A stretch of DNA of 34,547 nucleotides from a virus (lineage: Duplodnaviria; Caudoviricetes): the IMG/VR virus record IMGVR_UViG_3300037483_000621, positions 1 through 34,547 of that record; one strand, written 5' to 3'. The notes beneath the pieces are model-generated. The model was not told the DNA's origin. It ran no database searches and saw only the letters and a program-made list of their open reading frames with translations. How positions within the stretch are numbered: position 1 is the first letter of the stretch; the number at the start of each line of letters is the position of its first letter. The position numbers were made by a program, and so were the translations under genes. Positions 1-34,547 of the stretch are shown piece by piece.

Positions 1-808
1 TGAGGCCCTCCGTCAACGCGCGGGAGAAACTCGCGACGACGCCGTGGTTGCGGGCGAGTCGCTCGTTGGCGTCCACTCGGGTATAGCCCCCGGACAGTGC
101 GACCACTCGGAGCACGTTCGGGTGCGCCACGAGTTCGTTGTGGAGCCCGGTCTTTTCGGGGAGGGTGACCTTCAGCATGACCTGCTGGTCGGGTTCGAGC
201 TGGTCAAGCGAGGCCAGGAGGACGGCATTGAGCATGACCTCGGCAGCGGCCTTCTCGGGGCTGTAGATGTCTACCTCGGGTTCGATGATCGGCACCAATC
301 CCTCGGCGAGGATCTGGCGGCCCACGTCAAACTGTTGGTCCACCACAGCCTGCACTCCGGACTTGTTGGCCATCCTGATGACCGATCGCATCTTTGTGCC
401 GAAGACGCCGTGACTCTTCGCCTTGGCGAGGACGGCGTCGAGTTCGGGCATCGGCTTCATGACCTGGGAACCGTCGATCTCATCGGCGAGGCCCTTGTCG
501 ACCTTCAGGAACGGAACGATGTTCTTGTCTTCCCACAAGTACTCTGCGGAGCCCTTGCCACCGATCTCGCGATCCATGGTCATCTCGAAGAGGATTGCGC
601 CGAGTATGCGGTCGCCCGTGAAGGCCGGACTCGTGATGATCCGGCTGCGCATCGCGTGGATGAGATCGAACATCTCGGCATCGTTTGAGTAGGCCCTCGC
701 GTCGATGCCGTAGAGCTTCAGTGCCTTCGGGGTGCTGCCGCCGCTCTGGTCGAGCGCGGCGATGAAACCATTGCCGCTCTTCATCTTGGCGAACTGTTCG
801 TTGTTCAT
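1..808 (-). CDS. fda: Fructose-bisphosphate aldolase class I (host; 3' end runs off window)
   Basis: Manual translation from ATG at 808: MNNEQFAKMKSGNGFIAALDQSGGSTPKALKLYG..., with ILGAILFE and VPFLKVDKGL motifs of bacterial class I FBA. Absent from the ORF track because it has no stop in the window. Confidence 0.93.
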   Translation of the reverse strand, partial: MNNEQFAKMKSGNGFIAALDQSGGSTPKALKLYGIDARAYSNDAEMFDLIHAMRSRIITSPAFTGDRILGAILFEMTMDREIGGKGSAEYLWEDKNIVPFLKVDKGLADEIDGSQVMKPMPELDAVLAKAKSHGVFGTKMRSVIRMANKSGVQAVVDQQFDVGRQILAEGLVPIIEPEVDIYSPEKAAAEVMLNAVLLASLDQLEPDQQVMLKVTLPEKTGLHNELVAHPNVLRVVALSGGYTRVDANERLARNHGVVASFSRALTEGL

Positions 809-1005
809 GAGACCACTTCCTCACTTCGACGGGAGGCGAGGCCCCGGTGGACTCGCGCACGTTCGGGCTCGAGTTCCGTCAAGCGAGCCTCGAGATCCTC
901 AACCGGCGGGCGTGGATCACGCTGCGGTGAGGTCGTTGGGTGGTGGCGGCCCGGGAAGTCGTCGTGGCCGCAATGCCCTTGGCTGTGGCGTTGTCGACGG
1001 GACAT
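805..1005 (-). CDS. Small hypothetical protein with C-terminal coiled coil (host)
   Basis: GAGAAGAGG RBS before ATG 1005; stop overlaps fda start (ATGA); EDLEARLTELE heptads. Confidence 0.45.
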   Translation of the reverse strand: MSRRQRHSQGHCGHDDFPGRHHPTTSPQRDPRPPVEDLEARLTELEPERARVHRGLASRRSEEVVS

Positions 1006-1124
1006 GTCCACCTCTTCTCAACGGGCGACACTCTCTGCCTACACCCGCGGCATTCAGCGAGTTTGGGATCAAAGTCCCGCCCTCGGCTCCGCCGCACTTT
1101 CGTGGAGGCGTGGCCCCAAACGAG

Positions 1125-1163
1125 GAAGGCCCCCGACCAGCACTTCGCTGGTCGGGGGCCTTC
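1125..1163 (-). terminator. Original host terminator of the tRNA operon, displaced by the prophage
   Basis: Perfect 17-bp inverted repeat GAAGGCCCCCGACCAGC / GCTGGTCGGGGGCCTTC with 5-nt loop, 7 nt from the tRNA 3' fragment. Confidence 0.85.
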
Positions 1164-1170
1164 ACCTGCA

Positions 1171-1205
1171 GCGCGCCCGGAGGGATTCGAACCCCCAACC
1201 TTCTG
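1171..1205. repeat. att core, left junction (displaced tRNA-Arg 3' half)
   Basis: GCGCGCCCGGAGGGATTCGAACCCCCAACCTTCTG, identical to 33932..33966. Confidence 0.97.
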
Positions 1206-1335
1206 GTTGGTGGCCAACACGGGAAGCCTCGTCGAGACCCCAGCCGAGCCCATTGCACCAGCAAATGTGGACGAACGGCCCATAGCCGACGTAATCCACC
1301 TCGCCGGTCGTCGTGCCAAGACCCGCGCCGCATAG
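1204..1335 (+). other. Detached 3' segment of the repressor gene (43 codons ending RRAKTRAA*), rejoined on excision
   Basis: Same reading frame through the core (ARPEGFEPPTF) as repressor 33671..33967; TGG here versus TGA at the right junction. Confidence 0.88.
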
Positions 1336-1399
1336 CCTCTCCACAAGGGCCCGGGCGCGGCACGCCAGCCAAGGTGTCGGGCGCCTGTACTTTCTAGAC

Positions 1400-2242
1400 A
1401 TGCACAGGGCGATGCCGCCCGCGTGGCGTGGGGGCATTGAAGCGTGGATCCCGTGGCTGCGATCGCGCGGCCTGAAGGAATCCTCGATCGGCGCACGCGT
1501 CGAACACCTCAGCACACTCGCACGCAGCATCCGCATCGACAGCCCGTGGACCGTCACGCGTGATGACCTCATCGACTGGGTCGGACAACAAGGCTGGGCA
1601 ACCGAGAGCAGACGCAGCCGCTACACGTCGATCAGCCAGTTCTACGACTTCGCCCTCGAGCGCGGACTCGTCGACGTCTCCCCCGCCAACGTCCTCCCGC
1701 ACGTGCGCGCCGCGATCGCGAACCCACGACCCATCCCGCACGAGACATACGCCCCCGTCCTCGCACGCGCCGACGACAGACTCACACTGATGCTGCGCCT
1801 CGGCTTCGAGGCCGGGCTACGGCGTGCAGAGATGGCAGTCGTCCACACCCGCGACATCAGCCGCGACCTCGGGGGATGGACGCTCAACGTTCACGGCAAA
1901 GGCGGCAAGGATCGCGCCGTGCCACTCAACGATTCGCTGGCCCTCGCACTTCGCGCGGCCTGCCTTGCCGGTGGTGGCTGGTGCTTCCCAGGCGACTACC
2001 ACGGCCACCTGTCCGCGCCCTACATCGGCAAACTGCTCGCCCGCGCACTGCCCGAACCGTGGACCGCGCACACCCTGCGGCATGCGTTCGGCACGGAGTT
2101 GCTACGCCTCGGTGTGGACCTGCGCACCATCCAGTACCTGCTCGGCCACTCCTCGGTGGCCACCACCCAGCGATACACGAAGCCCACCGACGAGGCACCA
2201 CGGGCTGCCGTCGACGCACTGCGCAACCGCTACGCCGGCTGA
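1400..2242 (+). CDS. int: Tyrosine integrase, small (280 aa), no N-terminal arm-binding domain
   Basis: Catalytic motifs GLRRAE, HGKGGK, HTLRH, LLGHSS, TQRY; next to att. ATG 1400 lies 6 nt after TACTTT (leaderless -10). Confidence 0.96.
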   Translation: MHRAMPPAWRGGIEAWIPWLRSRGLKESSIGARVEHLSTLARSIRIDSPWTVTRDDLIDWVGQQGWATESRRSRYTSISQFYDFALERGLVDVSPANVLPHVRAAIANPRPIPHETYAPVLARADDRLTLMLRLGFEAGLRRAEMAVVHTRDISRDLGGWTLNVHGKGGKDRAVPLNDSLALALRAACLAGGGWCFPGDYHGHLSAPYIGKLLARALPEPWTAHTLRHAFGTELLRLGVDLRTIQYLLGHSSVATTQRYTKPTDEAPRAAVDALRNRYAG

Positions 2243-2258
2243 CCGGCGCGCCTCGCCC

Positions 2259-2534
2259 CTAGGAGTAGCAGCCCACGTCTCGCATGATGGCATCGATGTA
2301 CGCCATGAGTTCGGCGTTGCCCGTGCCGGTACGCTCCCGCTGTTGCGCGTTGTTGGCGTCGGCGGTGTCGAACTCGCCCTGCAGCCCGTCGCAGTCGGCC
2401 GCCACCTCGAGGGAGTCGATGCGGTCCTTCACCGAGGCGTCGTAGTTGTCCCACGGCACGCCACCTCCGTCGCCACACGACGAGAGAGTCAGGGCCGCGA
2501 GCGCGATCGCGCTCGTCTTCACGATGTTGACCAT
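2259..2534 (-). CDS. Small lipoprotein (possible superinfection exclusion protein)
   Basis: Signal peptide with lipobox LSSC; acidic mature part with two more Cys; TAGGGT -10 six nt before ATG. Confidence 0.75.
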   Translation of the reverse strand: MVNIVKTSAIALAALTLSSCGDGGGVPWDNYDASVKDRIDSLEVAADCDGLQGEFDTADANNAQQRERTGTGNAELMAYIDAIMRDVGCYS

Positions 2535-2614
2535 GACTTCACCCTAGCGGCGAGGGCCCGCGGCGTCACGGACCCAACGGCCGCGGCTGTTCGTGAACGA
2601 GCCTCTTCCCCAGT

Positions 2615-2643
2615 TTGACATGATAGGTTTTCTATCGTATGCT
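2615..2643 (+). promoter_or_regulatory. Near-consensus SigA promoter with palindromic operator in the spacer
   Basis: TTGACA(2615-2620)-17 nt-TATGCT(2638-2643); GATAG-N5-CTATC at 2622..2636. Confidence 0.9.
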
Positions 2644-2694
2644 TTAGGTACTAGGTCAGGCACAAGGCCAGACCGAGACCCACAGGGGATTCAG

Positions 2695-2925
2695 ATGCAA
2701 GACAAGTTCTCAGACCACGAAGTACTCGTGGCCCACAGCATCGGCGAAATGGCCGGGATGCTCCACATCGACGGCGGACCCCGCGCAGAGCGCAAGGCCC
2801 GCAACGCCGCCCAAACCCTCGCTGAGGACGTCGCCGCGATCGCGATGTTCTCCCTGCCGAAGATGGCGGTGTTCCGGGGGATGGCAGGCAAGATCGCCGC
2901 AGACCACGTCCGCAAGTACTCATAG
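2695..2925 (+). CDS. 76-aa protein of unknown function; candidate anti-CRISPR/anti-defence protein
   Basis: ATG 2695 after ACAGGGGA RBS; first gene behind the strong promoter and upstream of an Aca2-like gene. Function inferred from context only. Confidence 0.75.
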   Translation: MQDKFSDHEVLVAHSIGEMAGMLHIDGGPRAERKARNAAQTLAEDVAAIAMFSLPKMAVFRGMAGKIAADHVRKYS

Positions 2926-2931
2926 GGAGAG

Positions 2932-2953
2932 GGCCCCGGGGAAACCCGGGGCC
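2932..2953 (+). other. Perfect 9-bp GC hairpin with GAAA tetraloop, intergenic
   Basis: GGCCCCGGG-GAAA-CCCGGGGCC with no U-tract. Confidence 0.8.
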
Positions 2954-2982
2954 ACACCCCGCCCAACACCACAGGAGAGACC

Positions 2983-3366
2983 ATGAAGAATCAGACCGAA
3001 GACCAGATGACCGGCGCCGAGTTCCGATGCCTGCGCGAACAACTCGGCCTCACCGTCGCATGGCTGTTCGACTACCTCGGCGTAGGTGAAGCCACCGTGA
3101 ACCGGTGGCAAGACGGCAAGATGAACATCGCGCCCGGCGTCGTCGACGACATGCTCGAGCTCGAGGCGATCGCCGCCAAGTCCGTAGCGGCGGCCGTCGC
3201 TCGCCTCGACGGCACCAACGAGCCTCTGTTGACCGTTCCGCGCACTGACGCAGCGCTGCTGCGCGAACACCCCGACGACACCTACCCAGCCTCTTGGCAC
3301 CGCGCAATCGCCTCGCGCGTCCGCGAGCGCGTGCCGGGTCTGCGGATCGAGTTCGTCGCCGAGTAG
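2983..3366 (+). CDS. Aca2/YdiL (DUF1870)-like HTH regulator
   Basis: MTGAEFRCLREQLGLT...VGEATVNRWQDGKMNIAPGVVDDMLEL follows the Aca2/DUF1870 pattern, with a C-terminal dimerisation-like region; ~125 aa; ACAGGAGA RBS. Confidence 0.8.
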   Translation: MKNQTEDQMTGAEFRCLREQLGLTVAWLFDYLGVGEATVNRWQDGKMNIAPGVVDDMLELEAIAAKSVAAAVARLDGTNEPLLTVPRTDAALLREHPDDTYPASWHRAIASRVRERVPGLRIEFVAE

Positions 3367-3409
3367 GCGACACCTTGTGCGTTCGGCCTGAATCCCCGGG
3401 ACGCACAAA

Positions 3410-3455
3410 GACGCCCCCTCACCCTGCCCGGCGAACCGGTGGGTGAGGGGGCGTC
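3410..3455. terminator. Hairpin between the convergent accessory operon and late operon
   Basis: 15-bp inverted repeat GACGCCCCCTCACCC / GGGTGAGGGGGCGTC; second hairpin at 3375..3408. Confidence 0.8.
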
Positions 3456-3492
3456 GTGCTTGGTGTGCGGCCGTTCTGGCTGCCGCGGGTAG

Positions 3493-3939
3493 TCAGGTGG
3501 CCGTGACGGCCTCCGGGGGCCGCTTCGCGGCGTTCTTCACAAGAGCGAGCAGGGTGGTCGTCGCGGCGATCGACAGCATCGTCGGCCAGTCGACCTCGAA
3601 GACGTTGAGGACCTCGACGGCAAGCAACAGTGTCACGAGCGAGTTGCCGAAGGTGCGGACCACACGCCACGTCACAGCAACCCACACGGGTCTCGAGGTG
3701 GCCGGATCCGGCACCGACACAATCGACATGAGGAGAGACAGTCCACCCGATCCGAGGGTGACACCCACGACGAACACCCAGTCGACATCGACGAGTGATG
3801 CCCCGAGGGTGAACACCGACAGGGCGACGAGTTTCTCGGCAGCCTGGGAGCCGGCACGCTCGAGCGCGTCACCCCAGAAAGCTTTGGTGGTCAGGCGACC
3901 CAGCCACAAGGCGAGGGCCAGGCGAAGACGATCAAGCAT
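3493..3939 (-). CDS. Holin, r1t-like, tandem two-domain form
   Basis: FWGDALERA...DVDW and WRVVRTF...EVDW repeats, ~4 hydrophobic segments, in the lysis cassette; GGAAGGA RBS. Confidence 0.8.
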   Translation of the reverse strand: MLDRLRLALALWLGRLTTKAFWGDALERAGSQAAEKLVALSVFTLGASLVDVDWVFVVGVTLGSGGLSLLMSIVSVPDPATSRPVWVAVTWRVVRTFGNSLVTLLLAVEVLNVFEVDWPTMLSIAATTTLLALVKNAAKRPPEAVTAT

Positions 3940-3980
3940 GATGATTCCTTCCGTTGATGGGGGTGTTGTGCCGGCGGATG

Positions 3981-4364
3981 TCACTCGGGATCTTTGCCGG
4001 TGACTTGCTTACGGATTTCCTCAATAGCAGCGGCTTGCTTGAACACGACGGTGCGCAGCGCAGGTTCCTGACCGTTGCCCGTGTGGTACTCGACGCGCTG
4101 CAACTTCGTGTTCATTTCCGCCTGCTCTTCACCAAGGCGTTTCTGCTCGGCACGCAAGGTGGCAAGCTCCTCCTTGACGCCCGGTCTGCGGGGAACCCCT
4201 GCTCGAGCCTCTTCGCCGAACCAGTCCTCGAAGAACTGTGTGAGCTTGCGACCGACACGAGCAATTGGCATGACGGCTGTTCTCCGTATTCCCTCAAATG
4301 CGGCGATGGCGGCAACAACGACACCAAGGATCACGCCGACCTGCTGCCACTGATCGATGGTCAC
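3981..4364 (-). CDS. Membrane protein with coiled coil (lysis cassette accessory)
   Basis: N-terminal TM helix, C-terminal heptads, between endolysin and holin. Confidence 0.7.
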   Translation of the reverse strand: MTIDQWQQVGVILGVVVAAIAAFEGIRRTAVMPIARVGRKLTQFFEDWFGEEARAGVPRRPGVKEELATLRAEQKRLGEEQAEMNTKLQRVEYHTGNGQEPALRTVVFKQAAAIEEIRKQVTGKDPE

Positions 4365-4373
4365 AAGTCACCC

Positions 4374-5084
4374 CTACCTCTTCAGCCAGGCGATGTACGC
4401 GGCCACAATGTCGCCGGGGATCGCCTTGATTGCGGCGATCACTGGCGCGTCGTCGACGCTCACGTTCACACTGTCGAGGTTGACGTTGGTCGCCAGTTGG
4501 GTGCGGATGGCCGCGCACTTTTCCCGGATCGCGTCGCACTGCTCCTGCGTCATCTTCGTCAGTGCAAATCCGGGCGTCAGGGCCAGGCCGTCGTATGCAT
4601 CCTTGCCGAGCGCGTCGCACGCGCCCGTGACCAGGCTGACCGCGTACACGGTCTTGGTTTTGTCACCAGTGATGAACATCATCTCTTCGTCCTCCAGTTG
4701 AATGGGGGTCAGTGCGGCCATCCGGTCGCCCTTGTGCTTGTCGAGGGCGGCGATGTACTCCCAGTGCCACCACTCAGGGTTCTTCACGCCGGTCGCGTTC
4801 CACCCCTTGGGGCGACGCCACCCGTAGTCCGGGTGCCGGTACAGCCAGGTTGCCGCTGCCCGGTACACGTCCAGGGCGCGCCCCGTCTCGTGAATGGACG
4901 TGCCTGGAGGCAACGCAAAGTTGCCAGTGCCCGCGAGGTACATCGCGTACTGCTCGCGCTGCTCTTCGGTGGACCTCAACGACGACGTAATCCCGCCAGG
5001 GTTGCCGGCCGCTACCGTCCGCCTCCACGACGCGGCGGCACCCGACTCAAGCCGGTGCCCGCCGCCAATGCTGACGATGGTCAT
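4374..5084 (-). CDS. Endolysin, M15 (VanY-like) Zn peptidase domain
   Basis: SSLRS..EQ, PGTSIHETGRALD (SxHxxGxAxD) and EWWHWEY (ExxH) motifs. Confidence 0.9.
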   Translation of the reverse strand: MTIVSIGGGHRLESGAAASWRRTVAAGNPGGITSSLRSTEEQREQYAMYLAGTGNFALPPGTSIHETGRALDVYRAAATWLYRHPDYGWRRPKGWNATGVKNPEWWHWEYIAALDKHKGDRMAALTPIQLEDEEMMFITGDKTKTVYAVSLVTGACDALGKDAYDGLALTPGFALTKMTQEQCDAIREKCAAIRTQLATNVNLDSVNVSVDDAPVIAAIKAIPGDIVAAYIAWLKR

Positions 5085-5086
5085 CG

Positions 5087-5896
5087 CTACACGTATCCGA
5101 ATACTCGCAGCGTGCCACTCACCGTGCCCGCGGTCGGCACCAGAACGAGGCCATCAAACGCCGTCGCGTCGCGGTGTTGGATCACACCATCGACGACGCC
5201 GGCGGATGCGGTCATGGGATTGTCGGTAGTCCCCGTCCGATACGTTCCCACCGTCGCTGATGCTGTGCCTGGCGTCTCCAACACGATCTCTGACACGTGG
5301 CGCGCAGCAGTGAGATTTGCTACGAACTCCCAGTTTGTTTGACCGATCGACTGCGCGGAAGACGCCGACGCGCCCACGCCAGCCAAGCGTGTGCGGTCAT
5401 ACTTCGACGACCCGTCAGCAGTACCCGAGTTTGCCAACTGAAAGCGAAGGCCTGCAGCTGCCGACGTCGTCAAGTCAAAGCGAATGAGGTATGAGCGATA
5501 GGTCGCCGAGAAGATACCATTGACAACAATGTTCGAGGCCGCAGAGACCGTGATGATCCCCGACGAGTCGACACTCACACCCGTCCCCGCGACGGAAGAT
5601 GGTTTCACCCTCCGCAGCCCGCTGGTTGGAACGACCGGTTCGAAATTTGTGCCATCCGCCGTGAACTCGTGCTCCGAGCCACGATCCGCATCAGCCCTCC
5701 AGAAGAAGATAGGTGACGACGTCGACGGCACCACCGCCGGCGACGAGGCCGCCAACGACGCCAACAGCGTCGTGCGCGCCGCCGCATCAGCAACAGGGAA
5801 CGGATCGCGGAGCGACCGCGACAACTTGTCGAACGCAGACCGTGCAGGTGCGGCCGTCGATGCCGGCACGTAGTGGCCAGTGGCGTCGAGTCCCAT
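5087..5896 (-). CDS. Minor tail / receptor-binding protein
   Basis: Last tail gene; beta-rich S/T/G/A C-terminus ending GTLRVFGY. Confidence 0.7.
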   Translation of the reverse strand: MGLDATGHYVPASTAAPARSAFDKLSRSLRDPFPVADAAARTTLLASLAASSPAVVPSTSSPIFFWRADADRGSEHEFTADGTNFEPVVPTSGLRRVKPSSVAGTGVSVDSSGIITVSAASNIVVNGIFSATYRSYLIRFDLTTSAAAGLRFQLANSGTADGSSKYDRTRLAGVGASASSAQSIGQTNWEFVANLTAARHVSEIVLETPGTASATVGTYRTGTTDNPMTASAGVVDGVIQHRDATAFDGLVLVPTAGTVSGTLRVFGYV

Positions 5897-5904
5897 GAGA
5901 TCTC

Positions 5905-6750
5905 CTAAACGGGTCGGGTGTAGTTGACAGTGAGAGCCATGCCATCGGCGTCGGACGTGCCGCGCACCGCGTTATAGGCCGACGAGCCCACACCGACAGT
6001 CGCGAGCGCCTGCAGGGCGCCTGTGCGGAACGACTCGAGGAGCGTCCCGTCGAGCACCAATGTCTTCACTGCTCCCTTGGCGAGCGCGGCGGGGTTCATG
6101 GTGGCGCCCGTCGCGGCGGGCGCTGACGAGTGGTTGGTGTTGGTGGCAGCACGGATCACCATGGCGGGGCGTGAGGGGATCGACATGTTGGCGTCACGCA
6201 ACGTCAGGACGATCGAGGCGATCGTTGTGGCACCAAGGTCCTTGATCTGGTTGCCATACAGTGCGAGCCCATAGAGCTGTCCGGAGCCGAACCCGTCACC
6301 CTGGTACAGGGTCGCTCGGCCGCCATACTCCGCGCGGCTCACGTTCCAGTTGTCGTAGCGTGACGAGTTCGCATCCCACGTGCCCGACCACGTCGGCAGG
6401 ATCGTTGCGACCGCATTCTCTGTGGTCGCCCCAGCACCGGGAGCGTCCGGGAGAGCCACACCCGGTGTGCCGCCTACACGGCCCAAACAGATCATGCCGG
6501 CAGCACCAGGGAGCATCTCTCGGAAGACCCACACCATGTCACCCACGGTGTAGGAACCTGAGAGGTACGGGACCCACACGCCGGACGAACCATCGACGGA
6601 CACCTGGACACGGTTCGTGTCGGTGTCCACCGCGATGAGGATCCCCGGCTTCAACTGGGTGGCGTCCGAGCCCGGCTGAATGCCCTGCGACATCAGGTCC
6701 ACCTCACGTGCCACGTCCAAAGCGGACAGGCGCAACGTTTGGTCGCTCAC
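5905..6750 (-). CDS. Minor tail protein
   Basis: N-terminal OB-like segment (VPYLSGSYTVGDMVWV); coupled within the tail operon. Confidence 0.75.
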   Translation of the reverse strand: MSDQTLRLSALDVAREVDLMSQGIQPGSDATQLKPGILIAVDTDTNRVQVSVDGSSGVWVPYLSGSYTVGDMVWVFREMLPGAAGMICLGRVGGTPGVALPDAPGAGATTENAVATILPTWSGTWDANSSRYDNWNVSRAEYGGRATLYQGDGFGSGQLYGLALYGNQIKDLGATTIASIVLTLRDANMSIPSRPAMVIRAATNTNHSSAPAATGATMNPAALAKGAVKTLVLDGTLLESFRTGALQALATVGVGSSAYNAVRGTSDADGMALTVNYTRPV

Positions 6751-7880
6751 GAGATCACCGCCACATCGAGTCGCATTGCACCGTCACTGACGGTCAGGGG
6801 CAAGTCCAAGCCGAGGACGGGGCCGACGATGTCCACGCCCCACGACCCGTCCGCAGACTCGTCGGCGCGTGCACGCTCGACGTCGTACAGCTCGATACGC
6901 GGATCCGGCGGCAGCTCGATCGGGACCACCCTCGCCGGACGCAACGCCGACGCCAACTGTGTGTTCGCTGCCGCCAGGCACTGAGCCTCCGTGGTCAGCA
7001 ACGGTGACGCGAAGAACTTCCGCTTCACCCTGAAGCCAGTGGCCGTGGCCGCATACGGGCCCGTCGTCTGGATCGCCTCCGCCCACACAGGCGGGGTCGA
7101 CGGATCATCCGTGACAGCACCTCGAGCAACCACCGCGTTGTACACACCGTCACGGGTCTGCCGTCGGGCCTTGCCCACGATCACCGGGTAGTCGTTGCCC
7201 GGACGACGCTCACCCTCCGACAAGGTCAACACCGGTTCGGCATCGTCCGCCACGGGGGGCACAAGCATCACCTGCCCAGAAGGCCCCGGAAGCAGCACTG
7301 CGGGGATCGCATCAGCGATCGTGTAGAGATCGTCGAGACGGTCCTCCGACCACTGCAACGACTGAGGGCAAACCCTGTCCGCGAGCGCAGCGTCGATCGC
7401 CACCGGGAGGCCGGCCGGGACCAGGCGTCGGAACTCAGAGAACAGGGTGCCCGTGTCACGCGGAGCGAGAGGTGCCGGCAGTCGGTCATCAGCGATGATC
7501 TGGAACACTCCTGCTGCGTCGACCGACAGCAGACCCGGGGAGTCCTCCTTGGTCTCCTGGATCTGGAAGCGTCCACGCCGAGTCTCATACGCGATACCCG
7601 TGGTGTCCGATGTGACGATGATCGTGAGGTCCAACTCTTGCCCCAAGGGCGCGAGCGGGTGCGTGACGTCACCCTCACCGGGCAACCAGTCAAAACCGTC
7701 AACCACGCGCGCAACCGTGAACCGCAGTTGGTCCGGCACCGCGTCGTCCGCACGCCACACGGCGCGCCCACCAATGAGCGGTACCGACGCGGCCAACAGC
7801 TCACCGCCCCGCCAGGACGCGATGCGGGACGTGTACCCACACGACCCGGCAAGAACCTCAGAAGGAGCACCGTCCAACAT
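6747..7880 (-). CDS. Minor tail protein (baseplate hub-like)
   Basis: Second gene after tape measure; YNAVVARG, FFASPLLTT, PPDPRIELYD motifs typical of actinophage hub proteins. Confidence 0.8.
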   Translation of the reverse strand: MLDGAPSEVLAGSCGYTSRIASWRGGELLAASVPLIGGRAVWRADDAVPDQLRFTVARVVDGFDWLPGEGDVTHPLAPLGQELDLTIIVTSDTTGIAYETRRGRFQIQETKEDSPGLLSVDAAGVFQIIADDRLPAPLAPRDTGTLFSEFRRLVPAGLPVAIDAALADRVCPQSLQWSEDRLDDLYTIADAIPAVLLPGPSGQVMLVPPVADDAEPVLTLSEGERRPGNDYPVIVGKARRQTRDGVYNAVVARGAVTDDPSTPPVWAEAIQTTGPYAATATGFRVKRKFFASPLLTTEAQCLAAANTQLASALRPARVVPIELPPDPRIELYDVERARADESADGSWGVDIVGPVLGLDLPLTVSDGAMRLDVAVIS

Positions 7881-8671
7881 CAGAGCCTCGCCCCCCAGTC
7901 CTCACGGTCAAAGCGATCCCAATCGAACGGAGCCCACTCAGTGTCGAAGTCGTCCCACGTCGCGGCCGCGTACACCGTGTCGAAGTCGTCCCACTCAAAG
8001 ATGAACAGGACAGTGCCAGGCTCCGGCTCATCGATGACCTGGTGCGGCAACGACCACACCCGCAGCTCGCCGACGGCGCCCACCAGCTCGTGATCCCAGT
8101 CACCAACGGAGATCACCTCAACCGGGGCGAGATCCCGAAGCCCGATCTGCTGGCGGCGCACGATCGGTGCACCCGACGACAGCAAGTCCTCGAGCGACGC
8201 CGTGACAGCGGCAGACTCGGTCTCCACGGCAAGCGACTTCTCGGGCAGCGAGGTGACGTCATGCCGCACCACCGGTCCACGACGGCCCGTCACCTGGAAG
8301 AAAGCACGCCGCGTCTTGAAAGACTTCGGATCCGTGAACGTGGCCACACTGACAGGCACGATCTTGTCGCCCGACAGCGACTGGAACACGCAAGCCGCAC
8401 CCGAGTACTCGATTGAGAACGACGCCGCCTCGTACACGTCCAAACCGATCGTGACCTTGTACACGACCGAACCGCCCCACGGCACACGAGAGTCCACCAA
8501 CACCAATTGCGTGGCGTCTGACGTGCCCTGACCGCCCTGCACAGGCCACTCGTGATCGCCCGCCGTCCCCACCACGGTGTACACGTCGCCGTCGGCCATT
8601 CCGGAGACCACCACCTGCGCAAAAGGGGGCGACCCACCAGTGAGCTCCGTCGCCGAGACTGTGACACTCAC
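7880..8671 (-). CDS. Minor tail protein (distal tail-like)
   Basis: Directly follows tape measure; VTGRRGPVV motif, C-terminal WDDFD repeats. Confidence 0.78.
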   Translation of the reverse strand: MSVTVSATELTGGSPPFAQVVVSGMADGDVYTVVGTAGDHEWPVQGGQGTSDATQLVLVDSRVPWGGSVVYKVTIGLDVYEAASFSIEYSGAACVFQSLSGDKIVPVSVATFTDPKSFKTRRAFFQVTGRRGPVVRHDVTSLPEKSLAVETESAAVTASLEDLLSSGAPIVRRQQIGLRDLAPVEVISVGDWDHELVGAVGELRVWSLPHQVIDEPEPGTVLFIFEWDDFDTVYAAATWDDFDTEWAPFDWDRFDREDWGARL

Positions 8672-11277
8672 CGCCGACCACCACCCCTCAACGTTGCCGA
8701 CCGTGTCTGCTGTGTGAACCTCGCCGAATCGTCGGCCGCACCACGCATCGTGCCCATCAGCACCCCGTCAGAGTCGTAGAGATGGAAGACCGCGCTGCCA
8801 CTCGACACCGGGTTGCTTGACGTCGACGATGCCGACAACCCCACGTAGGGGCGCAGCATCGCGGACGACGCCGACAGCCCCGTCACCGCCGGCGTCCCAC
8901 CGGCGGCATAGCCCGCACCGATGAGGGCGTTCAGGACACCGGACACGTCTTTGCGGTTGACGGCGTCCATGTAGTCGGTACCCCAGAAGTCGTGCGCCGG
9001 CGCCGACTGCACGTACTCGTTATCCGACAGCCATGCCGGGATCGAGTCCGACGTCCACGTACCCGGACCATGCACCGGGCCACCACCCGCGAAGGTGAGA
9101 CCACCCGAGCCTCCCTGACCGGTTGCGACCCGGATCCTGTGGTCACCCGTGATCGACCGCAACGCCGCCTGAATGTTCGTGATGTACCGGTACGCGTCCG
9201 ACGCACCACTGAGAGAGATGTCCGTCACGATTGCGGTGGGGATCAACCCCAACTCGTCCGCATACGCTTCCGCTTCAGTACTAGTCGCGCCCATCTGTGT
9301 GGCTGTGTCAATGAACGCCTGCCGACCCTCCGCCATCCGCCCCGTCAAAACGAATTGAGACTCGCCAGCCTTCACACCCGCATCGATCCAGTCCCACGTC
9401 GACGACGCAATCTCGTCCAACGCGGCCTGGTTCTCCCGACCTTTCTCCGTGTGAACGTCGAGGGTCTTGCCGTTCTCCTCGAGCGCGGCGGTCGCGGACG
9501 CGGTCGTGTCATAGAATTCCCGCACGGCAGCCGACTCGTCGAGCACCGCACCTGCAGCTTCACGCTGCTTGTCGATCTGCTCCTCGAGTGCCTCCACCAG
9601 AGTCATGACGGCGTCGGCAGCGTCGCCCATCGCCTCGGCCTGTTCCTCGGTCGTGAGGTTCGCGTCGTCCGTCGCGGACGCAACGATCTTCTGGTCGTTC
9701 TCCACCGACGTCAGGGCATCCGCGTAGGCAGGCATGAGCTTGAGCAGCTCGTCAGTCGTGCCACCCGTCTCCGTCAGGATTGCATCGAAACGCTCGGCAG
9801 CGAGTTCAGGATTTGAGGCATAGATCGAGGCGAGACTCTCGCCCAAGTCGTCGAACTTGCTGCGCGCCGCATCGAGGCCGTTGAGTTTGTCGGCCTGACC
9901 AAAGAGGGCGATGTTGCTGATGTCCGTCATGGCGCCACCGAGGCCAGTGGTCTCGCGGCGAATCAGATCAAGGGTCTGCTCCATGTCGTACCAGAGCGGC
10001 ATGTCGATGCCCGCAGACGCCTCCGCGGTGGCATCCCCCAATGCGAGGACACCCTTCGTCACATCAGCGAGTGACTGATTCGACGTGTAGACCGCGTTCA
10101 TTCCCTCCGCGATCGCGGTGAGCCCCAGAACAACACCACCAACGACGACCCCACCCTTCGACAGGCTCTTCAGGGCGGCGGCGTGGCCTTTGGTCGCTGT
10201 CGTAGCGACCACCGTCGCCTGCGTGTTGGCCGCCGTCGTGGCGGTCAGTGACCCGATCGCTGCCGTCGACGTAGCAGTGGCCTGCGCGTCTGCAGCCTTG
10301 AGCGGCAGCGAACGACCCAGCAAGACGTTGCCTGTCGTGCGGGCGCCGTTCCATGCCCACTCCGCGCCGGCCGCAAGCGTCGACGTCGTGGCGGTGATCT
10401 TCTGCCAGTTCGCCGCGACAGCGAGAGTGGTCGACAGCGTGGCAACAGAGATGACGATCGCCTTGGTCGCGGCCTCGTGCTCCGTCATCCACGACAGCGT
10501 GTCGACCGCTGCCGACGTGAGGTCCAGCACGATCGGCAGGAGGTCCTCGCCAGCCTTGGCTGCGAGGTTCTCGGTGGTGGCACCGAGGGTCTTCTGCTGG
10601 TTAGCGAGGTCGCCTGACGTGCGAGCGAAGTCACCGGTCGCGTTCTTCGCGTCGTTCTGGATGATCGCCAGCGTCGCGGTGACCTTTTCCTGTTCCGTCA
10701 ATTCGGAGGCAACCGTCTTGCCAGACGCCGCGAGCGCCTCCTGCTGCACGCGCGCCGTCGAGATGTTCGGGATCAGTTTCTGCAGGGAGTCATACTCACC
10801 ACGCATCGCCCCCGAGATGCGGTCCAACACATCCTCAGTGGGCAGGTTGCGGAACGACCCCAGGTCGGCCGAGAGCTGCACCGTCTCCTGAGACATCGAC
10901 GCTGCGACGTCGCCTGTCAGGCCAAGCTGGGTGTACATGTCACCAAACGACGCAGTCGCTTCCAGCGCCGCCTGCTTCGACATGCCCACAGACCTGTTGG
11001 CAGTCTCCGCCCACGCCTCCATCTCGTCGGCTTGCTCACCGAAGATGATGCCCGCCATGTTGACGGTCTCGCCCAGGTCACGGGCAGCGCCGATCGACTC
11101 CTTTGCAAAGATGCCAGCACTCACCGCAAGCGCGAAGAACTGTGCTGTGCCGGCCTTACGCAACCCGTCGAGGGCACGCTCCTGAGCGTTGAGTTTGTCC
11201 GACATCTTGTCGAAGACCTTGGACGCGTTGTCCTTGGCGAGGATGTCGAAGACGATGTTCGCTGATCGGGACGCCAC
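8668..11277 (-). CDS. Tail tape measure protein (869 aa)
   Basis: Longest ORF, Ala-rich helical; starts FDILAKDNASKVF; C-terminal FAGGGPVHGPGTWTSDSIPAWLSDNEYV motif; GGGAGG RBS. Confidence 0.95.
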   Translation of the reverse strand: MASRSANIVFDILAKDNASKVFDKMSDKLNAQERALDGLRKAGTAQFFALAVSAGIFAKESIGAARDLGETVNMAGIIFGEQADEMEAWAETANRSVGMSKQAALEATASFGDMYTQLGLTGDVAASMSQETVQLSADLGSFRNLPTEDVLDRISGAMRGEYDSLQKLIPNISTARVQQEALAASGKTVASELTEQEKVTATLAIIQNDAKNATGDFARTSGDLANQQKTLGATTENLAAKAGEDLLPIVLDLTSAAVDTLSWMTEHEAATKAIVISVATLSTTLAVAANWQKITATTSTLAAGAEWAWNGARTTGNVLLGRSLPLKAADAQATATSTAAIGSLTATTAANTQATVVATTATKGHAAALKSLSKGGVVVGGVVLGLTAIAEGMNAVYTSNQSLADVTKGVLALGDATAEASAGIDMPLWYDMEQTLDLIRRETTGLGGAMTDISNIALFGQADKLNGLDAARSKFDDLGESLASIYASNPELAAERFDAILTETGGTTDELLKLMPAYADALTSVENDQKIVASATDDANLTTEEQAEAMGDAADAVMTLVEALEEQIDKQREAAGAVLDESAAVREFYDTTASATAALEENGKTLDVHTEKGRENQAALDEIASSTWDWIDAGVKAGESQFVLTGRMAEGRQAFIDTATQMGATSTEAEAYADELGLIPTAIVTDISLSGASDAYRYITNIQAALRSITGDHRIRVATGQGGSGGLTFAGGGPVHGPGTWTSDSIPAWLSDNEYVQSAPAHDFWGTDYMDAVNRKDVSGVLNALIGAGYAAGGTPAVTGLSASSAMLRPYVGLSASSTSSNPVSSGSAVFHLYDSDGVLMGTMRGAADDSARFTQQTRSATLRGGGRR

Positions 11278-11296
11278 AGTGCACCTCCCGTCAGCG

Positions 11297-11545
11297 CTAT
11301 CTGGTTGTTTGGTTGGTCAGGTTGTCGAGGTCCTCGCAGAACAGCAGGAACTGCTCGAGGGTGAGAGCCCACACATCGGTGGGCGACAGGTGGTAGATGC
11401 GGGCGAATGCCGGCAGGCGGACGTGTACGGAGTTCTCGACGGACGGCTCAAGCGCTACCGGGGGCCACTGGCCTCCGACGTCGGCTCCGTGGCGTCGTCG
11501 ACGGCCGGAGCGGAATCCGTCGACGGAGACTGAGGGTCCGCATCG
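11297..11545 (-). CDS. Frameshifted (-1) C-terminal part of tail assembly chaperone (gpGT-like)
   Basis: -1 frame open from 11545 to TAG at 11297: ...RLPAFARIYHLSPTDVWALTLEQFLLFCEDLD...; no start codon with RBS of its own; directly upstream of tape measure. Confidence 0.75.
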   Translation of the reverse strand, partial: RCGPSVSVDGFRSGRRRRHGADVGGQWPPVALEPSVENSVHVRLPAFARIYHLSPTDVWALTLEQFLLFCEDLDNLTNQTTR

Positions 11546-11967
11546 TCACCGTCGTCGACGGCGTACTCCGCGAGAGCCGCCTCGTCGGCAGCGTCCTCCG
11601 CGACCACATGGAAGTCAGACACCGGCATCTGACACATCTGCTCCCATGTGACTCGGTGCCCTGCGGCGCGTAGCGAGCCGAACGCGGAGAGCTGGTTGAC
11701 CACCACATCGTCGTCACCCGTCATGCCAGATGGCGGACCCGTGTACTCCTTGCCTTGACGTTCGGCCAGGCGCTCGAGCGAGTCGAGCGTGATCCGGCGC
11801 AGCAAATCGTGGAGGTCCGCCAGGCGCCACTTCTTCGCAGTGAGCGCCTCCGACAAGGCACTCATCGGCATCTTCAACGGAGGCACGATCGGCACTGCCT
11901 GACCCGCCCACGGCAAGGTCTCGTCGGACGGGGTGAACATGTAGCGCATGGGCTTCTCCTGGGTCAT
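11455..11967 (-). CDS. Tail assembly chaperone (gpG-like)
   Basis: Position before tape measure, acidic tail, overlapping -1 frame extension. Confidence 0.8.
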   Translation of the reverse strand: MTQEKPMRYMFTPSDETLPWAGQAVPIVPPLKMPMSALSEALTAKKWRLADLHDLLRRITLDSLERLAERQGKEYTGPPSGMTGDDDVVVNQLSAFGSLRAAGHRVTWEQMCQMPVSDFHVVAEDAADEAALAEYAVDDGDDADPQSPSTDSAPAVDDATEPTSEASGPR

Positions 11968-12566
11968 TGGACGTCGTGGGTCTTGATGCTCTTCGCCGCG
12001 TCCTCGACGAGAGCAAGAAGTGCTGCACGGGCCTCGATGACGCCTGCCTTTGCGCCGCGTTGGAAGTACTGGTTACCCGCCTGCTCGATCCGCTCTGGAC
12101 GACCAAAGACGGGGTGGCGCCACTTCTTCGCGTTCAGCGCCTTGTTCGACCAAGCAGGCGTTCGGCTCGCGACACGCACTGACGCTCCACGACCCGACGC
12201 AGGCGTTGACACACGCGTCGTCAGGTTCGCTGCCACTGAAGCCCGCAAACCACGGCCACGCTCACGCGACGACGCGCGTGAGTCCACCGACACAATCCGT
12301 GCGCCACCCAACTCGCGAGCGCGTGGCCCGCGGCGGTAGCCACCACGACGGTTGCGTTGCGCCAGCGAGTAGCGAGTACTGGTGACCACACCGCCGACGG
12401 GCTCCGTTCGCAGGATCTCCTGCTGCCGCTCGATGATCGCGTTCCCGGTCTCGCGCAACGACTTGCGAAACCCCGTCGCCAACTTCGGACTGATTGCCTT
12501 CATGTCCTGGATCAGGGGGCGAAGGTTCGATCGGACGTCGAACTCCGGGGATCCGCCAGTCGTCAT
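11964..12566 (-). CDS. Basic virion morphogenesis protein (HK97 gp10-like / tail completion)
   Basis: Arg-rich, WRHPVFG motif, GGGGAG RBS, tail operon. Confidence 0.6.
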   Translation of the reverse strand: MTTGGSPEFDVRSNLRPLIQDMKAISPKLATGFRKSLRETGNAIIERQQEILRTEPVGGVVTSTRYSLAQRNRRGGYRRGPRARELGGARIVSVDSRASSRERGRGLRASVAANLTTRVSTPASGRGASVRVASRTPAWSNKALNAKKWRHPVFGRPERIEQAGNQYFQRGAKAGVIEARAALLALVEDAAKSIKTHDVQ

Positions 12567-12583
12567 GAGCACACTCCCCGTGG

Positions 12584-13618
12584 TTAGGGCGTGGTGTCTT
12601 CGGTGCGGTACACCACGTAGATCGGCTCAGTCGACGCCGCGAGGGAGTCGAGACCCGTGAACGGGATCGTCTGGGTGATCACGTCACCACCGTTGGCCTT
12701 GGGCAGTTCGCCCTCGAGCTTGATCAGTGGCACGTGGATCTGCAGCACCGGGTAGATGTCCGTCGCGATCGCGTCCGGCAGAGTGAACGTGAGTAGCAAC
12801 GTCAGGTCGGTGTTGTTCAGGTACGCGTCCCGCAACGTGGCCGCGTCATACTCTGCGGTCATCGAACCGGAGATGGCGGCCTTGCCCAATGCGTTCTTGC
12901 GGGTGCGCTTGCCTGCACCACCCAGGTTGAAGCCTGCGTCGTCCAGACCGTTCTCGCACTTGAGCGAGAAGGCGCGGATGTTCGCGAGCTCACTGCCCGC
13001 GGCCGACGCCAGCGCAGTGTCGGTGGCCTTGGTGATCGTGTTGCCGACGTAGATCTTGCCGTGGACGAAGTGGAACAGGTCCAGGGTCGCCGGGTACGAG
13101 GGTGCCGCATACGACTCGTCAGTGACGATGTCCTGCGCCTTCCACGCCGTGCTGACCATGAGCAGGCCACCGTCTGAGGCCGAGAACTCAATCGAGTCAC
13201 ACATCGCACCCAGGAACGACAGTGCGTGGGTCGCACCACCACCCAGCGGGGGGATGCCCTTCTGGATCGTGAACGAGTCCAGGTAGTCGGACGTCTTGGG
13301 AGTGTGGACCTGCTGATACACGCCCGTGCTCGTCGGTACCTCCGTGTTCGTCACCGCACCGAACGCGGCTTCCAGCAAAGCACCGAGTCCCGACGACGCG
13401 GCCTCCAGGCTGATCGACCCTGCCGGTGCGGTCTTCGCCAGCACCCGGCGACCGCCACGGTCCACACGAGAGCCGACACGCATGCCAGCGCCCTGCGTGA
13501 ACTCAAGGTTCGCGTCGAGGCTCTCCGACGTGAACTCGAGGAACTGATCCGGCACCGCGAACGTGCCGTAGGTGGTCTCCTTCTTGAGACCAAGTGAGCA
13601 ATCGAGTTGCGTGGTCAT
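12584..13618 (-). CDS. Major tail tube protein
   Basis: LGLKKETTYGT N-terminus, SFTIQKG, 344 aa, position. Confidence 0.9.
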   Translation of the reverse strand: MTTQLDCSLGLKKETTYGTFAVPDQFLEFTSESLDANLEFTQGAGMRVGSRVDRGGRRVLAKTAPAGSISLEAASSGLGALLEAAFGAVTNTEVPTSTGVYQQVHTPKTSDYLDSFTIQKGIPPLGGGATHALSFLGAMCDSIEFSASDGGLLMVSTAWKAQDIVTDESYAAPSYPATLDLFHFVHGKIYVGNTITKATDTALASAAGSELANIRAFSLKCENGLDDAGFNLGGAGKRTRKNALGKAAISGSMTAEYDAATLRDAYLNNTDLTLLLTFTLPDAIATDIYPVLQIHVPLIKLEGELPKANGGDVITQTIPFTGLDSLAASTEPIYVVYRTEDTTP

Positions 13619-13620
13619 GG

Positions 13621-14046
13621 CTACTCTCCGTCCGGAGTCGTGGTGTTGGTGTCGTCGGTATTGGATTCGAGGATGGGGAAGCCGTGCTCGTCTGTGGGCA
13701 CGAGCGAGCCGTCGAGGTTCTCGACTACGGCCGGCACAGTTGCGGCCATCAGCTCCGGCTTCGTCATATCGGCCGCGCCCTCGACGCCCCAGTGCTCGGC
13801 GTGGGCGACCCAGTCGGCCTTCTTCGCCCTGTCAGAGGGACGTGCCGCTGGATCCTGCGCGGCGTCTGCAGGCTGCCACACGTCGACCTGACGCAGCAGG
13901 ATCGCCGCATGCTCGGCACTCACCTCCACGATGTCGCCACGGCGCACGGTGACGCCAATGAGCGGCACATCCAAGCCCGCCTTGCCCGCACGCGGCGACA
14001 CGTTTCGAATCGCCACCACGTTCCGCTCAACGTCCTTCGTCATCAT
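13621..14046 (-). CDS. Hypothetical protein with small helical (Rho-N/HeH-like) motif
   Basis: KADWVAHA...DMTKPELM motif; AAGGAG RBS. Confidence 0.65.
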   Translation of the reverse strand: MMTKDVERNVVAIRNVSPRAGKAGLDVPLIGVTVRRGDIVEVSAEHAAILLRQVDVWQPADAAQDPAARPSDRAKKADWVAHAEHWGVEGAADMTKPELMAATVPAVVENLDGSLVPTDEHGFPILESNTDDTNTTTPDGE

Positions 14047-14079
14047 TGCTCCTTAGTTCCTGTCTGGCTTCCGACATGC

Positions 14080-14550
14080 TCAGCCTCGAATGCGGTAGAG
14101 AGATGTGAAGTCTGCTGCGATGGACCACATCGAGCCCGCGGGTTCCGTGTAGACCTGACGGTCGGCCTCGAAGCTCGTCAGGAAGCACCACTCGACGGTG
14201 CCGTTGAAGGTGGTGTCACCGTTGATCGCGGAACGTGCGTGCTCCGCAAAGCGGTTCAGCAGCGCGAACGCCGCGTTGCGCGCCAGGGGGTCAACGACCT
14301 CCGGGTCACCGGCAATGAACGCCTCGAAGAACATCGTGATCACAGGCGTCTCGTTGCGGCCGCGCGAAGCACCCATCGTCGCGACATCTTGGTCGGATTT
14401 GACACCGCCCATCGTGACCGCCTGGTCGTAGTACTCGACCGGAGCTGCGGCGAAGTACACACCAACGGTTCCTTGATCGGGTTCAAAGATCGTCTTCGCC
14501 GCGGCATACATCGCCTGATGCAACTCAGCGGCGATCGTCGACACGGTCAT
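14080..14550 (-). CDS. Tail terminator-like protein
   Basis: ATGA overlap with the adaptor gene; size and position. Confidence 0.6.
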   Translation of the reverse strand: MTVSTIAAELHQAMYAAAKTIFEPDQGTVGVYFAAAPVEYYDQAVTMGGVKSDQDVATMGASRGRNETPVITMFFEAFIAGDPEVVDPLARNAAFALLNRFAEHARSAINGDTTFNGTVEWCFLTSFEADRQVYTEPAGSMWSIAADFTSLYRIRG

Positions 14551-15335
14551 GCGATACCCGCAGCCCTCGGTATGGACTGCACCATCTCCCACGCCCGCCT
14601 CGGGAGCGCAAACCCCATCGGGGTCGTGACCGTCTCATCAGTCGCACCGGACTCGCGGAGCCCCTGGCGGGTGATCTGCCAGAGGTGCGCAATGACCTCG
14701 AGGCACGCGAGCCTCGCCTGCGGCGGGATCTCCACGTCACCCACAGTGAACGCCACCACGACGTTCACGTCACCCTCGGTGAGGTAATCGGAGTACACGA
14801 TGCCCGCCTCCTCGTCGACCTTGAACTGAGTGGTGTCGAGGACGTTGCCGTCGACCGTGACCGACGTCACAGTGACGTGAATGTAGGGCAGCACCACCGC
14901 ACGCTTGCGATAGTGACCCGAAACCTTAGTGGTGCGCTCCACAGGGAGCAGAGGCCCAGTGACGTCTTCGATGATCGCCGTCGCCGTGGCGATGTACAGC
15001 GGTAGAGACGACACACTGTCAGGGGCCGCGGTGACCTGATTGCCGAGCCTCAAACGGTCGATCGCGTCGGCTTGCGCCACCAAGTAGCGAGGATGCGTGG
15101 GCCACACGTCGAGGATGTCGGCGTGGGTCTCAGCGCCCGCGATCGACCACAACAACTGATGCCGCCCCGGCAGCGTCGGCGTGAACTGCACGGTGTGCGC
15201 GGGCGGCGTGCCCCCGACCGTGGGACTGACCGTGGTGCCATCGGGCAGGGTCACCGTCAACGCGGCAGCAGCGGACGTACTCGACCGCCACGCCAACGCC
15301 GACAGTGACCCGACCCGATGAATGATGTTCGTCAT
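14547..15335 (-). CDS. Head-to-tail adaptor with N-terminal Ig-like extension
   Basis: IPPQARLACLEVIAHLWQ and GFALPRRAWE motifs; N-terminal LTVTLPDGT...PGRHQLLW beta domain. Confidence 0.8.
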   Translation of the reverse strand: MTNIIHRVGSLSALAWRSSTSAAAALTVTLPDGTTVSPTVGGTPPAHTVQFTPTLPGRHQLLWSIAGAETHADILDVWPTHPRYLVAQADAIDRLRLGNQVTAAPDSVSSLPLYIATATAIIEDVTGPLLPVERTTKVSGHYRKRAVVLPYIHVTVTSVTVDGNVLDTTQFKVDEEAGIVYSDYLTEGDVNVVVAFTVGDVEIPPQARLACLEVIAHLWQITRQGLRESGATDETVTTPMGFALPRRAWEMVQSIPRAAGIA

Positions 15336-15345
15336 GGCCAGAGCG

Positions 15346-15633
15346 CTACGCGCGCGCCTTCCAGATCTTGAGTTGGGCGTCGACCTGAGCGACACGGTCC
15401 TTCGCGTCCTTGCGAGACACGTAGCCCCTGCGCTCGTTCTCGAGCGCCTTGATCATGCGTGCAGCGGCAGGGTCCTTTTCGACCTTCTTGGCTGCGGCCG
15501 CACGCTGCTGGCCCGCCTGCTTCGCGTCGTCCGACTTCTCGGCGGCAGCCTCGTCTTCGACGACCGCATCGGTGTTGGCAGTGTCCTCAGTGCTGGCGGT
15601 GCGATCCGTCGGCTTGCTGGCTTCGGGAGCCAT
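15346..15633 (-). CDS. Hypothetical protein after capsid
   Basis: AAGGAGGA RBS; MIKALENERRGY motif. Confidence 0.75.
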   Translation of the reverse strand: MAPEASKPTDRTASTEDTANTDAVVEDEAAAEKSDDAKQAGQQRAAAAKKVEKDPAAARMIKALENERRGYVSRKDAKDRVAQVDAQLKIWKARA

Positions 15634-15672
15634 GGTTCCTCCTTGGGTGGGATGGAGCAGTGGTGGTCCGCG

Positions 15673-15705
15673 AGCGCGGCCCAGGCGTTGTGCCCGGGCC
15701 GCGCT
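15673..15705 (-). terminator. Hairpin downstream of major capsid gene
   Basis: AGCGCGGCCC...GGGCCGCGCT, 12 nt after the stop; no clear U-tract. Confidence 0.6.
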
Positions 15706-15717
15706 GCGGTGTTCGAC

Positions 15718-17109
15718 CTAGAAGGTCGGCGTGATGAGACCGGTACCGACCACCTTCTGCATGGCCGCGGGGTAGCGGCCGAAGGTGAACGCGATGTACC
15801 CGTACAGGGCGATCTCGACCTGGTTGGTGAGGACCTTCTCGGCGCTGACCATCAGCGGCGAGTCGGGGTCCTCCCACAGGTGAGCCTCCTGGCGGTTGAT
15901 GACGTACACCTCGTCCTCGTTGGTGCCCGTACCGAGGTTGACCGGCACGTTGTTGTCGGCGACGATCCCAATGCCAGAGGGCAGCATGCCGCGCAGGTTC
16001 GAGCCGTAGCCCGCGTCCGTGGTGACACCGCCTGCCTGCGTGGGAATGTTGGGCGAGGCGAGGTACGGCCACGACTGAGTGAGCTGCGACTGCAGCCACC
16101 GGAAGCGGCGTCCGTGCATCACCGTGATGATGTCGTTCGGGTCGAGGTCGAGCATCGCTGCCTCGACTGCCGCTGCAGCCTGAAGGATCTTCGGGTGCAG
16201 CTCGGCGGCCGTGGGTGAGGCGTCGGTGTACGTCACCTCGGTGGCGATTGCCGACAGACCGACCGTGGCCTTGTTGATCAAGGTCGAGTCGAGCACCGTG
16301 TTGAAGGCACGACCGAGGTCGTCCCATGTGATGTCGAGCGTGCCGGCGGCACGGTCGAGGACCTTGTGGCTGATGGTGCCCCCGCCAGCGATCGCAATCA
16401 CGTCGACGTTGAGCGCCGTGTCGTCGATGTCGGTGACGGACACCGAGCCACCCTCGGTGTGCTCAGCGGCGGACGTGCCGGTCGTGATGCGGGACAGCAC
16501 AACCTGCAGGCCCTCGGGCGGGAGGTCGTGGTGGCGCATGTTGTCCGCGAGCGGACGGCCGGCCTTCGCGTTCGGACCGATGAGGTCCTTGGCGTAGGTG
16601 GGGGCGATGTACCCCGCGAACGCCGAACTGCCGATGGCACGCTCGAACACCGCGCGGTGCTCGTCGTCCATCATTTCGCGTGCCTCGTCCATGTGACGGT
16701 CGAGACGACGCTCCGCTTCGCGGTTGCCCAGGGCCGCACGGGCGACGTCAGCCAGGAACTTCTGACCGTTCTTGTCGTCCTTGCGGTTGTACGTCGCGAG
16801 CTCGGTGACCTGGAGGCGCTCCTCGCCGCCGGACTTCGGAGCCTTGGCACCCGACGGCTCGAAACGCTTGGCACGCTCGTCGGCCGCACGGTCGCGAGCG
16901 ATCTCCGCTTCGAGGTCTCCGGCCTCACGCTCGAGGTCGTCGACCTCCTTGTCGATCGCGTCCTTGAGTGCGCGAACCTCCGCGACCCTGTCGGCGTCGA
17001 GATCGTCCTTACCGCGGAGCGTGCGAAGCTCCTCGGCCTGAGTGTTGCGCTCTGCTAACTTGAGCGAGATCTTCTCGCGCAGCTGCTCGAGCATCTTCTG
17101 CGGGTCCAT
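15718..17109 (-). CDS. Major capsid protein, HK97 family, with delta domain
   Basis: N-terminal coiled coil, AGYIAPTY, follows the prohead protease; 463 aa. Confidence 0.93.
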   Translation of the reverse strand: MDPQKMLEQLREKISLKLAERNTQAEELRTLRGKDDLDADRVAEVRALKDAIDKEVDDLEREAGDLEAEIARDRAADERAKRFEPSGAKAPKSGGEERLQVTELATYNRKDDKNGQKFLADVARAALGNREAERRLDRHMDEAREMMDDEHRAVFERAIGSSAFAGYIAPTYAKDLIGPNAKAGRPLADNMRHHDLPPEGLQVVLSRITTGTSAAEHTEGGSVSVTDIDDTALNVDVIAIAGGGTISHKVLDRAAGTLDITWDDLGRAFNTVLDSTLINKATVGLSAIATEVTYTDASPTAAELHPKILQAAAAVEAAMLDLDPNDIITVMHGRRFRWLQSQLTQSWPYLASPNIPTQAGGVTTDAGYGSNLRGMLPSGIGIVADNNVPVNLGTGTNEDEVYVINRQEAHLWEDPDSPLMVSAEKVLTNQVEIALYGYIAFTFGRYPAAMQKVVGTGLITPTF

Positions 17110-17229
17110 GACAGACCGTCCCTTCTGAGTGTGTGGTGATGGGGTAGTGGTGCTTGACCCAGCCAGACAGTCAGGCCCCAGGCAAAAGCGCGGGGCGCGA
17201 TCCGTGCGGACCTACGGGGAGCGCGTGAG

Positions 17230-17934
17230 CTACACGCGCAGGGCAATGTCCCAATCGGTGATCAGGTCACTGCCACGCTTGGTGAGATTCAGTGCGGGGG
17301 CGCGATCGCCGCTTACGAGGCCGGCACCCACGGTGTACGGGTTCGCCCCGTAGCCGACGATCGCGACGTCGCCGCGGTGGATGTCGACCTTGATGATCTC
17401 GAACTCCGTGAAGTCCTCGTTCCACAGACCCTCGAGGATCCGGAAGCGGAACGACATCTCATCGATGAGGCCCTCGTCGAGCTTGTTGCGGATGTACGCG
17501 ACGTCGTGGTCGAGGGGGTTCAGTTTCGCCTGTACCCGCAGACCCTGGTCGTCCTCGCTCAACCACAACGTGGTGTTCGTGGTGCGCGCGATACGGCGCA
17601 GCGAGTCGTGCTGCAGCACCAGGGGCACATCCAGGTCAGGCTGCGCGAGCGTCTCGAAGAACGCCGCCGAGCGGACCTTCTCGAGATACACCCCATACCA
17701 GTCGTACATCTCGTACCAGGTGTCCGTAATCGACGCATAGCCCTCGAAGATCAGCTCATCGACACCCGCGTCAGAGGTCTCTTCACGCAACGTGTAGTCG
17801 CGCAGCGTCGCACGAGCGCGAGCCTGAGTGCCATCGAAACTGTCGCGACGGTTCGACGGACGGTCAGCACGGGCACGGTAGTGCTTCGCACGCGCCGCCA
17901 TCGCGGCTTCACGGTCGAGCATCTGCGGGATCAT
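17230..17934 (-). CDS. HK97-family prohead protease
   Basis: FEGYAS, LVLQHD, EDDQGLRV, EMSFRF, GANPYT motifs. Confidence 0.93.
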   Translation of the reverse strand: MIPQMLDREAAMAARAKHYRARADRPSNRRDSFDGTQARARATLRDYTLREETSDAGVDELIFEGYASITDTWYEMYDWYGVYLEKVRSAAFFETLAQPDLDVPLVLQHDSLRRIARTTNTTLWLSEDDQGLRVQAKLNPLDHDVAYIRNKLDEGLIDEMSFRFRILEGLWNEDFTEFEIIKVDIHRGDVAIVGYGANPYTVGAGLVSGDRAPALNLTKRGSDLITDWDIALRV

Positions 17935-19241
17935 GAGTCCTCCGTCTTGGTCATGGGAATGGTGAGATTGGCGCCCTCTTCATTGGCGAGGAGTCGCAGT
18001 TCGTCGGGCGTCAGAACGTCGTTGGCGACGGCCAGGTAGCCCTTCTGCAGCAACTCGGCCACGGCGCGAGCCTTCGACGTGGACGCCGGACCAGCGAGCT
18101 TTGCGTCCTCCGCGATCTCGGACTTCTGAGCATCCGTCAGCGGGGGCAGGTTCAGCAGCGCGCGAGACTCGGTAACCGTCGCGAGGCGAGCCTCCTTGTT
18201 CGCGCGGATCTGCTCGTTGCGAGCGGCAGGATCCATGCGGAGGAACGCGTCAGTGTTGAACTTCACATACCGGTCCGCGAGGACCAGCCGTGCGATTGCC
18301 GTCTCGCGACGCTCGATCGCCTGGCCGAGTTTGAGCACAAGGAACTGCAGGTGACGCTCGGTGATGTTCGCATAGGTGATCGACGACCCCGAGTTGGGAA
18401 GGTCGACCAGGTCGCCGGGCGCGCCCATGAACCGCAGAATCTCGCGGTCCGACGCGTCAATCTCCTCGAGGAACTGTGCTTGCTTTGCCGACGACGAGAC
18501 CGACGTGTACGTCCAGTCGCCGCTCATGACCGCCGGTTCACCCGATGACGTAGCCGCCAAGAAGCGACGCTTGATGATGTCAGCCTCTTCGGACTTGAGC
18601 TCCTTGGTGCTCTTGCGAGCCAGCACCGCGCCGGGGGTTGCCCCGTTCGCAAACCAGTCGAGCGCGAACTCCTCCGCAGCGACGTGCTTCTGCATCGAGA
18701 ACTTCGCGTGCGCGATCGGTGAAAGCCCGATCGGGGAACCCGACACCACGTACTGTCGCTCGTGCCAAATCTCCGACGGGTCGTAGGCCGTCGTTCCGAT
18801 CAAGTACTTCTGAATGGTGCCGTCCTTGTGGGCGATCACCACATCACTGATGGGCGCTGGCAGGATCTGACTTGGCAGGCCGTTGGCGTCCTTCTCGAGG
18901 ATCACGCCAACGGCGTTGCCTTCGGTATCTAGGTCCTGCTGCGTGGCATACAGCCACTCTCCAAACGACATCGGATGAGTGGCGGCCCACATGTGCGGGG
19001 CGATCAACACCTTCGGCTTCGGCATTCGGGCAGGTACGGACGATCCCGTGTAGTCCTTGAACACGTTGATCGGCAGCGACGAGATGAGACCGGCGCGCAA
19101 GTCGGCTGCCGCCCACACCACCGAGATATGACGAGCACGCTTGCGTGTCACGCGCGTGCCAAAGCGTCGACCACCACGGCCACGGACACCGAAGTCCTGC
19201 AGCGTCATCCGCTGCTGCTGCGGGCCCCACAGGAGGCTCAT
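17931..19241 (-). CDS. Portal protein, HK97 family
   Basis: GLSPI, WFANGATPGAVL, AQFLE, ITYANI, YVKFNTDAFLRMD, ESRALLNLPPL. Confidence 0.95.
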   Translation of the reverse strand: MSLLWGPQQQRMTLQDFGVRGRGGRRFGTRVTRKRARHISVVWAAADLRAGLISSLPINVFKDYTGSSVPARMPKPKVLIAPHMWAATHPMSFGEWLYATQQDLDTEGNAVGVILEKDANGLPSQILPAPISDVVIAHKDGTIQKYLIGTTAYDPSEIWHERQYVVSGSPIGLSPIAHAKFSMQKHVAAEEFALDWFANGATPGAVLARKSTKELKSEEADIIKRRFLAATSSGEPAVMSGDWTYTSVSSSAKQAQFLEEIDASDREILRFMGAPGDLVDLPNSGSSITYANITERHLQFLVLKLGQAIERRETAIARLVLADRYVKFNTDAFLRMDPAARNEQIRANKEARLATVTESRALLNLPPLTDAQKSEIAEDAKLAGPASTSKARAVAELLQKGYLAVANDVLTPDELRLLANEEGANLTIPMTKTEDS

Positions 19242-19384
19242 CGACGACCACCCAGGCGCCACGACACGAACGCTGTGCATACCCCGCCGACAATGACACC
19301 CGCGGCGAGCTCGAGCATGCCGACGCCGACGGTGATCGCCGCCAAGCCCGCCAGGCCCAGCACGTCGCTGATGGTGTCACGCAT
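19238..19384 (-). CDS. 48-aa membrane protein between terminase and portal
   Basis: Manual translation MRDTISDVLGLAGLAAITVGVGMLELAAGVIVGGVCTAFVSWRLGGRR; GAGG RBS; ATGA overlap with portal. Confidence 0.75.
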   Translation of the reverse strand: MRDTISDVLGLAGLAAITVGVGMLELAAGVIVGGVCTAFVSWRLGGRR

Positions 19385-19396
19385 ATCGTCACATCC

Positions 19397-20878
19397 TCAA
19401 TACACCGACGTCGTCGGGTCGTAGTGGTCAGCGGAAGATCGAACAAAGCCCCAGTACCCCAGGGCCACCGCATAGAGCGGAGAGATGTCAGCGAGCGAAC
19501 GGCCCCGCCACCACCGCCACCGGTCACCCACGTTGCGCTTCACAGCGGCCGCGAGCGCCCCGTTGAGGTCCTTGTCCTCGGTGGTGCGGAACAGGCCCTT
19601 GAGGACCGCGTCGTAGTGCGCTCCACAGGCGTTGCAGATGTCGCCCGAGTTGAACAACAACACCTCGAAGCCGAGGGCCTCAAGGTCAGGGGCGAGAGAC
19701 GCCGCCGCACCATCGCCGGCGATGTAGACGGTGTCGCCACCGAACTTGCCGCGCAGCTCGTCTAGGAAGCTCGGAGCCCACGTGGTGCCCTGCTCGTAGC
19801 CGGCGAGGCGAGAACAGATCGTGCCCAGCGGGTCCGACGCTTGGCCGGTGATTGACACCGACGTCCACTCCCGGTCAGGACTGGTGTCGACGACGTACAC
19901 CGGAGGTGCTGCCTCAAGGTCGATCGGTTCGACCGCGTTGGGTGGCAGTACACACTGACGCCACGCCTCGACGGGGATCTCGGGGTCCTTGAGCCGGGCA
20001 CCAGGCCACCGGCCCAGGTACGCGCGGTCGAACTCGTCCGGGTCATTGGCGAACGCCTCAAACTCGGCGTACACCGTCTCGAGGGTGACCGTGTGACCGA
20101 GTGCCGGTAGGCACCGCTTCCACACCTCGGGGTCAGCGCGATCGCCGTCGTCGTCCGACCACTCGAAGTACGCGATACGACTGTTCGGGTCGCGGGCCTC
20201 GACAATCGCGCGGCCCAGCTGCACCTTGTCCCACAGGTAGACCGACTTGCCCTTGATGCCGGCAGCCGAGGTGATCCATGACTGGGCGTCCGCACGGGTC
20301 AGCATCATCGGGCGGAGGTTCTGTTCGATCGTCGCGTCAGCATGCTTGAACGCCTCGTCGATGAACGCTCGACCGACGGTGCCGCCGTGACCAGAGTCGT
20401 CCTTGACCGCGTCGATCATGATGCGTGAGTCAGTGATGAAACGAATGTGCTCGGACCCAGACTGACCCACCCAGCCCGGCTTGCTCTTGTCGCGACGCGG
20501 CTGCAGTAGCGCCGGTGCGTGTTTGCGGAGCGGTTCGTACCAGTTGACGTCCAGGCGGTCGAGCGCCTTGATGCGGTTCTGCGCCGTGTACACGCACATC
20601 TCGGACGTGCGAGACAGGGCCGCGAGGATCCCGTTATCGATCACCAGCGTCGTCTTGCCCTCTTGGCGGGTGATGACCAGGATGATCGTCCGGTACCAAG
20701 GGTTCCCCGTAGACGGATCAATCTCAAGCGCAATGTCTTCGACGTAGCGTTGCCACGGCATGTGCGGTCGACCGAGCATCTTGCCGACCTGAGCGGCTCT
20801 CCCACCGCGCGTCGCCCGCTGCGGGTTCCTCTCAGTCCCAAACCGAGGGGCCGGGAAGTCCAGTGAGCTAGGAGACAT
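19397..20878 (-). CDS. Terminase large subunit
   Basis: MPWQ, Walker A RQEGKTT, Walker B AFIDEAF, AYFEWS. Confidence 0.95.
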   Translation of the reverse strand: MSPSSLDFPAPRFGTERNPQRATRGGRAAQVGKMLGRPHMPWQRYVEDIALEIDPSTGNPWYRTIILVITRQEGKTTLVIDNGILAALSRTSEMCVYTAQNRIKALDRLDVNWYEPLRKHAPALLQPRRDKSKPGWVGQSGSEHIRFITDSRIMIDAVKDDSGHGGTVGRAFIDEAFKHADATIEQNLRPMMLTRADAQSWITSAAGIKGKSVYLWDKVQLGRAIVEARDPNSRIAYFEWSDDDGDRADPEVWKRCLPALGHTVTLETVYAEFEAFANDPDEFDRAYLGRWPGARLKDPEIPVEAWRQCVLPPNAVEPIDLEAAPPVYVVDTSPDREWTSVSITGQASDPLGTICSRLAGYEQGTTWAPSFLDELRGKFGGDTVYIAGDGAAASLAPDLEALGFEVLLFNSGDICNACGAHYDAVLKGLFRTTEDKDLNGALAAAVKRNVGDRWRWWRGRSLADISPLYAVALGYWGFVRSSADHYDPTTSVY

Positions 20879-21386
20879 CCGGCCGAGTCAGGGACTCCAG
20901 GAACGTCCTGACCGGCTCCGACAGTCCTTGATCGCCCGACGTCGCGCCCTCGTCACCGTCGCCACCAGGGATTGTCACCGCATTCAGACGGCCCAGCATC
21001 TCGAGTGTGCGCGACTCAACGCCCGAGATGATGTCATACCGCTCATGTATCCGGGTCTGGTCCAACACGCGGGCGTTGAACAACGTCATCGCCGCGAGCG
21101 TCGCCTTGTACGGGGCGATAGAACCCTCGAGGTTGAGCTCAGCAAGGAAGGCCCGTTCGATGATGCCCGCCTTCGCATCCTGTTCGAGCTCGGGCAGGTC
21201 CGGCCGAGCCGGCGTGAGAGGCTCAACGACGTCCGTCTCGGGTACTGCGGCCGCAGATACCTCTCGTGCCTTGCGGTCACGGTACTCACGCATCGCCTCA
21301 CGGTGAGCCGAACGACAGCACTCCTTGCGGCAGCCACGCTTGTACCCCGCGTTCGTGCCGTGCGGGAGGTCCGTGTGACGAGGCAT
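20868..21386 (-). CDS. Probable terminase small subunit with N-terminal Cys/His motif
   Basis: Directly upstream of and overlapping the large subunit; HGT..GY..GC...CR motif; AGGAGG RBS. Confidence 0.65.
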   Translation of the reverse strand: MPRHTDLPHGTNAGYKRGCRKECCRSAHREAMREYRDRKAREVSAAAVPETDVVEPLTPARPDLPELEQDAKAGIIERAFLAELNLEGSIAPYKATLAAMTLFNARVLDQTRIHERYDIISGVESRTLEMLGRLNAVTIPGGDGDEGATSGDQGLSEPVRTFLESLTRPDVS

Positions 21387-21517
21387 GTGGCACCTCCTGG
21401 GTGTGTAGAACGCCTACCGGGGGATCTGAGTGGGGAGAAAAAAATGCCAGTTGGGCGATCCCGCATGTGGCCGACTCCCTAAAAACCGCTGGTACACAGG
21501 CGGGACAGTGAGAGCGG

Positions 21518-21829
21518 TCAGCCGTCGTACAGCGAGAGTCGCGGGGTGCCGAAGTCACGCAGTCGACGGTTGTCCGGAGACCTACGCTGTTGATTACCGA
21601 GGGCACTGTTGCATCCGCGGTGCATCGGCTCCAGGTTGCCCAGGTCGTCCGTGCCGCCTTGAATGGTGGGCACCTTGTGGTTGACCGTTGCCGCCTTGGG
21701 ATGCAGCCACCATCGGGGGATCTCCAGGTCACCCTTGAACAGCATCGGCTCGCCACACGCCACACAGTTGGGGCGGGAGCGCAGCACGATCTCCGAGTTG
21801 CGGCGGAACTGTGTGGAGTCGGACGGCAT
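21518..21829 (-). CDS. HNH endonuclease (packaging-associated)
   Basis: CxxC...TVNHKVP..GGTDDLGNLEPMHRGCN; before the terminase genes; GGAG RBS. Confidence 0.9.
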   Translation of the reverse strand: MPSDSTQFRRNSEIVLRSRPNCVACGEPMLFKGDLEIPRWWLHPKAATVNHKVPTIQGGTDDLGNLEPMHRGCNSALGNQQRRSPDNRRLRDFGTPRLSLYDG

Positions 21830-21989
21830 CACATCTCCATCCACAGGCCCGCATCGCTGGAAGGGCAGGGGAAGCCGGGCCGCACGGCCTCGCCACTGAT
21901 TGGTCGGAGCGCTGTCACTCCACGGCACGCAGCACCCACGCCAACGCACGGCCAGCCGGCATCCCCAGGGGCCCAGTCCCGGGCATGCG

Positions 21990-22019
21990 AAAGGCCCGGT
22001 CGCAGTCACGAACCGGGCC
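21990..22019 (-). terminator. Terminator in the late leader
   Basis: Minus strand GGCCCGGT...ACCGGGCC followed by TTT. Confidence 0.65.
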
Positions 22020-22056
22020 CTGATCTGAACCGAGGCGCACCTCGTCCAGTGGCTCC

Positions 22057-22086
22057 AGTGTAGACAAGCACCCCTCTCGCGGGCAA
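22057..22086 (-). promoter_or_regulatory. Putative late promoter
   Basis: TTGCCC-18 nt-TACACT on the minus strand at the early/late boundary. Confidence 0.6.
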
Positions 22087-22115
22087 CTACCTGTCGCATG
22101 GGCGTGTCGCGCACG

Positions 22116-22310
22116 CTACTCCGACGGAATGTCGCGGCCTCGATAGAGCTCCTGCAGCGCGGCCAGGCGCGGCCAGATGGTGACGCCACGCGGGCCGCGG
22201 CCGAGCGGCTCGATGCCTGCTCGCTTCAGGCGCTTGATCACCGCGTCGCGCGAGATCTCGAACCACACGGCCAGGGCCGACGTCGTCACCTCGTCACCCG
22301 GCTTGATCAT
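22116..22310 (-). CDS. Small HTH DNA-binding protein
   Basis: VTTSALAVWFEISRDAVIKRLKR HTH pattern; ATGA-coupled; last early gene. Confidence 0.7.
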   Translation of the reverse strand: MIKPGDEVTTSALAVWFEISRDAVIKRLKRAGIEPLGRGPRGVTIWPRLAALQELYRGRDIPSE

Positions 22311-22906
22311 CGCAGCCCCAGCACGGCCGCACGGTTGGCCAACATCGCATCCATCGTGTGTCGCCTGTTCTTCGAACACACCGCCACCGGGCGCGTGTCC
22401 TTCCACGTCCGAATCCGCTCCCCCTCAGTCACTGAAGACTCGATGTCTGGCAACTCGATCCGGTACTCACCACCACACCCCTCGGCGCACGGCACACCGA
22501 TCGGGTTCCAGCGCGTCGGGTCCGGATCCTGTGCTGCTTCGACCACACCCAGGACGCGCTCGACCTCGGGCACGAATGCCCTGCGCAGTTCAGCTGTCTC
22601 GGTGAAGTGCCCAACGTGCGACAGCAGCGCGTCGAGGTACTCGCTGGTGCCGGACATCACCGCACACCACGGGCACGACGCCGTCCGGATCAGGAGAGCA
22701 GCCCACTCGGCCGCAAACATCTCCACCTCGCGGCGAGCATCCATCACGTCAACGTCGCCAGGCGCCGGCGGCATCGCCTCAGACCGAGTCACCTTCTCCG
22801 ACCGCGACGGACGTGGACGCCGATCCAGATCCTTCTCCAGCTCTCGCCACAAGCGAGCAACCTGACGCACCTGGGCCGCAAGCACCACCGACGCATCCTC
22901 ATCCAT
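22307..22906 (-). CDS. Conserved phage protein with Zn-ribbon (possible late regulator)
   Basis: PIGVPCAEGCGG...VCSKNRRH motif at the end of the early operon. Confidence 0.6.
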   Translation of the reverse strand: MDEDASVVLAAQVRQVARLWRELEKDLDRRPRPSRSEKVTRSEAMPPAPGDVDVMDARREVEMFAAEWAALLIRTASCPWCAVMSGTSEYLDALLSHVGHFTETAELRRAFVPEVERVLGVVEAAQDPDPTRWNPIGVPCAEGCGGEYRIELPDIESSVTEGERIRTWKDTRPVAVCSKNRRHTMDAMLANRAAVLGLR

Positions 22907-24065
22907 GAGGACCACCAGCCTTGCCACCACGGCGGGCACGGCGGCGGCGCGGGCCAGGCCCTGCGCCACCCCCGTCACCATCCCCTCCCTTCCCTACCCC
23001 ACACGTAAGACCCCCCACTTTTGGAGGCTGTTTTGTGCGGGAATCGGGGGGGTCGGGTGGTGAGTTCGCCTGATGAGTTTCGATCGAACTGCGATCGGAT
23101 TGCGGGCGAACTGCGGAGCGCGGGATCCCACTGGTTGCAGGGTCGCGCAGGGGCGCGGTATCCGCCGGTGAGGCGGGTCGCGCGGGTTGTGAAGCGGTGT
23201 CCGCCTGGTGGGCGGGTCGCTGACCAGGAGAGGACGTTTCGTCCCCGGAGACGGCCTCCTGGGGCCGCTCAGGGGCGCGCGGTGTTCCGCTGGGTGCGGA
23301 GTCGTGCGAGGGCGCGGTGTCCGCCGGTGAGGCGGGTCGCGCGGTAATGGGGATCAGCGGCAGCAGCCACTTCTTCCCCGTTGGGCGGACGCCAGTGTGG
23401 CCACGGCCGCGCAAGTACTTGGCCGTCGAGTCCGTGTAGAACGGCACCTCAGGCGGAGGCTGGTGTGAGGCGAAGTCGTTCGCATCGACACGGTCAGAGC
23501 GGATCCCGTTGCACCGGCCACACGTGACCGCGAGCGCTTCGGGGTCTCCGTTGGCGAGGATGCGGGGGTTGATGTGGTCGAGGGTGCCCTTGAGTGGGTC
23601 TTCTTTCTTCGCGCCCCAGTTGACGACGACGTGACAGCAGCGGCATTGGTCGCCGTCGCGGAGGCGGACGAGTTCGCGGACGATGGGGTCGGAGACGTCC
23701 TTGCGTTGTGCTGCCCGCCAGGCGAGGGTTTCGGGCTTCTCCCAGTGGGCGAGTTTGGGGTGTGGGCGTAGGCGGTATCCGTCCGGCCCGGTCACCTCGA
23801 GGTAGTTGTATCGGATCAACGCGTCGACGAGGAGGTCTGTCTCCCAGGGTTCGATCGCGACGAGGTCGCCGCGGCTGACGACACCGGCGACGTGGTGCGC
23901 CGCGGTGCCAGTTTGGACGGCGGCGACCGCGGCCTTCTGCGACATGGAGACAAGCTCGATGTATGCACCGAGGAGCGCGGACCGCAGGAGCGGGCGTGCT
24001 TCGGCCATGGGGGCGACCACGACCTGGTGGCCGGCAGTCTCGTCGTAGAAGTGGTTGACAGCCAC
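22899..24065 (-). CDS. HNH-domain protein with repeat-rich C-terminus (putative replication initiator)
   Basis: RDGDQCRCC...TLDHINP...VTCGRCNG HNH motif; internal DNA repeats. Confidence 0.75.
   Translation of the reverse strand: MAVNHFYDETAGHQVVVAPMAEARPLLRSALLGAYIELVSMSQKAAVAAVQTGTAAHHVAGVVSRGDLVAIEPWETDLLVDALIRYNYLEVTGPDGYRLRPHPKLAHWEKPETLAWRAAQRKDVSDPIVRELVRLRDGDQCRCCHVVVNWGAKKEDPLKGTLDHINPRILANGDPEALAVTCGRCNGIRSDRVDANDFASHQPPPEVPFYTDSTAKYLRGRGHTGVRPTGKKWLLPLIPITARPASPADTAPSHDSAPSGTPRAPERPQEAVSGDETSSPGQRPAHQADTASQPARPASPADTAPLRDPATSGIPRSAVRPQSDRSSIETHQANSPPDPPDSRTKQPPKVGGLTCGVGKGGDGDGGGAGPGPRRRRARRGGKAGGPHG
23118..23344. repeat. Iteron-like direct repeats within the HNH/replication gene
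   Basis: 23151..23185 and 23310..23344 match 34/35; degenerate copies at 23194..23220, ~23276 and ~23118. Confidence 0.75.
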
Positions 24066-24083
24066 GGGTCGCTGGGATCCTCT

Positions 24084-24335
24084 CTAGTTTTGGTGTTCGC
24101 CATACGGGCGGGCGGGGGTGAATCCCATCGGGTGGATGCTCTTCGGTGCGGTGTGGTCGGCGCTGGATCCGAGAGTTGATTCACTCGATCCCTGTTGTGA
24201 GGTCGGCTCCTCGTGGCCTTCGTGCTTGGTACGCCACTCCGCAAACGACTTCCGTACTGCGTCGAAGGTGACCTCCGACGGCACGGCATCGATTTCGAGG
24301 CGTGCACCACACCTGCAGGTCTCAGCGATCTTCAT
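24084..24335 (-). CDS. Hypothetical protein (CxC...HxxH)
   Basis: GAGGGG RBS; fits the operon tiling. Confidence 0.7.
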   Translation of the reverse strand: MKIAETCRCGARLEIDAVPSEVTFDAVRKSFAEWRTKHEGHEEPTSQQGSSESTLGSSADHTAPKSIHPMGFTPARPYGEHQN

Positions 24336-24344
24336 GACGTCCCC

Positions 24345-24503
24345 TCAGTCGGAGCATGCGCACTCGCCGGTGCGGGGGTCAATGTGGCCCTCGCACGAGG
24401 AGCAGGTCGATGGGTCGTGGACTACTGGTGCGAGTTGCGGGCAGGCCGCGAGCGCGTGGGGGCCGTTGCAGTTGACACAGATGCGGGTACGGGTGGTGGT
24501 CAC
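24345..24503 (-). CDS. 52-aa Cys-rich zinc-finger-like protein
   Basis: Manual translation MTTTRTRICVNCNGPHALAACPQLAPVVHDPSTCSSCEGHIDPRTGECACSD; GTGA overlap; GAGGGAG RBS. Confidence 0.7.
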   Translation of the reverse strand: MTTTRTRICVNCNGPHALAACPQLAPVVHDPSTCSSCEGHIDPRTGECACSD

Positions 24504-24973
24504 TGAGGCGCTCCCTCAAGTTGCAGCAGCGGTGCTGGTGCGCCCGCGAGGTACTGGGCTTCGATGCCGGCGGCTGTCGCCTCATACACCGTTTGGCCAC
24601 CTGGTAGCAGGATGTGGGGCAGGAACTCCTGCTCGAATGTGACGATGCCCGACTCGACCGCTTCAAGCTTCGCCTTCACCACGAGCGCGAGCGCACGCCA
24701 ACGTTGGCGCACGGCCTGCTCGTAGGCGGCCTCGGCCTGGGTCGGGGAGCGCGGGGTGTCACGTGTGGGCGTATGCGTGAACTCGCGTGCCTGGCGGTCG
24801 GGCAGGGGCATCGTGAAGCGGATGACGCGCTGCTCGGCCGTGAACTGGATCCGAGCGCCTGACCGATTGGTGGCGTAGCCGAACTCGTCGGCACCGTACC
24901 TGGTGAGAATCTTCTCGATCTCTGCGCGGGAACGGTCCGACGGGACGGACGTGGACGCTGCAAACTGACTCAT
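24500..24973 (-). CDS. Conserved phage hypothetical protein
   Basis: TSV..DRSRAEIEKILTRYGA...QRWRALALVVKAKLEAVESGI..FEQEFL, a pattern seen widely in phages. Confidence 0.85.
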   Translation of the reverse strand: MSQFAASTSVPSDRSRAEIEKILTRYGADEFGYATNRSGARIQFTAEQRVIRFTMPLPDRQAREFTHTPTRDTPRSPTQAEAAYEQAVRQRWRALALVVKAKLEAVESGIVTFEQEFLPHILLPGGQTVYEATAAGIEAQYLAGAPAPLLQLEGAPQ

Positions 24974-25401
24974 GACTGCCCCTCGGCGTCCACCTTGGTG
25001 CCGCACCGCTCGCAGTACGCGTACCCGGGTCGGTGGAAAGCACTGTCGCCGGGAGCCGTGTACGGCTCAACGGTGCGAATCGTGGTGTGGCCAAACCGCT
25101 TACACCGCTCAGTGTCCGCACACCCCCCACACAGGACCGTGCCGTCCTCCAACAGCACCCACTCCGAGGTGAGCACCATGGCGATCGCCTCCGCCACGCT
25201 GTCGAAGTGAAGCGTGACGTCGTCACCGTTGTACGCCTCACCACAACCAGAGCAGGAGACTGTCACGCACGGGTGGTCAGACACCACGACAGACGGTGGT
25301 GGTGGGGCGTCGGCCGGCCACGCGTCACGGGTCGGCAACTCAACATCGGGTGCCGTGTCTTCCGGCTCGGGGGTCACGTCGACGAACGTCGGGCCGCTCA
25401 T
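24970..25401 (-). CDS. Cys-rich hypothetical protein
   Basis: Three CxxC motifs; ATGA overlaps on both sides. Confidence 0.75.
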   Translation of the reverse strand: MSGPTFVDVTPEPEDTAPDVELPTRDAWPADAPPPPSVVVSDHPCVTVSCSGCGEAYNGDDVTLHFDSVAEAIAMVLTSEWVLLEDGTVLCGGCADTERCKRFGHTTIRTVEPYTAPGDSAFHRPGYAYCERCGTKVDAEGQS

Positions 25402-25913
25402 GCCGGCACCTCCTCGGTGCAGTCAGGGCACTCCGACTCCTTGCCGTCGACGAAGGTCACCATTCGGTCGCCACGGGGGTCGGGGTTGCTGAGGTGGGAG
25501 TGGTGGTCTGGTTCGGGGCCGCACTGGTACGGCTTGATTTCGTGCCAGTCGACGGCGTACTCGACCGCGAACTCGCTGATCCACTCCGAGACCTCACCGG
25601 TCGCGCGCGTCGCCATGAAGTCCCACGCCTCCTGACCGGACAAGCCCTTGTGGAGTGCGACCGCCAGCAACGCCAGGTCCGCCTCGCGAAGCATCGTCAT
25701 GATCCGCTCGCCCGCCAGTGTGCGAGGCTCAACCGAACCCCACGATGTGCCGGACACGTCGTAGCCGATCGCGCGCGACAGGTGGTACCTCACCTCTACG
25801 TCAAGCGGACGGGCCTCGCCCTCTTCAGGGACCGGATAGAGCTCGTGGGCGTAGCGGCGCTTCGTCCGACGAGTGGGCTCGAAGGGAGCTCGATCCACAG
25901 GTGTGTCGGTCAT
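25398..25913 (-). CDS. Hypothetical protein
   Basis: ATGA-coupled on both sides; C-terminal CPDC. Confidence 0.75.
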   Translation of the reverse strand: MTDTPVDRAPFEPTRRTKRRYAHELYPVPEEGEARPLDVEVRYHLSRAIGYDVSGTSWGSVEPRTLAGERIMTMLREADLALLAVALHKGLSGQEAWDFMATRATGEVSEWISEFAVEYAVDWHEIKPYQCGPEPDHHSHLSNPDPRGDRMVTFVDGKESECPDCTEEVPA

Positions 25914-26242
25914 GACTTCTTGTCCTTCCGGTATGCGGGGTCCTTCGGATTCGTGATGGTGTCTTCGTGGACGACCTGGCCGTCCGGGAGGATGTACGTG
26001 TCCCGGAAGCCCACCATCGGCGAGCGTCCGTGCTCATCCGCATGATCACGCGGGACCGGATTCGGGACACCACGTCGACGCACCAGCGGACGGCTCTTCA
26101 CCCACGCACGCAGGCCCGCGGAAGACCGCTGCCCGACATAGGTGATGTGCATCTGCCGCGAGCGCTCCTGCAGGGAGTCCCAGTTCGGGTACACCTCACG
26201 GAGCGCCTTCAACAAGACGGCAGGCGGCGTCGGGGCGGTCAT
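25910..26242 (-). CDS. Hypothetical protein
   Basis: ATGA-coupled to the methyltransferase stop. Confidence 0.7.
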   Translation of the reverse strand: MTAPTPPAVLLKALREVYPNWDSLQERSRQMHITYVGQRSSAGLRAWVKSRPLVRRRGVPNPVPRDHADEHGRSPMVGFRDTYILPDGQVVHEDTITNPKDPAYRKDKKS

Positions 26243-27093
26243 GCGGTCACCCTCAGCTGCTCTAGAAGGTCGGGTGATGAGATGTGGCGGTTCGACCACA
26301 CCACCTCAGTGCGCGCTCCGTACACGCCGCCCTGGGCGGTCCCCGAGGCGATCTCTACACGGTCCCAGTCGGCGTACAAACGCTCATACAGCGGCGACGA
26401 GTACCCCGAGATCACGACTGACGCTTTCGCAGCCAACAGCGACGCGGCGAGCGCAACGTGTTCGGGCTCGCTCACCATCTCGTGGCGGTACCCGTAGGAG
26501 TTCCTGCTCGAGCGCAGGTATGGCGGGTCGGCATAGATCAGGACGTCGGGGTGCGGGGCGTAGCGGTCGATCATGACGTCTGCGTTGAGCGTCTCGAGCG
26601 TGACGTTCTGCAGGCGTTCCGCGAGCGCTGCCATGCGGTCGCAGTAGGCGCGGAGGTATCCGGGCAGGCTGAGGCTTGAGCCGTTGGGGTCGACGTGCAT
26701 GCGCCACTGTGAGGTGGAGGACTTCGACGCCCGGCCTTGTGCGAACACGGTGAAGACCCTGCGGGCAGCTTCGAGCTCATCGGCCGGGGTGCGGGGTGAC
26801 GGTTCGACGTAGACACGAGTGGCGTTCTCGTACTCGGCGCGAGCATGCGGTGTCAATACGCAGGCCCGGATCAGTTCATCGGGTCGGTCGCGGAGGACCC
26901 GCCAGAACGTCATCAACGCTTGGTCCTTGTCGGACACGGTCTCCATGCGAGAGGGGCGCTTCGCGAGGAGCACCGAGAGCCCGCCCGCGAACGGCTCCAC
27001 GTAGTGCTCGTGTTGCGGGAACAGGGCGACGATCGCCGGCGCGACGCGCTGCTTCCCACCGAAGTACGGGAACGGAGGTGCGAGCGCGGTCAT
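26239..27093 (-). CDS. Orphan N6-adenine DNA methyltransferase (Dam/D12 class)
   Basis: PFPYFGGK, YVEPFAGG (SAM binding), YADPPY (catalytic), RTEVVWSN. Confidence 0.95.
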   Translation of the reverse strand: MTALAPPFPYFGGKQRVAPAIVALFPQHEHYVEPFAGGLSVLLAKRPSRMETVSDKDQALMTFWRVLRDRPDELIRACVLTPHARAEYENATRVYVEPSPRTPADELEAARRVFTVFAQGRASKSSTSQWRMHVDPNGSSLSLPGYLRAYCDRMAALAERLQNVTLETLNADVMIDRYAPHPDVLIYADPPYLRSSRNSYGYRHEMVSEPEHVALAASLLAAKASVVISGYSSPLYERLYADWDRVEIASGTAQGGVYGARTEVVWSNRHISSPDLLEQLRVTA

Positions 27094-28097
27094 GCGGGCT
27101 CCTGGACCGTGTGCTGCTCGTTGGGGTTGTCGATGTTCTCCCAGATACCAGGTGGCGGGTATGCGCGGTTCATGACGTGCGTGGGGTCAGGCGTGATGGG
27201 CTGGTAGCGCAGCCGCTTCCACAGTTCATCGATGACTTGGAACGTCTCGACGGGGACCTCGGTCACGTCGTCGGCGAGGACCTGGGACACGAGCACGCTC
27301 GTGTTGCTCAGGCGCGTGTTCAGGCGAGCGTGGTCGTACCCGATCGCGAACAGCGACTGCACCCGGCGGCGAGCGCCAACCACCGGCACCGAGCGGCGCG
27401 GTTGCACATCGGGTCGCGATCCTGAGGGGGGTCGGGGTACGACTGGACGCGGACGCGGCGCACTCGATGCCGGCGGCGTGACCATCTTGGCAGAGGTCAA
27501 TGCTTCGCGGCGTACCTCCGGGCGCAGCTCGTACTTCTTGACACGCTGGTAGACCGCACCCGACGTCATGTTGAGTTCCGTGGCGATCTCGGCTTGAGTC
27601 TTTCCCTCACCAAGCAGTGCGCGGATCTCGTCGTTCAGGGCTAGTGATTCGGGCGACGGTTCCCGACCACCACGGCGCTTGTTGCGCACGGGTGACACAG
27701 CGGCGGCCGTCACCTCGACCGGTGTGGGGGCGTAGGGGCCGTCGACGTCGTATGCCCGCGCCGGATCCTCGACCACGGGGTCCTTGACGTGCTCGATCGC
27801 CTGGCCTTCCGGTGCGGCCCTCCAGTCGGGCCACACACGTTGCTCGTTCACACACTGCTTGGCCTCGATCGCGTCGAGGATCTCCTGAGCGTGGAACCCC
27901 TGCCGCAGCGCACCGTCGAACCCCAAGATCAGGAGGTCAGCCCACTCCGACACGTCGTCCGGATGGGCCTCAATCTCCACGAGCTCCTTACGGATGTGGT
28001 CGAGAACACCCGCGAGGCGTTCACCAGGCCCGAACGTCTCGAGCGAGAAGCCACGCTGGCGGTACATGTGGGCGGCGTTGATGCTGAAGGCGTTCAT
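27090..28097 (-). CDS. DUF550 (MazG-like dATP/dGTP pyrophosphohydrolase) domain fused to HTH domain(s)
   Basis: FSLETFGPG...DHIRKELVEI...EWADLLILGFDGA...WPDWR...IEHVK; central GKTQAEIATELNMTSGAVY HTH; C-terminal GARRRVQSLFAIGY domain. Confidence 0.85.
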   Translation of the reverse strand: MNAFSINAAHMYRQRGFSLETFGPGERLAGVLDHIRKELVEIEAHPDDVSEWADLLILGFDGALRQGFHAQEILDAIEAKQCVNEQRVWPDWRAAPEGQAIEHVKDPVVEDPARAYDVDGPYAPTPVEVTAAAVSPVRNKRRGGREPSPESLALNDEIRALLGEGKTQAEIATELNMTSGAVYQRVKKYELRPEVRREALTSAKMVTPPASSAPRPRPVVPRPPSGSRPDVQPRRSVPVVGARRRVQSLFAIGYDHARLNTRLSNTSVLVSQVLADDVTEVPVETFQVIDELWKRLRYQPITPDPTHVMNRAYPPPGIWENIDNPNEQHTVQEPA

Positions 28098-28498
28098 GAG
28101 GTACTCCTGGTTGTCAAAATCGATCGAGAGCCGAGGACCTTCATCAGGTGGAAGCCCCGGACCGCGGCTTGGAACACGCGGTCACGTTCGGTGTGGGGGA
28201 AGGGTTTGCCGGCAGCGTGCAAGGCAGCGCGCTCCTGCGCCACGTACTGCTGTGCCCGGTCCTGCACCTCGTCGCGTTCGGCTTCGGTGGTGCCGGCAAC
28301 AAACCCGGGCATCCGAGTCACATACGCGAAGTCCCTGCAGGTCGCCAGGCTGCGGCACTGGCCACAGAACGTGCGTGCCTCATCCACGTCGGTGCCGCTC
28401 AGTTGTTGCGCTGGGACGATGAACGCCTTCGGCAAAGCGCCCGGCTTGCCCGACACGGGCGGCCGGCAACGTTGTGTGTCAGCGGTCAGACTCTTCAC
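28094..28498 (-). CDS. WhiB-like Fe-S transcription factor (divergent)
   Basis: C...C-x2-C-x5-C (CGQCRSLATC) plus GFVAGTTEAER turn motif; GGGAGG RBS, GTGA overlap. Confidence 0.8.
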   Translation of the reverse strand: MKSLTADTQRCRPPVSGKPGALPKAFIVPAQQLSGTDVDEARTFCGQCRSLATCRDFAYVTRMPGFVAGTTEAERDEVQDRAQQYVAQERAALHAAGKPFPHTERDRVFQAAVRGFHLMKVLGSRSILTTRSTS

Positions 28499-29172
28499 AC
28501 CAACACCTCCCACACGAAAAGGCCCGCCGCGAACACAACAGCGCCGGCGACGGTGCGCCACACCCACGCGGGCACCAGAGACCACGGAGACGGGTCCGGT
28601 GCGGGGGTGGGGGGCACAGCGTCGGAGGCGCCGTCGTGCTCGGGGTCGACTGCGTCGACGTCGACGAAGGGGAGAGGGACTATGTCGAACGTCGACGTGC
28701 CCGGACCGTGCACTGTGCCACCACTAGCGAGAGTCAGCCCATCGGCGGCAGCACGCGACAACATCACCGCTGCCGCCAACGCCGCGGACTCGCCTCGCAG
28801 GGCGAGGATCCGTGTCGAGTACTTCGGCGCCGTCGTGGAACGGATCGATCGCGACCACAGTGCGGTGACCTTGATCAGCGTGCCCTCGGTCTCGATCCGT
28901 GCGCGACGCTCACGTTCGAGCTCGAGCACGGCCGCGTCGTGCCGCGATAGGTACTGGGCGCCCACGTTGCGGGCATCCTCCACCTCGGCCAGCAAGAAGA
29001 CCGCGTCGTCGTTCGCGCGCTCGAGCGCCACGTCCAACGCCGTCGACCGGAGCCACAACGCGACGATCATCACGATGGCGGCGACTATCCCGATGCCCAC
29101 ATTCGACGTCACGAGGCACACGACACCCACAAGGCAGGCGACGCCATAGAGGAAGCGTGACCAGATCAGCAT
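28495..29172 (-). CDS. Membrane protein with coiled coil
   Basis: Two N-terminal and one C-terminal hydrophobic helices; GAGGGGG RBS. Confidence 0.7.
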   Translation of the reverse strand: MLIWSRFLYGVACLVGVVCLVTSNVGIGIVAAIVMIVALWLRSTALDVALERANDDAVFLLAEVEDARNVGAQYLSRHDAAVLELERERRARIETEGTLIKVTALWSRSIRSTTAPKYSTRILALRGESAALAAAVMLSRAAADGLTLASGGTVHGPGTSTFDIVPLPFVDVDAVDPEHDGASDAVPPTPAPDPSPWSLVPAWVWRTVAGAVVFAAGLFVWEVLV

Positions 29173-29366
29173 GAGACGTGCCCCCTCGGTGGTTGGCGGG
29201 ACACGTGACCGGCCGCGGCCGCCAGAACGTAGGCCACAAGCGCCAGGAGCACCGCTCCCGGCCTCCCACCCGGTGTCGGGGCAGTCATGGCGAACGCGAG
29301 CGCCACGGTCGCTACGAGGCCCAGGAGGGCGCACCAGCGGCGGGCCGCGTAGGGGGTGCCGGTCAT
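29166..29366 (-). CDS. Small two-TM membrane protein
   Basis: Two hydrophobic stretches; overlap-coupled. Confidence 0.6.
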   Translation of the reverse strand: MTGTPYAARRWCALLGLVATVALAFAMTAPTPGGRPGAVLLALVAYVLAAAAGHVSRQPPRGHVSC

Positions 29367-29473
29367 GAGCCGAGGCCCTTGATCCACGCGAGCACGAGCA
29401 GCACGCCCACCAGGGGCACCACCACTGCGGCGTTGCCGTTGCGCACCGACTTAGGTGTTGTCCACTTGACCAT
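29363..29473 (-). CDS. 36-aa membrane peptide
   Basis: MVKWTTPKSVRNGNAAVVVPLVGVLLVLAWIKGLGS; TGATG and ATGA overlaps fill the gap exactly. Confidence 0.6.
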   Translation of the reverse strand: MVKWTTPKSVRNGNAAVVVPLVGVLLVLAWIKGLGS

Positions 29474-30996
29474 CACACGCCACCCACGTTGGGGTCGCCG
29501 TCGTCGACGACAGGGGCTTCCGTCTCAGCAGCCAAAGCTTGCGCCTCGAGGGCCGCCTTCGCGGCGTCGATCAGGGCCTGCTCGGACTCGTGGAGTTCGT
29601 GGCCATGCTCAGCACACGTCGTGAGGTACGCCACCACGATCTGCAGATCGAAATCCAGATCATCTGCCTCTAGGCGGGACGGGTGCTCTGGGAGCACTGC
29701 GTCCAAAGAGAGCAGCATCGTCAGAGTGAGCAACGCCAATGGATTTGTGGGCAAGGCCAGATCGTCCGCGATCGACCCGATGGTGACGCCCGGAGTCATC
29801 CCGTAGTAGAAGCAGGCGTTGGGGTCGGCCGACAACGCCGCCACCGCGACCTGTGCGGCGCAGTCCGCGAGCGCGGCGTAGGCGGGGGCAGCGTCCTTGC
29901 CCTGGCGGGTGAGGGTCTGAACGAGCCATGTGCGACGGGCGCCGGCCACCGCGGCGCGAGCTTCACGCTCGGCTTCCCGGCGTTCGCGCTCTTCGCGCCA
30001 CTGCTTCTGCTGGTCCGTTTCGCCCGTCTCTGTGCCCGCTGCGGCAGGGGCCGGGAGCGCCGCATACTCGTCGGGGTGGTGCTTCTCAATGTCGGCACAC
30101 AGGTGGGTACCCCACCGGAGGGCGTTCTCGTACCAGTCCTTCGATGATCCGGTGATGTGGACCTCCGCACCGGGGCAGTGTGCGTGCTCGGTGTATGAGA
30201 TTCCCAGACGGCTGATGCTGCGCGGGTCACCGTAGGGGATCATCTTGTGGGCGACGATGAGTTTGTAGCCCGCGGCTTCGAGGTCCGTCCGCGCTTTCAC
30301 AAGAGCCTGACGTTCCGTCACGACCCGCTTCGCCTCACCCATCACGACGTCGACCATGACGTGTGGGTTCGAGAGCTTCTCGAGTTGGTCCTCCCACACG
30401 TCCGGGTAGGCGTTCTTCCACTCCGCGAACGCCAACGCGTCGTCGATCGTCAACTGGTGATGGTCGACGTGGCGGCGCACCGGTTCCGGCAGGCCCGCAA
30501 TACGGAGGCGAGTGTCGACGGTGTTCTTCGCCCGCCCGGTGCGACGAGAGATCATGGCCTTCGGCACACCAAGGTCAAGCAACCCTTGATACCCGGCGCC
30601 CTCCTCGGAGATCGTGAGGTCCTGGCGTTGCAGGTTCTCGACCAACATCATCTCGAGCTGCTCGGTCTCACTCATCTCGTCGACGATCGCGGGCACCGTG
30701 GTGCGGCCCGCCGTGACTGCTGCAGCGATACGGCGATGCCCCATGACCGTGAGGTAACGGCCCTCCGTGTCCGGGTGAAGCACCACGGTCGCGGGTTGCC
30801 GGACACCGTGAGCACGGATCGACTCCGCCAACTCCCCCAAGTCACCCAGGTCCCTGCGAGGGTTCTTCGGGTGCGGGTCAATCCTGTCGATCGGGATCTC
30901 GTGCACCAACGTCGTGCCGGCAGCGAGAGAGTCGATGACCTTCGATGACGCCGCGGTCGTGTCAACGGCTTTGACGGGTGTGCGCTTGGTGGCCAT
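29473..30996 (-). CDS. ParB/RepB/Spo0J-family protein
   Basis: IDPHPKNPR, GVRQP, GHRR, LVENLQRQDL followed by an HTH; AGAAGGGG RBS before ATG 30996. Confidence 0.92.
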   Translation of the reverse strand: MATKRTPVKAVDTTAASSKVIDSLAAGTTLVHEIPIDRIDPHPKNPRRDLGDLGELAESIRAHGVRQPATVVLHPDTEGRYLTVMGHRRIAAAVTAGRTTVPAIVDEMSETEQLEMMLVENLQRQDLTISEEGAGYQGLLDLGVPKAMISRRTGRAKNTVDTRLRIAGLPEPVRRHVDHHQLTIDDALAFAEWKNAYPDVWEDQLEKLSNPHVMVDVVMGEAKRVVTERQALVKARTDLEAAGYKLIVAHKMIPYGDPRSISRLGISYTEHAHCPGAEVHITGSSKDWYENALRWGTHLCADIEKHHPDEYAALPAPAAAGTETGETDQQKQWREERERREAEREARAAVAGARRTWLVQTLTRQGKDAAPAYAALADCAAQVAVAALSADPNACFYYGMTPGVTIGSIADDLALPTNPLALLTLTMLLSLDAVLPEHPSRLEADDLDFDLQIVVAYLTTCAEHGHELHESEQALIDAAKAALEAQALAAETEAPVVDDGDPNVGGV

Positions 30997-31028
30997 GGGC
31001 AGGCCCCTTCTTCTGGTGGGTGTGCGGG

Positions 31029-31310
31029 TCAATAGGCGCGGACGCGATCGCGTCCACGCCGCGGGCGGGCATGCGGGCGAGGGCACACCGACAAGTGGTT
31101 GATCGCCACGTACTCCTCGTGGAAGTTGAAGGGCTCCTTCACCGTGATCGGACGAGCGAAGTAGCCACCATCGGGGTTGTCCCAGAGCGCCCACGACGCA
31201 CGCGGATCCTTCGGGTTCGTCTCCGACGGCGGATTGATCGGGACCCGCCTCCCCGACACCGGGTTCAACGCGAACTCGATCGACTCACCACAGCCCTTGC
31301 ACTTAGCCAT
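31029..31310 (-). CDS. Zn-ribbon hypothetical protein
   Basis: CKGCG...HLSVCP; GAGGAGG RBS. Confidence 0.75.
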   Translation of the reverse strand: MAKCKGCGESIEFALNPVSGRRVPINPPSETNPKDPRASWALWDNPDGGYFARPITVKEPFNFHEEYVAINHLSVCPRPHARPRRGRDRVRAY

Positions 31311-31618
31311 CACTGCACCTCCTCGAGGAGACGATCCGCACACCGACGCAGAGACTCCGCCTCGGCCTGCAGACCAGCCCACGTCGCGTCGTCCAACACC
31401 TCGTCCATGCCGCGGCGCAACAACACACGCGCCTCCGCACGCCACAAACCAGCCAGACGACGCATCTGGTAGCGGTGCCAGGCAGGTGTGGACCGGTCAG
31501 GTGCCGCGACCGCGAGATGCACGACCAAGCCGTGGACTCGCAGCAGGTTCACCTGCCACGGATCGAGACGCACACCCACCAACTCGAGTGCGGGCAAGAG
31601 CTCCTGTGCGGTGACCAT
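31310..31618 (-). CDS. Hypothetical protein
   Basis: TGATG-coupled on both sides. Confidence 0.7.
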   Translation of the reverse strand: MVTAQELLPALELVGVRLDPWQVNLLRVHGLVVHLAVAAPDRSTPAWHRYQMRRLAGLWRAEARVLLRRGMDEVLDDATWAGLQAEAESLRRCADRLLEEVQ

Positions 31619-31977
31619 CAGACGACCCCCACCTGGTTCATGGAATCCAAGACCGCCTCGACCTCACGCGACGCACGCTCAAGCGGCGCCAACCACGCCT
31701 GAGCCAAATACCGACGCGGATCCTCCGGCCGGATCGCCGCGAGCGCGGCCATGCCGTCGTTCACTGCACGCTCAGCGTCCTTGAAGCGTTCGAGAGCAGC
31801 CTCGAGGCGACGCAGGGCGACGTCCGTCGCGATCCATGCCGGCACGTCCGTGGCGGGTGTGGGTTCGGCGAGCTGCACACCACCGCACACGGTCAAGGGG
31901 GTTGCACCGCCGGCAAGCGAGGGGGGGTTGACTGCCGGCGGCACAAGCTCTAGGTAGGTGGGACGGTCCATGCTCAT
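31618..31977 (-). CDS. Hypothetical protein
   Basis: ATG 31977 overlaps the upstream stop; helical C-terminus. Confidence 0.65.
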   Translation of the reverse strand: MSMDRPTYLELVPPAVNPPSLAGGATPLTVCGGVQLAEPTPATDVPAWIATDVALRRLEAALERFKDAERAVNDGMAALAAIRPEDPRRYLAQAWLAPLERASREVEAVLDSMNQVGVV

Positions 31978-32105
31978 CGCTGGGCCTCGATCAACGCGAT
32001 CGCCGCGCCCGCGAGCAGCCCCGCACCCAACGCGAGGACCGAGACCACAGCAACAGCAACCCACCCAAAGGTGCGCCCCACGCGACGACCAGTGCTGTGC
32101 CTCAT
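31974..32105 (-). CDS. 43-aa single-TM protein
   Basis: MRHSTGRRVGRTFGWVAVAVVSVLALGAGLLAGAAIALIEAQR; GGAGG RBS. Confidence 0.7.
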   Translation of the reverse strand: MRHSTGRRVGRTFGWVAVAVVSVLALGAGLLAGAAIALIEAQR

Positions 32106-32455
32106 CACGATGCCTCCAGGTAGGTTGGTGCCGTGGTCGATGAATACTGGGCACCGATCGGCGCCCTTGCGAGCGTCGCGGCCCTCGCGCTACTCGTGGG
32201 GCAGGAGATTCGCACGCGAAGATCACGCCACAATCCGAAGCTTGAGGCGCAGCCCCTGCCCCTGGCACTGGCTCGGCGCGCACGACTGCGCAATGTCGGC
32301 CACGTGGCCGCGACGTCTGTGTTGGTGCTGCCACAAGGCTGCAAGCGGATCGGGAGCAACGCCCCCGGGTGGCGGTTCCCTCGAGTCGAGCCCGGCACTG
32401 CAGTCGACCTCGAGGACATCAGCGGCGATGACGAAGACAGTTGGTTCGCGCTCAT
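32105..32455 (-). CDS. Antisense bridging ORF (116 aa)
   Basis: ATGA overlap upstream and TGATG overlap downstream; low-complexity product; lies opposite 32133..32756. Confidence 0.4.
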   Translation of the reverse strand: MSANQLSSSSPLMSSRSTAVPGSTRGNRHPGALLPIRLQPCGSTNTDVAATWPTLRSRARRASARGRGCASSFGLWRDLRVRISCPTSSARAATLARAPIGAQYSSTTAPTYLEAS

Positions 32456-32756
32456 CTACGATCACCCACATCGACGTGGGTATTCGATTCACACGTGGGT
32501 TCCGCTGTATGTGGACGGGAAGTTGGCGCGGGTGCAGTTCGACCAAGCTGCTCAGCATCCATTGAGGATCTGGTGGCGAGGTCGAAGATGGACCGCAACT
32601 CCCGGACCTTCTGGAGTGCTCTCCACGACCAGGCGGTCCACACCACGAGCACTGCTACGGACAATGGGGCGAATCGATCAGCGCCAGGCACGAGCCACCA
32701 GGCGAGGCCACAAATGGCGGGCACGAGCGCGGCAGCGAAGTGCCACCGACGACTGA
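32133..32756 (+). CDS. Counter-oriented accessory protein with N-terminal TM helix
   Basis: TM helix, then a beta-rich domain (LRNVGHVAATSV); TAGGTT -10 six nt before GTG. Confidence 0.7.
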   Translation: MVDEYWAPIGALASVAALALLVGQEIRTRRSRHNPKLEAQPLPLALARRARLRNVGHVAATSVLVLPQGCKRIGSNAPGWRFPRVEPGTAVDLEDISGDDEDSWFALIYDHPHRRGYSIHTWVPLYVDGKLARVQFDQAAQHPLRIWWRGRRWTATPGPSGVLSTTRRSTPRALLRTMGRIDQRQARATRRGHKWRARARQRSATDD

Positions 32757-32874
32757 GGAAAAGTCCCGCTGATCCGGGCGTGTGGAACGCTCGCTCGGCA
32801 ACCTGTTCGATCTGTTGACGGACCACCCATCGCACCTGGTCCGTAGAAATCCCCACGACAACGCGGTTCACCAT
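32452..32874 (-). CDS. Two-TM membrane protein overlapping the plus-strand gene by 305 nt
   Basis: TGATG-coupled start; hydrophobic helices WHFAAALVPAICGLAWWLV and LSVAVLVVWTAWSW. Confidence 0.55.
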   Translation of the reverse strand: MVNRVVVGISTDQVRWVVRQQIEQVAERAFHTPGSAGLFLSRRWHFAAALVPAICGLAWWLVPGADRFAPLSVAVLVVWTAWSWRALQKVRELRSIFDLATRSSMDAEQLGRTAPAPTSRPHTAEPTCESNTHVDVGDRR

Positions 32875-33302
32875 CACGCCACCAGCCCTAGCGAGACACA
32901 ACCCGTGTCGGTAGCGTGGGTGCAATTCGATGGGGAGGAAATGCCGTGGCTAACGATTCTGTGCTTCCGAGCACTTGGTGCCGTCATCCTGAGGGTGAGA
33001 CCGCGCGTTATTGGTTGGAGATCGTCGGGGACGGCGGCGACGCCGACTTGTGCGATGGGTGTGTGGCCGAGTTGCGGTTGGCGGTGCAGCTTGCGCGGTC
33101 GCGCGGTGTGCCCTTCGCATTCGATTGGGGCTTCCCGGAGGATCAGCCCATGGTTGTGATCGTGGGCGACGATGCGACGGGGCCCGACGTCGTGGAGTAC
33201 TCGCTCACTGACGACACCGAGGTGACGCTCACTGTCGAGGAGGGTGACAGGCAAGACGATGTGATCGTTCTGAACGGCAAGGCTGCAGGCTAGACGCATC
33301 AC
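32874..33302 (-). CDS. Antisense bridging ORF (142 aa)
   Basis: GAGGAGG RBS with start overlapping the cro stop; stop overlaps the next ATG; spans all of 32946..33293. Confidence 0.4.
   Translation of the reverse strand: MMRLACSLAVQNDHIVLPVTLLDSERHLGVVSERVLHDVGPRRIVAHDHNHGLILREAPIECEGHTARPRKLHRQPQLGHTPIAQVGVAAVPDDLQPITRGLTLRMTAPSARKHRIVSHGISSPSNCTHATDTGCVSLGLVA
32946..33293 (+). CDS. Counter-oriented acidic accessory protein (115 aa, CxxC)
   Basis: GGGGAGG RBS before GTG 32946; TAGCGT -10 at 32912; very D/E-rich. Confidence 0.7.
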   Translation: MANDSVLPSTWCRHPEGETARYWLEIVGDGGDADLCDGCVAELRLAVQLARSRGVPFAFDWGFPEDQPMVVIVGDDATGPDVVEYSLTDDTEVTLTVEEGDRQDDVIVLNGKAAG

Positions 33303-33535
33303 GCCACCTCCTCGAGGTGACGTCGGGCGGCAGCAGTGCGGGCCTCCTGCTCAAGAAGCCTCTGCGCTGCGAGCGCGCGGATCTCAGACTCGAGGAACAG
33401 TCGAGCTCCAGTGGGGCCGGGCACTTTCACGTCGACGCGGAGGATGCCGCTGTCCGCCCACCTGATGGCTGTGCGTTGACTCACCCCGAGGATCGCCGCG
33501 GCGTCTCTGGTCGTTACTTGTCGAGTTGTTGACAT
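33299..33535 (-). CDS. Cro-like / excisionase-family HTH (HTH_17-like)
   Basis: VTTRDAAAILGVSQRTAIRWADSG...GARLF; divergent from the repressor; first early gene. Confidence 0.88.
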   Translation of the reverse strand: MSTTRQVTTRDAAAILGVSQRTAIRWADSGILRVDVKVPGPTGARLFLESEIRALAAQRLLEQEARTAAARRHLEEVA

Positions 33536-33542
33536 GTGACTA

Positions 33543-33571
33543 ACTATCGCCCGGTGCCTACGACGTGTCAA
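33543..33571 (-). promoter_or_regulatory. Early lytic promoter (leaderless)
   Basis: TTGACA-17 nt-GATAGT, 7 nt before the cro ATG. Confidence 0.8.
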
Positions 33572-33611
33572 GCGCAACACGACATTTGGGCGTGTCGCAG
33601 ACATTGCGCAC

Positions 33612-33640
33612 TTGCGCTATTGCGCGCGAGTGTCTAGTGT
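33612..33640 (+). promoter_or_regulatory. Repressor promoter
   Basis: TTGCGC-17 nt-TAGTGT, 7 nt before ATG 33648. Confidence 0.65.
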
Positions 33641-33670
33641 TGGTCACATGACAAAGGAAGGGGTACTGCG

Positions 33671-33967
33671 ATGATTCCCGAATTCACGATCGGTGATCGA
33701 CTGCGCAAGGCCCGCGAACTTGCGGACATGGAGCAGATTCCGTTTGCGACCAAGATCGGCGTCTCGCGCGCGAGCATCACGAACTGGGAGAACGGCCACA
33801 CCGTGCCCAAGCGGATGGTCCTCAACGCGTGGGCTCTCGCTACCGGCGTGCCGGTCGAGTGGCTTGAAACGGGAGCTGTTCCGCGGAACATGCACCCCGA
33901 TGGGCGCATGCCGCGTGCTGTTGGAGATACTGCGCGCCCGGAGGGATTCGAACCCCCAACCTTCTGA
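33671..33967 (+). CDS. Immunity repressor (XRE HTH), prophage-truncated 98-aa form
   Basis: IGDRLRKARE...FATKIGVSRASITNWENG...VPVEWLETG; reads through the att core; stop completed by the first host base. Confidence 0.93.
   Translation: MIPEFTIGDRLRKARELADMEQIPFATKIGVSRASITNWENGHTVPKRMVLNAWALATGVPVEWLETGAVPRNMHPDGRMPRAVGDTARPEGFEPPTF
33932..33966. repeat. att core, right junction (intact tRNA side)
   Basis: Identical to 1171..1205. Confidence 0.97.
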
Positions 33968-34005
33968 TCCGTAGTCAGATGCTCTATCCGTTGAGCTACG
34001 GGCGC
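33933..34005 (-). tRNA. tRNA-Arg(ACG)
   Basis: Cloverleaf GCGCCCG...TCTGA-CTACGGA-TCAGA...GGTTCGAATCC...CGGGCGCG; CCA not encoded. Confidence 0.97.
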
Positions 34006-34064
34006 ATGGTCCATACAGGACCGAGAAATGAGTATAGCGGTTTGGCGCGTGGGGCCGAACTCTG

Positions 34065-34158
34065 TGGCGGAGACGGTGGGATTTGAACCCACGGAGGGCT
34101 TTAACACCCTCACGGTCTTAGCAGGACCGCGCACTAGGCCGGACTATGCGACGTCTCC
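34065..34158 (-). tRNA. tRNA-Ser(GCT)
   Basis: GGAGACG acceptor, CT-GCT-AA loop, long variable arm, GGTTCAAATCC, GCCA end. Confidence 0.96.
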
Positions 34159-34216
34159 TAGTACTTGTTGTACGGCCACCTAGGATACCGGGCCGCCAGC
34201 CCGTAAGAAACCGCGG

Positions 34217-34248
34217 AAACGACGGGAGGGCGATCGCCGCTCCCGTCG
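34217..34248 (-). terminator. Terminator after the Cys-rich peptide gene
   Basis: CGACGGGAG...CTCCCGTCG stem followed by TTT on the minus strand. Confidence 0.65.
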
Positions 34249-34258
34249 CCTCATGCCG

Positions 34259-34342
34259 CTAGCAGCAGCCGCCACCGCAGCAACCACCGTCGCCGCCGCA
34301 GCAGCCGCCGTCGCAACATCCGTTGATGTCATTGAGTACCAT
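34259..34342 (-). CDS. 27-aa Cys/Gly-rich metallothionein-like peptide (host)
   Basis: MVLNDINGCCDGGCCGGDGGCCGGGCC*; strong AAGGGAGG RBS; own terminator; divergent from ArsR. Confidence 0.75.
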   Translation of the reverse strand: MVLNDINGCCDGGCCGGDGGCCGGGCC

Positions 34343-34356
34343 CGTCTCCACCTCCC

Positions 34357-34409
34357 TTCGACATTCGTCTAATAGCGAGAATCTTCCCTATTATTAGATG
34401 AATGTCAAA
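34357..34409. promoter_or_regulatory. Pair of inverted ArsR-type operator boxes
   Basis: TTCGACATTCGTCTAATA (34357..34374) and TATTAGATGAATGTCAAA (34392..34409) are reverse complements at 16/18. Confidence 0.75.
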
Positions 34410-34429
34410 TCTCGTGAGAGAATGGCCGC

Positions 34430-34547
34430 ATGCCCCGAGCCCTGCCGATCATCGATACCGCCGCACCGGTGTGTTGCGCGCCGATCGGCGAGCACTCGAC
34501 AGACCTCGAGGCCGACGCTCTCCAGATTGCGACGCGCCTCAAGGCGC
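34430..34547 (+). CDS. ArsR/SmtB regulator, Rv2640c-like (5' part only)
   Basis: MPRALPIIDTAAPVCCAPI...ALQIATRLKA matches the Rv2640c-family N-terminus; GAGAAT -10 six nt before ATG. Confidence 0.85.
   Translation, partial: MPRALPIIDTAAPVCCAPIGEHSTDLEADALQIATRLKA

Follow-up and report, generated by a model that had tools for sequence, protein, structure and literature searches.

One of the closest described relatives of the locus analyzed here is the acrIF8-aca2 operon of Pectobacterium phage ZF40. The operator of this operon has the core TTCG-N6-CGAA, in which 8 nt separate the inner C from the inner G (PMC6765145); Arg30 of the ZF40 regulator is reported to contact the C9:G45 pair by a hydrogen bond to its G, and the substitution R30A to disrupt binding (PMC8633003). 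Aca2 also binds hairpins in the 5′-UTR, and an "actino-motif" was defined earlier, by Birkholz et al. 2024 as cited in PMC13551039, a source which further describes Aca-regulated genes as diverse. An upstream acr gene was reported for only 35 of 1223 (3%) Aca2-like genes (PMC9410906). The Cas5 homologue AcrIB3 is a proven type I-B anti-CRISPR in Listeria (bioRxiv 2023.06.24.545427). In the portions of the literature available to us, we found no report of an actinobacterial aca2 operon with a tested anti-CRISPR.

The window, by which we mean the whole 34,547-nt stretch of DNA analyzed, consists of one prophage and its host flanks. A 35-nt att repeat at 1171-1205 (plus strand), with a copy at 33932-33966, overlaps the 3′ part of a tRNA-Arg gene and marks the prophage boundary. 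The integrase gene occupies 1313-2242, and the genes for holin, tail tube, portal, and terminase are all found on the minus strand. The left host flank is 82% identical to genomes from the family of a Demequina MAG, and the same MAG carries the cassette under study at 86% identity (locus L010), from which a host belonging to that family appears likely. The related prophage G038 lacks exactly positions 2571-3404: its alignment covers 1386-2570 and picks up again at 3405 after 19 nt. This alignment gap marks the cassette as a discrete insert that is optional to the prophage. Other swappable morons are present between integrase and holin. A 91-aa lipoprotein-like ORF (2259-2534, minus strand), divergent from the cassette, occurs also in prophages G038 and G062 but is missing from L001, and G001 has other DNA in its place; its region thus represents a second variable slot. 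Elsewhere in the prophage (26239-28097, minus strand), a DNA adenine methyltransferase (PF02086) lies beside a fusion of a dATP/dGTP pyrophosphohydrolase with an HTH domain (PF04447); these are possible further counter-defense genes.

The cassette begins with a sigma-70-type promoter, TTGACA-17-TATGCT (2615-2643, plus strand), which matches the consensus at 10 of 12 positions. An initial annotation had called it the best promoter in the window, a ranking that it shares with a second 10/12 site at 33571 on the minus strand. Four consensus matches are found in the whole window and, since about one is expected by chance per scanned region, the match at 2615 is by itself weak proof; a promoter is present at the equivalent position in 30 of the 32 cassettes described below (strict pattern). 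The other 10/12 site (33543-33571, minus strand) lies upstream of an excisionase-like ORF in the region 33299-33604 and is probably an early lytic promoter. Centered in the spacer between -35 and -10 is the palindrome GATAG-N5-CTATC (2622-2636), located where the initial annotation had placed it and here considered the predicted operator. It is the sole copy in the window at up to one mismatch, where the chance mean is 0.18 and 17 of 100 shuffles contained one. The real support for an operator is comparative: a perfect palindrome with 5-bp arms occupies the spacer in 31 of 32 homologous cassettes, a count that includes shifted palindromes and not only one fixed 17-nt register, against a mean of 0.63 and a maximum of 4 in 1000 shuffles. 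The sequence of the palindrome varies between lineages, as that of a binding site would, and the 17-nt spacer is identical between the window and L010, the cassettes of which are 86% identical overall.

Downstream of this promoter are the two ORFs previously described, of 76 aa (2695-2925) and 127 aa (2983-3366), both on the plus strand and at the coordinates originally given. The RNA structures around them were added by the present analysis. Hairpin 1 of the 5′-UTR (2654-2674, plus strand) ends 20 nt before the start codon and is a predicted Aca2-type RNA site, comprising a 4-bp lower stem, an A.A mismatch, and an upper stem. Its consensus has eight pairs, six of which were imposed by the search pattern and are hence uninformative; of the two free pairs, the one is GC in 27, CG in three, and GU in two of the 32 cassettes, and the other shows 10 double changes with six broken or gapped, so that the covariation in the upper stem amounts to two pairs with compensatory change. 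Hairpin 2 (2675-2692, plus strand) is predicted to pair the Shine-Dalgarno sequence GGGGA (2685-2689). It folds over the ribosome site in 31/32 cassettes, which in GC-rich DNA and without a shuffle control is weak evidence. A third hairpin between the two genes (2932-2953, plus strand), with a 9-bp GC stem and a GAAA loop, is also present in L001 and L010 and possibly lowers the regulator relative to the cargo. No Rfam family scored near its gathering threshold. The claim that the unit has its own terminator calls for a correction. A hairpin at 3375-3408 (plus strand), following the regulator gene, is cassette-specific; the large hairpin at 3410-3455, however, carries a T-run on the minus strand and persists in the cassette-less prophage G038, and so is probably the terminator of the late operon, shared with the cassette.

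Cassettes were defined by a promoter palindrome, a 5′-UTR hairpin, and an Aca2-like gene, and viral and metagenome contigs were scanned with a 5′-UTR pattern derived from close relatives. The scan returned 99 distinct sites, 77 of which have at least 1 kb downstream. Among these 77, 29 possess both the promoter and the Aca2-like gene, 46 neither, and two the gene behind a -35 that departs from the standard; no site had a promoter but lacked the gene. Counting one shorter locus there are 32 cassettes, several of them kin; 25 were obtained from the DNA pattern alone, and seven (the window and six loci) from protein searches, which are circular for this test. The pattern is absent from four annotated phages that possess the regulator and from 13 aca loci, for example Streptomyces solos; it therefore marks only part of the Aca2-like family. 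As the initial annotation had anticipated, a variable slot for small genes lies upstream of the regulator homologues. It holds 41 ORFs in 17 BLAST groups, the cargo family of the window included, after exclusion of three of 44 ORFs as probably spurious; 30/41 have a pI below 5.5, and 31/41 are no longer than 135 aa. No slot protein scanned matched an Acr or defense-related family. Seven cassettes (L070, L072, L090, L098, L114, L116, and L128) carry in first position a basic protein of 167-176 aa with an excisionase/MerR-like N-terminal HTH, which indicates that the slot does not hold inhibitors only. Cargo families that are small and very acidic (pI about 4.1) recur as the first ORFs of L004, L006, L054, L056, L063, L083, L108, L109, L072, L098, and L119. 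Those of their proteins that were scanned had no match in Pfam or NCBIfam, and these families are better candidates for classical Acr proteins or DNA mimics than is the cargo of the window.

The 127-aa protein had been assigned to the Aca2/DUF1870 pattern, an assignment upheld by its predicted fold but not by its Pfam score: Aca2_YdiL (PF08965, DUF1870) gives 21.7 bits (E 2.3e-4), below the gathering cut-off of 23.8, which is exceeded by the homologue P0012 at 27.4. A profile of 10 sequences searched against PDB has Aca2 as its best match (E 7e-9). An AlphaFold2 model was built from 36 sequences (pLDDT 93.7), and the top 10 Foldseek matches to it are Aca2, YdiL, or SO3848, with TMq of 0.73-0.78 over 119-133 columns (0.74-0.77 to the Aca2 entries); every other match among those listed, antitoxins and repressors included, has a TMq of at most 0.40. 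Model, Foldseek, and profile agree on an N-terminal HTH followed by a C-terminal dimerization domain of the Aca2 type. The regulator is thus predicted to have the Aca2 fold, though it lacks two formal hallmarks, namely a Pfam score above the cut-off and Arg30. The N-terminal HTH also gives a weak match to the MqsA family (24.3 bits against a cut-off of 61.8). A function as the immunity repressor of the prophage was considered and ruled out, because there is one operator copy and the gene is absent from prophage G038. Actinobacterial phages in GenBank also carry Aca2-like genes, in 46 records (Typha, Bipper, Corndog, Gilgamesh, Min1, and P1312; L141-L144); among the 40 matches listed, the products are labeled only as HTH, DNA-binding, or hypothetical proteins.

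At the position equivalent to Arg30 of ZF40 Aca2 (Ala37 in the window), 29 of the 32 cassettes have Arg, one has Asp, and the remaining two, those of the window and L010, have Ala. Position -5 of the operator is C in all 50 half-sites of 25 odd-centered Arg-type operators, four even-centered operators being excluded from this tally, and T in 4/4 half-sites of the two Ala-type operators (window and L010), which represent a single evolutionary event. This sub-lineage appears, from sequence comparison, to have changed its specificity, Ala replacing the G-reading Arg and T:A replacing C:G in the operator; no description of such a switch was met within the portions of the literature available. The pattern fits a compensated change, though a single one, and the Asp-type cassette keeps C at -5. 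That cassette (L117) has a distinct CCCCAC operator and constitutes a second specificity variant. Given the reported effect of R30A, one might suppose that Ala37 is instead a natural loss of DNA binding, leaving a decaying cassette or control at the RNA level only. That Ala also occurs in four homologues (77-87% identity), that the spacer is unchanged in L010 while the cassette has diverged, and that the operator base has changed at the matching position all argue against this, and of the explanations considered it is the least credible.

The 76-aa cargo (2695-2925, plus strand, from ATG; pI 8.2) is a predicted three-helix bundle. Twelve relatives were detected at E ≤0.01, all of 76-78 aa, and the 13 sequences of the family share 11 invariant columns; with this uniform length it is a real conserved gene. 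The invariant residues include R36, F60, G65, and R73 in helices 2-3. The pI range of the family, 6.7-9.7, differs from that of the mostly acidic slot proteins. The genomic context was confirmed at the DNA level for the window, L001 (with duplicates), and L010, and two relatives at 55-59%, whose contigs are equal in length to contigs encoding Aca2-like proteins, suggest the same pairing. Partial matches (L003 and three genome matches at E about 8e-4) were set aside. P0016, a probable chimera on a 631-bp contig, the foreign part of which we take to be flagellin, was left out of the alignments. AlphaFold2 produced three helices at a pLDDT of 91 in the best of five models, three of the others scoring 62-67. 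The failure of the initial annotation to recognize this ORF was borne out, there being no match in Pfam, PHROGs, NCBIfam, or PADLOC, Acr and toxin families included, nor among PDB sequences, the ESM Atlas, plasmids, or GenBank phages (the latter queried with P0025). Fold searches retrieved generic helical bundles only (best Foldseek E 0.9-1.2; best VIA Z 7.9, rmsd 2.6, 73 aligned), a result that leaves room for membership in a known family and is no proof of a new fold. In searches of the order (401 genomes) and of the class (401 genomes), G001 alone had the gene. It represents an unannotated three-helix family, not described in those parts of the literature to which we had access.

A link to CRISPR exists in sister loci. 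An orphan Cas5e homologue overlaps the aca stop codon in two of the 32 cassettes (L020:3402-4058 and L023:2182-2859) and in two of the 13 other aca loci (L014:3375-4085 and L021:523-1212); such orphan type I-E Cas5 loci occur in Nostocoides, Gordonia, and a provirus. Two hosts of these loci possess a separate native cas5 beside cas7, and the orphans are 34-42% identical to the native copies. A scan of viral sequences for further orphans returned only the contig of L023. On sequence grounds these genes are candidate Cas5-derived type I-E anti-CRISPRs, and they lend support to an anti-CRISPR function in some of the cassettes, a support that does not extend to the cargo of the window. Within the host family Cas1 was found in 3/78 genomes and Cas5 in 1/78, many of these genomes being incomplete. 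The initial annotation had proposed looking for self-targeting spacers; of 120 spacers from five arrays none matched the window, the best having 10 mismatches. A 19/20 spacer match to L010 was dismissed as chance, since over the full length it has 13 mismatches of 33.

The reading that we favor, at a probability of roughly 60%, is that this optional part of the prophage encodes an Aca2-fold protein that represses its own operon and a 76-aa cargo that acts against a host defense. Upon infection or induction the strong promoter would drive a short surge of cargo synthesis. A dimer of the regulator would then occupy the palindrome in the -35/-10 spacer and, if it behaves as ZF40 Aca2 does, also the 5′-UTR hairpins, hairpin 2 being the one predicted to lie over the ribosome site. 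The cargo would meanwhile bind its target through the conserved face of helices 2-3. Taken separately, autorepression by the regulator is very probable. A non-CRISPR defense as the target of the cargo is only a tentative suggestion, and CRISPR, type I-E first, is unlikely: the Acr function originally proposed for this protein is disfavored by its non-acidic character, the absence of an Acr match in sequence or fold (which new Acr proteins usually lack as well), the rarity of Cas1 and Cas5, the lack of a spacer match, and the 3% rate at which acr genes accompany Aca2-like genes.

The cassette might instead be an autorepressed early moron, the cargo of which has a role outside defense, for instance in keeping other phages out or in modulating the physiology of the host. 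Departure of the cargo from the acidic majority is consistent with this, as are the other swappable morons between integrase and holin, the reported diversity of Aca-regulated genes, and the scarcity of CRISPR in the host family; yet a tight shut-off in the lysogen would suit a short burst rather than lasting exclusion, and orphan Cas5e genes are present in sister cassettes. We regard this as improbable, though deserving of attention. A type II toxin-antitoxin pair, in which the HTH protein binds a 76-aa toxin, had been named as the main alternative. It now appears weaker and is very unlikely: a small, autorepressed gene pair, the MqsA match, and the apparent travel of both genes together in diverged relatives would fit it, but the regulator has the Aca2 fold over its full length, a single regulator family stands behind 17 cargo groups, and the cargo matches no toxin family. 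A similarly slender chance attaches to the 76-aa protein being a co-regulator or anti-repressor that acts with the HTH protein or with other phage repressors. It is helical and neutral to basic, and basic HTH proteins occupy the slot of seven cassettes; however, it matches no HTH or regulator family, and its own family is missing from 29/32 cassettes.

A bolder extension of anti-defense action by the cargo, which is somewhat doubtful, is that the 76-aa family founds a new class of inhibitors directed against non-CRISPR actinobacterial defense, and that its Aca2 regulator rewired the operator by the Arg-to-Ala change. If so, the 32 cassettes would amount to a list of actinobacterial anti-defense genes, Cas5e-derived type I-E inhibitors included. 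Candidates for direct tests in the class are the 17 groups of cargo and the four genes for orphan Cas5e. The Arg-to-Ala change, a natural one accompanied by a matching base in the operator, offers a clean way to probe how DNA, and possibly RNA, is read by Aca2. Since the design of the regulation is already known, the gain would lie in the function of the cargo.

Among the known systems, the solo Aca2-fold proteins YdiL (1S4K) and SO3848 (2OX6) have the same fold as the regulator, with equally high TM-scores. YdiL is reported without acr (PMC9410906), whereas the window has the full layout of operator, UTR, and cargo. AcrIB3 sets a precedent for the orphan Cas5e of the sister cassettes, being reported as 38% identical to native Cas5 where the orphans are 34-42% identical; it is of type I-B, the orphans are type I-E candidates, and the window itself has no such gene. 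Phage ZF40 acrIF8-aca2 (Aca2 PF08965; PDB 7VJO/7VJQ/8W35) is alike in regulator fold and length, and likewise possesses a small upstream gene, a palindrome in the promoter, and a second inverted repeat in the 5′-UTR. It differs in that the regulator of the window is only about 20% identical, has Ala at the Arg30 position, and faces a GATAG rather than a GTTC-type operator, in an actinobacterial host and with a cargo unrelated to any Acr found; the distance from inner C to G, 8 nt in ZF40, is 9 nt in most cassettes and 8 nt in four. For the actino-motif operons, neither the cargo family of the window nor the Ala/T switch is mentioned in the part of PMC13551039 available. These operons are, as cited there, actinobacterial, with a DNA motif followed by an RNA hairpin in the 5′-UTR, and their aca1/aca2 layout fits that of the cassette. 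By this analogy the cassette class is probably the published Aca2 actino-motif class, the motif being known to us through that citation, and loci of this type may already be listed in the figures and data sets of PMC13551039 and of the Nature paper from 2024.

Follow-up and report, generated by a model that had tools for sequence, protein, structure and literature searches.

Coupled antisense reading frames span backward genes in the early operons of a probable actinobacterial phage and its relatives

RESULTS

Gene content at the right end of the window. The DNA analyzed here, referred to as the window, is a whole virus record of 34.5 kb (34,547 nucleotides) with a GC content of about 65%. Its closest genome-borne relative is L142, a prophage in a Demequina assembly (loci are designated by L numbers) whose 119-aa early gene is 81% identical, and the host is therefore likely to be a related actinobacterium. 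At the right end (Table 1), a small helix-turn-helix (HTH) repressor gene, whose product shows about 50% identity to annotated actinophage immunity repressors, is divergent from a cro-like gene that lies downstream of a promoter-like site and opens a leftward early operon. The repressor ORF overlaps a tRNA-Arg gene, the putative attachment site, as the annotation of a homolog also states; a tRNA-Ser gene is located at the same end, and in the relative L002 the integrase is found past the same tRNA-Arg sequence. This resembles the actinophage layout with attP inside the repressor gene, which we take to be "integration-dependent immunity." An integrase-like gene resembling that of L002 lies at the opposite end of the window from the repressor (1412-2242, plus strand), a separation that is expected if attachment splits a repressor-integrase pair. 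Past the tRNAs, a short Cys/Gly-rich ORF (34200-34345, minus strand; MVLNDINGCCDGGCCGGDGGCCGGGCC) follows an HTH-like gene and possibly encodes a host metal-binding peptide. Many elements with this repressor (L187-L204) are small and satellite-like, with terminase, portal, and capsid genes beginning no more than 3 to 4 kb from cro.

Two genes on the plus strand, referred to as backward genes 1 and 2, lie between co-oriented genes of the early operon, as in a noncontiguous operon. Their presence there was claimed in an earlier note made from the sequence alone, and both proved to be real, as judged by the homologs of each and by a confident structure model for gene 2.

Table 1. Features of the early region and attachment site of the window
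Feature	Position	Strand	Comment
Small HTH immunity repressor	33671..33967	+	Pfam HTH_3, E 2.6e-12; PHROG 2328
tRNA-Arg(ACG)	33932..34005	-	Likely integration site; putative attachment role
Early leftward promoter-like site, TTGACA-17-GATAGT	33543..33571	-	Sigma-70 scan (2 sites found, 0.3 expected)
Cro/excisionase-like HTH gene, first of early operon	33299..33535	-	Pfam HTH_17, E 1e-8; PHROG 66
Bridge 1, codon-to-codon antisense frame over gene 1	32874..33302	-	141 codons from ATG 33299; TGATG at both ends
Backward gene 1, 115 aa, CxH and CxxC motifs	32946..33293	+	Homologs at 83% and 57%
-10-like TAGCGT for gene 1	32912..32917	+	Inside end of bridge 1
140-aa ORF, two hydrophobic segments	32452..32874	-	Overlaps 3' 305 nt of gene 2
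Backward gene 2, 207 aa	32133..32756	+	12 homologs at 28-39%; alignment extends into C-terminal tail
-10-like TAGGTT for gene 2	32121..32126	+	6 nt ahead of GTG; leaderless-type spacing; from sequence only
Bridge 2, shifted-frame antisense ORF	32105..32455	-	116 codons; ATGA to TGATG; GC 0.51/0.74/0.74
43-aa early membrane gene with GGAGG, conserved	31974..32105	-	Present in L002, L142, L153

The minus-strand chain. All four start/stop junctions claimed earlier for the minus strand were found in the sequence. The cro-like gene ends with GAGGAGGTGGCGTGATG, its stop codon occupying 33301-33299, and the GTG at 33302 and the ATG at 33299 lie in the same frame; bridge 1 (33299..32874) ends with GGTGGCGTGATG; the 140-aa ORF ends with AGATGA, with the next ATG at 32455; bridge 2 ends with GGAGGCATCGTGATG; and the 43-aa gene ends with CGATGA, from where the chain goes on by ATGA into 31977..31618. 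A start/stop overlap of -1 or -4 is present at each of the four junctions and at the one that follows, and the links contain no internal stops. The joint at 32874 is preceded by only GGTGG and the joint at 32105 by a good GGAGG; no terminator-like sites were found within 31500-34100.

All four minus-strand ORFs had been taken for bridges, a view that could not be sustained: only bridges 1 and 2 are pure bridges, that is, shadow frames. In L153, cro is coupled straight to the 43-aa gene by GTGA, which represents a cargo-free state; the segment 33299-32105 is therefore inserted cargo, and the 43-aa ORF belongs with the ordinary genes and not with the bridges. Bridge 2 had no protein-like features and matched no family in Pfam or PHROG. 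A 12-nt motif that combines a ribosome-binding site with the stop/start (GGTGGCGTGATG) lies at 33299-33310 and 32874-32885 and so ends both cro and bridge 1; in L001, the gene ends at 5357, 4941, and 4465 share such a motif in a longer form of about 24 nt, which lies on either side of both cassettes. Such a gene-end motif flanking each cargo unit could act as a recombination joint for cassette swapping.

Backward genes 1 and 2. In comparison with L001, gene 1 differs at 29, 27, and 54 of plus codon positions 1, 2, and 3, respectively, and residue identity is 61/101 for the plus-frame protein versus 39/101 for the peptide of bridge 1. Since the plus frame is the better kept and changes fall at plus position 3, bridge 1 is a codon-to-codon shadow, and these counts gave no sign of selection on its antisense peptide. 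The structure model of gene 1 was unusable (pLDDT 34). That of gene 2 (AlphaFold2; mean pLDDT 88) predicts an N-terminal membrane helix, an Ig-like sandwich, and C-terminal helices; because the Ig-like matches in fold searches were all of a generic kind (a TRAP beta-type chain at E 6e-4 and a protein of Microbacterium phage Min1 at E 1.6e-5), the gene was given no function. Its nearest clusters in the Atlas are unnamed Actinomycetota clusters (0.94), a search of 401 genomes for the gene 2 family gave one weak match, located outside any phage early operon, and a search with profile P0016 gave no matches. Neither backward gene matched a PADLOC model.

It had been proposed that each plus-strand gene has its own -10 box. 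The hexamers are present, but the sigma-70 scan picked up neither; TAGCGT recurs 34 nt ahead of the start in three relatives (L002, L142, and gene b of L001), and the TAGGTT of gene 2 was not seen elsewhere. Two more backward genes (2695-2925 and 2983-3366, plus strand) lie past the lysis region, where no coupled chain reaches them; the second encodes an HTH-protein-like product and has an open shadow frame.

An overlapping membrane ORF as a link. The 140-aa ORF is likely to be a real overlapping membrane gene that doubles as a link of the chain, a view that rests on comparison with a Dermabacter prophage (L184) and on composition. L184 likewise carries a homolog of gene 2 in backward orientation within its early operon; in the corresponding frame lies a GTGA-coupled hydrophobic ORF with the same end position as the window ORF. 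Third-position A amounted to 0.33 and 0.30 in the two tails versus 0.13 and 0.15 in the cores, and the two-helix score was reached in 0 to 0.16% of recodings; the peptides of the window and L184 ORFs matched at a BLASTP E of 0.064 only. L002 has a near-identical block in which the 10 changed codons split evenly and are uninformative, and the L002 form had no match in the Atlas. At 7563-7750 of L002, gene 2 is reduced to a 3' remnant beneath a longer, 199-aa membrane ORF that is coupled straight to the 43-aa gene; the deletion left the chain intact. A reading of the 140-aa ORF as an ordinary gene facing an accidental read-through tail of gene 2 was rejected because the tail aligns across the gene 2 family. 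The suggestion that bridging ORFs are a source of overprinted genes survives for this one link, which looks overprinted.

Chance level in the window. The antisense stop rate is 0.0093 per codon in register and 0.020 and 0.032 in the other frames. When gene 1 was recoded synonymously and shifted in phase, 10.4% of trials reached the native downstream stop; for gene 2, the share was 3.9 to 5.6%. The joint chance for both genes is about 0.005, which for the window alone is suggestive and not decisive. The earlier note judged four junctions in a row unlikely by chance; the arrangement does stand above chance, but the count of four overstates the case. Of the TGA triplets in the window, 80% have A, G, or T as the preceding base, so that an NTGA overlap comes at almost no cost, and both outer joints are of the ordinary kind formed where coupled genes meet. 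What carries information is the phase of the frames and their lack of stops.

Backward genes in related loci. Loci were collected mainly via the repressor (28 + 16 + 17, including a few duplicates, and L184), and the counted set comprised 19 backward genes inside the early operons of 15 related actinobacterial loci; an opposite-strand gene pair past the operon end in L137, which is not bridged, and opposite-strand ORFs in loci with no recognizable early operon (L128, L170, L172, L173, L182, and L193-L197) were excluded. A coupled operon-strand chain ran over 18 of the 19 genes, compared with 5.1 expected under a null of recoding and phase that includes codon usage (P of about 3e-11 if the cases were independent; survey P values are rough because the cases share ancestry). 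With one gene per family, 14 of 14 were covered (13 of 14 if the failing member is chosen) versus 3.8 expected, and in 15 of the 19 the chain also ended on an overlap. By the same walk, 1 of 17 control genes outside early operons was covered; an eighteenth row, a doubtful 40-codon early-operon gene that was covered, had been set aside. The sole uncovered gene of the 19 is the Dermabacter gene 2 homolog, which has only ATA at the junction. Homology supports 9 of the backward genes, 8 of them covered; among the remaining 10, which are supported by codon score or a ribosome-binding site, a few could be shadows of real sense genes. A planned replicate gave 4 of 4 covered versus 0.83 expected, one gene (L201) passing the preset score rule and three being recognized by eye.

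Two designs were found. In 14 of the 19 genes, a single codon-to-codon frame spans the insert; in the remaining 5, one of which fails, an operon gene overlaps the 3' end of the backward gene and an NTGA shift leads into the next frame. The window carries one of each (gene 1, single frame; gene 2, two-step). Behind a cro gene that is 74% identical, L002 carries an unrelated 290-aa HIRAN-domain gene under a 316-codon frame running from TGATG to the same joint; L142 has different cargo after the same cro, with a 192-codon bridge from TAGTG to TGATG; L001 has two successive bridged backward genes; and the single-frame design is also present in L152, L154, L175, L141, L174, L189, and L192. L201, L190, and L171 share the two-step arrangement of gene 2, with identical relative frames. 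A check of relatives for conserved junctions with unconserved peptides, proposed in the earlier note, gave that outcome: the junctions recur and the peptides do not.

Register was preserved in 12 of the first 15 genes (P = 3e-4) and in 8 of 10 families (P = 0.003), and in those 12 both spacers are multiples of three, with varied lengths. In L174, L171, and L192, the frame spans the insert with no terminal overlap, and the next gene has a strong ribosome-binding site of its own. TTA, CTA, and TCA are absent from 12 of the first 15 genes, versus 5.7 to 6.7 expected (P = 0.0006 to 0.004); no depletion is seen when the genes are pooled (15 such codons among 2266, near the control rate of 0.006 per codon), because three out-of-register genes hold all 15. 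This split by register is a prediction of the model proposed below, though one recognized in retrospect. Over gene 1, the C-over-G bias that Rho sites should show is strong (1.56); it is weak over gene 2 (1.06) and for 14 genes pooled (1.09), so that this evidence is mixed.

HIRAN-domain genes recur as backward cargo just after cro (L002, L174, and L154). Two of 15 cargo proteins, both from relatives (L174 and L154), match the PADLOC model PDC-M03B, and some cargo may therefore be defensive. In L171, an insertion sequence with terminal inverted repeats, presumably IS256-like, breaks the 3' end of the bridge at about 2200-3530 from the repressor start. The bridges of L152 (560-1261) and L175 (479-1006; both in repressor-based coordinates) have a helical protein-like start, and in L152 also such an end, as if cargo had been inserted in frame within a sense gene. 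Seven cultured actinophages had no annotated backward gene directly after excise, a metagenome scan gave one locus, matching L001, and a scan of viral contigs for a promoter-plus-joint DNA pattern gave 119 loci, which we read as chance matches.

DISCUSSION

The early operon of this phage is interrupted by genes on the opposite strand that encode conserved proteins, the operon strand over them remains open and coupled from end to end, and across the related loci such coverage is far above chance and confined to early operons. There is very probably selection for a continuous translatable path across the backward genes. We consider it probable that this selection keeps the coupled frames open so that ribosomes trail the polymerase and prevent premature termination of the lytic mRNA. 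According to this model, two accessory genes, each with a promoter-like site, lie backward inside a translationally coupled early operon, the operon strand over the cargo consists of gap-free coupled frames that are likely to be held open by selection, and ribosomes moving behind RNA polymerase across the insert would block a premature and probably Rho-dependent termination. We infer that induction is followed by translation of the bridges, that what counts is the cover by ribosomes and not the peptide, and that Rho is the threat. The backward genes may be expressed in the lysogen and shut off by the opposing early transcript, a suggestion borrowed from the account of tha/ith (PMC11087260). 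Protection from termination is favored because three bridges cover the insert with no terminal overlap, before genes with their own ribosome-binding sites, and because in Mycobacterium tuberculosis, itself an actinobacterium, Rho is reported to silence antisense RNA as well as foreign DNA (PMC5379054).

The main rival holds that transcription would proceed anyway and that the bridges serve only to pass ribosomes, by termination-reinitiation, to weakly initiating downstream genes. Coupling at ATGA and TGATG overlaps is described as established (PMC6728339), an exact overlap ends 15 of the 19 chains, and the weak GGTGG ahead of the joint at 32874 fits such a role; the three covered cases that reach a gene with its own ribosome-binding site do not, and the joint at 32105 is bridged despite a good GGAGG. 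As the only function of the bridges this appears unlikely, and it may operate together with protection of the transcript. A second rival dispenses with selection on translation altogether, attributing the bridges to open antisense frames in GC-rich DNA combined with recombination of cargo at the gene-end motif. The low in-register antisense stop rate, the motif shared by cro and bridge 1 together with the repeat around the L001 cassettes, and the open shadow frame of the unbridged gene at 2983..3366 are all compatible with it, and long frame -1 ORFs are described as a known effect of codon usage (PMC3454372); neither effect, however, sets the phase of the frame, which was in register in 12 of 15 genes and 8 of 10 families, codon usage was already part of the null, and only 1 of 17 controls was covered. 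We regard this explanation as largely refuted and give it very little credence.

True double coding would make every minus-strand ORF a functional protein, for example, an inhibitor of the backward gene in the manner of Tha/Ith. The 140-aa ORF does behave as a real overlapping membrane gene, and the abstract on Pseudomonas phage Fc02 describes opposite-strand overlapping exclusion genes beside the repressor (PMC9936078). Bridge 1, however, is less conserved than the plus-strand protein, with substitutions that track the plus frame, and bridges over unrelated cargo are alike only at their ends and match no family; for the chain as a whole, double coding is improbable.

Several known systems share parts of the arrangement for which we favor protection by ribosomes. 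The noncontiguous operons of Staphylococcus aureus and phage 80alpha, including tha/ith, have the same layout as the window (PMC11034616, PMC11087260), but their antisense stretch is described as untranslated and crossed by runaway transcription (PMC11034616), whereas that of the window is an open coupled frame. Translation of eta, a translationally coupled ORF of satellite P4, is reported to keep termination from occurring and thereby to allow transcription of the genes downstream (PMC10111431); as described there, eta lies in sense orientation over an immunity RNA and has a conserved product, in contrast to throw-away frames antisense to exchangeable cargo. Ambigrammatic narnaviruses likewise keep open a reverse ORF that is without homologs and whose translation itself seems to be the function, but they are RNA viruses of eukaryotes, and the ORF is described as genome long, with no operon or start-stop coupling (PMC8316113). 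The olg1/gene 10 pair of Fc02, an opposite-strand overlap right after a cro-like gene, can serve as a model for gene 2 with its overlapping membrane ORF; both of its products were shown to exclude phages, and its abstract mentions no bridging chain (PMC9936078). Bridge 1 uses the same, often open codon-to-codon frame as the shadow ORFs in frame -1, which, as described, are not phase-locked to neighboring stops and starts as bridge 1 is (PMC3454372). Our literature search, judged on the titles and opening abstract lines of papers available without subscription, found no description of bridge frames over backward phage cargo.

For annotation, the locus is a warning that a perfectly coupled, co-oriented ORF can be a decoy, the real gene being on the opposite strand; the finding also bears on the placement of payloads in engineered phages. 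A plausible but tentative extension, toward which we do not quite lean, is a general design rule for temperate phages of hosts in which transcription and translation are coupled: a lytic operon would admit backward cargo only where its own strand can still be translated across the cargo. Such a rule would restrict the codons of cargo, replace dedicated antitermination, and breed overprinted genes, among them the 140-aa membrane ORF, which would have persisted since the divergence from the Dermabacter prophage and may be a lytic-phase partner of gene 2. The model of ribosome cover itself, if correct, would predict the codons that phage cargo must avoid, offer a route to overlapping genes, and answer a question from the literature on noncontiguous operons, namely, how RNA polymerase gets past an antisense gene that is not translated when Rho is active.
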